A stretch of DNA of 63,575 bases, the filler included, from Deltaproteobacteria bacterium (GTDB taxonomy: Bacteria > JACQOV01): the NCBI GenBank assembly GCA_016202395.1. It is 7 parts of 7 records of this genome, joined end to end, with 100 filler letters (N's around TTAATTAATTAA, not from the genome) between each part and the next. Parts side by side here need not be neighbours in the genome. Positions count along the whole stretch, not along the records: positions 44,546 to 51,681 come from JACQOV010000005.1; 6 more parts are not named here. One strand, given 5' to 3'. A program made the position numbers and the translations under genes. Below the pieces are notes generated by a model. That model made no database searches. It was not told the origin of the DNA and saw nothing but the letters and a program-made list of their open reading frames with translations. Of the stretch, positions 1 through 63,575 are shown piece by piece (within the stretch, counting starts at the first letter, position 1; the number at the start of each line of letters is the position of its first letter).

Positions 1-792
1 AGTAAGATCTTCACATGAAAAATCGTCACTAAAAGCACATCCAGTAAATGCTATAATTGCTACATACAATGAAAATAGAATTGCTTGAATTAAATTTATT
101 TCAGGGTCTCCAAATATTTGACCAAGAAAACTGATTACAAGTAAGAAAACTGTCCAGAAGGAAATGCAAAGGATTTCGACCGGATCGCATTCTAGTTGTG
201 ATGTCGTGTCAGAGGAGAGCAATATGGAGGAGAGGGTAGTAGGATCTTTTTGCAGTGTTCTTGTCAATTCTAATGTGAAAGTAGTTGCAAAATTATTTAC
301 AGTTGTTTTGTCGAAATTTGTTTGATTCTCGTACAGATATTTTGTTATTTTGTAGAAAATAATGAGAAACGAAGGAGCGGGGTTTGACAATTTCACAATT
401 CCTTCGGTCAAATCCAAAATAGTTCTTTCAGAATCGCTTGATTTTAATTGATATTTTCCACATTTGAAGAATTCCGTTGTGTTTCTTATTCCACATTGAC
501 TGAGTGCATCTTCTAGTTTTTTAAGGCTAGCTGAATCAATAGTAATATCAATTTTTGCCAATCCGTCTCTAATTTCTGATGGAAATTCCCTTTCTAGAAT
601 TTCGAGGTCGGCATTCATCAACGGTACATAATTTTCGAGTAGTTGATTTAGATCTTTTTTATTTAGTAGACTTTCTTTGTCAAGAAAACCACTTGGACTA
701 TAGGGATCCGCATATGATGGGACTGGTCCCCAAGCAAGGCTTGCCATTAATAGGGAGCAGATGGTTAGCTTTAAAAAATGCCATTTTTTCAT
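1..792 (-). CDS. Secreted hypothetical protein, 3'-truncated by window edge (not in ORF track)
   Basis: Manual translation: AGGAG SD then ATG at 792, open for 264 codons to position 1: MKKWHFLKLTICSLLMASLAWGPVPSYA (signal peptide) ... two hydrophobic segments and several Cys near the visible C-end. Confidence 0.85.
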   Translation of the reverse strand, partial: MKKWHFLKLTICSLLMASLAWGPVPSYADPYSPSGFLDKESLLNKKDLNQLLENYVPLMNADLEILEREFPSEIRDGLAKIDITIDSASLKKLEDALSQCGIRNTTEFFKCGKYQLKSSDSERTILDLTEGIVKLSNPAPSFLIIFYKITKYLYENQTNFDKTTVNNFATTFTLELTRTLQKDPTTLSSILLSSDTTSQLECDPVEILCISFWTVFLLVISFLGQIFGDPEINLIQAILFSLYVAIIAFTGCAFSDDFSCEDLT

Positions 793-840
793 TTTGGTCT
801 CCTTTCGTTTGGGATTTTGGATGGTAGCCATGTAAATTTT

Positions 841-857
841 ATGCAAGAAGCGTGCCG
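841..857 (-). promoter_or_regulatory. sigma54 -24/-12 promoter
   Basis: Minus strand CGGCACGCTTCTTGCAT: GG-N10-GC, about 50 nt upstream of ATG 792. Confidence 0.7.
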
Positions 858-1209
858 AAGACAAAAAGGGATGCCCATCTCTTCCTCTTGGATTCCCCTT
901 CTGAAATAAATTCTCTTTCTCTTTCAATGTGTTCTCCTCTTCTCTCCTCACTCAAACCTCCCATTCCAGTGAAAGATTTTATGCGATGCACGATGCCAAC
1001 ATTTTTTACACTCGAAGAGACAAAATCAACGATATGTTCTTGAAAATAAAGTAAAAAATGGTGTGAATCATCCTTCTCATGCCAGGTGTAAAAAAAATGT
1101 ACACTTTCTATCAAGTGAGCGAATTGGGCAAGCGTTAAAAAACAGGGCTGAAAGGTTTTGGAGGGAGGGACAAAATAGCATCCTGTGGAAATCGTGGGTT
1201 TGTATCAAT

Positions 1210-1243
1210 TCTGTTACAAACCTTGTAACAGATCTGTTACAAG
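1210..1243. repeat. 1.5 copies of perfect palindrome TTGTAACAGATCTGTTACAA
   Basis: 1222-1243 is a perfect 22-bp palindrome; 1210-1243 is the exact reverse complement of 36249-36282. Confidence 0.9.
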
Positions 1244-1251
1244 ACTCAAAT

Positions 1252-2754
1252 TTAAGGGGTGAACTTTGCTACCATGATGCCCAGGGGAATGTTTATCCCG
1301 GCAGTATTTTCTTGGTTGAAGAGAATGGAAATCTCAAGTCGATAAAACAAGTAAGAAGAACCATCAACAGTTATAATGTCAGGCGCAAGGTCGTCGAAAT
1401 GGAATGAGTTTAGTTGACCTCCCACCAAACTAGCTAACAAATCACTAAACGCTTGCAAAAGATCTTCGCAGTTTTCTATCGTTATTTGATTATTAGTTGC
1501 TGCAATAGTAGCAATAAAATCTGTTACTGCTTCATCGCACGCTTCAACTTGTTCATCTGTCCAGGACTGAAAAAGTAAGGTGAGAAAATCAGCAATAAGC
1601 TCTTCCGCGTCGAAAGTTAGAGTGTCGAAGAGAGTAGGAATAATGATGTCAGCACGTCGTTGGTATTCACTTTTGCAATCCGACTGAAAAGTCCCAGCAA
1701 AGCCAATACTACAGTCATAAAATCCTAAATGAAGATAGTCTTCAAGGGTTTGCACGGGGGAGATTCCTCCAGTGCAGCCTGTGTAATAAATTTTGCAAAT
1801 GGGCTCCCCTAATTCTGTAGTTTCTTTCACAAAAGAGGGATGACCGACAAACCCCTCATCAAAGGCGCCGATTTCGTTAGATTGGGTTAAGAAAGTTCCC
1901 CCTTTGGTCCAACCCGAGGCCGTTGTGAAGCTTTGAGAGTCCAATTCTACCGCATCTTCAATAGTGGCTTCTGCATAAAGGAGGCAGTAATCCTCGTTTC
2001 CATCCCAACCGCTATAAACCATGCGAAGAGTGTTTCCATCTCGAATCACACTGGGGGCATAAGCCCCGCCGGCGTCACAATCATCTCCGCTTCCTACAGG
2101 AATAATAGGATCTGTCGTGGAGGTCGAAGAAGGATCTCCGTCAACACAACTCCAAGAATCTCCGTTTCCTGTTTCGTCAATACAAAGATGAATTTGGGGG
2201 GTTGTTTCATCGCAGATCATCGTAAGAAACATCAGAAGGGCCGTGCCATTGGAGGTTTCGATTGGGATCACTTCGGGGTCGTTGAGATCACAGCCCTCAT
2301 TGGCTCCATCTAGAACAATCCCTTGGTCTGTATATCTTGGTTGGAATGGCTCTGTTTGGTCTTCACCTAAGACGCTTGTGGAAGTTGCCAAACCAATAGA
2401 GGAGGGGACGCTACCCGTGAATATGTCAATTCCCAAAAGAGCTGCAAGAAGATTATTCCGAATATCAATGAATTGGTTTCCATCAGAAGGCCTCTCGTAC
2501 CAAAGTTTGAAAGGAGCAGTTGTGTCCTCAGGTGTGTACAGAATCGACGGGCTTTTCATGAGAGTGACCATCGGACTCCCTATGATGGCTTCAATGAAGT
2601 TGTCAGGATCTCCAAACGGAACAAATGGCCCCACCGCAGCGGTAGAGGTTTCAACGGTCAACTCCTCAGGTTCAAAATCCTGTCGGGAGCATCCTAAAAG
2701 GGCATACGCAAGCACGAATATGAGAGGAAATTTTATGGTCGAGTTTCTTTTCAT
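1252..2754 (-). CDS. Acidic Cys-rich lipoprotein, possible beta-propeller (GH32/GH43-like blade motifs)
   Basis: Lipobox LLGC at residue 22; blade-like motifs DPEVI, APSVIRDG..LRMVYSG, FDEGFVGHPSFVK; ~12 further Cys. Confidence 0.6.
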   Translation of the reverse strand: MKRNSTIKFPLIFVLAYALLGCSRQDFEPEELTVETSTAAVGPFVPFGDPDNFIEAIIGSPMVTLMKSPSILYTPEDTTAPFKLWYERPSDGNQFIDIRNNLLAALLGIDIFTGSVPSSIGLATSTSVLGEDQTEPFQPRYTDQGIVLDGANEGCDLNDPEVIPIETSNGTALLMFLTMICDETTPQIHLCIDETGNGDSWSCVDGDPSSTSTTDPIIPVGSGDDCDAGGAYAPSVIRDGNTLRMVYSGWDGNEDYCLLYAEATIEDAVELDSQSFTTASGWTKGGTFLTQSNEIGAFDEGFVGHPSFVKETTELGEPICKIYYTGCTGGISPVQTLEDYLHLGFYDCSIGFAGTFQSDCKSEYQRRADIIIPTLFDTLTFDAEELIADFLTLLFQSWTDEQVEACDEAVTDFIATIAATNNQITIENCEDLLQAFSDLLASLVGGQLNSFHFDDLAPDIITVDGSSYLFYRLEISILFNQENTAGINIPLGIMVAKFTP

Positions 2755-4119
2755 CTAAAACCTCAATGTTAACGTGGTTCCCACTCCGATAATATCACCT
2801 TCAGCCTCCCAACTGCCAACAGGATCTGTGGCGGCTGATTTTTTCGCCTCTTCTCGGGGAAAAAGGGTGTAGGTTCCATGGACATCCAAAGAGACGGGAG
2901 CCGGCAAAATCTCTGTAAAGTTAATGCCGGTAATTCCTAAGCCTGCCGAGAAGGTGTGTGTGTCATGATCAATAAAGTTAAGTTCCCCGGTTTGTTCCGG
3001 CACAGGGCTCGGTTGAAAATAATATCCCAAGCGGAGATCGATCTGGGCTTTAGGAGAGGGATGCAGGCTGTATTCCAGGCCGGCTCGAACCGCCACAACA
3101 TCCTTGAAATTGGCCTCGATATCTTCGGCGGTGGCCACGGAAGCCTCCGAGCCGGTGATGTTTATGGTAATTCCATTAGTGGAGGCAAAGTTATCGAATT
3201 CCGACCAACGTCGCAAAGTAAAGTCTGTCAATAGACGGAGTGGAAATTTGAAATAATCCTGGAAATTGTAATGGAACCCTAAAGCATATTCCGTCGGATA
3301 CCACCCCATATAGGCGCTGATCACGGTATCCACAGTGATAACACCATCAGCCTCTCCAAGATTGACATTGATTGTAAAAGGAGAAGCGAGTTTTAGGAAG
3401 GTCTTATGGCGATAACTAATTCCCATTTCTAAGGGATTCAAGGCCTCAGATATAAAACCAAAATCCACTAGTGCTCCCGCTGTAAGAAAAGGATCGGGGG
3501 AACCCAGATTCAGATCTACAAGGGAGTCTCCGCTTAAGCCCTCTCCCGCAGCATTGACATCGAGCGCAATGTTTAATTTATCTCCACTATCGGCAATCTG
3601 AGCGCCGGCTCCTAGCGAGAGGTGCTTGGTCACCTCAAAGCCACTTGAAACATAGATTAAGTCTGTGCCAGAAATGAGATTTTCATAAATTAGGAATCGA
3701 GGTGTGCTTTGAGCAAGAAGTGTGAGTCGTTGTAAGTATTGGTCATGAACGATAGTGCCCAGGCCGATGGTAGCCGTTCTTCCCATCACTTTGAGAGGGA
3801 TAGCGAGCATAAAATCGAATCCCCGAGCCTCCTCTATCTCGTGATCCTCACCGTTGAATTGAAGATCAGGAAAGGTCCAGAAATGGCCGATTTCAAAGGT
3901 AGCGTGTTCTAATGTTCCTAACGCTCCTGGATTGTAAAAGATACTGGAGGCATCGTTGCTCATGGCGGTGAAAGCTCCCCCCATCGATGCGGCTCGGGAA
4001 CCGAAGCCAAAGGTATGATTTTTAGCGCTGTAAGAATAAGCCACTTGAACTCCAACGAGTTCGAACAGCGCGAAAATCGAGAGCAAAAGAACAAGATATT
4101 TTGTGTGTGAGATCTTCAT
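2755..4119 (-). CDS. OmpP1/FadL/TodX-family outer membrane transporter
   Basis: Signal peptide, GFGSRAASMGGAFTAMSNDASSIFYNPGAL hatch motif, C-terminal Phe (LTLRF). Confidence 0.9.
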   Translation of the reverse strand: MKISHTKYLVLLLSIFALFELVGVQVAYSYSAKNHTFGFGSRAASMGGAFTAMSNDASSIFYNPGALGTLEHATFEIGHFWTFPDLQFNGEDHEIEEARGFDFMLAIPLKVMGRTATIGLGTIVHDQYLQRLTLLAQSTPRFLIYENLISGTDLIYVSSGFEVTKHLSLGAGAQIADSGDKLNIALDVNAAGEGLSGDSLVDLNLGSPDPFLTAGALVDFGFISEALNPLEMGISYRHKTFLKLASPFTINVNLGEADGVITVDTVISAYMGWYPTEYALGFHYNFQDYFKFPLRLLTDFTLRRWSEFDNFASTNGITINITGSEASVATAEDIEANFKDVVAVRAGLEYSLHPSPKAQIDLRLGYYFQPSPVPEQTGELNFIDHDTHTFSAGLGITGINFTEILPAPVSLDVHGTYTLFPREEAKKSAATDPVGSWEAEGDIIGVGTTLTLRF

Positions 4120-4122
4120 CGT

Positions 4123-5427
4123 TTAAAATCGAATCGTTGCGCTAAATCCTGCCACCCAAAAACTCCCCTCCGTGTCTGTGGTTGTTCCATCGTCTTTCGT
4201 CACTTTACGATCTTCAAGCAAATGATACTGCAAAGAGAGATCGGCTGAAAATGGGGGATCCAATTCGCTCTTGAAAAATTTTCCAATCACTAATCCCGCC
4301 CCAGCTGTGATCACATGTTGATCGTTATCTAGAAGGTTGGTTTCCCCTGTTTGTGGGGGGACAGGGGATTCTTCAAACCAGTATCCCGCTCTTGCAATAA
4401 AATGATCCTTCTCATCGGGGAAGAAGGTGTATTCGAGGCCCGCTCGTGGGACATAGGTGTCTTTGAATTTTATCTCCGGAGCGATGATGTCGAGATCGAG
4501 ACCGAGGTCGTCGATGATCCCACCAAAAGGGATTGTCACATAAGGAGAGGGGATGCTCGACCAGTTTTTCCATGTGATGTCGGTTGCGAACAAAAGACTT
4601 TTGCCAAAAAGATAAGAAGCGCCTAGGGCCGCTTGCTCCGGGTCGACGGAGAGATCTTGGTTAATGACAAACGGAATCGATATGCCCGAGAGCACAATAG
4701 AAGTAGAAAGTCGATTCTCGATGTCATTCTGAGTTCTGTAAACCGCCCCAATGCGTAACCTTTTCAGGGAAGGGGACCACTGGCCCGGCTCTAAAAAGAT
4801 TCCTCCGAGTGGGGAGATTGCTAAGAGACCCGCAAGATCGGATGAAACGGTGCCCGCTCCCGAAGCGTCTGATCCCAAATCAAAAGACATCCGATTCATG
4901 TGCAGCAGCCCCGACGCCCCTCCCCCAATGGAGAGTCCCTTGAGCAGCCGAATCCCTAAGATTACATTGGCTGCCATTCGTTGGGCATCTTCGTAGCGAA
5001 AATAGAACGGTTGTGCAGTGCGAGGAGTGACGTGTTCTTGCAAAAGTTTTGGCATCCCTAGATGGACACCTAACCCAAAATAGATGCGATTGGTTAGGAA
5101 CCCTCCAAAGGGGACCTTAATGCCAATTCCAAGATCTGCCCCTTGCCACTCCCGAATGGATTGTTCGCTCCCATTAAAGTCGATGGCGAACTGTCCGTAG
5201 ACTCCTCCAACAACAGCGCTTGCTTTATCCACTTGGGTAATCCCCGCGGGGTTGTAGAAGACAGCAGAGCCATCATCGGCCACACCCGTGAAAGCGCTTC
5301 CCATTCCAGAAGCTCGCGCTCCAAGGCCAAAATTGTCCCAAGATCCCGAGGCATGGGTGGGGTGCGGAATCAAGGCCGAGCCCGCACACAGGAGGAGACC
5401 CAAAGTTAATTTCAGAAGCTTCCGCAT
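4123..5427 (-). CDS. OmpP1/FadL/TodX-family outer membrane transporter (start revised to MRKLLK)
   Basis: GLGARASGMGSAFTGVADDGSAVFYNPAG motif, C-terminal ATIRF; ATG 5427 gives a clean signal peptide and lies downstream of a sigma54 promoter. Confidence 0.9.
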   Translation of the reverse strand: MRKLLKLTLGLLLCAGSALIPHPTHASGSWDNFGLGARASGMGSAFTGVADDGSAVFYNPAGITQVDKASAVVGGVYGQFAIDFNGSEQSIREWQGADLGIGIKVPFGGFLTNRIYFGLGVHLGMPKLLQEHVTPRTAQPFYFRYEDAQRMAANVILGIRLLKGLSIGGGASGLLHMNRMSFDLGSDASGAGTVSSDLAGLLAISPLGGIFLEPGQWSPSLKRLRIGAVYRTQNDIENRLSTSIVLSGISIPFVINQDLSVDPEQAALGASYLFGKSLLFATDITWKNWSSIPSPYVTIPFGGIIDDLGLDLDIIAPEIKFKDTYVPRAGLEYTFFPDEKDHFIARAGYWFEESPVPPQTGETNLLDNDQHVITAGAGLVIGKFFKSELDPPFSADLSLQYHLLEDRKVTKDDGTTTDTEGSFWVAGFSATIRF

Positions 5428-5449
5428 GAGTGGAGTTACCCTAGAACCA

Positions 5450-5465
5450 TGCAAAATATATGCCA
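5450..5465 (-). promoter_or_regulatory. sigma54 -24/-12 promoter for fadL-like operon
   Basis: Minus strand TGGCATATATTTTGCA: GG-N10-GC; AT-rich upstream region. Confidence 0.7.
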
Positions 5466-5693
5466 TTTCTCTGCATTTCAACGTAAATCAACGCGAAAAA
5501 GAACAATCAATCGATAACTGTTGGATTGTAAATATATTTTTGTTCTAAGCTTCTGTCAACCCAAAAGTGAAAAAAAGGTGAAAATTATCGAGCCATTGTG
5601 AAAAAAATTTACAGGTTGAAGTCAAGAAATAGGGATAACTTCATGATAAAATTGAGTTATTTCGTTGTAACAAAATTTAACACCCACCTGTAA

Positions 5694-6734
5694 TCAATTG
5701 TTTACACTTTTCGTCAGGAGGACCTTGCCGATGTTCTTTCGGTCTTGGATGTAATGATGGGCTTGAGCGGCCCCTTTGGCGGTGAGAGCAAATTTTTCGG
5801 AGAGGATCGGCTTCACTTTTCCCCCCTCCATTTCTTTAAGGATCTCTCCCATGGCAGCGCCACAGCGCTCCGGGAGATGCCAGAGACGGCCGAGATTAAT
5901 TCCGGAGATGCCAATGTTTCGTTGCATCAAGGTCATGGGATGAACGAATGGGAGCATCATCATCTCTTTTGCGGCTGAAACGATATTCCGTTTCTTGTGG
6001 GTAACGAGGCTGGAGGCTCCGTAAACAACGATCCTGCCCAACGGCGCCAGCAGTTTGATATGTTTTCTCAAAGCGGAACCGGTGATAGGATCCAGGATAA
6101 GATCAACCCCTTTTCCATGGGTCTTTTCAGGGACGATCTCAAGATAATCCTGTTCTTGGTAGTTTATTGGATGTTGCACACCGAGTTTTTTAAGAAACTC
6201 CACCTTCGCAGAAGAGCCGCAAGTAGCAAAAATTTCTAAGCCCCGTTCGCGAGCCATCTGGATCGCTGCGGTTCCAACCCCTCCGGCCCCCATGAGAATC
6301 AGAACACGCTCTCCGCGGCGGGCGTTCCCCATGTCAAAGAGGGTAAGATAGGCTGTCAAGAAATTTACAGGGATTGCCGCAGCTTGATCTGGTTTCAAGA
6401 ACGAGGGGAGTTTGTAAACAAAGCGATAGTCGGTTTTCACCTGATCGGCGTAGCCCCAGAAGGGGGTCAGCGCAAAAACAGACTCGCCCACTTGGAATGT
6501 TGTCACTTGGGAGCCTGTTTGAATGACGCAGCCTGCAACCTCGTAGCCAGGAGCAAAAGGGAGTTTGGGAGCGTCGGGGTAGAGCCCCATTCGTCCCATA
6601 ATATCGGCAAAATTCACCCCTGCGGCTTCAACCTCGATCAAAACCTCGGTCGGCTTTAATTCTGGGTCAGGGAGTTGGCGCTCTTCAAAAACCTCCGGTT
6701 CCCCATGTTTTGGAATCACGATAGCTTTCATCAT
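5694..6734 (-). CDS. NADPH:quinone oxidoreductase / VAT-1-like medium-chain reductase
   Basis: AAGVNFAD, GYEVAG, GAGGVG nucleotide-binding motif, C-terminal NIGKVLL. Confidence 0.85.
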   Translation of the reverse strand: MMKAIVIPKHGEPEVFEERQLPDPELKPTEVLIEVEAAGVNFADIMGRMGLYPDAPKLPFAPGYEVAGCVIQTGSQVTTFQVGESVFALTPFWGYADQVKTDYRFVYKLPSFLKPDQAAAIPVNFLTAYLTLFDMGNARRGERVLILMGAGGVGTAAIQMARERGLEIFATCGSSAKVEFLKKLGVQHPINYQEQDYLEIVPEKTHGKGVDLILDPITGSALRKHIKLLAPLGRIVVYGASSLVTHKKRNIVSAAKEMMMLPFVHPMTLMQRNIGISGINLGRLWHLPERCGAAMGEILKEMEGGKVKPILSEKFALTAKGAAQAHHYIQDRKNIGKVLLTKSVNN

Positions 6735-6830
6735 TGTGTCACTCTATCACGGTCTTATCTCCTTGTCATCCAATCCTTGACAAATTCTTGACAAAAATTG
6801 TGAGGTTTGTTAAACAATCTCTACTTTTTT

Positions 6831-7295
6831 ATGCTAAAAATATCCACTAAAGCTCGCTATAGCGTTCGAGCCGTTTTCGATATGGCCTATCATAATGCCG
6901 GAGAGCCGAGTCGTGTGAGGGAGATCTCTGAGCGTCAAGGAATCTCCGCCAGATATTTAGAACAGATCTTCCAGTCATTGCGAAGAGGTGGTATTTTAAA
7001 AAGCCGTCGGGGGCCCCATGGGGGATATTATCTGTCTCGATCTTTGTCGGAGATTAAGGTTGCCGACGTTATCCGTGCGGCGGAAGGGAGTCTGGTCCGT
7101 TCTTTTAAAGCGGGTCGGAGGAAAAAGATGGAGCTTCCTATCACGGAGGTCTATCTTTCCAAAGAGGTATGGCAGGAGGTGGAAAGGGTTGTTGAAGAGC
7201 GGTTGGAGGAGATCGATCTTGAAACCCTTTGTGAAAAAGGGCGTCAAGCGGGGCTTCCCAGTGAACTAGAAAAAAAGGTAATGTATTTTATTTAA
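6831..7295 (+). CDS. cymR: Rrf2-family transcriptional regulator, CymR-like
   Basis: KISTKARY, YLEQIF, SRRGPHGGYYL; lacks IscR Cys triad; ends MYFI; directly upstream of cysK. Confidence 0.75.
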   Translation: MLKISTKARYSVRAVFDMAYHNAGEPSRVREISERQGISARYLEQIFQSLRRGGILKSRRGPHGGYYLSRSLSEIKVADVIRAAEGSLVRSFKAGRRKKMELPITEVYLSKEVWQEVERVVEERLEEIDLETLCEKGRQAGLPSELEKKVMYFI

Positions 7296-7320
7296 GATCC
7301 CATCGTGGAAGGATTTTTTT

Positions 7321-8247
7321 ATGACAGATGACAAACGGACAGTTCTAGATCTTATTGGAAAAACGCCGATGCTGCTTCTTCATCGAATGGTTCCGAAAGG
7401 AGGCGCCTGCGTCTTTGTGAAGCTGGAGTACTTTAATCCGGGTGGAAGCGTTAAGGATCGGATCGCGCGGAACATGGTCGAGGATGCGGAAAGACGCGGG
7501 GCTCTCAAGCCAGGAGCAACGATTGTGGAGCCTACTAGCGGAAACACCGGAATTGGCTTGGCGTTGGTGGCTGCGGTTAAAGGGTACCGGCTCATTCTTA
7601 CGATGCCGGAGGGGATGAGTTTAGAGCGTCGATCTGTCCTTCAGGCCTTTGGAGCGGAGGTGATCCTCACACCCGCCGATCGGGGGATGGTCGATGCCGT
7701 AGAGAAGGCTCAAGAGATCGTCTCACAACATTCAGGCTATTTTATACCGTTGCAATTCGAAAACCCAGCCAATCCTGAAATCCATCGCAAGACCACGGGG
7801 CCTGAGATCTTAGAATGGATGGGGGAGCGACCGGTCGATGCCTTTGTCGCAGGGGTTGGAACCGGTGGAACCTTGACCGGTGTAGGAGAGGTTCTCAAAG
7901 CCAAGAATTCTTCTACCAAAATCGTTGCGGTGGAGCCTAAGAGCTCTTCTGTTCTTTCGGGAGGTCGCCCTGGGCCTCATCGAATTCAGGGGATCGGCGC
8001 CGGTTTCATCCCAAAAGTTTTGAACACCAAGATTATTGATGAAGTCGTTGCGGTGACGGATGAGGAGGCTTATCACACCGCGAAACGGATGGCCCACGTC
8101 GAAGGATTGCTGATCGGCATTTCGGCAGGGGCGGCGATCTGCGCCGCTTTAAAAGTGGCGGAGCGTTTGGACGCAGGGAAAAATGTGGTGACCGTTGTTC
8201 CCGATTCGGGGGAGCGATATCCAAGCATGGGGAGACTTTTTGAATGA
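7321..8247 (+). CDS. cysK: Cysteine synthase A
   Basis: NPGGSVKDR PLP-Lys, PTSGNTG, GVGTGGT, PGPHRIQGIGAGF. Confidence 0.93.
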   Translation: MTDDKRTVLDLIGKTPMLLLHRMVPKGGACVFVKLEYFNPGGSVKDRIARNMVEDAERRGALKPGATIVEPTSGNTGIGLALVAAVKGYRLILTMPEGMSLERRSVLQAFGAEVILTPADRGMVDAVEKAQEIVSQHSGYFIPLQFENPANPEIHRKTTGPEILEWMGERPVDAFVAGVGTGGTLTGVGEVLKAKNSSTKIVAVEPKSSSVLSGGRPGPHRIQGIGAGFIPKVLNTKIIDEVVAVTDEEAYHTAKRMAHVEGLLIGISAGAAICAALKVAERLDAGKNVVTVVPDSGERYPSMGRLFE

Positions 8248-9470
8248 GTTACGTTAAAGGCCTAAAATGTCGAGAATGTGGGAGACCCTTCCCTAAAGAG
8301 CCACTCCATGTGTGTGAGTTCTGCTTTGGCCCTTTGGAGGTCGACTATCTTTACGACAAGATTGAGAAAGCCCTCTCTCGAGACAGAATCGAGTCGCGAG
8401 AGCCGAACATGTGGCGTTATCGGGAACTCTTACCCTTGGATGGCGATCCGATCGTTGGGACTCAGGCCGGTTATACCCCTTTAATTCGAGCCAAGAATTT
8501 GGCTCAGGCTTTGAAGGTGAAGGAACTCTACATCAAGAACGATGCCGTTTGCTATCCAAGCCTCTCTTTTAAAGATCGGGTCGTCTCAGTTGCCATCTCA
8601 AAGGCGGTGGAGTTTGATTTTAAGGTGGTTGCGTGCGCTTCCACAGGGAATCTTGCCAACTCGGTGGCGGCCCATGCCGCTGCAGGAGGGATCCAAAGTT
8701 ACATCTTCGTTCCGCACGATCTGGAGCAAGGAAAGATTTTGGGGACTTTGGTTTATGGAGCCCATCTGATTGGAGTTCGAGGGAATTACGACGAGGTCAA
8801 CCGTTTGTGTTCGGAGGTCGCAGGGAAATATGGATGGGCCTTCGTCAATATCAATATTCGCCCCTATTACGCCGAAGGATCCAAGACCTTTGGCTACGAG
8901 ATCATGGAACAGTTGGGGTGGAAGATGCCACAGCACATTGTCGTTCCGATGGCGGGAGGATCGTTGATTACCAAGATTAACAAGGCCTTTAAGGAATTTG
9001 CCATGTTGGGTTTGGTGAAGGATATTCATCCGAAAGTTTATGGAGCCCAGGCGGCCGGTTGCGCTCCCATCGTGACCGCCATTCATGAAGAGTCGGAGCT
9101 TTTTCGACCGGTAAAACCCAAGACAATCGCGAAATCGCTTGCCATCGGAAACCCTGCCGATGGTTTCTATGCGATGGGGGTGATGCGGCAATCGAAAGGG
9201 TGGGGGGAGATCGCCACCGACGAAGAGATTGTCGAGGCCATGATTCTCTTGGCGGAGACCGAGGGGATCTTTACGGAGACTGCCGGTGGCGTCACTGTGG
9301 CCGCCGCGAAGAAACTGATTGATCAGGGCAGGATTCCTCACGATGAATCGGTTGTGATTTCGATCACGGGGAATGGGCTTAAGACACAGGAAGTTATCTC
9401 AGAACATCTTTCCAAGGTTAAAGTGATAGGTCCTCATCTACGAGAGTTCGATGAACTCATGAAGCAATAA
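8244..9470 (+). CDS. Threonine synthase-like PLP enzyme (possible O-phosphohomoserine sulfhydrylase)
   Basis: N-terminal CxxC..CxxC, SFKDR, ASTGN, SLAIGNP, ITGNGLK; followed by sulfur carrier gene. Confidence 0.8.
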
Positions 9471-9480
9471 GGAGGTCAAC

Positions 9481-9762
9481 ATGGCAGTTAAAGTGCGAAT
9501 TCCCACTCCTCTTCGTCAGTTAACCCAAGGGAAAGAAGAGGTGGAGGTTCAAGCAGCGAACGTTGAAGAGTTAATCCGGGGTTTGGAATCCCAGTACAAA
9601 GGGATTCGGGAGCGTCTGTGCGATGAAAAGGGGCAGGTCCGACGCTTCGTGAATGTTTATGTGAACAACGAGGATATCCGATTCTTGAAGAACCTCGATA
9701 CCCCTCTAAGGAGTGGAGACGAGGTCTCCATTGTTCCTGCGATCGCAGGGGGGAGGGACTAA
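9481..9762 (+). CDS. MoaD/ThiS/CysO ubiquitin-like sulfur carrier protein
   Basis: [33 protein letters not shown] followed by RD extension. Confidence 0.92.
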
Positions 9763-10037
9763 TGCCTCGTTCATCGAGTCGCGGCAAGAAAAAAGGGGAG
9801 ACCCGGAAATTTTATCTCACTTACCCGCAAAAACTCATCCGGAAACCGCTCATTTATGAGTTGATTAAAAGGTTTGATCTAGTCGTCAACATTCGGAACA
9901 GCTCCGTCACCGAAGAGGTTGGATTGATTGCCGTGGAGCTCTCGGGGCCTTCCGGTGCGATCGAAAAAGGGGTTCAGTGGTTGCGCAGCGAGGGGGTTCA
10001 AGTCGATCCGATTGAACAGAGCATCGTTGAGGGATGA
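9762..10037 (+). CDS. Stand-alone NIL domain protein
   Basis: LTYP..LIRKPLIYEL...DLVVNIR.SSV...GLIAVELSG pattern typical of NIL domains; translationally coupled both sides. Confidence 0.8.
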   Translation: MPRSSSRGKKKGETRKFYLTYPQKLIRKPLIYELIKRFDLVVNIRNSSVTEEVGLIAVELSGPSGAIEKGVQWLRSEGVQVDPIEQSIVEG

Positions 10038-10963
10038 TGAAATATTCCAAGGCGATGTTGCGGAAAAGAGCGCTTGAGGGCGAGTCCATCTTGGAGCAGA
10101 TTGGTGGCACTCCTTTGGTTCGAATTCGTAACTTAGCCAAGAAGGTGGCCCCGGTCGAGATTTATGCTAAAGCGGAATGGTTCAATCCCGGTGGCTCTGT
10201 GAAGGATCGCCCTGCTCTTTGGATGATTGAAGAAGGGGAGAGTAATGGGAAACTTACGAGGGAAAAGATCATCCTGGATGCTACCTCTGGAAACACCGGA
10301 ATTGCCTATGCCATGATTGGGGCCGTAAAGGGGTATCGAGTGACCTTGGTGATGCCTGCCAATGTGTCGAAAGAGCGGGTGCTTACGGTGAAAGCGTATG
10401 GAGCGGAGATGATTCTTACCGATCCCATGACCGGGACCGATGGGGCGCAGCTTAAAGTGAGTGAATTGATGAAGAAAGAGCCTGATAAATACTTTGTTCC
10501 AGGGCAATACGCTAATGAAGCCAATCCTCGAGCCCATTACGAAACAACAGGGATTGAGATTTACGAGCAGACGGGGGGAAAAGTGACTCATTTTGTTGCC
10601 GGGATCGGAACGAGTGGGACCGTCATGGGGACGGGGAGACGGTTGAAAGAGTTCAATCCAAAGATTCAGGTGGTGGCTGCCGAGCCCGAAAACGGTCTTC
10701 ACGGTTTGGAGGGATTGAAACACATGGCCACCTCGATTGTGCCCACGATTTACCACGAAGAGGAGCTGGATCAGAAAATTTCTGTTCCCACGGAAGAGGC
10801 TTATAAAATTGCGGAACGACTTTCGAAAGAGGAGGGATTGTTGGTGGGGCATTCCTCGGGGGCGGCTTTGTGGGCTGCGCTGCAGGTGGCCCATGATTTA
10901 AAAGAAGGGGTGATTGTTACTATTTTCCCTGACAGAGGAGATCGCTATTTTAGCGCGACGTAA
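10034..10963 (+). CDS. cysM: Cysteine synthase, CysM/O-phosphoserine sulfhydrylase type
   Basis: NPGGSVKDR, ATSGNTG, GIGTSGT, HGLEGLKH (CysM-type loop), FPDRGDRY. Confidence 0.8.
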   Translation: MMKYSKAMLRKRALEGESILEQIGGTPLVRIRNLAKKVAPVEIYAKAEWFNPGGSVKDRPALWMIEEGESNGKLTREKIILDATSGNTGIAYAMIGAVKGYRVTLVMPANVSKERVLTVKAYGAEMILTDPMTGTDGAQLKVSELMKKEPDKYFVPGQYANEANPRAHYETTGIEIYEQTGGKVTHFVAGIGTSGTVMGTGRRLKEFNPKIQVVAAEPENGLHGLEGLKHMATSIVPTIYHEEELDQKISVPTEEAYKIAERLSKEEGLLVGHSSGAALWAALQVAHDLKEGVIVTIFPDRGDRYFSAT

Positions 10964-11957
10964 CATTTTAGTGGCGCTTGGGGTTCTTTCACTTCTTGCG
11001 AACTGTCAACCGAAAGAGCCTAAAGAGCAAGTCATTCGGGTGGCGGTGATGCCCAATCTCACTCATGCTCCCGCGTTTGTGGGGTTGGCGGAGGGATTAT
11101 TGGCCCAAGAGTTGGGAGCGAGCATCCAGATCAAGCCCCAACTTTTCAACGCCGGTCCTTCCATTGTCGAGGCGGTTTTGGCCGGAGAGATCGATTTGGC
11201 CTATCTGGGGCCCGGTCCTGCGTTGAATGGTTACTTCCGATCCAAGGGAAAGGGATTTAAAGCATTAGCCGGAGTGACCTCGGGTGGGGCGGCCTTGGTG
11301 GTGCGGCAAGGGGTTTCCATCGTCACTTCTTTGGACCTCCATGGGAAAAGGTTAGCCACTCCTCAGATTGGCAACACACAAGATATCGCCCTTCGTTACT
11401 GGCTTTCGGAGGTGGGACTCCAAACGAAAGAGCAAGGAGGGACAGTCTCAGTGATCCCGGTCGAGAACCCGATGCAGCTTCCATTGCTTCTCCGTGGGGA
11501 GATCGACGGTGTTTGGACGATTGAGCCTTGGGTTTCTCAGCTCATCTTGAAAGGCAGTGGCAAGATCCTTTTCGAGGAGGCCTCTCTTTGGCCGCAGGGG
11601 CATTATCTTACGGTTCTTTTAATCGCCTCTCAACCGTTTTTGGAAAAACATCCCCAATGGGTTGAACAGTGGATGGCGGGGCATGTCCAAACCATTCGCT
11701 GGATTCGGTCCCATTCGGAGGAGGCTCGTGATTTGACTCGTAGCGAGATCAAAAGGCTGGCTCAGCTGGACATGGATCCTCCGGTTTTCTCGGCCGGCTG
11801 GAGCCGATTGGAGTTTACCTTTGATCCTTTAAAAGATTCGTTTCGAGAGATGGCTCGTCGATCCGCTCAGATCGGCTACTTAAAAGGATCGATTGAAGGG
11901 GTGGATGACATTTGGGATCTGAGATTTCTTGATAAAACTTTGAAACAGATTCCTTAA
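10914..11957 (+). CDS. NitT/TauT/SsuA-family ABC substrate-binding lipoprotein (start uncertain)
   Basis: Lipobox LANC; PNLTHAPA, YLGPGPA, ATPQIGNTQDIALR. Confidence 0.87.
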   Translation: MLLFSLTEEIAILARRNILVALGVLSLLANCQPKEPKEQVIRVAVMPNLTHAPAFVGLAEGLLAQELGASIQIKPQLFNAGPSIVEAVLAGEIDLAYLGPGPALNGYFRSKGKGFKALAGVTSGGAALVVRQGVSIVTSLDLHGKRLATPQIGNTQDIALRYWLSEVGLQTKEQGGTVSVIPVENPMQLPLLLRGEIDGVWTIEPWVSQLILKGSGKILFEEASLWPQGHYLTVLLIASQPFLEKHPQWVEQWMAGHVQTIRWIRSHSEEARDLTRSEIKRLAQLDMDPPVFSAGWSRLEFTFDPLKDSFREMARRSAQIGYLKGSIEGVDDIWDLRFLDKTLKQIP

Positions 11958-11961
11958 AACG

Positions 11962-12801
11962 ATGCGACTTAAAGTAGAAAATTTATCGAAGATCTTTCCG
12001 ACTCGCCATGGAACCTTATCGGCTTTGGAGGAGATTAACTTCGAAGCAAGGGAAGGGGAGTTTTTGTGTTTGGTGGGGCCCTCCGGTTGCGGCAAGTCGA
12101 CGCTGCTCAATATTATTGCGGGGCTTCAGCCCCCCGATCAAGGTCGAGTCTGGATGAATGGTGAAGAGGTGAAAGGGCCGGGAACTGATCGAATTGTGAT
12201 TTTCCAAGATGCGGGGCTCTTCCCCTGGCTCAACGTTCGTCAGAATGTCGGATACGGCTTGAAGATTGCGGGTGTTCCACCGCAGCAGCGTCATCAGATT
12301 GCGATGAGTTTTTTAAAGATGGTTCACCTTTCTCGATTTGCGGGGAGCTACGTTCATGAGCTCTCTGGAGGGATGCGTCAGCGGGTGGCCATCGCCCGGG
12401 CTTTGGCGATGAATCCAAAGGTGCTGCTTTTAGATGAACCGTTTGCGGCGCTCGATTCTCAGACCCGCGATATTTTGTCGGGTGAGCTTCAAGATATCTG
12501 GGCTCGAACGAAGAAAACGATCGTTTTTGTCACACACAACGTTCGAGAGGCGGTTTGCCTGGGAGATCGAGTTCTGGTTTTGTCTTCTCAGCCAGGTCGG
12601 ATCAAGAAAGAGCTTTGTGTGACGCTTCCTCGCCCTCGTTCGCTCAATAGTGTGGAGGTTGGGGAGCTCGCAAGTTTAATCCTAAAGGAACTCCGCGAGG
12701 AGATTGAACGGGTTATGAGTAAGGAGATGGATAGTGACTGGTCGACTCAAAAGTCTGATCTTTTTGATCTTATTGATCGGAATCTGGGAAGCGGGATCTA
12801 G
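11962..12801 (+). CDS. NitT/TauT-family ABC ATP-binding protein
   Basis: [27 protein letters not shown]. Confidence 0.92.
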   Translation: MRLKVENLSKIFPTRHGTLSALEEINFEAREGEFLCLVGPSGCGKSTLLNIIAGLQPPDQGRVWMNGEEVKGPGTDRIVIFQDAGLFPWLNVRQNVGYGLKIAGVPPQQRHQIAMSFLKMVHLSRFAGSYVHELSGGMRQRVAIARALAMNPKVLLLDEPFAALDSQTRDILSGELQDIWARTKKTIVFVTHNVREAVCLGDRVLVLSSQPGRIKKELCVTLPRPRSLNSVEVGELASLILKELREEIERVMSKEMDSDWSTQKSDLFDLIDRNLGSGI

Positions 12802-13492
12802 GGCCGAGCTTTGGCCCGATTATCTTTTCCCGTCTCCCTCGGCCATTGGATCTACCTTGATCGATGGTGTTAAAGACGGTTCCATTCTAATAGGAATTGG
12901 TGTGAGCCTTTGGCGGATTCTTTTGGGGTATGGGCTTTCAGTGGTTGGAGGAGTCTTGCTAGGCCTTTTGATTGGGCGTGTTCAGGTTCTCGATCAGACA
13001 CTGGGTGTTTTATTGGTGGGATTGCAATCCCTTCCGAGCATTGCGTGGTTCCCTTTGGCGATCCTTTGGTTTGGTTTGAGTGAGGGGGCGATTCTATTTA
13101 TTGTAGTCATGGGGGCTTTCCAGTCGATTGTGATTGCGACCGATGCCGGTGTTCGAGGAATCTCTCCTTTGTACGTCAACGTGGCTCGGAATTTGGGAGC
13201 GAAAGGGTTCCAATTTTACTGGCGTCTGTTAATTCCAGCGACCCTTCCAGCCATTGTGACGGGGATGAAACAAGGGTGGGCTTTTGCGTGGCGGTCGCTC
13301 ATTGCGGGAGAGATGATTTTTGGCAATCTCGGCTTGGGCTATCTTTTGATGAAGGGACGAGAGCTTAACAATATGGATGAGGTGCTGGCGGTGATGGTGG
13401 TGATTATTGTGTTTGGTTTGTGTGTGGATCAGTTGTTATTTCGGCGCGTGGAGAAAAAGATTCATCAACGTTGGGGAATGATAGGAACGTGA
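12734..13492 (+). CDS. NitT/TauT-family ABC permease
   Basis: Multiple TM helices, FPSP, LQSLPSIAWFPL, ARNLGA EAA-like loop. Confidence 0.92.
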   Translation: MTGRLKSLIFLILLIGIWEAGSRAELWPDYLFPSPSAIGSTLIDGVKDGSILIGIGVSLWRILLGYGLSVVGGVLLGLLIGRVQVLDQTLGVLLVGLQSLPSIAWFPLAILWFGLSEGAILFIVVMGAFQSIVIATDAGVRGISPLYVNVARNLGAKGFQFYWRLLIPATLPAIVTGMKQGWAFAWRSLIAGEMIFGNLGLGYLLMKGRELNNMDEVLAVMVVIIVFGLCVDQLLFRRVEKKIHQRWGMIGT

Positions 13493-13508
13493 AAGGAGGA
13501 AATGGAAG

Positions 13509-14681
13509 ATGGGATTGATTAAGCCGCATGGTGGAGAGTTAAAGATTCGATTGGCGCCGGAGGCAAAGCGAAAGGCGCTTTTGGATCAAGCGAAGGGATT
13601 GCCGCAATTGGCCGTGGATGAAAGAACGGTTTCGGACATCGAGATGTTTGGGATTGGAGGCTACAGCCCCCTCGAGGGGTTTGTGGGAATTAAAGATTAC
13701 GCATCGATTGTTGAAAAGATGCATCTGGCAAATGGCCTTCCTTGGACGATTCCGATCACACTTCGAGTTTCTCAGGAGGAATCAAAGAGGTTGAAAGAGG
13801 GGAAGTCGATAGCCCTCAAAGATTCTCAAGGGACTCTTCTTGCTCTTTTAGAGGTGCAAGAAGTTTTTTCAGGGAATAAGGAGAATGAGGCCGCCAAGGT
13901 CTATAAAACCATCGATCGCTCTCATCCGAGCGTCGATTTTCTATTTCAATCGGGGGATGTGATCGTGGCGGGGCCTCTTCAGGTTCTGGAGCTTCCTAAT
14001 CAAAGCGAGTTCCCAAAAAATCGTTTAACGCCGGAGCAGACCCGTAAGATATTTTCTGAGCGAGGTTGGCAGCGCGTTGTGGGATTCCAAACCCGCAATC
14101 CGATTCATCGTGCCCATGAATATATTCAGAAATGCGCGATGGAGATTGTCGATGGGCTTTTCTTGCATCCGCTTGTCGGGAAAACCAAAGACGATGATGT
14201 TCCAGCGGAAATCCGAATGAAGAGCTATGAGACCATTGTTGAAAAATATTACCGAAAGGAGCGGGTGGTTTTAGGGGTTCTTCCAGCGCCGATGCGATAT
14301 GGCGGGCCGCGGGAGGCGATTCTTCATGCCATTATGCGTAAAAATTACGGTTGCAGCCATTTTATTGTGGGACGGGATCATGCTGGAGTCGGAAAATTTT
14401 ATGGCTCCTTCGATGCCCAAAAGATATTCGATGAGTTTGATCCCAAAATTTTGGAAATTACGCCGTTGTTCTTTGATTACACCTTTTATTGCAAGGCGTG
14501 TGGAAACATGGCCTCGCTTAAAACGTGTCCTCATGATCCGGACCAACATGTCACACTCAGTGGCACCAAGGTTCGGGAGATGCTTCGAGCGGGAGAATTG
14601 CCGCCTCCCGAATTTTCTCGAGCTGAGGTGGCTCAAATCTTAATTGAATCGATGCGTGTTCCATCGGCAAAGGCATCATGA
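13509..14681 (+). CDS. sat: Sulfate adenylyltransferase
   Basis: FQTRNPIHRAHE, MRYGGPREA, FIVGRDHAG, LSGTKVR. Confidence 0.96.
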   Translation: MGLIKPHGGELKIRLAPEAKRKALLDQAKGLPQLAVDERTVSDIEMFGIGGYSPLEGFVGIKDYASIVEKMHLANGLPWTIPITLRVSQEESKRLKEGKSIALKDSQGTLLALLEVQEVFSGNKENEAAKVYKTIDRSHPSVDFLFQSGDVIVAGPLQVLELPNQSEFPKNRLTPEQTRKIFSERGWQRVVGFQTRNPIHRAHEYIQKCAMEIVDGLFLHPLVGKTKDDDVPAEIRMKSYETIVEKYYRKERVVLGVLPAPMRYGGPREAILHAIMRKNYGCSHFIVGRDHAGVGKFYGSFDAQKIFDEFDPKILEITPLFFDYTFYCKACGNMASLKTCPHDPDQHVTLSGTKVREMLRAGELPPPEFSRAEVAQILIESMRVPSAKAS

Positions 14682-15784
14682 TATTTGGCGTTCCCAAGGA
14701 GATTAAAACAGGGGAGAATCGAGTCGGTCTGATTCCCGATGGCGCGAGCGCTTTACGCAAACTCGGCCAAACCATTTTGGTGGAACGAGGGGCAGGAGAA
14801 AAAAGTGGTTTTACCGATTCCGAGTACGCAGAGGCCGGAGCCGCTCTCGTTTCACGCCAGGAGCTTTTCGAGCGAGCCGATATCGTTGTCAAAGTCAAAG
14901 AGCCTCTCCCTAAGGAATATTCTTTGCTTCGGCCTGGCCAGACTCTATTCGGTTTTCTTCACTTGGCGAGTTCAAAAAAACTGACCCTTGCTCTTCTGGA
15001 GCGAAAAATTATCGGCTTTGGGATTGAGACTGTCCAGAAGAAAGATGGCTCCTTCCCATTGCTTGCTCCGATGAGTGAGATTGCGGGGAAACTTTCTGTT
15101 CAGGTTGGAGCCCATTTTTTGGAGAAGAATCAGGGTGGGAGAGGGGTGCTTCTTTCCGGCATCTCTGGAGCGCGTCCTGGAAAAGTGGTGATTTTAGGAG
15201 GGGGAACCGTTGGGAGGAATGCCCTTCAAGTTGCCTCCGGCATGGGGGCGCGGGTGGTTGTTTTAGATGTAAATCACAAACTCCTCCGGTCGATTCGACG
15301 GCAATATCGAGGGGTGAAAGTAGCGTTGTCCTCTGCGAAGCGAATCGAAAAGGAGTTAAAAAATGTGGATCTTCTCATCGGAGCGGTTTTGGTTCCTGGA
15401 GCCAAAGCTCCAACCGTTGTTACAGAGGCCATGGTTCGGGGCATGCCCCGAGGTTCTGTCATCGTCGATGTTGCGATTGATCAAGGGGGATGTATCGAGA
15501 CGATCCGACCGACGACTCATGACTCGCCCATTTACGTCCACCACGGCGTTCTTCATTATGGCGTTCAAAATATTCCATCGCTCGTTTCTCGGACTGCCAC
15601 ACGGGCTTTGTCCTCTCAGAGTCTCCCTTATTTAAAACAACTCGCCCGCTTTGGCATTGAGAAGGCTCTTCAAAAAAGCGCCGAGCTTCGAAGTGGCGTC
15701 CACCTTTGGAAAGGCCAACTCGCTCACCCCTCCGTCGCGAAATCCTTGGGGTTGGGTTCCTTTTCTTTAAGAGAATTATTGTAA
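14678..15784 (+). CDS. ald: Alanine dehydrogenase
   Basis: GVPKEIK.GENRV, KVKEP, LLAPMSEIAG, VDVAIDQGGC. Confidence 0.93.
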   Translation: MIFGVPKEIKTGENRVGLIPDGASALRKLGQTILVERGAGEKSGFTDSEYAEAGAALVSRQELFERADIVVKVKEPLPKEYSLLRPGQTLFGFLHLASSKKLTLALLERKIIGFGIETVQKKDGSFPLLAPMSEIAGKLSVQVGAHFLEKNQGGRGVLLSGISGARPGKVVILGGGTVGRNALQVASGMGARVVVLDVNHKLLRSIRRQYRGVKVALSSAKRIEKELKNVDLLIGAVLVPGAKAPTVVTEAMVRGMPRGSVIVDVAIDQGGCIETIRPTTHDSPIYVHHGVLHYGVQNIPSLVSRTATRALSSQSLPYLKQLARFGIEKALQKSAELRSGVHLWKGQLAHPSVAKSLGLGSFSLRELL

Positions 15785-16519
15785 CTTAAATTGATATTTT
15801 TGAGATTTAGCGGTCTTTTCTATAAAAGTGACGTTGTTTTCTGTATCAATCAAAATAATGGTGGAGGCGCGGGTGCCGTAGGTGGGGCTTTTAATGAAGA
15901 TAGGGGAAAGCATTCGTTCTAGCTCTAGTCCAACGCCGGTGTCTGGAAGCTCTGAATCGCGAGCAGGGGTTGTGTCTGCGAGTAGATCCAACAGATCTTC
16001 GGCCGAGAAAGATTCTCGAGAAAGAATGGCTTTAAGTTTTCCTTTCCCTCTTTTGACTTTGGGCCAAGGGGTATCCAATAAATGATTGCTCAAGCCATAG
16101 AGGCCAGGTTCCAGCTTCTGGGATTTCCTAACACGATTCGAAAAGTAGAAAAGATCCGATTTGTCTCCCGCCAGCAAACCAAAAGGATTATACTCTCGGG
16201 CCTCTTTTTCTATTTTTTGGAGATACTCCTCGGAACTTTCTTTTCCTTTCAAGAAATTGCTGACTAACAACCCGCGAGAAGGAGCCCCATCGCGATGGGC
16301 TTTCGGATCTCGGATATTGGCCAGCGCCGCAAATCGTCCGATTTTACTGACCCCACACCACGTCCCTCCCTTCAGCAGATCTTTGCCGGCAAGGATGTTA
16401 GGGTCTTCCTCCCAAAATGCGGCTGGAGCCGTAGGACGATTCGGAAACTCATCCCGATTCGCCGCAAAAACCAGGCGGTACTTGGGGTGATATTGATGAG
16501 CGAGTAGGATTAGACACAT
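15776..16519 (-). CDS. NRDE-family (TANGO2-like) protein
   Basis: N-terminal MCLI, AANRDEF, GGTW, LSNHLLDTPWPK, YGTR. Confidence 0.92.
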   Translation of the reverse strand: MCLILLAHQYHPKYRLVFAANRDEFPNRPTAPAAFWEEDPNILAGKDLLKGGTWCGVSKIGRFAALANIRDPKAHRDGAPSRGLLVSNFLKGKESSEEYLQKIEKEAREYNPFGLLAGDKSDLFYFSNRVRKSQKLEPGLYGLSNHLLDTPWPKVKRGKGKLKAILSRESFSAEDLLDLLADTTPARDSELPDTGVGLELERMLSPIFIKSPTYGTRASTIILIDTENNVTFIEKTAKSQKYQFKLQ

Positions 16520-16529
16520 TCAATGCTTT

Positions 16530-16890
16530 AGGGCACCTCTAAAAAACTATCTTCTACTGCAAAATCATGCTCTGGCCTACGACTACGTCGGATTTCACAA
16601 AAAGTCCTCAACGTACCTTCCAGGTACGTTTCCGGGCTTTTTGCTCATCCTCCTTGTCTCNNNNNNNNNNNNNNNNNNNNNNNNNNNNNNNNNNNNNNNN
16701 NNNNTTAATTAATTAANNNNNNNNNNNNNNNNNNNNNNNNNNNNNNNNNNNNNNNNNNNNGAGACAAGGAGGATGAGCAAAAAGCCCGGAAACGTACCTG
16801 GAAGGTACGTTGAGGACTTTTTGTGAAATCCGACGTAGTCGTAGGCCAGAGCATGATTTTGCAGTAGAAGATAGTTTTTAGAGGTGCCCT
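16530..16890. repeat. MITE-like element ends (GGGCACCTCTAAAAA termini) on both sides of a contig spacer
   Basis: 16531-16660 and 16761-16889 are near-exact reverse complements; same terminus at 51202, 51332 and 51828. Confidence 0.85.
16661..16760. other. Artificial contig spacer (also 22606-22705, 26008-26107, 44446-44545, 51682-51781, 56723-56822)
   Basis: Identical 100-nt N-run containing TTAATTAATTAA (stops in all six frames). Confidence 0.97.
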
Positions 16891-16893
16891 TAA

Positions 16894-17934
16894 CTAAAAA
16901 AGCTTTTCTTGAGCGTCTTTATGGAAAGGAAGGCCAAGGTGTTGATAGGCAAGACGAGTGGCAACGCGTCCCCGAGAGGTACGATCCACAAACCCTCCTT
17001 GGATCAAAAAAGGCTCGTAGACATCCTCAATGGTCTCTTTCTCTTCACTAATAGCGGCGGAAAGGGTTTCCACACCCACAGGTCCACCATTAAATTTTTC
17101 AATGAGGGTGAGAAGGATTCTTCGATCCATCTTGTCAAATCCTTGATGATCCACTTCGAGCAACTCTAGGGCCTGGCGAGCCAATAGGAGTGTGATGACC
17201 CCTTCCCCTTTGACCTGAGCGTAATCTCGAACGCGCCGGAGCAAACGGTTGGCCACACGGGGGGTTCCCCGAGAACGACCTGCAATCTCTCGAATCCCGG
17301 ACTCCTCACAATGCACTTGAAGAATATCGGCAGACCGCGTCAAGATCAGGAAAAGCTCCTCGGCATTATAATATTCCAGCCTCGCCGTAAATCCGAATCG
17401 ATCCCTCAAGGGAGCTGTCAGCAAACCGCTGCGTGTGGTGGCTCCGACCAAGGTAAATCTCGGAAGATCGAGTTTTAGAGTTCGGGCGCTGGGCCCTTGA
17501 CCAATCACCAAATCGATCTGAAAATCTTCCATGGCGGGATAAAGGATCTCCTCAACCGCAGGATTCAATCGATGAATCTCATCAATAAAGAGAATGTCGT
17601 TATGTTCCAAGTTGGTGAGAATCGCCGCTAAATCGCCAGAACGCTCAATCACGGGACCTGAGGTTGCCCGCAGTCCGACTCCCATTTCTTGCGCGAGGAT
17701 ATTGGCTAGCGTGGTTTTGCCTAGCCCGGGAGGGCCAGAGACCAAAACATGATCCAAGGCATCGCCACGGTTTCTAGCCGCTTGAACAAAGATTTTGAGA
17801 CTCTCCTTCACCTGGATCTGTCCTACGTAGTCTTCAAAACGCTTAGGACGAATGGAGGCCTCAAAAAGCTGATCCTCTTCCCCTTTTTGAGGAGATAGCT
17901 CTGAAGTGGAAAATCTGTCTTGCTTTTGTTCCAT
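16894..17934 (-). CDS. ruvB: Holliday junction helicase RuvB
   Basis: [30 protein letters not shown]. Confidence 0.98.
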
Positions 17935-17938
17935 AAAA

Positions 17939-18523
17939 CTAACGGGCTAATTGACGCAACGATTCTTTAACCACCTTCTGCACATCTTGGCTCTCCTTTT
18001 CGCATGCCTCTTGAACAATCTTTTCCACATCTCGCCGCTTATAACCCAAATTTAGCAAGGCGGAAAGGGCATCTTCTTGGATCCTTCCCCCGCTTCCAGT
18101 CTTGGATGCAGTAGCCCATTCATTCTCAAATTTTTCTTTGAGCTCTATGATCAATCTTTCAGCAATTTTGGCCCCGATACCCGGAATGGATTGAAGCCTC
18201 CCTTTTTCTCGATGAACAATGGCTCCTACCAATTCTTCCGCTTCAATTCCTGAGAGAATATTGCGAGCGAGCCGAGGTCCCACTCCAGAAACCTGAATCA
18301 GACGCTCAAAAACCTCTTTCTCTTTGAGATCGAAGAAACCATAGAGTTCGATAAGATTCTCTCGAAGATGCGTATAGGCCCAGAGTTGAACAATTTCTCC
18401 TTCATTGGGAAGCTGAGAATGCGTTTTCAACGAGACATGGAGTTCATAACCCACGCCACTGGCCTCAATAATCACGGAGTGGACCGCCTTCCGCAAAATC
18501 TTTCCTTGGATGCTTGCAATCAT
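17939..18523 (-). CDS. ruvA: Holliday junction protein RuvA
   Basis: [31 protein letters not shown]. Confidence 0.97.
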
Positions 18524-19044
18524 CGATTCACAAAACCTCCCATGGAGTGAAGCATAGGGCGTGAATCATTAAACCTTGCGGAGTCTGTGTGAGCATGACA
18601 AATCGCTGTCGCTAAGGCATCGGAAGCATTTAGATTGGATGAAATTTGTATTTTTAAAAGCCGCTTGACCATTTCCTGCACCTGCTCTTTTGTCGCCCGA
18701 CCATATCCGACCACTGCGAGTTTCACCTCCATTGGACTGTATTCTCGAACTTCTAAGCCCCTTTGAGCTCCAGCGAGAAGAACAACACCCCGAGCATAAC
18801 CTAAGCGAATGGAACTCTGAACGTTCTTGGAATAAAAAATATCCTCGACAGCAAGGACCTCCGGTTGATGACAACCTATTAAATCGATCAGGTGATCATG
18901 AATCCATTTAAGACGCTGCGAAATCGACAAATTCTTGGGAGGGACAATCTCTCCATTATCCAGATGATGAGGCCTCGTCCCATCCTTTTCGATGAACCCA
19001 TAACCCGTAGAAAGGGTCCCCGGATCAATACCTAAAATTCTCAT
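18520..19044 (-). CDS. ruvC: Crossover junction endodeoxyribonuclease RuvC
   Basis: ILGIDPG, EYSP..VK.AVVGYG.ATKEQV, DALA. Confidence 0.97.
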   Translation of the reverse strand: MRILGIDPGTLSTGYGFIEKDGTRPHHLDNGEIVPPKNLSISQRLKWIHDHLIDLIGCHQPEVLAVEDIFYSKNVQSSIRLGYARGVVLLAGAQRGLEVREYSPMEVKLAVVGYGRATKEQVQEMVKRLLKIQISSNLNASDALATAICHAHTDSARFNDSRPMLHSMGGFVNR

Positions 19045-19058
19045 GAGCGTACAGGAGT

Positions 19059-19115
19059 TAGCGTATAGCGTATAGTTTTTCTGCCTATACGCTATTCGCT
19101 ATACGCTATACGCTA
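19059..19115. repeat. Inverted heptamer tandem repeats (TAGCGTA)n / (CTATACG)n
   Basis: TAGCGTATAGCGTATAG then CTATACG-CTATTCG-CTATACG-CTATACG-CTA; last unit overlaps the yebC stop. Confidence 0.85.
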
Positions 19116-19871
19116 GGCGGAGAGACGCTCCATCTCTTCATTGCTGATATCAAAATTAGCGTAAACTTTTTGGACATCGTCCATGTCTTCAAGGGCTTGA
19201 ATCAAGGCAAGCAATCTTTTTGCTTCAATTCCAGAGATAGGAACCGTATTTTGTGCGATGCGACTGATCTCGGAAACTGTGTATTGCAGCCCTTTGGCAT
19301 CTAACTTCTCTTTTACATCCGAGAATTTTAGTGGATCGGTGTAAACTTCAATCAAACCATCCTTTTCATTATCCACCACGTCATCGGCCCCCGCCTCTAA
19401 GGCTACCTCCATCAAGAGATTTTCATCGATTTTCCCCTTTTCAAAGGTAAAGAAACCTTTCCGGTGAAACATCCAAGAGACGCATCCAGCCTCTCCCAGA
19501 TTTCCACCGTGTTTGGTAAAGCAATTTCGGATCTCAGGAACGGTCCGATTTTTGTTATCCGTTAAAGCCTCTACAAAAACGGCGATTCCTGACGGACCAT
19601 ACCCTTCATAAGTGGTTTCTTCATAGGAAACCCCTTGAAGTTCTCCTGTCCCCTTCTTGATTGCGTTTTCAATGTTGGCTTTGGGCATGTTGACCGTTTT
19701 TGCAGTCAGGATGGCCGACCTTAAACGGGGATTGGCATTGGCATCTCCGGATCCTCCGGTGCGGGCAGCCACTGTAATCTCACGAATCAATTTTGTAAAA
19801 ATCTTCCCTCGAACCGCGTCCTCTTTGGCCTTTTTATGCTTAATGGTGCTCCATTTTGAATGTCCAGACAT
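19113..19871 (-). CDS. yebC: YebC/PmpR family protein
   Basis: [27 protein letters not shown]; upstream of ruvCAB. Confidence 0.97.
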
Positions 19872-19935
19872 CGAATGGCTCTCCTATGATTTGCAGCCTA
19901 TAAAATTTGTGCTAATGTACCATAACTTGTAGCTC

Positions 19936-19968
19936 TTGACTAGCCCTTGACTAACCTATGACTAGCCT
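19936..19968 (+). promoter_or_regulatory. Three 11-bp direct repeats abutting a start codon
   Basis: TTGACTAGCCC TTGACTAACCT ATGACTAGCCT then ATG 19969. Confidence 0.5.
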
Positions 19969-20634
19969 ATGATTGAGCTAAAAAATGTAACAAAAATCTA
20001 TGACCCAGGGGGAAAAGAGGTTCGAGCCATTCAAAATCTCTCCCTCCAAATCCAGTCGGGACAATTTGTGTCTATCATGGGACCCAGCGGCTCTGGAAAA
20101 AGCACTCTGCTTCACCTGATTGGCGCTCTGGACCGCCTGACCTCCGGAGAGATTTTTATACAAAATCAGGAGCTTCACAAACTCAACGACAATGAACTCT
20201 CCTTGTTTCGAAGACGTCATGTGGGATTTATCTTCCAAAGTTTTAACCTGCTACCCACCTTAACCGCTCTAGAAAACGTGACGCTCCCTCTTTTGCTCGA
20301 TGGCAAGTCTCTCTCCTCGATCATCCCAAAAGCGGAGGCGCTCCTCGAGAAAGTGCGATTGAACACGAGAAAAAACCACCGACCCGATGAACTTTCTGGT
20401 GGAGAGATGCAAAGGGTCGCTATCTGTCGAGCTCTCGTTCATGATCCTACACTGATTCTGGCCGATGAGCCGACGGGAAACCTCGACTCTAAAACCGGGG
20501 GTGAGATCCTCCAACTCCTCCAAACCCTCCAAAAAGACCAACGATGCACCGTTGTCATGGTGACTCATGATGAACGCGCCGCTCGGTACGGAGACCGTAT
20601 TATTCAATTACGCGACGGCCAACTTGAGGTCTGA
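19969..20634 (+). CDS. LolD/MacB-type ABC ATP-binding protein (no adjacent permease)
   Basis: [27 protein letters not shown]. Confidence 0.92.
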   Translation: MIELKNVTKIYDPGGKEVRAIQNLSLQIQSGQFVSIMGPSGSGKSTLLHLIGALDRLTSGEIFIQNQELHKLNDNELSLFRRRHVGFIFQSFNLLPTLTALENVTLPLLLDGKSLSSIIPKAEALLEKVRLNTRKNHRPDELSGGEMQRVAICRALVHDPTLILADEPTGNLDSKTGGEILQLLQTLQKDQRCTVVMVTHDERAARYGDRIIQLRDGQLEV

Positions 20635-20794
20635 AATTTTTTCATCCCTCCCCTGTCGGACTAGATGTTATTTAACTATTTGATAATAAAGGTGAATTTC
20701 TTTATTTCAGCTTGAAAGGTGTGTCAAAAGGAACCACCTCTCCCAAAATCATATTAAAATAACTAATAAATTCAACTAGTTACATACTAACTTC

Positions 20795-20810
20795 TGGCAT
20801 GATCTTTGCA
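20795..20810 (+). promoter_or_regulatory. sigma54 -24/-12 promoter
   Basis: TGGCATGATCTTTGCA: GG-N10-GC, preceded by AT-rich tract. Confidence 0.75.
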
Positions 20811-20824
20811 TAAAACAACGGAGT

Positions 20825-21658
20825 ATGTCTTTAGTAGATAGCGCTATTCTTGCAGGATCGGTCATTGCGACAATCGCGTTGCTCTTCGGGCTATTCCAAA
20901 AGATAAGGTCCATGAGAGGAAAGCTTGCCCGCCAAGCCGAGATGCGAGAGGAATCTCTAGCCAATGTATCTCATGAACTCAGAAAAATTCTGACCCCCAT
21001 GAGAGGGTATACCGATCTCCTCCTGTCAGGCCGTTGTGGAACCTTGAGTCATCAACAAAAGCAGTTCATTAAAAATGTTTCCGGAAACCTCGATCGGATG
21101 CAAGGACTTGTGGACACCCTCTTGGAGCTGGAATCCCTAGAAAGACCTGAGGAAGATCTTAATCTCAAATGGATGAATCTGGAAGAGACGCTTCAACGGG
21201 TAGTCCAAGATTACCGAATGATCGCGGATGCTAAAAAACTTCGCATCTTTATCGCAACGGAAGGAGATCTCAAACTTTATGGAGAACCTGAAAAACTTCG
21301 GCAAGTATTCTCCAATCTCATTGCAAACGCGGTTCATTACACTTTGGAAGGAGAGATTCATATCAAGGCCTATTCCGAGGGGAGTGATCTCTATGTGCAA
21401 GTTCAAGACACAGGGATTGGGATTCATCCCACAGATCAAGAGCGGATTTTTGAACGTTTTTATCGTGGATCTCACCACCATGTTCAAAAAGTGGCGGGAA
21501 GCGGATTAGGGCTCTCCATTGCGAACTCCATTGTTGAGAAACATAAAGGGAAGATCCTTGTTGAAAGCAAGCTCGGAGAAGGGTCTAGTTTTATTGTTGT
21601 TCTGCCGAAGGAAAAGCGCCTCAATCGAAGGAAAATAGCGTTAAAACTAGTTTCCTAG
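20825..21658 (+). CDS. Single-TM histidine kinase without sensor domain
   Basis: N-terminal hydrophobic helix; SHELR H-box; NLIANA, DTGIGI, GSGLGL boxes. Confidence 0.9.
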   Translation: MSLVDSAILAGSVIATIALLFGLFQKIRSMRGKLARQAEMREESLANVSHELRKILTPMRGYTDLLLSGRCGTLSHQQKQFIKNVSGNLDRMQGLVDTLLELESLERPEEDLNLKWMNLEETLQRVVQDYRMIADAKKLRIFIATEGDLKLYGEPEKLRQVFSNLIANAVHYTLEGEIHIKAYSEGSDLYVQVQDTGIGIHPTDQERIFERFYRGSHHHVQKVAGSGLGLSIANSIVEKHKGKILVESKLGEGSSFIVVLPKEKRLNRRKIALKLVS

Positions 21659-22027
21659 CGTGGACGGGGTAAGACTCTTTAGATCCTCTTGCGAGATTGA
21701 GATCAAGCGGATGCCAATACGGCCCTTTTGGTTTTGTTCCTGAACCCACACAATAGATCCCCAAAGTTCAACACGACTTCTAGAAGTGTGAACAAGGATC
21801 TTGAGCATCGATTTTTCAGTTAGGAACGAACGCCATCCCCACCCACGAACATTGAAACTCCGGATATCATCCATCCCAACACCCGACAAGCTAATGTCGC
21901 GCAGGACACCTCGCACGCCACAATCCACAAAAGTGCCTCGAGCTTCCTCACCTCGCCGAATCCAAATTTCGGCGGGATACTCGACCGCTTGACGTGGATA
22001 TCTTCTTTCTTCACCCAGTTGGGACAA
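21647..22027 (-). CDS. PilZ domain protein
   Basis: ERRYPR (RxxxR) and DISLSG (DxSxxG) c-di-GMP motifs. Confidence 0.85.
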   Translation of the reverse strand: MSQLGEERRYPRQAVEYPAEIWIRRGEEARGTFVDCGVRGVLRDISLSGVGMDDIRSFNVRGWGWRSFLTEKSMLKILVHTSRSRVELWGSIVWVQEQNQKGRIGIRLISISQEDLKSLTPSTLGN

Positions 22028-22044
22028 AGGGGGGATCTCCTCAT

Positions 22045-22086
22045 AAAAAAATCCCCCGCCGAATCTTTGCCCGACGGGGGAAATTT
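22045..22086 (-). terminator. Probable intrinsic terminator of rRNA operon
   Basis: CCCCCG..CGGGGG stem with T-run on minus strand right after 5S. Confidence 0.6.
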
Positions 22087-22088
22087 AA

Positions 22089-22207
22089 TCCTAGCGACGT
22101 CCTACTCTCCCTCCACGTTAATCGAGGAAGTACCATCGGCGCTGAAGGGCTTAACGACCGTGTTCGGAATGGGAACGGGTGTTTCCCCTTCGCTCTGGTC
22201 ACTAGAA
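22089..22207 (-). rRNA. rrf: 5S ribosomal RNA
   Basis: Reverse complement of CCCGTTCCCATTCCGAACACGG..GTTAAG..CGCCGATGGTACT..GGAGAGTAGG. Confidence 0.95.
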
Positions 22208-22286
22208 ACTGAAACTAACGTCCAAAGCCTGAATATGCTAATGGATAGTGCCTCCAAAACATCGCACTGAGGTGCTAGATGCTAAA

Positions 22287-22605
<319 letters not shown>

Positions 22606-22778
22606 NNNNNNNNNNNNNNNNNNNNNNNNNNNNNNNNNNNNNNNNNNNNTTAATTAATTAANNNNNNNNNNNNNNNNNNNNNNNNNNNNNNNNNNNNNNN
22701 NNNNNATTTTGTAAAGTGACGATTTTTTTCACTCTGGATCTCCACTCTGTTGAGAGATATTCTTAAAAAATCAATAAA

Positions 22779-22842
22779 AATCAAACACTTATAGTTTACA
22801 TTATTGCGGACTCTGGAATAGCGAGTTGGCACGAAGATTGCA
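22779..22842 (+). promoter_or_regulatory. IHF site plus sigma54 promoter of pilA
   Basis: AATCAAACACTTA (WATCAANNNNTTR) at 22779-22791; TGGCACGAAGATTGCA at 22827-22842. Confidence 0.88.
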
Positions 22843-22915
22843 TAATCTTTTAACCAGAAGAGTCGGTTATCGATAGAGGGTCCATTGAAAAATAAGACAG
22901 GAAAGGAGAAAAATC

Positions 22916-23389
22916 ATGAAGATAATTAAAGATAAAAAAGGGTTCAGCTTGGTCGAGTTGATGGTCGTGGTGGCCATCATCGGGATCTTAGCTGCAATCG
23001 CAGTGCCGAACTTCCTGAATTACCAGAGGAAGTCGAAACTCTCGGAGGTTAGGGCGAATCTTGGAGGCATTCGCACGGCGGAGATTGCCTACAATGTCGA
23101 AACCTCGCTCTATCTGAACGCCGCCGAGACCCCACCGAGGAGTTTGGGAACAACGCCAGGGTCATCGACCACACTATGGCCGACCTCTGGAGCGGGAACC
23201 GGTGCTTTCGGTGCCATAGGTTGGGCTCCTACCGGGGATGTTTACTGCACTTATCAGGTGACGGGCGCCAGTGCGACGGCCTTTCTAGCGACAGGAACTT
23301 GTGATGCGGATGGGGATTCAGTCCTTTCCACATTCACGATCGCGCCCAACACCCAGATCAGTCAGACCTCGGCTGCTGGAATCTATTAA
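22916..23389 (+). CDS. pilA: Type IVa major pilin
   Basis: KKG|FSLVELMVVVAIIGILAAIAVPNF prepilin motif; sigma54 promoter; own terminator. Confidence 0.93.
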   Translation: MKIIKDKKGFSLVELMVVVAIIGILAAIAVPNFLNYQRKSKLSEVRANLGGIRTAEIAYNVETSLYLNAAETPPRSLGTTPGSSTTLWPTSGAGTGAFGAIGWAPTGDVYCTYQVTGASATAFLATGTCDADGDSVLSTFTIAPNTQISQTSAAGIY

Positions 23390-23419
23390 GGCTCGGTGTT
23401 CGGTGTGATGAAATAATGG

Positions 23420-23457
23420 AAAGAGACCCTCCCAAAGGGCTTGGGAGGGTCTTTCTC
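23420..23457 (+). terminator. Hairpin after pilA
   Basis: AGACCCTCCCAA / TTGGGAGGGTCT 12-bp stem followed by TTCTCT. Confidence 0.75.
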
Positions 23458-23486
23458 TGTCTATCGTTTGTTGTTTTGGTGGGGAT

Positions 23487-24200
23487 ATGAATCGAGATCG
23501 CTACAAAACTAATCTGTTATTTGTTCTCCTGTTAGTGACTTGGACAGGTTCTTTGTGCGCCGTCCAGCAATATCGGCAAAAGATCCTATCTTTGCGTCCC
23601 ATAGCGGAGACCTATTTAATCCCACGTGCTGAACTTTTGAAGGTTGTGAGTTTGGGGTACGATCCCCTCGTCTCGGATTGGATGTGGCTAAAAACCATTG
23701 CCACCTATGGAGCTCGAAACGCCGATCCCGCCACGTATCCCTATCTTTATCGGATGGCCGATGTGATTACCGATCTCGATCCCGAGTTTCGAAAAGTCTA
23801 TCTTTACAGCTCTCTTCTTTTGGCATTTTATTCGGAGCATGTTCAGAAAAGCAACGCCTTGCTGGAAAAAGCGATCCTCCAGTTTCCAAACGACTGGTGG
23901 TTCTACTTTAACCTCGGCTTCAACCATTTCTATTTTTTAGGGGATCTTCAAACCGCGGCGGGTTACATCTCTAAAGCGGCCGGGCTCCCGGGGCATCCGG
24001 CCTATCTCCCTAAATTTGCGGCCAGTCTTTACGCGGGGATGGGGGATTTTCAAGCGGCTCTCCAGTTTCTTTATCAAATGTATGAATCGACCGAAGATGA
24101 AGAGGTTCGCAGGACACTTCTTGAGAAGATTCGAGAGCTGGAACAAGGAAAACTTCCCGAGGGGATGCAGAGGCATCTCCAAGAGGAGGGTCCCTCATGA
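23487..24200 (+). CDS. Pilus-associated TPR-like membrane-anchored protein (Myxococcus PilG / Geobacter XapA-like)
   Basis: SLGYD.LVSDWMWL, TDLDP.F motifs; position between pilA and ABC genes. Confidence 0.75.
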   Translation: MNRDRYKTNLLFVLLLVTWTGSLCAVQQYRQKILSLRPIAETYLIPRAELLKVVSLGYDPLVSDWMWLKTIATYGARNADPATYPYLYRMADVITDLDPEFRKVYLYSSLLLAFYSEHVQKSNALLEKAILQFPNDWWFYFNLGFNHFYFLGDLQTAAGYISKAAGLPGHPAYLPKFAASLYAGMGDFQAALQFLYQMYESTEDEEVRRTLLEKIRELEQGKLPEGMQRHLQEEGPS

Positions 24201-25132
24201 AGCCCTCCGCGATTCGAATCGATTCCCTCGTTAAGACTTTCCCAAAAGGGTTTTGGCGAATTCCGGAAAAGATCATCGATGGGGTGAGTTTTGAGGTCCA
24301 TGAAGGAGAGGCCTTTGGACTCGTGGGTCACAACGGCGCTGGCAAAACGACTCTTCTCAAATGTTTGGTGGGACTTCTCCGGCCGAATCAGGGGAAGGTC
24401 CTTTTCTTTGGAGATTCTGAATTGAGTGTGGCGGTGAAACAGAAGATCGGTTTTCTCCCCGAACAACCTTACTTTTACGACTATCTCACCGGAGAGGAAT
24501 TCCTCCACCTCTGCGCCAACCTTTTTGGAATTCAGGGGTCGGAGCGATCACAACGGGTGACAGCCCTTCTCGAAAAAGTCGGACTCGCCCCTTTTAAAGA
24601 TCGGCTGCTTCGTAGCTATTCCAAAGGGATGTTACAAAGGATTGGGATCGCTCAAGCTCTCATCAATCAACCCCCACTCCTGATCCTGGACGAGCCGATG
24701 AGCGGGTTAGACCCTGTCGGCCGCAAAGAGATCCGCGATCTGATCTTGGATCTCAAAAGGCGAGGGACAACGATTCTATTGAGTTCCCACATTCTTTACG
24801 ATGTCGAGGTCATCTGTGACCGAATTGGGTTTCTAGTGGCGGGGAAAATGACTTACTGTGGGCCCCTAAAATCCTTGATGGAGGGAAAAGTAAAGGCTTA
24901 CGAAGTGTGGGTTTCCGGTGTTGAGCCTCAAAGGTTGCAAAAGATTTCAGGGGTTCCTGTGGAGAGATCGGTGGAGTTGGGAGAGTGGCTCGTTCGAATG
25001 GAAAATCTTAATAACGTGAATGTTGTGATCGATGACATTCGAAAAAATGGAGGAAAGATTTTAAGCCTAACGCCGGTGCGGGAAAGCTTAGAGGAGATTT
25101 ACTCGGAACAAGTTCGATCGATGATGAAATGA
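24197..25132 (+). CDS. Pilus-associated ABC ATP-binding protein (PilH-like)
   Basis: GHNGAGKTT, YSKGMLQR, LDEPMSGLDP. Confidence 0.9.
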   Translation: MKPSAIRIDSLVKTFPKGFWRIPEKIIDGVSFEVHEGEAFGLVGHNGAGKTTLLKCLVGLLRPNQGKVLFFGDSELSVAVKQKIGFLPEQPYFYDYLTGEEFLHLCANLFGIQGSERSQRVTALLEKVGLAPFKDRLLRSYSKGMLQRIGIAQALINQPPLLILDEPMSGLDPVGRKEIRDLILDLKRRGTTILLSSHILYDVEVICDRIGFLVAGKMTYCGPLKSLMEGKVKAYEVWVSGVEPQRLQKISGVPVERSVELGEWLVRMENLNNVNVVIDDIRKNGGKILSLTPVRESLEEIYSEQVRSMMK

Positions 25133-25145
25133 TGAAAGGTTCAAT

Positions 25146-25910
25146 ATGAGGATTCAAGCCCTTCTCACCAATACCGTTCGTCAAGCGATCCGAGATCGGA
25201 TCCTTTACAGCCTTCTTGTCTTTGGCATTCTCATGATCTTAAGTTCTGTTGTCATTGGAAGGTTGAGTTTGGGAGAGGATGTGAAAATCATTAAAGACTT
25301 TGGTTTGGGATGTGTCTCTCTCTTTGGTGTGTTGATCGCCATCTTTGTAGGAGTGGACTTGGTCTATCGGGAGGTGACGAGTCGCACGGTTTACACCCTC
25401 CTTTCCAAGCCGATTCGTCGATGGGAATTTTTGTTAGGGGAGTATTTGGGACTGATGCTCACGGTTTTAATGAATGTGGTTGTGATGGCCCTTTGTTTAG
25501 AGCTTATCGTTGGGTTTCGAACCGGTGGAATCGATCTCACTCTTTTTTCCGCGATCGGATTGATGGTCTTTGAGTTTATGTTGATTGCCTCCATTGCGAT
25601 CTTCTTTTCCACGTTTCTCTCTCGAACCTTAAGCACTTTTATGACGTTAGCGGTTTATGTGAGCGGTCACATGACGCATGATTTGGTCGATCTAGGAAAA
25701 CAAACAGAGAGCCTCTGGATGGAGCGGGTCGCTTTAGCGATCTATTACCTCTTGCCGGACCTTGAGGCTTTTAATATTCGGAGTCAAGTGGTGGAAGGGG
25801 TAAAAATTGCCTCTGCCGATCTATGGACATCGGTGGCCTATGGGATGCTTTACTTAGTGGGGGTTTTCCTCATTGCCTTAAAAATTTTCCAACACAAGGA
25901 TTTCCGATGA
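25146..25910 (+). CDS. Pilus-associated ABC-2 permease (PilI-like)
   Basis: Six TM helices, RTVYTLLSKPIRR, C-terminal KDF. Confidence 0.88.
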   Translation: MRIQALLTNTVRQAIRDRILYSLLVFGILMILSSVVIGRLSLGEDVKIIKDFGLGCVSLFGVLIAIFVGVDLVYREVTSRTVYTLLSKPIRRWEFLLGEYLGLMLTVLMNVVVMALCLELIVGFRTGGIDLTLFSAIGLMVFEFMLIASIAIFFSTFLSRTLSTFMTLAVYVSGHMTHDLVDLGKQTESLWMERVALAIYYLLPDLEAFNIRSQVVEGVKIASADLWTSVAYGMLYLVGVFLIALKIFQHKDFR

Positions 25911-25941
25911 CGTTACAAATTTTTAACTCGTGTTATTTGTC

Positions 25942-26007
25942 CTCGCGGGTCCTGTCATGGGGCTTCCCCCAGGCGTGCTCCACGGTCCGCGCGCCTGGGG
26001 GTCCCCC
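25942..26007. repeat. Hairpin repeat family B, partial copy at contig end
   Basis: Near-exact reverse complement of part of 38128-38230. Confidence 0.9.
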
Positions 26008-26107
26008 NNNNNNNNNNNNNNNNNNNNNNNNNNNNNNNNNNNNNNNNNNNNTTAATTAATTAANNNNNNNNNNNNNNNNNNNNNNNNNNNNNNNNNNNNN
26101 NNNNNNN

Positions 26108-26270
26108 AATGCTCCGGCTGCAAATTTCACTGGCGTTGTCTGACAGCGTCAGACTTCGCAAAACGTCCTCAACGTAGCTACAGCTACGTTTCCGGTCGTT
26201 TTGCTCATCTTCCTTGTCAGACAACGCCATTGAAATTTTCGCTTTCGTCGATTACTCCGACAGGCTCCTA
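26108..26270. repeat. MITE-like palindromic element with CTCAACGTA..TACG core
   Basis: AAATTTCACTGGCGTTGTCTGACA / TGTCAGACAACGCCATTGAAATTT arms; core similar to 16605-16660. Confidence 0.75.
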
Positions 26271-26275
26271 GAAAT

Positions 26276-26380
26276 AAAAAAGTGGGCAGCGCCCACTTTT
26301 CAATACCCATCTCACACACCCATTTCACACCCACTTCACTTCGGGTTTCAAACACTAGCACAGAACTTTATTTAACGCAA
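26276..26380 (-). promoter_or_regulatory. sigma70-like promoter and terminator-like leader hairpin (resembles rimP-nusA leader)
   Basis: TTGCGT-17-TAGTGT; three GTGARRTGGGT-like repeats; AAAAGTGGGC-GCT-GCCCACTTTTTT hairpin. Confidence 0.5.
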
Positions 26381-26387
26381 TGCAGGT

Positions 26388-27299
26388 TCAAACTTGGAGG
26401 GTGCCGATCAAATTGCGGATAGAGGGGATCTCTTGGGAGTGGAGGAACTCTTCAAGCCCTGAGAGGATGCGGGGCATGGTGAGAGGCTCGTAGAAATTGG
26501 CGGTCCCCACCTGAACCGCGCTGGCTCCAGCGATCAGAAATTCCAAGGCGTCGCGGGCGGTTGCGATTCCTCCAATCCCGATAATAGGGATCGAAACCAC
26601 TTTCGAGACCTGCCACACCATCCGAATAGCAATCGGTTTGATCGCAGGGCCTGAAAGCCCACCGGTAATATTTTTGAGTAAAGGCCGACGCGTGTACACA
26701 TCGACCGCCATTCCGGGAATGGTGTTGATTAAGGAAAGGGCGTCGGCCCCCGCGTCCTCTACTGCTTTCGCAACCAGACGAACATCAGTCACATTCGGAG
26801 AGAGCTTGACGATTACAGGGAAACGGGTCGCTCTTTTAACCGCTCTCACCACCTCCGCCGCCAATCCGGGGTCATTCCCAAACTCCATCCCTCCTTGATG
26901 CACATTGGGGCAAGAGATGTTGAGCTCTAAGGCCGCAATCCCTTTCTCCCCCTCCAAACGTTGGGCCACCGTCACGTAATCTTCTACCGTCCCTCCAAAG
27001 ACATTGGCGATGATGGCCGCTTTGAGGTGGCCAATCCTTGGCAGCTTCTCTCGGACGAAGGCCTCCACGCCAACATTTTCCAATCCAATGGTGTTGAGCA
27101 TCCCCGCCCCGGTCTCCACAATCCGCGGAGGAGGGTTCCCCATCCGTGGCTTTGGAGAAAGCCCTTTGGTGACGATCCCACCGAGAAGATTGACATCAAA
27201 AAGATCAACCTCTTCACCATAACCGAAGGTGCCGGAAGCAGCTAAGACCGGATTCTGGAGATGAATCGACCCTATTTGAACGGAAAGATCAGGCTTCAC
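26388..27299 (-). CDS. pyrD: Dihydroorotate dehydrogenase type 1B, catalytic subunit (start revised to GTG 27299)
   Basis: ASGTFGYG, GNPPPRI, ELNISCPN, VKLSPNVTD, GGLSGPAIKP. Confidence 0.96.
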   Translation of the reverse strand: MKPDLSVQIGSIHLQNPVLAASGTFGYGEEVDLFDVNLLGGIVTKGLSPKPRMGNPPPRIVETGAGMLNTIGLENVGVEAFVREKLPRIGHLKAAIIANVFGGTVEDYVTVAQRLEGEKGIAALELNISCPNVHQGGMEFGNDPGLAAEVVRAVKRATRFPVIVKLSPNVTDVRLVAKAVEDAGADALSLINTIPGMAVDVYTRRPLLKNITGGLSGPAIKPIAIRMVWQVSKVVSIPIIGIGGIATARDALEFLIAGASAVQVGTANFYEPLTMPRILSGLEEFLHSQEIPSIRNLIGTLQV

Positions 27300-28122
27300 C
27301 CCAGTAAACCTCCTCGGAGTTAAAAATCGGCCCGTGCTTGCACAAAAGTCGATACTTTCGCTCCCCCTTTTCAAAAATCTCCACACTGCATCCCAAACAG
27401 ATCCCAAAACCGCACCCCATCGGCCCCTCCAAAGAAACCTGACAGGCAATCTTCCTCTCTTTGGAGATGGAGGCCACTTTGGCCATCATCGGGATAGGGC
27501 CTGCCGTGTACACATGAGCGCTATCGGAAGGAACAGTTCTCAAGGCGCTTTCTAAAACATCGGTGACTCGTCCTCGAGCCCCCTTTGTTCCATCCTCTGT
27601 TGTGACGGAGATCTGGATCCCTAACGGCTCGAAATCGGGCAGACAGAGAATGTCTTTTTGCGATCGCCCTCCCACCATGAGATGAACGGAGGAAACCGGA
27701 AAAATTTTGATCAACTCCTTAGCCAAGACGTAGAGAGAAGAAAGCCCCGTTCCCCCCGCCACTAAATAATGATGGGCCCCTTCCTTAGGAAGGGTATAGC
27801 TATTCCCCAAGGGACCAACCCAATCGAGGGAATCCCCTTCTCTCTTTTTTGCAAGAAAACCGGTTCCTCTCCCCACAGCCCTATAAAGAAATTCCACTGC
27901 GGAAAGGCCCGGCCCCTTGAGCTCCGGGAACACATCCACTCCCCCCACACGGTACACCGCCAAGGCCCTGCGCAAAAGTGGATCGCTCCCTTCAGCGACT
28001 CGAACCATAAAGAATTGCCCCGATCCAATAGCGGGATAATTCTCAGGATAAGGAAAGGCAATTTTGTAGTAGTTGGGCGAGGCCTCTGTGTTCCAAAGAA
28101 TTTTTGAACTTTGTTGCATCAT
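27289..28122 (-). CDS. pyrK: Dihydroorotate dehydrogenase electron transfer subunit
   Basis: DPLLRR, GPLGN, AGGTG, MGCGFGICLGC..LCKHGP [2Fe-2S] motif. Confidence 0.93.
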   Translation of the reverse strand: MMQQSSKILWNTEASPNYYKIAFPYPENYPAIGSGQFFMVRVAEGSDPLLRRALAVYRVGGVDVFPELKGPGLSAVEFLYRAVGRGTGFLAKKREGDSLDWVGPLGNSYTLPKEGAHHYLVAGGTGLSSLYVLAKELIKIFPVSSVHLMVGGRSQKDILCLPDFEPLGIQISVTTEDGTKGARGRVTDVLESALRTVPSDSAHVYTAGPIPMMAKVASISKERKIACQVSLEGPMGCGFGICLGCSVEIFEKGERKYRLLCKHGPIFNSEEVYWGEA

Positions 28123-28567
28123 CGCCGTAAAATTAAAAGGAGCGCATCCTCCCCCTCTTCATGATAATATCCCTTGCGCCTGCCACAAATCTGAAATCCG
28201 AATTTTCGATATAAACTTAGAGCCGCTCCATTCGAGGCACGAGATTCTAGCGTAATCTCTCGAACCTTTTTCTCCTCTGCCAAATTCAAAACTATTCTTA
28301 AGAGATCGCTTGCAATCCCCCTTTTCCGAACAGAGGGATCAACCGCAATATTTAAGATCTGAAGCTCACCGGGCAACGTCCAGAAACAGATAAAACCGAC
28401 AATCCGATCTTCATTTTTTGCAACAAATGTTTGAGATTGCGACAAACGCAGCTCATCTTCAAACATCTGCTGCGACCACGGCGCCACAAAACTGGCCCGC
28501 TCAATCTGGAGGACCGCCTCCAAATCTTCTGCCAACATTGGAGCTATGTTTACTTTATCATACGTCA

Positions 28568-28568
<1 letters not shown>
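28119..28568 (-). CDS. rimI: Ribosomal-protein-alanine N-acetyltransferase
   Basis: IERASF..PWS, ILNIAV, LESRASN, RRKGYY..GEDA. Confidence 0.92.
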
Positions 28569-30870
<2,302 letters not shown>

Positions 30871-30894
30871 TCATCTCCATTCGAGTGTCATATT

Positions 30895-31088
30895 GATTCG
30901 CTGGAATGTTTCTATTCGCTCACGCAAGAAATTTTTGACCCGTTCTAAGCTCGGCTCGCTCGATTTCTGAACTCGCCCCTTCGGGGCTCAAACAGCAGAA
31001 ATCGGCCCTGTCGGGCACGCTCGCTCTCGCTAAGACGGGTTCCCCAAAAATTTCTTGAAGTTCGCTTATAAAAATATTCCAGCGAATC
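30895..31088. repeat. Long hairpin repeat family A, copy 1
   Basis: Nested inverted arms; homologous to 37857-38044. Confidence 0.9.
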
Positions 31089-31124
31089 TACTAACTTTAG
31101 CATAAGTAATGGAATACTCTGTTT

Positions 31125-31217
31125 TGGCCCAGCGGGTGGCCTTCCGCGGGGGACCCCCAGACGCGCGGACAGTGGAGCACGCCTGGGGGAAGCGGAAGGA
31201 CAGGACCCGCTGGGCCA
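31125..31217. repeat. Hairpin repeat family B, copy 2
   Basis: TGGCCCAGCGGGT / ACCCGCTGGGCCA arms; core homologous to 38128-38230. Confidence 0.9.
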
Positions 31218-31260
31218 CAATGAGATGTTCCTTTACTTTTACGAAGTTCAGTAGTTTCAA

Positions 31261-31923
31261 TTAAAACTCCACGATGGGCCATTGACGATGTTTTGCGTAC
31301 TCCTTCAGCTTTCGATCTGGATTCACCGCCACAGGATTCCCCACCCCCTCTAGAAAAACAATATCCTGATAACTATCCGCATATCCATACGACTCCGAAA
31401 GATCGACCTCGCGCTCATAAGCATACCTTTCTAGCAAAATTCTTTTTTTTTCTCCATAGGGATGCAACCCCTCGATCTCTCCTGTAACCACCCCTTTCTC
31501 TAATCGAAGCCGCGAGTGAATCGTTCCATCCACCTCCAGATATCGCGCTATCGGCGCCACTAAACATTCCAAAGAACCGGTCAAGAGAATCACCCTTGCC
31601 CCTTCCTCGTGGCGCTTTTGGATCTCCCGTCTCCCCTTCTCCGAAATTCTCCCCTCAATCCTTTCCTTAAAACACTCTCGCGCATATCTTCGTAAATCTC
31701 GAGACTCCAACCCTCGGAGATAAGCCTTATCCCTTTTGAAGATGGAATCGGCCCATTGTTCCGGATGATTCAGAAAATAGCGAAAAAAATGCCATCCTTG
31801 TTGGATGCCGATGATGCGACGCTGCAGAAGATAAAACGCAAAGATTCTCTCCGTAGAAATCCTTGGAACCAAAGTCCCATCCACATCAAAGAAAGCGGCC
31901 TTTATCTTTTGAGCTTTTATCAT
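31261..31923 (-). CDS. HAD-IB family hydrolase (SerB-like)
   Basis: AFFDVDGTL, LLTGS, YADSYQD, VNPD. Confidence 0.9.
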   Translation of the reverse strand: MIKAQKIKAAFFDVDGTLVPRISTERIFAFYLLQRRIIGIQQGWHFFRYFLNHPEQWADSIFKRDKAYLRGLESRDLRRYARECFKERIEGRISEKGRREIQKRHEEGARVILLTGSLECLVAPIARYLEVDGTIHSRLRLEKGVVTGEIEGLHPYGEKKRILLERYAYEREVDLSESYGYADSYQDIVFLEGVGNPVAVNPDRKLKEYAKHRQWPIVEF

Positions 31924-31947
31924 TTCGCTTTTGTCATTTCGCCTTTA

Positions 31948-32553
31948 TCATTTCGGATGAGTCTTAAAAAAACGCCGGCTCTCCACCAAAACAGGCCATC
32001 CTCGAACAAGGCACAGAAACACCGTAAGGCCAACAAATCCTAAAGTAATCGGCCTTAACCACAGTAAATAACCGGCATCAAAGAGCACTTGAGAGCGAAC
32101 CACAAATTCAAGGGTTAATAAGAGAAACGAAACGGTCTTAACCACACCATAAAGAGATCTCATAAAATAAGAAGAGACGACCCACCTTCCCCAAGAGGTT
32201 TTCATCATTCCGAAGGGAGTCTCCCCCTGTCCCACCACAAAACCACGCATGGCATCGACTAAAACTCCTCTGATTAAGATAATTAGTGGAACTACAAGAG
32301 GAATAGAGCCCAAATGAGCAAAGGCAACCCACAAGATATACTCCACAATTCGGTCAACAGCGATATCAAGAACCCCACCGAGACGGTTTACCTCATGCCT
32401 CTTGCGAGCCACATAGCCATCCACCGCATCGAGACTAAACAGGAGGATTAACAGGAAGAAAGCAACAAAATAGCCCACTCCTTTGGAATAACAGAGGAGC
32501 AAAAGAAAGAGCCCTAACAACCCAAGGCGACTTAGGGTAATGATATTGGCCAT
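31948..32553 (-). CDS. CDP-alcohol phosphatidyltransferase family protein (start revised)
   Basis: ANIITLSR, DAVDGYVAR....LGGVLDIAVDR signature. Confidence 0.9.
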   Translation of the reverse strand: MANIITLSRLGLLGLFLLLLCYSKGVGYFVAFFLLILLFSLDAVDGYVARKRHEVNRLGGVLDIAVDRIVEYILWVAFAHLGSIPLVVPLIILIRGVLVDAMRGFVVGQGETPFGMMKTSWGRWVVSSYFMRSLYGVVKTVSFLLLTLEFVVRSQVLFDAGYLLWLRPITLGFVGLTVFLCLVRGWPVLVESRRFFKTHPK

Positions 32554-32563
32554 AGAAGCAATC

Positions 32564-32718
32564 GCAGGCTGTTGAAAAAGTCCATCTGCTGCGTTGGCCT
32601 CCTTCAGCACTCGCTCAGCGTACGCTACAAAGTACGCTTCGCTCGGCTTTAGTCAGCCGCCTTGCAGCTGGAGCTTTTTGAACAGCCTGACAGAAAGTTG
32701 AGCTTTTCAACAACCTGC
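32564..32718. mobile_element. MITE-like element
   Basis: GCAGGCTGTTGAAAA / TTTTCAACAACCTGC termini, extra internal end CTTTTTGAACAGCCTG, core CTCAGCGTAC..GTACGC; homologous to 55499-55621. Confidence 0.75.
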
Positions 32719-32990
32719 TAGAATCGAATCTGAAAAGAGGCAAACTCACCCTTATAAGGTTCTTCATGAACCTCCACCCCCGTAACTCGCGCGGACGGAG
32801 GACCCTTGTGGCACCAAGCAATGATCTTTTGGATAGCCTCCTCCTCCCCTTCTAAAACAGCCTCCACGAAACCCTCAGGGCAATTTCGACACCACCCTTG
32901 GACCCCTTGGCGCCGAGCCTCCTCTTGAAGAGTCCCACGAAACATCACCCCTTGAACTCGGCCTCGAATCGCCAGATGTCGACGAACCAT
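32718..32990 (-). CDS. acyP: Acylphosphatase
   Basis: [24 protein letters not shown]. Confidence 0.95.
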
Positions 32991-34168
32991 TATCGAGATG
33001 CCGTCACTGCGACTCTAGGAGAAACCGGCTTTCGAGAAGGAGATTTTTCCTGTCTCTTTGCCGTTGCTGCTTTTCGCACCACAAATCTTTTCTCCAAAGT
33101 GTCTAGTTTTTCGACAATCCCTCCATACTCAAGCTCACTGTAAGGGAGCATCGCAATCCCAGAAAAACCCTGCTGACGCAGCTCAATGGCTTTGCGTGAA
33201 ACACGGTCCCGCACATAATTCCAAAAGGGATGGCTAAAGATATCGGCAGGTTCTGTTAGAATTCCTTCATGAACGCAGAAAGCGAGGCAGCTTACCAAAG
33301 GAGGACCATCAAAGAAGGTAACCGATGTGTTAATCCCCACAGGCATCAAAGGCCCGGTGTGACTCCCTCTCATGAAGCCCGCGACATAATGCCCGATTTG
33401 ATAGGGGGAGGTCATCTCTCCCGCGGCAGGGAATGCCCCTTGAACTCGAACCAGCGCGATCGGATCATCCTTCCCCGTATACTTCCCCGCAATGTTGCGC
33501 AGTCGTGTGGTGGAGACAGCAGCCGCTTGATCCCCTGTGTCGCGCGAATAGATCCCTTCGATCACAAAGCGTTCGTTGTCCCGCAATAACGCGGCAAGAT
33601 CATAAAGCTCGTCAGGAACATTGAGAGAGATCACTCGATCGGCCTCGGTGTACTCCACATCCATCACGTCGAACCGAAACCCCTTGCTCATCTTAGGGCT
33701 CAAAATTAAACCGGAACAGTGCATCGGATCGGCAAAGGAAAGATAGAGCGGAAGATTGTAGGCCCCGGGATCGGTCTTATCAGCAGCATAAATTAAGAAA
33801 GGCTCGTTGGGACGCTCTTCAAACTCCATCTCCGCCACAGCCGGCCCCATCCCCCGGATATTTCCAGAAAAGGCATCCTTCAAAAGGTCTTGCCCCGCTC
33901 CATAAAGCCCTTGCTTTTTGGCCATCCCTGTCCCTTCTATAAAGGCGTTCCAAGCCAGCTTGTGAACTTTTTCATCCTCAACACCTCGATCGTGAGTCAT
34001 TAAAATCGCAATATCATCTCCGGTAGAAGAAACATAAGAGTCGATGATCGTTTTATTCTTTTCACGGGCAACAAAATTACGAACCGTTTCGATCAATGCT
34101 GAACTGGGCACAATGTGCCCTCCAATCGATCCAACGTCCGCTTTGATAACACTCACAGTAACTTTCAT
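32990..34168 (-). CDS. fbp: Bifunctional fructose-1,6-bisphosphate aldolase/phosphatase (class V)
   Basis: [43 protein letters not shown]. Confidence 0.95.
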
Positions 34169-34297
34169 AGCCCCTCCTTCAATCGCAAAATGTTGTTAAT
34201 GACGCCGTTTGTTAAACTGTACCAGTACATAGCACAATTGTTTTCTACCCGCAACCAATCTTGACCTCCCTTTTCACTCGATATAGTCTCATACTCC

Positions 34298-35065
34298 ATG
34301 GAAGATCGGTCTGTTGAATATCTGGCCTTTGAACATTTGGTCGAAATCGTAAGGCGACTCCGAAAGGAATGCCCTTGGGATCGAGAACAAACCTTTGAGA
34401 GCGTGAAAAGTTGCGTGTTGGAAGAGGCCTATGAAGTGATTGACGCCTTGAGCGGGAAAGGGGATCTTCCAGAGGAACTCGGCGATTTGCTGTTGCAACC
34501 CCTTTTTATCACGGCGATGGCTGAAGAGAAAGGGGTGTTCGGTCTCGATAAGGTCATCCATCACATTGCAGACAAACTCGTCCGAAGACACCCCCACGTC
34601 TTTGGAGAAGGAAAAGCTAAAAATGCGGAGGAAGTCCTTCAGAAATGGGCATCCCTCAAACGACAAGAGAAAGGAGCGGAAGGATCCCATTTAGATGGAG
34701 TCCCTTCAACGGCCCCTACCCTTCTCAAAGCCTATCGTCTTTCGCAAAAGGCCTCTCGCGCCGGATTCGATTGGCCCGATCGCGAATCAGTTCGTGATAA
34801 ATGTGAGGAGGAATGGAGGGAGTTGTTGGAATCCTGGAAAGGATCTCGAGAAGAGTTAGAAGAAGAGCTGGGGGATCTTCTTTTTACGCTCTGCAATCTT
34901 GCCCGCTTTTCAAAGATTGATCCGGAGCAAGCCCTCGAGAAAGCCTGTCAGAAATTCTCTCAACGTTTTCGTCAGATGGAAAAGAGGGCTCTGGAGCAAG
35001 GGCAAGATCTGAAAGATCTCTCCCCTCAAGCGCTCGACACCCTGTGGAACCAATCGAAATCTTAA
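34298..35065 (+). CDS. mazG: Nucleoside triphosphate pyrophosphohydrolase
   Basis: CPWDREQT, EEAYEV, EELGDLL, RRHPHVF, GFDW. Confidence 0.95.
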   Translation: MEDRSVEYLAFEHLVEIVRRLRKECPWDREQTFESVKSCVLEEAYEVIDALSGKGDLPEELGDLLLQPLFITAMAEEKGVFGLDKVIHHIADKLVRRHPHVFGEGKAKNAEEVLQKWASLKRQEKGAEGSHLDGVPSTAPTLLKAYRLSQKASRAGFDWPDRESVRDKCEEEWRELLESWKGSREELEEELGDLLFTLCNLARFSKIDPEQALEKACQKFSQRFRQMEKRALEQGQDLKDLSPQALDTLWNQSKS

Positions 35066-35096
35066 GGGCACCTCAACCCTTATGAAAACTTTGAGG

Positions 35097-36098
35097 TCAC
35101 AAGCCCAATGTTTTGAGTTTGTATCGGAGGCCTCGGGGGGTAATCCCGAGTTTATGAGCCGCCAGACTCTTGCTGTGCCCGGTCATGAGAAGGGCCTTCT
35201 GAACCAGCCTCTTCTCCAAACTCCTCCGGTGGTTCCCAAGATGCAGAGAACCCTGGAGAAAGGATTCCGTTGGAAACCCTCCATCCAACTGTGGCTCCCA
35301 ATGATCGAGCCCCAACGTCTCCCCCTCTTCTACAATACAGGCCCTCTCCAGCAAATTCTTGAGCTCTCGAACGTTGCCAGGCCAGGGGTAGTTTTCGAGT
35401 TTCTCCAGGGCAGATCCAGCAATAGACTTTTTGAGAATCCCACGCCTGCCTTGCAACTCTTGCAAAATGGAGGCCACCAGATAGGGAATATCCTCCTTAC
35501 GTTCTCGTAACGGAGGAACCTCAATGGGAAAAACATTGAGTCGATAATACAGATCCTCCCGAAACTCCCCTTTCAACACCGCCTCCCTCAGATCCTGATT
35601 GGAGGCGGCAATGAATCGAGAATTGATCTTGGTGACCTGTGAGCTCCCCAACCTCAAAACTTCCTTCTCTTGGATCACCCGCAACAGACGAACCTGCCCC
35701 CCCAGATCCATCGTCCCAATCTCGTCCAGAAATAGGGTGCCCCCTCGAGCCATCTCCACCTTCCCCCCGCGGCTGACCACTGCTCCTGTAAAAGCCCCCC
35801 TCTCATATCCAAAAAGCTCACTCTCTAGGAGCTCTCGGGGAATGGCCCCACAATGAACTGGAACAAAGGGCCCTCGACCTCGAGCGCTCTTCTCATGGAT
35901 CGCTCGAGCAATCAGCTCCTTGCCCACTCCACTCTCTCCTTGCAACAATACGTTGCATTCAAACGGAGAAACCTGGAGTACCTGCTCTGCCACCCGTCGC
36001 ATCGCGGAACTCACGGTCACCAAACCCGGAAGCAAAGAGACCTGCGGCAAAGCCTCGATCCTGGAATCCATGACAGACTCCCTCTTAACATGCTCCAT
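35097..36098 (-). CDS. sigma54-dependent enhancer-binding protein lacking N-terminal regulatory domain
   Basis: GESGVGKE, GAFTGA, LFLDE, FREDLYYRLNV, WPGNVREL, Fis-type HTH; only ~25 aa before AAA+ domain. Confidence 0.93.
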   Translation of the reverse strand: MEHVKRESVMDSRIEALPQVSLLPGLVTVSSAMRRVAEQVLQVSPFECNVLLQGESGVGKELIARAIHEKSARGRGPFVPVHCGAIPRELLESELFGYERGAFTGAVVSRGGKVEMARGGTLFLDEIGTMDLGGQVRLLRVIQEKEVLRLGSSQVTKINSRFIAASNQDLREAVLKGEFREDLYYRLNVFPIEVPPLRERKEDIPYLVASILQELQGRRGILKKSIAGSALEKLENYPWPGNVRELKNLLERACIVEEGETLGLDHWEPQLDGGFPTESFLQGSLHLGNHRRSLEKRLVQKALLMTGHSKSLAAHKLGITPRGLRYKLKTLGL

Positions 36099-36143
36099 CG
36101 GACACCCCCTCTCTCTATGCTATGAGTTTTGAGGAGATACCTA

Positions 36144-36159
36144 TGCAAAAACCATGCCA
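36144..36159 (-). promoter_or_regulatory. sigma54 -24/-12 promoter of the bEBP gene
   Basis: Minus strand TGGCATGGTTTTTGCA: GG-N10-GC. Confidence 0.8.
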
Positions 36160-36246
36160 AAATAGAGGCCCAAACCACTTTTTCTAACTACATGAAAATA
36201 AAACAGATTTTATTCCCACCCTCCAGGAGTAAAACGGAAAATAAAG

Positions 36247-36293
36247 ACCTTGTAACAGATCTGTTACAAGGTTTGTAACAGATCTGTTACAAA
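36247..36293. promoter_or_regulatory. Tandem perfect palindromes TTGTAACAGATCTGTTACAA x2 (candidate enhancer)
   Basis: Two 20-bp palindromes 90-135 bp upstream of the sigma54 promoter; also directly after murJ stop. Confidence 0.55.
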
Positions 36294-36300
36294 ATCCTCA

Positions 36301-37842
36301 TTAGCCCCTCCTCGAAAGATACTGCCTCAGCTCACCAAGTTCGGGAGACCGAAACAACCGATTCAGGGCAATAAAGGCGACAACGCCAAGACTGATCACT
36401 CCGAGCAGCCCCCAGGGGGTTGAGGCGTCCCAAAAAATGGTGCCACCCCAAACAGACAATCCCATCACAAACGCGATGAAAGTCGTCTTGAGCAACCACT
36501 TCCAAAGAGGGGACCAAACCGAGAGGGCATGCCTTTGTTTCAGGGCGCGCGTAAGAATGACGAGCTGAAAGGTCACAGATAAGGTTGTGGCTAAAGCGAG
36601 CCCGGTGTGTCCCATTGTAAACATCAGAGCCACGCTCAAAACGAGGTTAAGGAGAAACGTATAAAAAGCGATCCGAACGGGAGCCCTCATCTCTTGGTAG
36701 GCATAGAACGACTGAACTAAGACCCGCACCGCTCCTAAGGGGACAAGCCCCAAGGCGTAGGCCCAGAGGGCTGAGGCCGTTTTTTCAGTCATGGCTGCCG
36801 TAAAAAGCCCGCGCTCGAAGAGGACCTTGGAGATCGGCTGAGCCAGCAGTACCAGCCCGATGGTTGCCGGAATCGTCACCCATAAAACCATTCGAAGGGA
36901 GTAAGAGAGGGCCTCTTCAACCCCCGCGTGATCCTTCTGGGCCACCTTTCGAGAAAGGGTGGGCAAAGCCGCCGTGGCAATGGCAATGACGAAAACTCCT
37001 TGAACTACCTCAAAAACGCGCCCGGAATACCAAAGGTAAGAGATGGACCCTTCTTCCAACCAGGAGGCTAGAAAAGTGGTTACCAAGATGTTCAACTGAT
37101 AAACGGCGGTTCCAAAAACAGAGGGCCCCATCAATCGAAGGATCTTGCGAACCGCGGAATGGCGAAGATCGCAATGCCACCGAAACCCAAGGTTCATCTT
37201 TTCCAAAGGGGGAATCTGGATGACAAATTGGAGGATGCCTCCCACAAGAACCGCAACCCCCAATGAAACGATCGGAGGGACAAAGAAGGAGTAACCCACA
37301 AGAGGGATCGCGATCATCGAGAGATTCAGCAAAACGGGGGCAAACGCGGGGGAGGAGAAATGATTGACACTATTCAAAACCCCCATCGCTAAGGCCATGA
37401 GAGAAACTAAAAGAAGATAAGGGAACATCACCCGATTTAGGAAAACGGTGAGTTCGAATTTCTGAGGATCGGCTGCAAACCCCGGGGCAAAAATATGGAT
37501 CAAGAATGGGCTAAAGAGGATGCCTAACACCACAAGGGCGATAAGAAAAACCGCGGCCACACTGAAAACAGCATGGACCATCTTGCGAGTCTCTTCCTCG
37601 GTGTGGGAGGTTCGGTATTCCGAAAAGACAGGGATAAAAGCAACGGTGAGAGATCCTTCGGCGAGGAGTCTACGAAAAAGGTTGGGGATTCGGAAGGCAA
37701 CAAAAAAGGCATCAGTCGCCATGCCGGCGCCAAAGAGATAGGCGACGACCCCCTCCCGAATTAACCCGGTAATTCGGCTCAGAAGGGTAAAAACCCCCAT
37801 GATCCCCGCCGCCCGACTGATCTCTCTTTTCGTATGACTCAC
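36301..37842 (-). CDS. murJ: Lipid II flippase MurJ
   Basis: SRITGLIRE, DAFFVAFRIPNLFRRLLAEG, multiple TM helices. Confidence 0.96.
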   Translation of the reverse strand: MSHTKREISRAAGIMGVFTLLSRITGLIREGVVAYLFGAGMATDAFFVAFRIPNLFRRLLAEGSLTVAFIPVFSEYRTSHTEEETRKMVHAVFSVAAVFLIALVVLGILFSPFLIHIFAPGFAADPQKFELTVFLNRVMFPYLLLVSLMALAMGVLNSVNHFSSPAFAPVLLNLSMIAIPLVGYSFFVPPIVSLGVAVLVGGILQFVIQIPPLEKMNLGFRWHCDLRHSAVRKILRLMGPSVFGTAVYQLNILVTTFLASWLEEGSISYLWYSGRVFEVVQGVFVIAIATAALPTLSRKVAQKDHAGVEEALSYSLRMVLWVTIPATIGLVLLAQPISKVLFERGLFTAAMTEKTASALWAYALGLVPLGAVRVLVQSFYAYQEMRAPVRIAFYTFLLNLVLSVALMFTMGHTGLALATTLSVTFQLVILTRALKQRHALSVWSPLWKWLLKTTFIAFVMGLSVWGGTIFWDASTPWGLLGVISLGVVAFIALNRLFRSPELGELRQYLSRRG

Positions 37843-37856
37843 ACCACCTCCATATT

Positions 37857-38044
37857 ATTCGCTGGGATGTTTTTTCTCACTCTCTCACGAAATTTTTGAC
37901 CCATCTAAGGCTCGGTCGCTCGATTTCTGAACTCGGCCTTCGGCCTCAAACAGCAGAAATCGGCCCTTCGGGCACGCTCCCTTCGCCAAGACGGGTGCCC
38001 CAAAAATTTCGTAACGTTCGTTCCCAAAAAACATCCCAGCGAAT
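37857..38044. repeat. Long hairpin repeat family A, copy 2
   Basis: Homologous to 30895-31088 with compensatory changes. Confidence 0.9.
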
Positions 38045-38127
38045 CCATGGAACCGAAAAAGGTATGGAAAATTCAAAGCGGTGACTCGCTCTAGGGAGCG
38101 GGTACCCACCTCCACAAACAGCTCTTC

Positions 38128-38230
38128 TTGTTTGGTCTCGCGGGTGGCATGGGGTGGGGGACCCCCAGGCGCGCGGACTGTGGAGCACGCCTGGGGGAAG
38201 CCCCATGACAGGACCCGCGAGACCAAACAA
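38128..38230. repeat. Hairpin repeat family B, copy 3
   Basis: TTGTTTGGTCTCGCGGGT / ACCCGCGAGACCAAACAA arms. Confidence 0.9.
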
Positions 38231-38268
38231 CTTGACTTCTTTGAATGAATTGTCTACAAACATCCATC

Positions 38269-38541
38269 ATGTTACGACATCCTTCGGCTCAAAAACGACA
38301 TCGCCAAAGCCTAAGACGAAGAACCCGAAATGAGCGGGTTCGCTCTCAAATCAAGTCTGCGCGTAAAAAACTGCAGCGCCTCCTTGAAACTAAAGGCTCT
38401 CCAGAACTTGCGCAAGCCCTAAAAGAGGCCATCAAAAACGTTTCCAAAGCCGCCTCCAAAAAAGTCATCCATAAACGAAAAGCAGCTAGGCTAATCTCTC
38501 GAATGACTCGTAAGGCGAATCTCATCTCAAAAGCAGTTTAA
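38269..38541 (+). CDS. rpsT: 30S ribosomal protein S20
   Basis: HPSAQKRHRQS..RR.RN, KAASKKVIHKRKAAR; murJ-rpsT-holA context. Confidence 0.93.
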   Translation: MLRHPSAQKRHRQSLRRRTRNERVRSQIKSARKKLQRLLETKGSPELAQALKEAIKNVSKAASKKVIHKRKAARLISRMTRKANLISKAV

Positions 38542-38546
38542 TCTTT

Positions 38547-39506
38547 TTAGCGTCCAAGTTCTAACAACAAATACTCCAAAGCCAGCTTTGGAGAAACTCG
38601 GCTCGACTTCATCCTTAAATCGGCCTCGAAACAAAGGGACAGAGCATCCTCGGAAAACCCGCTACCGAACTTTTGCAACTGTTCTTCTAACTTCGAAACT
38701 ACAAACGGAGGAATCCCCAACTCCGTGGGCCATTGTGTTCTTGGAATTGAGCGAGCCCTTAGCTCTTGCGCTCTCGAGAGAAGTCGAAATTGCCGTTCCA
38801 TTAAAGTGAGAATCTGCAAAGGATGAACCCCTTGCTCTAACACCTCCTCCGAAACAGCGATGGCTCGGGAACGATCCTTCATGGCAACCGCATCCACTAA
38901 AACAAAGATCGATTCTCGAGGGATAGAGGTCACGAGCGGTTCCACGTCTTTCTCTTCGATGGAAACTCGATCTCCCACAAAAAGAATCAGTTTCTCGAGC
39001 TCGTTTTGGAGCAAGCGCAGATGACTGCCCACCTCCTCCACTAAAAGCTGAGCGGCTTCTCGACTCATGCGCTTCCCCAATTTCTCCGCTTGGCATGAAA
39101 GCCAAGCCACGACCTCTCCCCCTTTGAGAGAAGAGAGCTCCACAAGGCCTTGACCACGACGCAGCCCTTGAAAAAACCGAAGACGGAGATCTGGTTTCTC
39201 ACCCGAAAGGATTAGGAGTGTGTGAGGTTGTGGAGAGCCTGCATAGCGGGTGAGCTCTTCCAACAGAATACTTTTAAGTCGATCGGCTCTTTGGATCCAA
39301 ACGACGCGATGGGAGGTTCCCATAGGAAGGCTTTGAACCGAGCGCCAAAAAGATTCAACGGTTAAAACCTCTGCATCCAAAACCTCCAGATTAAAATCAC
39401 GAAAGCCTGAAGGGAGGGCTAGATCCGTCTCTTTTTGAATCGCCTCTCGAACGAGCCACTCTTCGCCATAAAAATATCGAACCAAACTGTGTTTTTTCCC
39501 TTCCAT
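38547..39506 (-). CDS. holA: DNA polymerase III delta subunit
   Basis: YFYGEE, DFNLE, NELEKL.LF; leuS-lptE-holA order. Confidence 0.9.
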   Translation of the reverse strand: MEGKKHSLVRYFYGEEWLVREAIQKETDLALPSGFRDFNLEVLDAEVLTVESFWRSVQSLPMGTSHRVVWIQRADRLKSILLEELTRYAGSPQPHTLLILSGEKPDLRLRFFQGLRRGQGLVELSSLKGGEVVAWLSCQAEKLGKRMSREAAQLLVEEVGSHLRLLQNELEKLILFVGDRVSIEEKDVEPLVTSIPRESIFVLVDAVAMKDRSRAIAVSEEVLEQGVHPLQILTLMERQFRLLSRAQELRARSIPRTQWPTELGIPPFVVSKLEEQLQKFGSGFSEDALSLCFEADLRMKSSRVSPKLALEYLLLELGR

Positions 39507-39523
39507 ATCTACTAACTATTTGC

Positions 39524-39581
39524 TGTCATTCCCGTGAAAACGGGAATCCAGTTCTGGATCCCCGCTTTCGCGGGGATGACA
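39524..39581. repeat. REP-like palindromic doublet
   Basis: TGTCATTCCCGTGAAAACGGGAATCCAG / CTGGATCCCCGCTTTCGCGGGGATGACA. Confidence 0.85.
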
Positions 39582-39583
39582 AC

Positions 39584-40141
39584 TCAAAAATCAAGTTGGA
39601 TACTCTCCCGAGCCTCCTTCATCAACCGTTGAACCAATCTTTTCGCCGCCTCTTGCTCATTATCTTCAGTCCGCAAAAGGGTGTCGGCCAGATCATACCG
39701 TTCCTCCCCGTCAAAAGTTCCATGCCAGATCGTTTTCCCCTTTCGATCTTGAAGTTCCAATTCAACCTCCATCACAAGAGCAAAGGCCAACACCGAGGTC
39801 TGCCCTTCTACAAAAGTTGTGGGGGCTGCCTCATATCTCGTAACACCCCCTAAAAGAATCCCCTGGGCCTCTTCTCGAGGAACGATCTCCCAAGAAGGGG
39901 AAAGACGAAATTCATCTCGCAAGGCCTCCGTTGCGGTTAACTCCACACCGGTTTTTAAGGTGATATTTTGGAGAAGAGGGATCGCTATTCGCTCGATCCC
40001 TTGAGGATTTCCCCCTATCTGACTCACCATCTGATATCCACACCCCCCCACCACCAACAAGATGATGCCAAAACAAGCTGGAATATTTTTTGAGCGAACG
40101 CCCGCTCGAAAAACATTCCAGCGATCGTAATGTGTTGTCAT
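39584..40141 (-). CDS. lptE: LPS assembly lipoprotein LptE
   Basis: Lipobox GGCGY; between leuS and holA. Confidence 0.8.
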
Positions 40142-42618
40142 CTTCGCACCACAATATTTAAGAGCCGTCCTGGCACCAAAACTACCTTCTCAATCCTCAT
40201 CCCCTGAATCGATTGAACCACCTTCTCTTCCCCCAAAGCGATCTCTCGCACCCTCTCCTCCGAAAATCCCACAGGAACTTGGATGCGGGCACGAACTTTT
40301 CCGTTCACCTGAACAGCCAACGTTTGCATCTCTTCAACTACCGCCGAGGGATCCACTTCCAACCAACCACTGTGAACAATAAACTTCTTGTGCCCCAAAC
40401 GAGCCCACAACTCTTCTGCGATGTGAGGAGCCAATGGGGCCAACAATTTCGATAAGACCTCCAAACTCCATCGGAAAAGCCTTTTGTCGGGATCGGAGAT
40501 TGAAGCGGCAGAGGCAAAAAGGTAGAGGGCATTCACAAGTTCCATAATCGCCGCTAATGCGGTGTTAAAATGATAGCGACGTCCCACATCGTCGGTAACC
40601 TTTTGGATGGTTTGATGAGCCTTACGATAGATCTCGATCCCCTGTGAAGAGAGATCTTTTACGGGAACTGGCCCCACCTCCTTCCAAAGAGATTCCTGAT
40701 CGATCACCAGTCGCCAAACCCGTTGCAAGAAACGAGAAGCCCCTTGAACCCCTTGATCACTCCAATCGAGGTCTTTTTCTGGAGGGGCCGCGAAGAGACA
40801 AAAAACTCGAACCGTATCGGCTCCAAAACGAGAGATCATGTCATCAGGATCGACAATGTTCCCCTTGGACTTACTCATCTTCGCCCCATCTTTAATCACC
40901 ATCCCCTGGGTGAGGAGATTCTGAAAGGGCTCATCAAGGCGAATGTAACCGAGGTCTCGAAGAACTTTGGTGAAAAACCGAGCGTACAAAAGATGAAGAA
41001 CGGCGTGCTCAATCCCGCCAATGTACTGATCGACCGGAAGCCAGGAGTGAACAGAATCGGGATCCAGTGGCCCTTTGTTGTAATCGGGACAGGCATAGCG
41101 CGCAAAGTACCAGGAAGATTCTACAAAGGTATCCATGGTATCCGTTTCCCGGCGTCCCTTTTTTCCGCATCGCGGACAAGTTGCAGAAATAAAATTGGGA
41201 TGAGAGGCTAAAGGGGACTCCCCTTTTCCCGTAAAAGCAACGTCGGTTGGCAAAGCGACCGGAAGATCTTTCTCAGGAACAGGGACCATTCCGCAGGTAT
41301 CACAATAAATGATCGGGATGGGGGATCCCCAGTAACGTTGTCGAGAGATCCCCCAATCACGGAGCCGGTACTGAACTTTCTTCTGCCCCCATCCTTTGGA
41401 TTCCAGATACTCCACAATTTTTTTCTTGGCCTCCTCACTAGCGATTCCTGTGAAAGGGCCCGAGTTGGCAAGGATCCCCTCCCCTTCATAAGCCGTTTGC
41501 ATTGTCTCCTCTCTAAAAGACTCTCCTTGAGGTTGAATCACAACCCGAAGTGGAAGACGATGCTGCCTAGCAAATTCGAAATCCCTTTGATCGTGGGTCG
41601 GCACCGCCATAATCGCCCCGGTTCCATACTCCATCAGGACAAAGGTTGCAATGTAAACAGGAACCTTCTCTTGTGTGAGAGGGTTAATCGCATAGAGACC
41701 ACTGAAGATCCCCTCTTTAGAGGTTTGAGTCTCTATGCGAGCCTGACGGTCTTTCGATTGAGATCTCTTTACGAAATCAGCAATTCTGGAGTCCTTTTGC
41801 GCCAGATCTTTTACAATAGGATGTTCCGGGGCAATGCTCATGAATGTGACACCATAGAGTGTGTCGGGGCGAGTCGTAAAAATTCTTAAAGCATCCGAAC
41901 GGTTGACCAAAGGGAATCCCACCTCGGCTCCAACGCTTTTTCCGATCCAGTTCTTCTGCATCGTTAGGACCCGTTCCGGCCACCCTCGAAGTTGATCACA
42001 ACCCTGAAGAAGCTCCTCCGCGTAAGCCGTAATCCGGAAAAACCATTGCTCGAGCTCTTTCTGAATGACGGGTGTAGAGCACCGCCAGCAAACTCCCCCT
42101 TCCACCTGCTCATTGGCCAACACCGTTTGGCATTGAGAACACCAATTCACATAGGAGCGGCTCCGATACGCAAGCCCCTTCTCCAACATTCGAATGAAAA
42201 AGAGCTGCTCCCATCGATAGTAAGAAGGATCCGAGGTCGCAAATTCGCGGCTCCAATCATAAGAGAATCCCATCCTCTTCATCTGAGATCGCATGTAGTC
42301 GATGTTTTGACGGGTCCATTTTGCGGGATGAATCCCTCTTTCGATGGCAGCATTCTCTGCAGGAAGCCCAAAGGCGTCCCATCCCATGGGATGAAGAACG
42401 GCGCGCCCATTCATCCCATGGTAGCGCGCAATGACATCTCCGATGGTGTAGTTGCGAACATGCCCCATGTGGATGCGGCCCGAGGGATAGGGAAACATCT
42501 CAAGGCAATAGAAAGAATTTTCAGGCGCCAAACGAGGGGCCTTAAAAACTTGCTCCTTTTCCCATCGCTCCTGCCAATGGGCCTCTATCTCCCCCGGAAG
42601 ATACTCGTTGGAAGACAT
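40138..42618 (-). CDS. leuS: Leucine--tRNA ligase
   Basis: MFPYPSG.IHMGH, KMSKS, editing domain FTTRPDT. Confidence 0.98.
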
Positions 42619-42623
42619 AGATT

Positions 42624-42675
42624 CCCCTCACCCTCCCCTCTCCCCGCAATGCGGGGAGAGGGTTAGGGTGAGGGG
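42624..42675. repeat. REP-like palindrome overlapping gmk 3' end
   Basis: CCCCTCACCCT..CTCTCCCCGCA-A-TGCGGGGAGAG..AGGGTGAGGGG. Confidence 0.88.
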
Positions 42676-43257
42676 TGGTTTCACCCTTTCTTTACGATTC
42701 CGCTCCGCAACGATAATGGCTTTAAGTTTAACCAACGCCTCCTCAAACACATCGTTCACCACAAAGTAGTCGTATTTCTCGCTCTGGCGGATCTCCTCTT
42801 GAGCTTTCTTGAGGCGTTCTTCAAGTTCTTGAGAGGTATTTTTCCCTCGATGCTCCAGACGCAACCGAAGATGATCCAGGGAAGGAGGGAAAATAAAGAC
42901 CAACACGGAATTGGGATACATCGATTTGAGAGCCAGAGCTCCCTGCGTGTCGATCTCGAAAAGAAGGTCGTTGCCATGCTCTACCTGATCTTCAATAAAT
43001 TTTCGAGAGGTGCCGTAACGTTGTCCATAGACCCTAGCCCATTCTGCAAACTCTTTCTTCTGGATCTTCTTTTCAAATTGCTCCTGTGTCAAAAAGAAAT
43101 AGTCTTTCCCTTCCTGTTCCCCTTCTCTTTTGGGACGCGTCGTTGAAGAGATAGAAAGGATCAGATCAGGGAATGCCCGAAGGAGTTCACTACAGAGAGA
43201 GGTTTTTCCAGTCCCCGAGGGGGCCGAAACAATAAAAAGGATCCCTTTGCGAATCAT
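42628..43257 (-). CDS. gmk: Guanylate kinase (start revised)
   Basis: SAPSGTGKT, TTRPKREGE..G.DYFF, YGTS. Confidence 0.96.
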   Translation of the reverse strand: MIRKGILFIVSAPSGTGKTSLCSELLRAFPDLILSISSTTRPKREGEQEGKDYFFLTQEQFEKKIQKKEFAEWARVYGQRYGTSRKFIEDQVEHGNDLLFEIDTQGALALKSMYPNSVLVFIFPPSLDHLRLRLEHRGKNTSQELEERLKKAQEEIRQSEKYDYFVVNDVFEEALVKLKAIIVAERNRKERVKPPLTLTLSPHCGERGG

Positions 43258-43342
43258 ATTTACCTCCAGTGGATAACAAAAAAGCTGGCCGCGCTCTATG
43301 AGCACGCCAGCTTTTACTAAAGACCAAAATTCTTTAAAAAAG

Positions 43343-44434
43343 TCAACCGATCTGCGGATCGTCCAACAATTTGTTCGAATTCAACGGCAGCTGCCTTAAA
43401 ACGGATGGGCATTCTTTTTGAAACCATTGAATCGTCCTCTTTAATCCTTCTACAAAAGAAACCTGGGAATTGACACCAAGAAGGGTTTCCAATCGAGTAG
43501 TGTCGGCTTGCGTCTTATGAACATCGCCTGGACGTTTAGGAAGATAGATCGGTTTAATGTTAGAAGCATTCACAAGCTCTGCAACCGTTTTAGCTAAAAA
43601 AGAGATGGTTTGGTCCTTACCACACGCCACGTTGATGATCTCTCCGGATCCAACATTGGAGTGAATCGCAGCTAAATTGGCATCGACCACATTCGACACA
43701 TAGGTGAAATCACGGGATTGCGTCCCGTCCCCATAAATGGGGGGGGACTGTTTCTGGAAAAGACAGGTTATAAACTTAGGAATCACCACCGCATACTCAT
43801 CGTCCAAGCTTTGTCTGGGACCAAAAACGTTAAAGTAGCGAAGAGAAACTGTTTGGATATTGTATATCTTTGAAAATAGCCTCAGATACTGTTCTCCCAG
43901 TCGCTTGGTAATGGCATAAGGAGAGATCGGCTCTGCCTCTTCCCCCTCCTTTTGGGGGAATTGGGTCACATCTCCATAAATGGAACTCGATGAGGCAAAA
44001 ACAAATTTCCTGATTTTTGCTTCCTTGGCCGCAAGTAATAGATTGAGGAGACCCGTAACATTGACATCGTGATACTCTTGGGGCTGCGCCATCGACTTTG
44101 GCACACTTCGAAGCGCCGCTTGGTGAAGGATATAATCCACCCCTTTCACGGCTTTTTTCACTGTGTCAATGTCCTGAATATCTCCTTGAATGACCTCGAC
44201 ACGATCTTTCCACGAAACTATATTTTCCCACTTCCCGGAAGAAAAATTGTCCAAAATGCACACCCGTGCTCCCTCAGCCACAAGCCGCTCCACCAAGTGA
44301 GAACCAATAAATCCAGCTCCTCCTGTTACTAATACAAACGCGCTAAGTGATGTGACATAACCGTCTAATCTTTTGTGGAGACCATGAATGCGTCGTTGTC
44401 CGAACAGTTGTCCAAATAATATCCAGGCTTTCAA
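43343..44434 (-). CDS. NAD-dependent nucleotide-sugar epimerase (WbpP/GalE-like); frame open to contig end, start uncertain
   Basis: VTGGAGFIGSH, HQAA, ASSSS.YG, YAITK, LRYFNVFGPRQ. Confidence 0.9.
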   Translation of the reverse strand: MKAWILFGQLFGQRRIHGLHKRLDGYVTSLSAFVLVTGGAGFIGSHLVERLVAEGARVCILDNFSSGKWENIVSWKDRVEVIQGDIQDIDTVKKAVKGVDYILHQAALRSVPKSMAQPQEYHDVNVTGLLNLLLAAKEAKIRKFVFASSSSIYGDVTQFPQKEGEEAEPISPYAITKRLGEQYLRLFSKIYNIQTVSLRYFNVFGPRQSLDDEYAVVIPKFITCLFQKQSPPIYGDGTQSRDFTYVSNVVDANLAAIHSNVGSGEIINVACGKDQTISFLAKTVAELVNASNIKPIYLPKRPGDVHKTQADTTRLETLLGVNSQVSFVEGLKRTIQWFQKECPSVLRQLPLNSNKLLDDPQIG

Positions 44435-44545
44435 ACCAGCGATTANNNNNNNNNNNNNNNNNNNNNNNNNNNNNNNNNNNNNNNNNNNNTTAATTAATTA
44501 ANNNNNNNNNNNNNNNNNNNNNNNNNNNNNNNNNNNNNNNNNNNN

Positions 44546-44647
44546 GAATATAACTTCCATCGACCCCATCAGGCCCTGGGATATCAAACCCCCATCGCCT
44601 TCCATTACCAACATCATCAAGTGTTACCGATGTACCCGTCCAGTACA
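44546..44647 (-). mobile_element. Probable IS end (IS481-like TGT terminus) at contig edge
   Basis: Reverse complement of 63457 onward with one mismatch; begins TGTACTGGACGGGTACATCGGTAACA; flanks differ. Confidence 0.65.
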
Positions 44648-44690
44648 TCTCCTTGCAGATTATTCAATTGGCGGATAAAATAGAAGAAAG

Positions 44691-44945
44691 ATGAGCAAAG
44701 TGGATAAGGTCTTAGAGCGAGTTTTGCGTGGAACTTCAGATGCAAATATTTCCTTTTCGGAAATGTGCCAACTTTTAATTCGGTTGGGTTTTGCAGAGAG
44801 AACCAAGGGGAGCCATCATATTTTTACAAAAGAGGGCATGGAAGAAATCTTGAATCTTCAACCCAAAGGGTCTCAAGCAAAGTCCTATCAGGTAAAGCAA
44901 GTTCGTTCTGTGATTCTGAAATACAAACTAGGGGGTATCGAGTGA
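44691..44945 (+). CDS. hicA: HicA-family toxin
   Basis: LGF..RTKGSHHIF, AKSYQVKQV. Confidence 0.9.
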   Translation: MSKVDKVLERVLRGTSDANISFSEMCQLLIRLGFAERTKGSHHIFTKEGMEEILNLQPKGSQAKSYQVKQVRSVILKYKLGGIE

Positions 44946-45154
44946 TGGTTAAATATGAAGTTATCATTTATTGGAGTCAAGAAGATCAGGCCTTTATTGC
45001 AGAGGTTCCGGAACTGCCCGGCTGTATGGCGGATGGAGAGACTTATGAAGAGGCGTTGGAGAATGTGGAAGTCGTTATCCAAGAGTGGATTGAGACCGCT
45101 GAAGAACTGGGGCGTCCGGTTCCTGAACCCCGAGGCCGTTTAATGTTTGCATGA
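44945..45154 (+). CDS. hicB: HicB-family antitoxin (short form; start revised)
   Basis: YEVIIYWSQED.AFIAEVPELPGCMADGETYEEAL..W..GRPVPEP; TGATG overlap with hicA. Confidence 0.92.
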   Translation: MVKYEVIIYWSQEDQAFIAEVPELPGCMADGETYEEALENVEVVIQEWIETAEELGRPVPEPRGRLMFA

Positions 45155-45170
45155 GGCCTGACCCCATTAT

Positions 45171-46235
45171 TTACTCTCCTTCTATGAGCGTTATTGCTTG
45201 GTCGACTCGCTTTTCAAACTGTTCTCGATAGAACGGGTTGTCAAAATCCATATCGCCAGGTCGACGATAATACGAAACAGGATCCTGTTCAGGAAACATC
45301 CTGTTCGCCACCGCAGTCGCAATCGCTTCTTTCATGGAAACCCCATCGGGCATTCCATTCGCAGGCACTTCATCCAGTAATAACCGAACTTGCTCTGGAT
45401 GGCTCGACTCTAACCCTCGCAATAACAGGTGAACCAGCTCATGACCCAACGCCCCTGTCTCAGAGATACCTTCACGACGAGCATGACGTCCCTCTTGAAA
45501 ATCGAAATCCTTCATATAAACAACCGCAGCGCATTCTTGAGCGCAATGATACTCACTCTTCGGCACGACTTTTGCGATGAACTCCTCTTGAGACTTAAGT
45601 TGCAGTAAAGCAGCTAAAGATCTATCTTCTGACAATAAGAAGAGCCCATCGACCCTCTCTGATTCTATAAGTGACCCCAGCGCTCTCGTCCGAAAGCTTG
45701 GGTTCTCAACAACATCGGTTAAAGAGGCCACGGAATAAGATCCCTGCCAAGTAAAATGGACTTTTGCCTCATTTCCAACAAACTCTTGCAACAGAGCAAC
45801 CGCGCCTTCGACGTAATTCGCATTCTGGTTCAACAGTCGAAGTTCTCTACCATCGGGATCGATGTGGATCAGGGGATTATTCCGGACATAGGCGTAAGGA
45901 GCCTCGGAGAGAACGGGGTCTCGACTGACAAAGCGGACCAGTACAGAGTCATAATACCGGGCGCCGTAATAATAAAGCTCGGTGGCGCGGTCGAGTTCTT
46001 GGCCAGTGTAGAGATAAGGAGTCGCCCCCTCACCTCTTTCCTCTCCCCTTTGGGGAGAGGATGAAAGGTGAGGGGTTAGGATTTCGCCAAACGGGGTGTA
46101 TGTTTCCATCTGGCTAACAGCGCCGCTAGCATCGGTCACTGCGCTCGCCGATCCCAGATGATCGGAATGCGCATACCACACCTCCGCCTGAGCCAGGCTA
46201 CACCACAACGCAAAAATGAAACTCCATCGTATCAT
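45171..46235 (-). CDS. Signal peptide + Rhs core + HExxH metallopeptidase-like C-terminal domain
   Basis: MIRWSFIFALWCSLAQA|EVWYAHSDHLGS, YTGQELD, YYYGARYYD, NNPLIHIDPDG; GHELVH plus downstream E. Confidence 0.85.
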   Translation of the reverse strand: MIRWSFIFALWCSLAQAEVWYAHSDHLGSASAVTDASGAVSQMETYTPFGEILTPHLSSSPQRGEERGEGATPYLYTGQELDRATELYYYGARYYDSVLVRFVSRDPVLSEAPYAYVRNNPLIHIDPDGRELRLLNQNANYVEGAVALLQEFVGNEAKVHFTWQGSYSVASLTDVVENPSFRTRALGSLIESERVDGLFLLSEDRSLAALLQLKSQEEFIAKVVPKSEYHCAQECAAVVYMKDFDFQEGRHARREGISETGALGHELVHLLLRGLESSHPEQVRLLLDEVPANGMPDGVSMKEAIATAVANRMFPEQDPVSYYRRPGDMDFDNPFYREQFEKRVDQAITLIEGE

Positions 46236-46255
46236 TGAATCTGATAACCCCATTC

Positions 46256-47389
46256 TCACGGACACCCCCAAAAGCAAGGATCGTCCGAATTGTTTGGAAG
46301 ATTCGCCTCCCGATCCCAGAATCCCATCTCATCAGAGTCCGCCGGCTTCTCAGAAGAGAAGCGGCTCAGAGCCCCCTCGATAAACGACATCACTTGAGAA
46401 TAAGCGTCTTCATCCCCTTCGATCGCCCGAACAACCACCTTGGAAGCCTCCTCCCCACGTTCCACGAACTGTTGGGGATTGACAAACAGAGAGGCAACTT
46501 CCAGCTCCGGTATCTCACTGGCTTCCGCCACCTTTGAAAACACCTCCGGTAAAAAGAGTGCAATTCCCACACCGATCCCCAGTTTTAACCTTGGATAGAG
46601 CCGCTGGAATCCTGCGCGCTGGAGATCCAATTTCTCCAATTCCTCTAACATCCGAGCCTCATCCTTTAAGGCAACATCAAATTGCCCCTCCAAATGGGCT
46701 AATTCGGCAAGAGCTTTTACGCGACGTTCTCCCAACTTCGAACGCTGCGCCACTGCTAAACGACCACGCTCAACCTCCTTGGGGGTGGTTCCTAACCTTG
46801 CTAACCTCCGAGTGATTCGCGCGATTCGGCCATCTGTTTCCTCGAGCTTCCCCCTATCTCTACCGATCTCCTCACTTAAATCTTGCAATCTCCACCTCGT
46901 CCTCCCCAATCGCTGCAAGGTCTGATTCGTCCGCGCATTCAAGAAGAACAACTCTTTTTCAGGATCTTCAGGAGAGAAACCGTCCGGGTCGACAAAATGA
47001 AGGGGACGATTCCTCGCATAGCCATAGGCTTCTTCTCCAAGAACAGCATCGACACTTTCGAATCGGGCGAGCACGGGATCGTAGTATCGGGCGCCGTAAT
47101 AATAAAGCTCGGCTTCGTGGTCGAGTTCTTGGCCGGTGTAGAGATGGGGAGTCGCCCCCTCACCTCTTTCCTCTCCCCTTTGGGGAGAGGATAAAAGGTG
47201 AGGGGTGACAATCTCACCAAACGGGGTGTATGTTTCTATCTGGATGACAGCGCCACTAGCATCCGTCGCTGCACTCGCCGATCCTAGATGATCGGAGTGG
47301 ACATACTGCAACTCCGCTTGGGCCCAGCAAAAACCTAAAAGCAGAATCAATAGAAAATAGATCTCCTTTTTAAAAAACTTTTTCTTCAT
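46256..47389 (-). CDS. Signal peptide + Rhs core + coiled-coil/hydrophobic C-terminal domain
   Basis: MKKKFFKK..LLGFCWAQA|ELQYVHSDHLGS, YTGQELD, YYYGARYYDP, NRPLHFVDPDG; charged helical region then LGIGVGIALFL. Confidence 0.85.
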   Translation of the reverse strand: MKKKFFKKEIYFLLILLLGFCWAQAELQYVHSDHLGSASAATDASGAVIQIETYTPFGEIVTPHLLSSPQRGEERGEGATPHLYTGQELDHEAELYYYGARYYDPVLARFESVDAVLGEEAYGYARNRPLHFVDPDGFSPEDPEKELFFLNARTNQTLQRLGRTRWRLQDLSEEIGRDRGKLEETDGRIARITRRLARLGTTPKEVERGRLAVAQRSKLGERRVKALAELAHLEGQFDVALKDEARMLEELEKLDLQRAGFQRLYPRLKLGIGVGIALFLPEVFSKVAEASEIPELEVASLFVNPQQFVERGEEASKVVVRAIEGDEDAYSQVMSFIEGALSRFSSEKPADSDEMGFWDREANLPNNSDDPCFWGCP

Positions 47390-47398
47390 AAAAACTTT

Positions 47399-48076
47399 TT
47401 ATCTCCCTCCAATCGGTTTTATCCCTTCCATCATCCACGCTATCGTATTTGTCACTTTAGATATTTTTAATGTTTTAAGTGAGAGCTGTGAAGCAATGCT
47501 TCTTATTCCCTCTTGGGTAAAAGATCTACCCGAAACAAATTTTCTGAAAAATCGCTTTGATAAAGGTATCATAAATCTTGGAAGTCTCCATAATCCGACA
47601 AAAGAATCAATTTCCTCATCCGTACAAGCCTGATCGACTTCAAAAATTAAGAGTACTCCGCCCGGCTTTAATACCCTAAGGCATTCTTTTAAACCTAAAA
47701 GAGGATCTGGCCAGTGTTTAATGGACCCGCTGCTGAAAACTAGGTCAAAAGTTTCATCCTCGATGGCCAGATTCAAAGCAGAGCCTTGTCTGAATTCAAC
47801 TGGAATTCCTAGGGAATCTCTCCGACGAAGCGCCCTTTTGATTTGTTGGGAAGATAAGTCAATCCCAAGAATTGAAAGATCCTTGCGTAAAGTGTGCAGT
47901 TGAATCGCAAGCTGGCCTCCTCCGCAACCTACATCGAGCAGAGAGGCATTATCTTGAATTCTACCAGTAATTTCTTCTTGTAACGCAAGAGAAAGTTCCA
48001 CAACAGCTGGAGCGATAATCCGATCGTATAGAAAGGATTCCAAAGGTTTATACGAAGCGATGTTTTTAAATATCAT
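47399..48076 (-). CDS. Class I SAM-dependent methyltransferase
   Basis: LLDVGCGGG, GIDLS, TFDLV, RVLKPGG. Confidence 0.9.
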   Translation of the reverse strand: MIFKNIASYKPLESFLYDRIIAPAVVELSLALQEEITGRIQDNASLLDVGCGGGQLAIQLHTLRKDLSILGIDLSSQQIKRALRRRDSLGIPVEFRQGSALNLAIEDETFDLVFSSGSIKHWPDPLLGLKECLRVLKPGGVLLIFEVDQACTDEEIDSFVGLWRLPRFMIPLSKRFFRKFVSGRSFTQEGIRSIASQLSLKTLKISKVTNTIAWMMEGIKPIGGR

Positions 48077-48094
48077 ATGAGTTCCTCCTTGTTT

Positions 48095-50449
48095 TTATCC
48101 GATAGTCCTTCCCAATTTTTCTACCAGATTCATACCCATAATTCGCCGGGTGAATATCCAGGCGACCAGAGGAAAAAGGACATAGCAGGTGATGGCATAG
48201 CTATAATCTTGGGGTCTGATATAGGTGGTAATATTGAAAAAGATGGCGCTTCCCAGCCGGTTTTGCAAAAGCCCCAGGAGAATAGCTAAAGGAATGCTTA
48301 TCAAGGTGCCAAGGGAGCCAATAATCATCACCTCAGCCAACAGAATTCTCCAGACCTTTTTCACTTCGAACCCCATCGACCGAAAAATGATAAAATCACG
48401 TTCGCGTTCGTGAATATTCAAACCTACACTGGTGAAAAGGAAGATCGGCGCGAGTATCATAACCAACAACAACATGCTTCTAATTCCAGCATTAATGCTT
48501 TTAATATGCTGATCAACAATGGCGGTGATATCTTTTTTAAGAGTCACATTGGCCACCCTCTCATTTCGGTAAAGATTCTTTTTTGCCGCCTCCGTATTCT
48601 CGCCGGTGACCACCCAGATCCCGGAGTATTTGCCTTCCTCCCCGAGGATCTTTTGCGCGGTTCCCAAGGGTAGATAGGCATATTTAGAGGCGATGTTTAC
48701 TTCCTCGACGATCCCCACCAGGGTTAAAGGGTAGGCTCCCTGTGTGGTTTCAATAGTAATTTGCTGGCCGATCCGGAGGGAAGGCCATAGGTTTCTGTTG
48801 AGTATTATTTCGAAGGCGCTGGCGCCAGAAAAATCGGCTCCCTCTACCACCGCTTGCTTTCTCATTCGGCTTCCTTCTTGATAGCCAATAACCTGCGCAA
48901 AACTTTTTTTCCCACTCACTTCGATGACTCCAAATCCCTTGAGATACCCTTCATAACTCACGGTAATATCCGGCGGCATTTCTTCCTCAATCCTCATTTG
49001 CGATACCGGTTGAGTAAAATCGACAGCGAGATTCCACGGATCCCGCTCAAAAAAATGGATCATCGTCTGATGAATGGAGCTAGTGAGAATATTGAAGGAA
49101 ACCGTGAGGGCCAGGGCTAGGCCGATCGAAAGGATGGAAAAAAAGGCCAGGTTGGGGCGTCTTAAGAGGCCACGCAAGGCATAAAGGAGAAAATACAACT
49201 TGTCTGATTTTAGATTACGGAATGCGGCCCAGACAGGCAAGGCCTTTACCGTCGGCCCTTTCCCCTTAATCGCCGCCATGGGAGTGGATCGTTGGGTAAT
49301 AAAAAAGGCGAGGAAACAACTCAGTAAGCAGAAAATCACCCCGATGAAAATCCCTTCCATGATGAATCGTAAGGGATAAAGATGGTAAATGGGAACATCC
49401 ACTTGATTTAAGATATTCTTAGTAAAGACATGATTCAATGGAATTGAAAGACATGCCCCTACAAAAGAACCCAGGAGAAGATAAAACAAGACTATGGTTA
49501 AATTGTGCCGCAGGAGGATTCTTCTTCGAATCCCTAAGGCATAGAGCACCCCCGTCTCCGTTTTCTTTTCCTCCATCATCCGGTAGAGATTGATGAAGAT
49601 TAGAATACTAATGACCATCCCCATGATCGAGAGGGCTATCGGAGCGAATTTTCGTCCGTTTTCCACAGAGTAACTCAAGTTTTGGTAGTCCAAAGAATCC
49701 CGGCGGGGAATGAAACTTTCCACTCGGATGCCGGAAAGTCTTTCCTTGACTTTCTCTTCCAGTTCTTCAACCGCATAGTTTTTATCAAAGACAAAGGAAA
49801 GACTGTTATAGAGGGGATACCCGAAGAAATTTCGAATGGGTTCCATAGAGGCAAAGAGTATACCCAGGCTCCCTTTAGCAAGAACAATCAAATTGGGATC
49901 GCCGGTAGGAAAAATGAACTCTGGGCTGAGAACTACTCCCTGCACCTCAACCTTGATTTCCTGTCCCTTAGCGGTGAGATTCAGTCGGTCACCCACTTGA
50001 AAATCGTGAAAAGAATGCATGGTTCTGTCGATGAGAACCGACAACGAACCCGAAGATATATTCTCTTCTGTAAGATTCTTCCCCTGGAGTATTCTCAAGG
50101 TATTGATGGAGGTTCCACGGAATTCGTCATAGACTATAAAAACGGATAAATTTTTTCCGCTCTTTAACTCAACGCTCCCTTTGGAAAAAAGACGTTTTTG
50201 GATAGCCTTGATGCCGGGGATATCCTCGAAGACTGGCAGTTCTTCTTCCGTGGATGGTTGAATAAAGACCTGAAGGTCGGCCAAGTTCAGTTCTTCGCTG
50301 ATTTTTGCGTAAGAATGACGAAATGAATCCAGGCTCATGTAATAGGCGCTGTATCCGCCTACCCAAAATGCAATCGCCAGGACCACCGCCACTCCACGGA
50401 GTTTCATTTGCTTTACATCACGCCAAGTTTTATGAGTGAGTGCCTTCAT
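48095..50449 (-). CDS. FtsX/MacB-family ABC permease, duplicated (start revised)
   Basis: Two TM + periplasmic-domain repeats; E.K.ETGVL.ALG and ERERDF..FRSMG motifs. Confidence 0.85.
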   Translation of the reverse strand: MKALTHKTWRDVKQMKLRGVAVVLAIAFWVGGYSAYYMSLDSFRHSYAKISEELNLADLQVFIQPSTEEELPVFEDIPGIKAIQKRLFSKGSVELKSGKNLSVFIVYDEFRGTSINTLRILQGKNLTEENISSGSLSVLIDRTMHSFHDFQVGDRLNLTAKGQEIKVEVQGVVLSPEFIFPTGDPNLIVLAKGSLGILFASMEPIRNFFGYPLYNSLSFVFDKNYAVEELEEKVKERLSGIRVESFIPRRDSLDYQNLSYSVENGRKFAPIALSIMGMVISILIFINLYRMMEEKKTETGVLYALGIRRRILLRHNLTIVLFYLLLGSFVGACLSIPLNHVFTKNILNQVDVPIYHLYPLRFIMEGIFIGVIFCLLSCFLAFFITQRSTPMAAIKGKGPTVKALPVWAAFRNLKSDKLYFLLYALRGLLRRPNLAFFSILSIGLALALTVSFNILTSSIHQTMIHFFERDPWNLAVDFTQPVSQMRIEEEMPPDITVSYEGYLKGFGVIEVSGKKSFAQVIGYQEGSRMRKQAVVEGADFSGASAFEIILNRNLWPSLRIGQQITIETTQGAYPLTLVGIVEEVNIASKYAYLPLGTAQKILGEEGKYSGIWVVTGENTEAAKKNLYRNERVANVTLKKDITAIVDQHIKSINAGIRSMLLLVMILAPIFLFTSVGLNIHERERDFIIFRSMGFEVKKVWRILLAEVMIIGSLGTLISIPLAILLGLLQNRLGSAIFFNITTYIRPQDYSYAITCYVLFPLVAWIFTRRIMGMNLVEKLGRTIG

Positions 50450-50456
50450 AATAAAA

Positions 50457-51167
50457 TTAAGCGGAGCTCTTGGGGATTTCACAGACTTTTCCCTTGGAGA
50501 GCCGGTAAGTTTTGTCTGCACCCTTGGCCAACGATGGGTTATGAGTAACCAATACAAAGGTGGCGCTCAGCTTCGAGTGGAGAGATCTCATCAGCTCGGC
50601 CATCTTCGTGGCATTTTCTTCATCCAGATTACCAGTGGGTTCATCGGCCAGTATCAAGGCGGGCTCTTTGGCGAGGGCCCGAGCGATAGCCACACGCTGC
50701 TGTTCACCCCCGGAAAGCTGATCGCTGAACTTATGGAGGACGTGCTGGAGCCCCACCAGGTCGAGATATTGCATGGCCCTTTCCTTCCGACCGTTTTGCC
50801 TTCCCCCCATAGCCTCCAACCCTAATTCCACGTTTTCCAAAACAGTCAAGTTAGAGATGAGATTGAAAAATTGGAAGATGAATCCTATTTTTTGGCGCCG
50901 AACTTTGGCCAGATCGGAGGCGCGCGCTTGGGTAAGATTGATTCCGTCCACCCATACCTCCCCTTCATCTGCTTGGTCTAGGGCACCCATCAGATTGAGA
51001 AGCGTTGATTTGCCACAACCGGAAGGACCCACAATGGAAACAAAGTCCCCTTGATTGATTTTCAGACTTGCGTCGATGAGCACGGGTTGCTTTACCTCTC
51101 CGCTGAGGTAAGATTTATGCGCACCCTCTATCCGAACCATGCAATGATTTAAATTATTTGGGATCAT
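50457..51167 (-). CDS. LolD/MacB-type ABC ATP-binding protein
   Basis: [26 protein letters not shown]. Confidence 0.93.
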
Positions 51168-51200
51168 TCATTCTCCTTTTCATGAGTAGTCTTCCTATTT

Positions 51201-51333
51201 AGGGCACCTCTAAAAACCTATAAATTGCCCGTTCGTCCTGAGCCTGTCGAAGGATGAACCGTTATAAATCAACGTATTGCAATTTTCATGGTTCGACAAG
51301 CTCACCATGAACGGAGGTTTTTAGAGGTGCCCT
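51201..51333. mobile_element. Complete MITE-like element carrying an internal REP doublet
   Basis: AGGGCACCTCTAAAAACCT / AGGTTTTTAGAGGTGCCCT termini; interior CCGTTCGTCCTGAGCCTGTCGAAGG .. GGTTCGACAAGCTCACCATGAACGG. Confidence 0.8.
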
Positions 51334-51375
51334 TAAGATAGTTAGGTCTGACCCCTACTCGAAGCCTGACCCCGT

Positions 51376-51681
51376 TTACTTTACTTCAAGGAACGAAAAA
51401 TGCTTCTCTAAGCCCTGTTCTTGAGCCAACTTGCGAAGGCGGGCAAAGCACTCCTCTCCGTTACAACTCTCTCGAATCTTTTCAAGCTCAAGAGGAAAAC
51501 CTAAACCGATATCTGATCGAAGACCTTGAGGGTCTGAACCACAACCTGTAATGCCACATTCCCCATTACAACCAACGGGACCACAATCGTTCTCTATCGT
51601 TAACATAAATAGGAAAGCGCTTACCAATCCCGTGAACACCGTAAAACGCGAAACCGATCTTTCCACTTCAGAATCTTCCGC
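51376..51681 (-). CDS. C-terminal fragment of a Cys-rich hypothetical protein (frame open to contig end)
   Basis: Hydrophobic segment then CGPVGCNGECGITGC and CNGEEC. Confidence 0.55.
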   Translation of the reverse strand, partial: AEDSEVERSVSRFTVFTGLVSAFLFMLTIENDCGPVGCNGECGITGCGSDPQGLRSDIGLGFPLELEKIRESCNGEECFARLRKLAQEQGLEKHFSFLEVK

Positions 51682-51781
51682 NNNNNNNNNNNNNNNNNNN
51701 NNNNNNNNNNNNNNNNNNNNNNNNNTTAATTAATTAANNNNNNNNNNNNNNNNNNNNNNNNNNNNNNNNNNNNNNNNNNNN

Positions 51782-51828
51782 AGGCCAGAGCATGATTTTG
51801 CAGTAGAAGATAGTTTTTAGAGGTGCCC
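51782..51828. repeat. End of GGGCACCTCT-family element at contig edge
   Basis: Identical to 16843-16889. Confidence 0.88.
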
Positions 51829-51838
51829 ATAAAATCTT

Positions 51839-52099
51839 ATGAAAAAAACACCTGAAACAATCCAACACAAAATTGCTAAACTTAAAGAGAAGATGACAAC
51901 GATTCAAGAAAACGACCCGAATCTTCGGGAATTCCGAAAACAACTCAAACGGGCTCAAAGGAGGTTAACGCGAGTCGTTGGCAAGAAACTTGCCCCCGAC
52001 GGGGATCGGGGAAAGGAGGCTCCGAAACCGCAAGCGGAGGCAAAACCTAAAGAAGAAGAAAAACCTCAAGAGGAAAAGAGCGCTGAAGGAGATAAATAA
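51839..52099 (+). CDS. Hypothetical charged protein
   Basis: Lys/Glu-rich ORF ending 2 nt before pepA. Confidence 0.6.
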   Translation: MKKTPETIQHKIAKLKEKMTTIQENDPNLREFRKQLKRAQRRLTRVVGKKLAPDGDRGKEAPKPQAEAKPKEEEKPQEEKSAEGDK

Positions 52100-52101
52100 A
52101 A

Positions 52102-53616
52102 ATGTTTAAATGTTCCATATCAAAAGCTAGTCTACAAGCCATTCGAGGGGATGTGTTGGTCCTAAGCCTCTTCGAAAACGAAGGGATTAGCGATCCTCTT
52201 ATGAAAGAGATCGACCAGCGTCTAAAAGGATGGATACGACAGCTCCTTAAAAACAAAGAGTTCCGCGGGAAAGTTCACGAATGCGAGTGGATTTCTGTCC
52301 CCACGGGGCTTGGGATAAGAAGGATCTTGCTCGTGGGCCTCGGCTCCAAGAAGAAATTCTGGATCGATACGGCTCGAAGGGTTGCGGGGACCGCAGCGCG
52401 AGAGATCACCCGCAAACGTTTCAAAAAAGTAACGATCCTCCTGCATGGCGCGGATGGAACAGACGTTTCCTCTAAAGCTCTGGCCCAAGCGGTGGTGGAA
52501 GGGACTGCTATTGGAGAATACCAGTTTGAGACTTACAAAACCGAGGAGACGAGCCACCGGAGGACAAAGATCCAATCGCTCCATCTTCTTGCCCCAAAAG
52601 GAGAATCGCTTTCAGCTCTAAAAACAGATGCGCAAAGGGGGCTGATTCTTGCCGAATGCCAAAATCAAGCCCGCGATATTATCAATACCCCTGCCAATGA
52701 GATTACCCCAAAACGTTTGACGGAGATCGCTCGCGAAGAGGCGCGACGTTGGGGTTTCAAAGTGAGAGTCTTTGATCTCCCCGAGATCAAACGCCTCCGC
52801 ATGGGAGGGCTGCTCAACGTGGGTCGAGGGAGCGAGAACCCTCCTCATTTTGTCGTTTTAGAACACGCCGGAAGAAAACGGAATGAAGCTCCCGTCGTGA
52901 TCGTTGGCAAAGGGATCACCTTTGATAGCGGTGGTCTTTCCTTAAAGCCAAGCAATAGCATGGAAACCATGAAGTATGACAAGGCAGGCGCGGTGGCCAC
53001 TCTCTATTCGCTGGTTGCTGCGGCTCGTTTGAAAATCTCTCAACGAGTGATCGGTCTGATGGCCATCGCTGAAAATCTCCCGAGTGGAAAAGCCTATAAA
53101 CCTGGGGATGTGGTGCGAACGATGTCGGGAAAGACCATTGAGGTGCTCAATACCGATGCCGAAGGGCGCGTAGTCCTTTCAGACGCATTGAGCTATGCGG
53201 AACGATACAATCCCAAGGCCGTAATCGACATCGCAACGCTCACAGGAGCCTGTGTGATCGCTTTGGGATACGACGCGATCGGGATGATGGGAAGAGAGAA
53301 AGACTCCAACGAAATTAAAGCGGCCTTAAAGAAAGCGGGTGAATTTACAGGGGAGCGTGTTTGGGAACTGCCGTTATGGGATGAATATTACGACGCCATC
53401 AAATCTCCAATCGCTGACATCAAAAACGTGGGGAATCGAGCCGCGGGAACAATTACAGCGGCTGCTTTCCTAGGTCATTTTACTGAAAAGTATCCGTGGG
53501 TTCATTTGGATATTGCAGGAGCCGGCTGGCTTGAGGAATCCAAGCCGTATCTCTCGAAAGGCCCTACCGGTGTCGGCGTCCGCCTCCTCACCCAATACCT
53601 TCTTGATCTTTCTTAG
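52102..53616 (+). CDS. pepA: Leucyl aminopeptidase (M17)
   Basis: VGKGITFDSGG, MKYD, NTDAEGR, HLDIAG. Confidence 0.96.
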   Translation: MFKCSISKASLQAIRGDVLVLSLFENEGISDPLMKEIDQRLKGWIRQLLKNKEFRGKVHECEWISVPTGLGIRRILLVGLGSKKKFWIDTARRVAGTAAREITRKRFKKVTILLHGADGTDVSSKALAQAVVEGTAIGEYQFETYKTEETSHRRTKIQSLHLLAPKGESLSALKTDAQRGLILAECQNQARDIINTPANEITPKRLTEIAREEARRWGFKVRVFDLPEIKRLRMGGLLNVGRGSENPPHFVVLEHAGRKRNEAPVVIVGKGITFDSGGLSLKPSNSMETMKYDKAGAVATLYSLVAAARLKISQRVIGLMAIAENLPSGKAYKPGDVVRTMSGKTIEVLNTDAEGRVVLSDALSYAERYNPKAVIDIATLTGACVIALGYDAIGMMGREKDSNEIKAALKKAGEFTGERVWELPLWDEYYDAIKSPIADIKNVGNRAAGTITAAAFLGHFTEKYPWVHLDIAGAGWLEESKPYLSKGPTGVGVRLLTQYLLDLS

Positions 53617-53678
53617 TACGGGAACGAACAGCAAACACAAGAAATGGCGTGAGACAAGGCGTCCGAAGATCAACCCAT

Positions 53679-53751
53679 GTCGTGTCCCAGAAATAACCTT
53701 CAGGCGCGAAGCCGCGAGGAGAGCGCCTGATGGGTATTTATGGGACACGAC
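53679..53751. other. Long intergenic hairpin between convergent pepA and pdaD
   Basis: GTCGTGTCCCA.AAATA..TCAGGCGC / GCGCCTGA..TATTT.TGGGACACGAC. Confidence 0.7.
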
Positions 53752-53752
53752 G

Positions 53753-54307
53753 CTAGCCGCAGAAGACGGCAGCCGCAATCACCGTATTCCACAACCCCTC
53801 TTTATCCACCGTTGCCGATTGGGTGATGTTGCGGGTCTTAACGGTATGGCCGCTAATCGTCCAAGCCTCTTTCTGCTCATCCCAACTCTTGTTCGGATCA
53901 AAATCAACACCGAGAATCGTCGCTAGCATATAGGCAGCAAGATCTTCGGCGTAATCTCCGGCGATCTCATCCGTTTGACCAAAACTGTGATGTTCTGAAA
54001 GATAACCATAGTTTTGATCGTCCATCGGCTGCGCGGTTCCGACAGAGGCGGCGATCAAGCGATGGGGCTCATTAGAGGCATTCTCTGAGATGACGACGTG
54101 AAGAATTTGTCCAGGTTGAAGCATGGCCTTCCCTTGACTAATGGGGATGATTTTACATTGGGGCGGAAGGATGCTGGAGACTCGCACAAGATTATATTCT
54201 GCAATGTTAGCATCACGCAGGGCCATCTCGAAACTCGTTAGTTTCTCTTTGTGACGCCCCAATCCTTTTGTCAGAAAACACCGCGATGGAACAAAAAAAC
54301 CTGCCAT
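53753..54307 (-). CDS. pdaD: Pyruvoyl-dependent arginine decarboxylase
   Basis: SFEMALRDA.IAEYNLVRVSSILPP (Ser-Ser cleavage site), YGYLSEHH. Confidence 0.88.
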   Translation of the reverse strand: MAGFFVPSRCFLTKGLGRHKEKLTSFEMALRDANIAEYNLVRVSSILPPQCKIIPISQGKAMLQPGQILHVVISENASNEPHRLIAASVGTAQPMDDQNYGYLSEHHSFGQTDEIAGDYAEDLAAYMLATILGVDFDPNKSWDEQKEAWTISGHTVKTRNITQSATVDKEGLWNTVIAAAVFCG

Positions 54308-54434
54308 ACTTCTTTCCCTCCTCTAAAAATAGTAATGAAAACCCTCCGAGTCGCATATTATGCGCTATTTTGGGAGCTTGTCAATACATAACACCCGTTG
54401 ACCCGTGATGTTGAGAGAGTCCTTGAAAACCTAG

Positions 54435-55496
<1,062 letters not shown>

Positions 55497-55498
55497 TT

Positions 55499-55621
55499 AG
55501 GATGTTGATAAAGGTCCATCTGCTTCGTTGGTCGCTTCGGCAGCTCCTCAGCGTACATAACAGTACGCTTGCGTCGCGCCTCAGCGACCTGCCTCGCATC
55601 TGGAGCCTTTATCAACATCCT
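55499..55621. mobile_element. MITE-like element between mreB and mreC
   Basis: Perfect 16-bp TIR AGGATGTTGATAAAGG; homologous to 32564-32718. Confidence 0.8.
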
Positions 55622-55635
55622 CAAAATGGCTGACC

Positions 55636-56451
55636 ATGAAAGGATTTTTTCGACGCTATCGCCCCCTTCTCACCGGCCTTCTTGTTTTTATCCTCTTCCT
55701 CGAATTGCTCTCGCTGGGGCTTAAGAAACCGGGGGAACCGGATTTCGTCTCTAAGTTCGTTATCAAAATGGGGGTATCGGCTGCCTCCATCTTCCATCAA
55801 GCGGCCGAAGCCATCCAGAATTTCGGAAAGAATTACATTTTTCTCACGCATCTGCGGAGCGAAAACGAGGGCCTGCGAAAAGAAGTGGCCCATCTCCAAG
55901 GGGAAAAAACCGCCTTATTGGAGGCTCTTCTTGAAAATGAACGACTCAAAGGGCTTCTTTATTTGCGCCAAAGCTTTCCCTCTCCCTCCGTCACGGCCCG
56001 AGTGATTGCAAGCGATCCTTCCACCTGGTCCAACACCCTCTGGATCGATCAAGGGAAAGAAGACGGCTTGCGAGAAAATCTCCCTGTGATTGCGGCTAAC
56101 GGAATCATTGGCAGAACCTGGAGAATCGAGGGGAAAAGGTGCCAAGTGTTACTGATCTCTCATCCTTTTAGCGCGGTAGACGGGATGATTCAAAGAACGC
56201 GCGCCCCGGGCATCGCCGTGGGAACTTCTGGGAAACTTTTAGAGGTAAAGTATGTCTCCTACAACGCAGATATTCAACCCGGGGATGTTCTTTTAACGAC
56301 CGGGCTCGAGGGAATCTTTCCTAAGGGAATGAGGATAGGTTTGATCGAGGATGTTTCGAAAGAGGAGAGTGGCCTTTTCCAAGAGGTGATATTAAGACCT
56401 TCGGTTGCACTCGACCAACTGGAAGAGGTATTGATTTTATTAAAAGAGTAA
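55636..56451 (+). CDS. mreC: Rod shape-determining protein MreC
   Basis: TM + coiled coil, ENERLK.LL, ARVI, TTGLEGIFPKG. Confidence 0.95.
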   Translation: MKGFFRRYRPLLTGLLVFILFLELLSLGLKKPGEPDFVSKFVIKMGVSAASIFHQAAEAIQNFGKNYIFLTHLRSENEGLRKEVAHLQGEKTALLEALLENERLKGLLYLRQSFPSPSVTARVIASDPSTWSNTLWIDQGKEDGLRENLPVIAANGIIGRTWRIEGKRCQVLLISHPFSAVDGMIQRTRAPGIAVGTSGKLLEVKYVSYNADIQPGDVLLTTGLEGIFPKGMRIGLIEDVSKEESGLFQEVILRPSVALDQLEEVLILLKE

Positions 56452-56469
56452 CGGGCAAAGACGTTCTTT

Positions 56470-56720
56470 GAGCGAACTTCAAAGGAGTTTTTGACCCATT
56501 TACGGGAGGTAGGTCTCTGAACTCGCTAGCATTTCTCGCCTAGCCACTGGTGGCTTCGCAAAGCAGCTACGTCCCCCGATCTCACCCCGGAGGAACACGC
56601 ATGGAAAGGATAGGCTTGGCGGATCGACACCGATCTTGAGCCATCCGCTCCGCTGCTCTGCGGAGCCAACAGTGGCACGGCTCGAAATGAACCGCTCGTT
56701 CAGAGACCTACCTCCCTTAG
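56470..56720. repeat. Long nested hairpin related to family A, at contig end
   Basis: TTTTTGACCCAT and TCTGAACTCG shared with family A; GGGAGGTAGGTCTCTGAAC / GTTCAGAGACCTACCTCCC perfect arms. Confidence 0.7.
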
Positions 56721-56822
56721 AGNNNNNNNNNNNNNNNNNNNNNNNNNNNNNNNNNNNNNNNNNNNNTTAATTAATTAANNNNNNNNNNNNNNNNNNNNNN
56801 NNNNNNNNNNNNNNNNNNNNNN

Positions 56823-57390
56823 ACTCACGAGTGCGAAAGATAAAATTGCCGGGCGTAATCTCATTTCGGAAAGATTTTCCAATCTGCCCAATTCCAAAAG
56901 GGAGTTTTTTACGAGAAGCGTTCAGAACATTCTCAAAGTTGACAAAAATTCCCTGAGCGGTTTCAGGACGAAGATAAGTTTTGGTGGCTGTTTCTTTGAC
57001 AGGCCCTAGAAAAACCTCCAGCATGAGATTGGCAGGTGTAGGTTCAGAGAGTTTTCCACCACAATGAGGACAGGCGTTCTCTTTGAGATGATCGGCTCGA
57101 TAATAGCGTTTGCAAGAAAGGCATCCGACGAAAGGATCAGCGAAACTATCCACATGGCCGCTGGCTTTCCACACCGTGGGATGCATCGATATGGCCGAAT
57201 CCAGCCCCACCATGTCGTCACGCAGTCGAATATTGTCCCGCCACCAAAGTCGTTTGATGTTGTTTTTAAATTCAACACCCAGCGGGCCATAATCCCACGC
57301 AGATCCTAAACCTCCATAGATCTCACTGCTCTGGAAAATGAAGCCGCGCCGCTTGCAAAGCGATACAATCGCATCCATCTCCGCCGGCAT
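56823..57390 (-). CDS. glyQS: Glycine--tRNA ligase, alpha2 (GlyQS) type, 3'-truncated
   Basis: [41 protein letters not shown]. Confidence 0.95.
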
Positions 57391-57461
57391 AGTTCCCTCC
57401 GTTTGGGAAGATACGGTATCATCCCTTCCTAAGAAAATCAATTTGATGATATAATGTCTCT

Positions 57462-58799
57462 ATGCAAACCCCGCACATTCGGACGACGCTGCCAGGCCCG
57501 AAGGCAAAACAGCTGATTAAAAGCGATGAAAATTATCTCTCCCCTTCCTACACCCGTCTTTATCCACTGGCTGTGAAACGGGGGAAAGGGATGATGATCG
57601 AGGATGTAGATGGAAATCGCTTCTTGGATTTCACGGCAGGCATCGCCGTTTGCGCCACAGGCCATTGTCATCCCCGAATCGTGAAGGCCATTGGCCGTCA
57701 ATCGAAAAAACTCCTTCACATGTCGGGAACCGATTTCTACTACGCCCCACAACGGGATCTAGCGCGAAAGCTCACTCAAATAGCTCCGGGAAAGTCGCCC
57801 AAAAAGGTTTTCTTTACCAATTCGGGGGCCGAGTCGGTGGAGGCCGCCTTTAAACTCGCTCGCTACCATACGAAGCGACATCACATGATCGCCTTTTTCG
57901 GCGCCTTTCATGGTCGAACGATGGGGGCGCTCTCTTTAACCGGAAGCAAGGTCACGCAACGAAAAGGTTTTGAACCCCTCATTCCGGATGTCACACACGT
58001 CGGCTATGGATACTGCTATCGCTGTCCTTACAACCTCACCTATGGAAGCTGTGGAATGGAGTGTGTCAGCTACATCGAAAACTACATCTTTAAAAAGACC
58101 GTTGCGCCCGAGGAGGTCGCAGCCATTATTGTGGAACCGATCCAGGGAGAAGGAGGCTACATCGTGCCTCCGCCAGAGTATCACCGAATGCTCAAGGCGC
58201 TGGCCGAGAAATACGGAATCCTCTACATCGTCGATGAGGTGCAAACGGGGATGGGACGGACGGGGAAGATGTTTGCGATGGAACACTGGGGGATAGAGCC
58301 GGACATTATTTGTGTGGCCAAAGGGATCGCCTCGGGGTTGCCGCTGGGCGCCATCATTGCGAGGGCGGAGATTATGGATTGGGAGAAAGGATCTCATGCC
58401 AGCACCTTTGGTGGCAATCCCGTTTCGTGTGTGGCCGCGCTAGAAACAATCTCTCTTTTGGAAGAGGGGCTGATAGAAAATGCCGCCAAAATGGGGAAGT
58501 TTCTCATGGAAGAGCTTCAAAAAATGCAAAATCGTCATCGATGGATAGGAGAGGTTCGAGGCCTGGGTTTGATGGTGGGTGTGGACCTCGTGAAAGATCC
58601 ATTGACAAGAGAGCCCGCTACTGCGCAGCGGCAAGAGATTCTGGAACGTTGCTTTCAAAAGGGGCTCCTCCTTTTAGGTTGTGGAGAGAGTGCGGTCCGT
58701 TTTTCACCCCCGTTGATTGTGAACCGTAAAGAGATCGAGATCGCCTTGGAGATCTTCGATGAGATTCTAACCGAGGTCGAAGCGAACCCCTTGGGCTAG
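57462..58799 (+). CDS. Class III aminotransferase (4-aminobutyrate/ornithine/lysine omega-aminotransferase family)
   Basis: NSGAESVEAA, AFHGRT, EPIQGEGG, DEVQTGMGRTG, AKGIASG. Confidence 0.9.
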   Translation: MQTPHIRTTLPGPKAKQLIKSDENYLSPSYTRLYPLAVKRGKGMMIEDVDGNRFLDFTAGIAVCATGHCHPRIVKAIGRQSKKLLHMSGTDFYYAPQRDLARKLTQIAPGKSPKKVFFTNSGAESVEAAFKLARYHTKRHHMIAFFGAFHGRTMGALSLTGSKVTQRKGFEPLIPDVTHVGYGYCYRCPYNLTYGSCGMECVSYIENYIFKKTVAPEEVAAIIVEPIQGEGGYIVPPPEYHRMLKALAEKYGILYIVDEVQTGMGRTGKMFAMEHWGIEPDIICVAKGIASGLPLGAIIARAEIMDWEKGSHASTFGGNPVSCVAALETISLLEEGLIENAAKMGKFLMEELQKMQNRHRWIGEVRGLGLMVGVDLVKDPLTREPATAQRQEILERCFQKGLLLLGCGESAVRFSPPLIVNRKEIEIALEIFDEILTEVEANPLG

Positions 58800-60287
58800 T
58801 GAAAGATTTTTACCAAAATGGATTGTGCAGGTTTGACGACGCATGTAGACTTTCCACGCATCAGAGCCGGCCTCTCTTCCGCCGCCAGTCTCTTTTTCTC
58901 CGCCAAAAGCTCCACCGATCTCTGCGCCAGAGGTTGCGATGTTGACATTGGCAATACCGCAGTCGCTCCCCATCGCTGAAAGAAACAGCTCGGCTTCTCG
59001 AAGATCGTTGGTGAAAATCCCTGAAGAGAGCCCTTGAGGGACGGCGTTGTGAATTTGAATCGCCTCTTCTAAACGGTCGTAGGTCATCATGTAAAGAATA
59101 GGAGCAAACGTCTCCTCTTGAACCATGGGCATCTTAGGGTCCGCCTGAACAAGGGCGGGTTGGACGAAGTAACCGGACCGTTTCAATCGCTTTCCCCCGT
59201 AGAGAATTTTTCCCCCTTGCCTTTGAATCTCCTCCGCCGCCTCCATCATCCTTTGAACCGCAGATTCTGCAATCAAAGGCCCCATCAAAACCTCCTTCTT
59301 CCAAGGCTCCCCAATCGAAATCTGTTTGTAGGCTCGAATTAATTGACGAGTGAATTTCTTAGCAATAGAACGATGAAGAATAAGTCGCCGGAGTGTGGTG
59401 CATCGTTGCCCTGAGGTCCCCACCGCAGCAAACAAAATAGACCGCAACGCTAAATCGAGATTGGCGCTCGGAGCGACAATGGCGGCGTTATTCCCTCCAA
59501 GCTCAAGGAGGGTGCGCCCCAAACGTTGCGCTACCGCCTCTGCCACCCTCTTCCCCATCGCGCAACTCCCCGTTGCTGAAATCAGAGGGAGTCGCCGATC
59601 CTGAGCCATCCATTCTCCAATCTCCGCGCCATCTCCAATGCAGAGATTAAAAACCCCATCGAGCTCCTCTTTTGCCAAAACTTTACGAATAATGTTTTGG
59701 ACGGCAATCGCGGTCAGAGGCGTCCGCGAAGAAGGCTTCCAGAGGAGGGTATCGCCACAAACGGCGGCAACAAAAGCATTCCAGGACCACACGGCGACAG
59801 GAAAGTTAAAAGCGGTAATGACTCCAATCGGCCCGAGCGGATGCCATTGTTCGAACATCCGGTGATCGGGCCGCTCACTGGCGATGGTTAACCCATAAAG
59901 CTGACGGGAAAGCCCCACAGAGAAATCGGCGATATCGATCATCTCTTGAACTTCCCCCTCCCCTTCCGCAAGAATCTTTCCCGTTTCCAACGTCACAAGA
60001 AGCCCCAGCGCTTTTCTATTTTTTCGTAGAGCCTCTCCAATTTTTCGCACAATCTCCCCGCGCCGAGGAGGTGGGAGCAAGGACCATTTCTTAAAACCTT
60101 TTTGAGCCTTTTCTAAGACCCTCTCATAATCTTCTCTAGAGGCCGAGAGGACCCGAGCCATGGGTTTGCCTGTGGAAGGATTCACAGAAAGAATCTCTGG
60201 CCCTTTGGGTTTTCGGATCCAATCTCCGGAAAAGACCCCAGAGTTGATTGAATGGATTCCTAATTTTTGGAGAACGGTATTCGTCAT
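58767..60287 (-). CDS. Aldehyde dehydrogenase, ALDH7/piperideine-6-carboxylate dehydrogenase type
   Basis: GEVQEMIDI.DF.VGLSRQL, LELGGNNA, GQRCT, SGAEIGGAFGGEK. Confidence 0.92.
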   Translation of the reverse strand: MTNTVLQKLGIHSINSGVFSGDWIRKPKGPEILSVNPSTGKPMARVLSASREDYERVLEKAQKGFKKWSLLPPPRRGEIVRKIGEALRKNRKALGLLVTLETGKILAEGEGEVQEMIDIADFSVGLSRQLYGLTIASERPDHRMFEQWHPLGPIGVITAFNFPVAVWSWNAFVAAVCGDTLLWKPSSRTPLTAIAVQNIIRKVLAKEELDGVFNLCIGDGAEIGEWMAQDRRLPLISATGSCAMGKRVAEAVAQRLGRTLLELGGNNAAIVAPSANLDLALRSILFAAVGTSGQRCTTLRRLILHRSIAKKFTRQLIRAYKQISIGEPWKKEVLMGPLIAESAVQRMMEAAEEIQRQGGKILYGGKRLKRSGYFVQPALVQADPKMPMVQEETFAPILYMMTYDRLEEAIQIHNAVPQGLSSGIFTNDLREAELFLSAMGSDCGIANVNIATSGAEIGGAFGGEKETGGGREAGSDAWKVYMRRQTCTIHFGKNLSLAQGVRFDLG

Positions 60288-60296
60288 AGCGCCAAT

Positions 60297-60632
60297 CTAC
60301 AACGAAGAAGGAAGAAAAGCAAAACATGCCGCGGCAATAATAAGCAAGAAAGCGACGAGATGATTCCAGCGAGGATACTCGCTCAAATAAAGGATGGAAA
60401 AACCAACGAAAACAACCAAGGTAATCACTTCCTGAATAACTTTAAGCTGGGCCGCGGAGAATTGGCCATAACCCATCCGATTCGCAGGAACCTGCAAACA
60501 ATATTCAAAAAAGGCAATCGACCAACTCACAATAATGGCGATCCAAAGAGGGGCGCTCCTATATTTTAGGTGACCATACCATGCGAATGTCATGAAGATA
60601 TTGCTAGCAAACAAAAGGAAAACGGTTTTCAT
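60297..60632 (-). CDS. Small DMT-family membrane protein (DUF486-like)
   Basis: SNIFMTFAWYGHLK, EYCLQVPANR.G, QLKVIQEVITL. Confidence 0.88.
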   Translation of the reverse strand: MKTVFLLFASNIFMTFAWYGHLKYRSAPLWIAIIVSWSIAFFEYCLQVPANRMGYGQFSAAQLKVIQEVITLVVFVGFSILYLSEYPRWNHLVAFLLIIAAACFAFLPSSL

Positions 60633-60638
60633 CTCTTC

Positions 60639-61394
60639 CTACCTCCTAAAAGCGTCGAGAAGGGGTTGCGAGCGAATAGGGCGAGTGAGTCGAAGACTCA
60701 AAGCATGCCCCAAAAAGCGGCGCGATTCTTCCTTTATTTTTTCGTTGAATAATAGCTCTTTCAGCCCATCGAGAGTGGTCTCAAGCCCCCGTTGCATCAC
60801 GTGTGTGGTTTCGGGGGAAAGTCGAGTCACCCAAGGGAGATCGATCGAGCAGCCTTCGCAGAGGACGAGACCTTTGTCCCGAGAATAGTAACGATCCCCC
60901 GTGGGGAGCAAGCTAGACTGGCAAACACCACACCACTCGAAGTTAGGACGATAGCCACAGTAGAAAAGGGTTTTAAGCTCGAAAAAATCCCGAGCCTCTG
61001 GAACCCAATCCCCTCTTTCCAATTCCTGAAAAGAACTCTTCAGCAAGTCGAATAGCTCGGGATGGGGCTCGCGGTCTGGAATGGAAAGAGAAGTCAGCTC
61101 CAAAAGATAACAGGCGGTCATAAAGCGATCGGGGTGCTGCGAAATCCGATCAAAGGAATGAATCATCTTAGAATCTTCAACACGCCCTAATTCAAATCCC
61201 TCTTTTTCGACAAAGGTAATATAGAGATGATAGGCGAGATCGAGGCCGTTGGGGAAACGCCGACGGCTTCGCTTGGCTCCTTTAGCGATCCCTCGGATTT
61301 TCCCAAACTCTCGAGTGAAGAAGGTGACGATCCGATCGGATTCACCATAATCGATCCCCTGCAAGATAATGGCTTCTGCTTCAAACCGTCTCAT
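60639..61394 (-). CDS. recO: DNA repair protein RecO
   Basis: DYGESDRIVTFFT..GK..IAKGAKRS; CxxC..CxxC zinc finger. Confidence 0.93.
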   Translation of the reverse strand: MRRFEAEAIILQGIDYGESDRIVTFFTREFGKIRGIAKGAKRSRRRFPNGLDLAYHLYITFVEKEGFELGRVEDSKMIHSFDRISQHPDRFMTACYLLELTSLSIPDREPHPELFDLLKSSFQELERGDWVPEARDFFELKTLFYCGYRPNFEWCGVCQSSLLPTGDRYYSRDKGLVLCEGCSIDLPWVTRLSPETTHVMQRGLETTLDGLKELLFNEKIKEESRRFLGHALSLRLTRPIRSQPLLDAFRR

Positions 61395-61789
61395 CAAACC
61401 TCGAAGGCGTGGGGGAGAAGATCCTTCAAACCCCACGTATGAAGATGCCCTTTCTTGTCATTAGAAACCACCACTTGTAATTGAGGCGCAAATTCCCAAA
61501 GGATCTGACGGCAAGCGCCGCAAGGGAAAGGGGTTTTTCTCCCATTGGCAACAACGGCGATATGAGAAAATCGCCTCTCTCCTTCGGACAACGCTTTGAA
61601 AAGAGCCACCCTCTCCGCGCAAAGGGTGAGCATGTAGCTCGGATTGACGATATTTCCTCCTCGAAAGATTTTCCCAGAAGAGGTCCTTAATGCGGCTCCC
61701 ACACGATATCCTGAAGGAGTCGGGATTGCATGCCTCATGGCTCTGCGTGCTTCCTTTAACAATTTTTGAAGTGATTTTGAATCTGCCAT
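61394..61789 (-). CDS. cdd: Cytidine deaminase
   Basis: VGAAL, CAERVA, PCGACRQ. Confidence 0.92.
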   Translation of the reverse strand: MADSKSLQKLLKEARRAMRHAIPTPSGYRVGAALRTSSGKIFRGGNIVNPSYMLTLCAERVALFKALSEGERRFSHIAVVANGRKTPFPCGACRQILWEFAPQLQVVVSNDKKGHLHTWGLKDLLPHAFEV

Positions 61790-61791
61790 GG

Positions 61792-62535
61792 CTATCTTTC
61801 TAGGGCTCGAATCTCTTTCTGAGATTGTTCCACTAATTCTTGTGGAGCTCCAATCTCCACCACTTTTTGGAAAGCCTCGATCGCTTTTCTCCCTTCGAGT
61901 TGATCCCGTCGGACCAAACCGAGGTCGTAGTAGGCTTGCGCGGAGTTCGGCCGAAGCTCCACCACCTTCTGAAAATCATTGGCGGCGTTATCGAGTCGCC
62001 GCAGCTCTTTATAAGCCAACCCTCGATTGAGATAAGCGAGATCGTATTTCACATTGTAACGGATCGCTTGATCGTAGTATTCAATCGCTTTCATCAGCTC
62101 CCCTTGCCTTTGATAAGCAAAACCGATGTTCGTGAACGGCACCTCGGGGCGAGGATACGTGAGATCCACTGTCACTTTTTGGAAGGCCTCAATCGCCTTT
62201 CCCCATCGCTCTTGTTTGAGATAAACTGCTCCCAAATTATTATAAGCCTCGGTAAATTTGGGAGTTAAGTCCAACGCCTGCTGGAACTCTTTTTCCGCCT
62301 CCTCCAAACGCTCCAAGCCATAGTAAGCAAGCCCCAAAGCGTTGTGAACAGCTGCCTTGCGAGGCTCTAGCTCGGCGGCTTTCACTAACTCACGAAGCGC
62401 AGAGGCGTCATTCCCCTCTCCAAGATAAGAGATACCGAGTTTGTAGCGAACCTCTCCCTCATTTTGGATCGGTGGAGGGGCAGAGACGCATCCGATCCAT
62501 AACAAGAGGATGGGTAAAAGAAGCCATGACTTCAT
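61792..62535 (-). CDS. TPR lipoprotein, PilF/PilW/Tgl pilotin-like
   Basis: Lipobox WIGC; multiple TPRs; DLTYPRPE motif. Confidence 0.8.
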
Positions 62536-63413
62536 TGGAATCGTCCTTTCAGCAGCCATTCGAGCCCTTTTTTGGCTTTTCGAGGGGCTTTTTTAAGATC
62601 GGTAACGATGGCCCCTTCGAGCGCGTGGCCACAGACACAATCTCTCTCCTTGGGGATTCGAGGGATGAGCCCTCCTAGAATCTTCTTTGCCGCAGCCACA
62701 TTTTCTAGTAGTCGTTGAATGACCATCTCCGTCGTCACCGACACCTCGTTCTCATTCCAGCAATCGTAATCGGTCACCAAAGCGAGGCTCGCGTAACAGA
62801 TCTCGGCTTCACGGGCGAGACGGGCCTCCGGAAGATTGGTCATGCCAATCACGTCCACTCCCCAACTTCGATAAACCCGCGACTCCCCTTGAGTTGAAAA
62901 CTGAGGCCCTTCAATGCAAAGATAGGTCCCTCCGCGGTGAACTCTTTTCCCCGATTTAGAAGCAATCGAGAACAGGAGATCGCTCAAGTGAGGACAAACG
63001 GGCTGCGCCATAGCCACATGGGCCGCAACACCGCCGCCAAAATAGGTGCTTTTTCGATTTTGGGTCCGATCAAAAAACTGGTCGGGAACCAAAAAATCCC
63101 CCGGCTCAATCTTCTCCTTCATGCTTCCTACAGCGCTGACCGAGATGATTTGTTCCACCCCAATTTTTTTAAAGGCATAGATGTTGGCTCGGAAGTTGAT
63201 CTCGGAAGGGAGGATCGTGTGCCCACGACCGTGCCGGGGCAAGAAGGCAACAGGGGCCCCTTCGAGAACGCCACAGATGAAATCATCGGAAGGACTCCCG
63301 TAGGGGGTGGAAACTGAACGAGTGACGACCTCTTTCAATCCTTCGATCTGATAAAGGCCGCTTCCCCCAATCACCCCGATTCGAATCTTGGATCTCTTTT
63401 CTTTGGACATCAT
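62532..63413 (-). CDS. mtnP: S-methyl-5'-thioadenosine phosphorylase (start revised)
   Basis: IGGSGLY, FLPRHG, EGPQFST, GMTN.PEA.LAREAE, VTDYDCW. Confidence 0.95.
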
Positions 63414-63456
63414 GTTCGAGCTATTATAAGAGAGATCAACAAAAATGGGAAGAGAC

Positions 63457-63575
63457 TGTACTGGACGGGTACATCGGTAACACTTTATGATGTTGGTAAT
63501 GGAAGGCGATGGGGGTTTGATATCCCAGGGCCTGATGGGGTCGATGGAAGTTATATTCAATCAACCATTCTGTCA
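63457..63575 (+). mobile_element. Probable IS end (IS481-like) running off the window
   Basis: Same sequence as 44546-44647 in opposite orientation; starts TGTAC. Confidence 0.65.

What the first reader, a model, noticed from the sequence alone, without database searches (positions are those of the whole stretch)
45171..47389. Tandem 'minimal Rhs' genes: Sec signal peptide fused directly to the Rhs core, with swapped payloads and no visible immunity genes
Seen: both ORFs have a signal peptide ending AQA|E placed 3 residues before Y.HSDHLGS, then a ~110-aa Rhs core that is similar at DNA level between the two, and diverge abruptly after P....DPDG. One tail has HELVH plus a downstream Glu; the other is a long charged helix plus a hydrophobic segment. 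No YD-repeat shell, PAAR/VgrG, or downstream small ORF. Known: canonical Rhs proteins have a long YD shell, the core is an aspartyl autoprotease cutting just after DPxG, and orphan rhs-CT modules usually lack export signals and are followed by immunity genes. Inference: independently expressed, Sec-exported self-cleaving cartridges that either use the core as a stand-alone pro-domain or plug into a shell encoded in trans (analogous to TcC with TcB).
Basis: partly seen in the sequence, partly recalled or inferred. Interest (0 to 1): 0.85.

Follow-up and report, generated by a model that had tools for sequence, protein, structure and literature searches.

The report
Exported shell-less Rhs core cartridges
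Two neighbouring genes in a groundwater bacterium encode small exported proteins that keep only the self-cutting end piece of the large Rhs toxin family, fused to two unrelated tails, and they belong to a small recurring family whose mode of action is untested.

Summary
Two intact minus-strand genes (46256-47389 and 45171-46235/46277) each encode a Sec-type signal peptide ending AQA|E, then a 112-residue Rhs-associated core (TIGR03696, 63.7 and 73.1 bits, cut-off 32.5), then unrelated tails of 240 and 225 residues. Both catalytic aspartates and P-x4-DPxG are kept. Core dN/dS is 0.17.

The design recurs. 23 of the 120 best short relatives have a signal peptide directly before the core. Their tails are polymorphic, and none of 23 scanned relatives has a tail Pfam match. 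In a core tree, all 27 family rows form one split with no outsider (SH-aLRT 90). No long Rhs protein has a close core (at most 49% identity).

One family member from another metagenome (L080) sits 20 bases after a 1313-residue YD-repeat gene that has no core, and is followed by a small two-helix membrane ORF. That fits the "shell in trans" idea.

The window's 7.1-kb contig has no shell gene and no immunity gene. No whole genome was available.

Verdict: a real, selected, new architectural variant of Rhs polymorphic toxins. Export, self-cleavage, toxicity and shell docking are inferred, not shown.

The parts
46256..47389 (-). ORF1, 377 aa: signal peptide + Rhs-associated core + 240-aa tail
   Evidence: ORF list. 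TIGR03696 63.7 bits against a cut-off of 32.5. One full-length homologue, P0014.
47315..47389 (-). ORF1 predicted Sec signal peptide (residues 1-25, ...WAQA|E)
   Evidence: Sequence features: basic start MKKKFFKK, hydrophobic 9-mer mean 3.28, A-x-A. No predictor was run.
46979..47314 (-). ORF1 Rhs-associated core (residues 26-137, ELQYVHSDHLGS ... PLHFVDPDG)
   Evidence: Both dyad aspartates are present (..SVDA.. and ..VDPDG).
46259..46978 (-). ORF1 tail, 240 aa: charged helical region, one hydrophobic segment (LGIGVGIALFLPEVFSKVA), conserved C-terminal ~110 aa ending C-x3-C
   Evidence: 57% identical to the P0014 tail. It is the only homologue among proteins of 207-660 aa. No Pfam or PDB match.
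45171..46235 (-). ORF2, 354 aa from ATG 46235 (an in-frame TTG at 46277 would give 368 aa): signal peptide + core + 225-aa tail
   Evidence: TIGR03696 73.1 bits. One full-length homologue, P0002 (53% identity over 96% of the query).
46185..46235 (-). ORF2 predicted Sec signal peptide (residues 1-17, ...LAQA|E)
   Evidence: Sequence features. The MIRWSFIFAL start is shared by P0004, P0005, P0008 and P0009.
45849..46184 (-). ORF2 Rhs-associated core (residues 18-129)
   Evidence: It aligns to the last ~110 residues before the cleavage site of TcdB2-TccC3.
45174..45848 (-). ORF2 tail, 225 aa, with HELVH at 45429-45443, a conserved later Glu and a conserved C-x3-C
   Evidence: 58% identical to the P0002 tail; H136, E137, H140, E174, C102 and C106 kept. 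No other relative among 1.84 billion representatives. No Pfam or PDB match.
46026..46075 (-). Palindromic repeat element lying in frame inside the ORF2 core (codes ..PHLSSSPQRGEERGEGA..)
   Evidence: 22-bp hairpin, -43.1 kcal/mol, z -6.6. Exact 35-base copy in ORF1. Depth spikes in four runs.
47156..47205 (-). The same palindromic element in frame inside the ORF1 core

Best explanation
The two genes are working members of a small, probably single-origin family of Sec-exported, shell-less Rhs proteins. Each is a cleavable signal peptide joined directly to the ~112-residue Rhs-associated core (the aspartyl autoprotease 'plug' that normally ends a YD-repeat cocoon), followed by a swappable C-terminal domain of roughly 165-280 residues.

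The likely course of events is as follows. Sec takes the protein into the periplasm of this diderm and signal peptidase I cuts after AQA (inferred). The core's two aspartates cut after DPDG and free the tail as an effector (inferred). The conserved 5' module (signal-peptide end plus core) lets tails be exchanged by recombination, which gives tandem paralogues with unrelated tails (inferred from the pattern of similarity).

Whether the core acts alone or docks into a separately encoded core-less YD shell is open. One related locus argues for docking.
For: Shown by computation:
1. Both ORFs are intact and match TIGR03696 above its cut-off.
2. Core dN/dS is 0.17 (dN 0.14, dS 0.82, 115 codons).
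3. In 24 family members, 20 core positions never vary, among them D106 and D126. These align with the dyad positions of TcdB2-TccC3. The dyad and the PxxxxDPxGL motif are documented for RhsA in passages of PMC8765631.
4. 23 of the 120 best short relatives have a hydrophobic N-terminus with small residues at -3/-1 directly before the core. None of 29 short-upstream cores in 78 species-representative genome loci does.
5. The tails are polymorphic: several recurring tail types sit on the same scaffold, and 0 of 23 scanned relatives have a tail Pfam match.
6. The best long (621-2000 aa) relative of the core is 49% identical and 92 bits, against 49-66% and 103-192 bits for P0003-P0024 (P0023, the one long-Rhs fragment in that range, left out).
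7. In a tree of 114 cores, all 27 family rows form one split with no outsider (SH-aLRT 90). An inner split of 20 that holds the window pair, L080 and L083 has SH-aLRT 95.
8. The host is a diderm: FadL-like outer-membrane proteins and LptE lie on other contigs of the same bin.
9. Both tails keep a C-x3-C pair in their homologues, as extracytoplasmic proteins often do.
Against: - No signal-peptide predictor was run, and there is no expression evidence.
- AlphaFold2 on ORF2 with a 24-sequence alignment gave mean pLDDT 44.8 (33-50 over most of the core). There is no sign that the core folds confidently on its own.
- In every solved Rhs, Tc or teneurin structure the core is part of a cocoon (passages of PMC8765631), and autoproteolysis outside a cocoon has not been reported in what I read.
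- The residue after DPxG is R or F here, not the usual L.
- No tail matches a known toxin family.
- Neither window gene has an immunity gene, which is unusual for an antibacterial polymorphic toxin.
- In a diderm, Sec export reaches only the periplasm. No further export route is identified.
- The tree is a quick search on 106 columns, and the AU test did not finish.
Confidence: 0.6

Rival explanations
1. Two-component Rhs. The family's proteins are plug-plus-cargo cartridges for a separately encoded, separately exported YD-repeat shell that lacks its own core. The core closes the shell with the tail inside, and tandem cartridges are alternative cargos for one shell. This is a more specific version of the best explanation, not a contradiction of it.
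For: - In L080, a 300-aa family member (TIGR03696 77 bits) starts 20 bases after a 1313-aa protein. That protein has RHS repeats (PF05593, E 1.6e-10) and no core hit in NCBIfam.
- The YD part of that protein ends with ...YLGNRPVAENIIG. From my recall of other Rhs sequences, that is the segment that normally comes just before the core; no call tested this (sequence).
- The same reading frame upstream of that gene codes a signal-peptide-like start (MINFSK...), separated from the rest by one in-frame TAA.
- L080 and L083 nest inside the family in the core tree (SH-aLRT 95).
- The tails of 24 family members all fall in 216-280 residues, a narrow range that would suit a cargo limit. PMC8765631 passages give about 30 kDa for Tc cocoons.
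- The poor stand-alone fold prediction of the core is compatible with this reading.
Against: - It rests on one locus. Its shell gene carries an in-frame stop, so it may be a pseudogene or may lack its signal peptide.
- In the window the gene upstream of ORF1 is a methyltransferase, and none of 55 ORFs in 63.6 kb matches RHS repeats. No whole genome is held.
- L083 is cut 169 bases upstream, so it is uninformative.
- No known Rhs system loads cargo in trans through the plug alone. TcC brings half of the cocoon.
Confidence: 0.3
2. The core works alone as a self-removing pro-domain. After export it holds the tail inactive or soluble, then cleaves itself off. No shell is involved.
For: - No shell gene lies on the window's contig or elsewhere in the window.
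- Both dyad aspartates lie within the core itself.
- The family's cores are set apart from those of all long Rhs proteins found.
Against: - The core keeps nearly every canonical Rhs core motif (HxDHLGS, YxPFGE, GQExD, ARYYD, P-x4-DPxG). That is more conservation than a bare protease site would need.
- Stand-alone fold confidence is low.
- The L080 arrangement argues against it.
Confidence: 0.25
3. The proteins are not toxins. The exported Rhs core carries envelope or surface domains with another role (adhesion, matrix, signalling).
For: - No tail of 23 relatives matches a toxin family.
- The window genes have no immunity gene.
- A small periplasmic RHS-family protein with a regulatory role, Bd0109 of Bdellovibrio, is described in passages of PMC3818213.
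Against: - Unrelated tails on a conserved delivery module, arranged in tandem arrays, is the hallmark of polymorphic toxins (passages of PMC3482391).
- L080 has a Gly/Ala-rich tail followed by an overlapping 82-aa two-helix membrane ORF. L083 has an abutting 179-aa ORF. Both look like effector-immunity pairs.
Confidence: 0.12
4. Decayed orphan rhs-CT fragments left over from a full-length rhs gene, with no function.
For: Short proteins that begin at the core are common as orphans. 29 of 101 core instances in 78 genome loci have fewer than 70 residues of open frame upstream.
Against: - Both ORFs are intact and dN/dS is 0.17.
- Each has a gained signal peptide, which 0 of those 29 orphans have.
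- Full-length homologues of each whole protein exist elsewhere.
- The upstream neighbour is a methyltransferase, not rhs.
- No long Rhs has a close core.
Confidence: 0.03

Closest known systems
Canonical Rhs/YD polymorphic toxins (T6SS RhsA, Tse5; Sec-exported WapA of Gram-positives)
   Same: The same C-terminal core with the aspartate dyad and P-x4-DPxG, followed by a variable tail. WapA-type proteins also use a Sec signal peptide (search listing and abstract of PMC12704120).
   Different: The ~100-kDa YD-repeat cocoon is missing altogether, and so are PAAR and VgrG-binding parts. The signal peptide abuts the core. No immunity gene follows in the window.
TcB-TcC subunits of ABC (Tc) toxin complexes
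   Same: The cocoon is split between genes, and alternative cargo-bearing subunits can serve one partner (abstract of PMC11067744). The core aligns to TccC3 (E 1.5e-8).
   Different: TcC supplies about half of the cocoon (about 680 residues of repeats, recalled). Here only the plug is present. Tc subunits have no Sec signal peptide (recalled). A partner shell is seen only in the related locus L080.
Orphan rhs-CT / rhs-CT-immunity cassettes
   Same: Short ORFs that begin near the core and carry alternative tails, often in arrays (abstract of PMC7043789).
   Different: Orphans lack export signals (0 of 29). [quoted passage not shown] The window genes have signal peptides, no parent rhs nearby and no immunity gene.
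Bacterial teneurin-like proteins (TLPs)
   Same: Sec-exported YD-shell proteins of diderms, including Myxococcota and Thermodesulfobacteriota, with small polymorphic C-terminal domains, some active on membranes from the periplasmic side (passages of PMC13018210).
   Different: TLPs are full-length shells with many extra domains.

Membership tests
Rhs-associated core domain (TIGR03696) | Profile match above the curated cut-off | tested here: met
   63.7 and 73.1 bits against a cut-off of 32.5.
Rhs-associated core domain (TIGR03696) | P-x4-DPxGL boundary motif | tested here: met
   PLHFVDPDG (ORF1) and PLIHIDPDG (ORF2). The residue after G is F or R instead of L. Motif as given in PMC8765631 passages.
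Rhs-associated core domain (TIGR03696) | Two catalytic aspartates about 20-23 residues apart | tested here: met
   D106 and D126 (P0001 numbering) are invariant in 24 of 24 family members. They align with the SDPAG and DPDGL aspartates of TccC3. The TccC3 residue numbers are recalled.
Rhs-associated core domain (TIGR03696) | Autoproteolysis after DPxG | not testable with these tools
   Needs expression and Asp-to-Asn variants.
Canonical Rhs/YD polymorphic toxin | YD/RHS-repeat cocoon in the same protein | tested here: not met
   No PF05593 or PF25023 match. Only 3 residues lie between the signal peptide and the core.
Canonical Rhs/YD polymorphic toxin | Cognate immunity gene directly downstream | tested here: not met
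   ORF2 starts 20 bases after the ORF1 stop. After ORF2 come convergent hicA/hicB.
Canonical Rhs/YD polymorphic toxin | Variable C-terminal domain after the core | tested here: met
   The tails do not align between the two genes or across most of the family.
Orphan rhs-CT cassette | [quoted passage not shown] | tested here: not met
   The upstream gene is a methyltransferase. Both genes have signal-peptide-like N-termini.
Split cocoon with a partner shell gene (TcB/TcC-like) | Adjacent gene for a shell that lacks its own core | tested here: not met
   Absent on the 7136-base contig and in the rest of the window. Present next to family member L080. The whole genome is not held.
Sec/SPase I substrate | Basic start, hydrophobic stretch, small residues at -3/-1 | tested here: inconclusive
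   The features are present in both genes and in 23 of 120 relatives. No trained predictor or experiment was available.
Zincin metallopeptidase (ORF2 tail) | HExxH plus a third ligand, with a profile or fold match | tested here: inconclusive
   HELVH and a later Glu are kept in P0002. There is no Pfam, PDB or representative-library match, and the model is unusable.

The most novel reading that the evidence does not exclude
A two-component, Sec-exported Rhs system. A YD-repeat shell made without its own plug is closed in the periplasm by interchangeable 'plug plus cargo' cartridges encoded as separate genes with their own signal peptides. One shell can then be armed with any of several tandem cartridges. 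The window's pair would be two such cartridges whose shell lies elsewhere in the genome.
Probability: 0.3. Interest if true: 0.8.

Novelty: new variant of a known kind. Interest (0 to 1): 0.62.

Why it matters
The Rhs core is understood as the last turn of a cocoon. It plugs the shell and cuts the toxin free inside it. A selected, recurring family that keeps only this piece behind a signal peptide raises one of two possibilities. Either the core is an autonomous self-cleaving export module, or a cocoon can be loaded and closed in trans.

Either answer would change how Rhs and Tc cocoon assembly is pictured. It would also give a small, tractable system of about 110 residues for studying the aspartyl autoprotease.

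The family also carries a dozen or more tail types that match no Pfam family. The two window tails have almost no relatives in billions of sequences.

Tried and rejected
- **Whole-genome search for a shell:** no genome is held for this window.
- **Genome-contig scan with ORF2:** it was saturated by the generic YYYGARYY pattern and returned no close relative (best 47-48% identity).
- **Metagenome-contig scan with a junction pattern:** 5 loci came back. Three (L079, L081, L082) are ordinary long Rhs genes that carry the peptide by chance. The JGI contigs of the close relatives were not retrieved, so the gene neighbourhoods of P0004-P0024 were never seen. That several of them share a contig is inferred only from equal contig lengths.
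- **AlphaFold2 of ORF2:** mean pLDDT 44.8, so no fold search was run on it.
- **A second prediction (core with an 86-sequence alignment, A5):** not accepted by the tool.
- **ESM Atlas:** it does not hold the ORF2 tail.
- **PDB sequence searches of both tails at E up to 10:** only chance-level hits.
- **L080 shell against PDB:** no hit at E 0.001.
- **Promoter and terminator scan:** counts no higher than in shuffles.
- **Sequencing runs:** no RNA holder is listed. Four DNA runs from one groundwater study hold the stretch, and they may include the source sample. Their short contigs break at the repeats. The two single-contig joints between the cores are weak.
- **Complex prediction:** not used. 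The only candidate pair (L080 shell plus core) exceeds the size limit unless truncated, and the shell has no alignment.
- **Earlier notes of this scan:** nothing relevant.
- **Literature:** searches (listings and abstracts) and passages of PMC3482391, PMC8765631, PMC13018210 and PMC3818213 showed no description of a signal peptide fused directly to an Rhs core. Supplements were not available.
- **AU test of family monophyly:** did not finish.
Full report
**What is there.** On the minus strand lie two adjacent ORFs. ORF1 runs 46256-47389 (377 aa, ATG start). ORF2 runs 45171-46277 (368 aa from TTG). The public gene call for ORF2 starts at ATG 46235 (354 aa, MIRWSF...). Four relatives share that N-terminus, so ORF2 most likely begins 20 bases after the ORF1 stop.

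Both proteins match the NCBIfam Rhs-associated core model TIGR03696 well above its cut-off (63.7 and 73.1 bits against 32.5). Pfam gives only sub-threshold RHS hits. The two proteins are 66% identical (97 of 146) from the end of the signal peptide to DPDG, and are unalignable afterwards. At DNA level the similarity begins at the codons for AQAE and stops at DPDG.

The N-termini, MKKKFFKKEIYFLLILLLGFCWAQA|E and MIRWSFIFALWCSLAQA|E, have a basic start, a hydrophobic stretch and A-x-A. They sit three residues before Y.HSDHLGS, the usual first motif of the core. No trained signal-peptide predictor was available.

**Setting.** The window is seven contigs of one bin joined by N44-TTAATTAATTAA-N44 linkers. 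The pair lies on a 7136-base contig (44546-51681), the length that one search lists for both proteins.

On that contig an ABC ATPase, a MacB/FtsX-type permease and a methyltransferase come before ORF1 on the same strand, with gaps of 18 and 9 bases. hicA and hicB converge on the ORF2 end. None of 55 ORFs of 150 aa or more in the whole window matches RHS repeats, PAAR or VgrG. FadL-like outer-membrane proteins and LptE on other contigs show a diderm host.

No whole genome is held. 'No shell' therefore holds only for what was seen. Four DNA runs of one groundwater study hold the stretch. No RNA holder is listed.

**Are the genes alive?** Over the 115 codons from AQAE to DPDG, the two cores differ with dN 0.14 and dS 0.82, so dN/dS is 0.17. 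That indicates purifying selection since the duplication.

Each whole protein, tail included, has one homologue elsewhere:
- P0002 for ORF2: 53% identity over 96% of the query, and 58% over the tail.
- P0014 for ORF1: 57% over the tail, with a much better conserved last ~110 residues.

**Is the core catalytically complete?** In an alignment of 24 family members, 20 positions never vary. Among them are D106 and D126 (P0001 numbering). In the HMMER alignment to TcdB2-TccC3, these two fall on the aspartates of ..SDPAG.. and ..DPDGL, and the alignment ends at the known cleavage site. The TccC3 residue numbers are recalled.

Passages of PMC8765631 confirm four points:
- The PxxxxDPxGL motif marks the end of the Rhs barrel.
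- Two aspartates 22 residues apart form the autoprotease dyad of RhsA.
- Their change to Asn stops cleavage.
- The conserved C-terminal region spirals into the cocoon and seals it.

Here P-x4-DPDG is present, followed by F or R instead of L.

**Does the architecture recur?** Yes. Of the 120 best relatives of 202-644 aa (461 proteins at E 0.001 or better among 7999 scored candidates), 23 have the core motif within 48 residues of the N-terminus behind a hydrophobic stretch. Twenty-one of these are among the top 24 hits. Most are named 'MAG: Deltaproteobacteria bacterium'.

Two further top hits (P0016, P0020) begin at MA[RH]AE..., which looks like a truncated start call. Their predicted cleavage sites are AQA|E, AHA|E, VYA|E, ATA|H, ASA|E and the like.

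By contrast, 78 loci from species-representative genomes, mostly Bacteroidota, contained 101 cores. Twenty-nine of those had fewer than 70 residues of open frame upstream, and none of the 29 had a hydrophobic N-terminus (highest 9-mer mean 1.61 against a threshold of 1.9).

Equal contig lengths suggest that several relatives share contigs (P0004+P0016; P0008+P0022; P0009+P0015+P0020). That would mean tandem or clustered copies, but I could not see those contigs.

**One family, set apart from long Rhs proteins.** Among proteins of 621-2000 aa, the best match to the ORF2 core is 49% identical and 92 bits. P0003-P0024 (P0023, the one long-Rhs fragment in that range, left out) score 49-66% and 103-192 bits. 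Proteins above 2000 aa were not searched.

I built a maximum-likelihood tree of 114 cores: 27 family rows, 27 other short rows without a signal peptide, and 60 long or partial rows drawn at random from 144. In it all 27 family rows form one split with no outsider (SH-aLRT 90). An inner split of 20 that holds both window genes, L080 and L083 has SH-aLRT 95.

This is a quick search on 106 columns, and the AU test did not finish. A single origin is likely but not proven.

**The tails.**
- All 24 aligned members have tails of 216-280 residues. Ten of them have one or two hydrophobic, often Gly-rich, segments.
- Several tail types recur on the scaffold: P0001/P0002, P0003/P0014, P0010/P0011, P0016/P0024, P0009/P0019.
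- None of 23 relatives has a Pfam match in its tail at E 0.01.
- The ORF2 tail finds only its own cluster among 1.84 billion representatives.
- The ORF1 tail finds only P0014 among proteins of 207-660 aa.
- PDB sequence searches give nothing above chance.

In the ORF2 tail, HELVH, a Glu 34 residues later and a C-x3-C pair are kept in P0002. That fits a zincin-type peptidase working outside the cytoplasm, but it rests on two sequences. The ORF1 tail also ends in a kept C-x3-C pair.

AlphaFold2 on ORF2 with the 24-sequence alignment gave mean pLDDT 44.8, so no fold comparison was made. A second job was not accepted.

**A related locus with a shell.** I scanned the metagenome collection with a pattern for A-E-[VIM]-x-Y-x-H-[ST]-D-H-L-G-S. 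It returned five loci. Three are ordinary long Rhs genes.

In L080 (36.7% G+C) the arrangement is:
- A 300-aa family member (signal peptide ...CLAQA|E, TIGR03696 77 bits) starts 20 bases after a 1313-aa protein.
- That protein has RHS repeats (PF05593, E 1.6e-10) and no core hit.
- Its YD part ends with ...YLGNRPVAENIIG, the segment that by my recall normally comes just before a core; no call tested this. About 150 further residues follow.
- Upstream, in the same frame, lies a signal-peptide-like start, separated from the rest by a single in-frame TAA. The shell gene may therefore be broken, misread or started internally.
- The cartridge's Gly/Ala-rich tail is followed, with a one-base overlap, by an 82-aa ORF with two hydrophobic helices. 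That is the usual look of an immunity gene.

In L083 (57.1% G+C) a 307-aa member is 57% identical to L080 over 122 residues. It is abutted by a 179-aa ORF. The contig ends 169 bases upstream, inside another gene.

**Reading.** The safest statement is this. These are two live members of a distinct family that fuses a Sec signal peptide directly to the Rhs core and hangs interchangeable C-terminal domains on it.

Export, cleavage by signal peptidase, self-cleavage after DPDG and an effector role for the tails all follow from what is known of the parts. None of them is shown here.

Two mechanisms remain open:
- The core works alone as a self-removing pro-domain.
- The core is the plug of a shell encoded elsewhere.

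L080, the narrow range of tail sizes, the full retention of canonical core motifs and the poor stand-alone fold prediction lean towards the second. The lack of any shell gene in 63.6 kb of this bin, and reliance on a single locus with an interrupted shell gene, keep its probability near 0.3.

Decay is very unlikely. A non-toxin role cannot be excluded, because no tail has a known function and the window pair has no immunity gene.

**Novelty.** My searches (listings and abstracts) and passages of four papers show full-length Sec-exported YD-shell proteins, T6SS Rhs effectors, Tc subunits and orphan cassettes. None describes a signal peptide joined directly to the core. Supplements were closed and subscription journals are not covered. 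I rate it a new variant of a known kind.

Noticed in passing
window 46026-46075 and 47156-47205 (inside both cores); related copy at 42624-42676 between leuS and gmk: A REP-like palindromic element lies in frame in the variable loop of both cores and codes ..SSPQRGEERGEGA... It forms a 22-bp hairpin (-43.1 kcal/mol, z -6.6). Depth over it is roughly 5- to 40-fold that of the flanks in four groundwater runs, so it is multi-copy. Relatives carry other palindrome-like inserts in the same loop (PKGEREKGEG, PPFNKGGNGG). The stretch is 100% identical between the two genes and could serve as a recombination point.
   Followed up: partly
window 16661-16760, 22606-22705, 26008-26107, 44446-44545, 51682-51781, 56723-56822: The window is seven contigs joined by N44-TTAATTAATTAA-N44 linkers. 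Genes on either side of a linker are not true neighbours.
   Followed up: yes
window 47399-51167 (-): An ABC ATPase, an 820-aa MacB/FtsX-type permease and a class I methyltransferase lie directly upstream of ORF1 on the same strand, with gaps of 18 and 9 bases. They may form one operon with the two cartridges. MacB-type pumps expel periplasmic substrates (recalled). Conservation of this linkage could not be checked.
   Followed up: partly
window 44691-45154 (+): A hicA/hicB toxin-antitoxin pair converges on ORF2. The hicB stop is 17 bases from the ORF2 stop, and the contig ends 145 bases beyond hicA.
   Followed up: partly
L080 4981-9177: The core-less YD-repeat gene has a signal-peptide-like start in the same frame, interrupted by one TAA at 5122. 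It also has about 150 extra C-terminal residues after the last YD segment. It has no PDB sequence match at E 0.001.
   Followed up: partly
window 45756-46064 (+) and 46883-47194 (+): The antisense frames across both cores are open for 102 and 103 codons, and both end in the repeat element (..LSPLGRG). This is probably a by-product of composition rather than genes.
   Followed up: no
proteins P0001-P0024 and P0042: The tails of all 24 family members fall between 216 and 280 residues although they are unrelated in sequence. The L080 and L083 tails are shorter, about 165 and 182 residues.
   Followed up: partly
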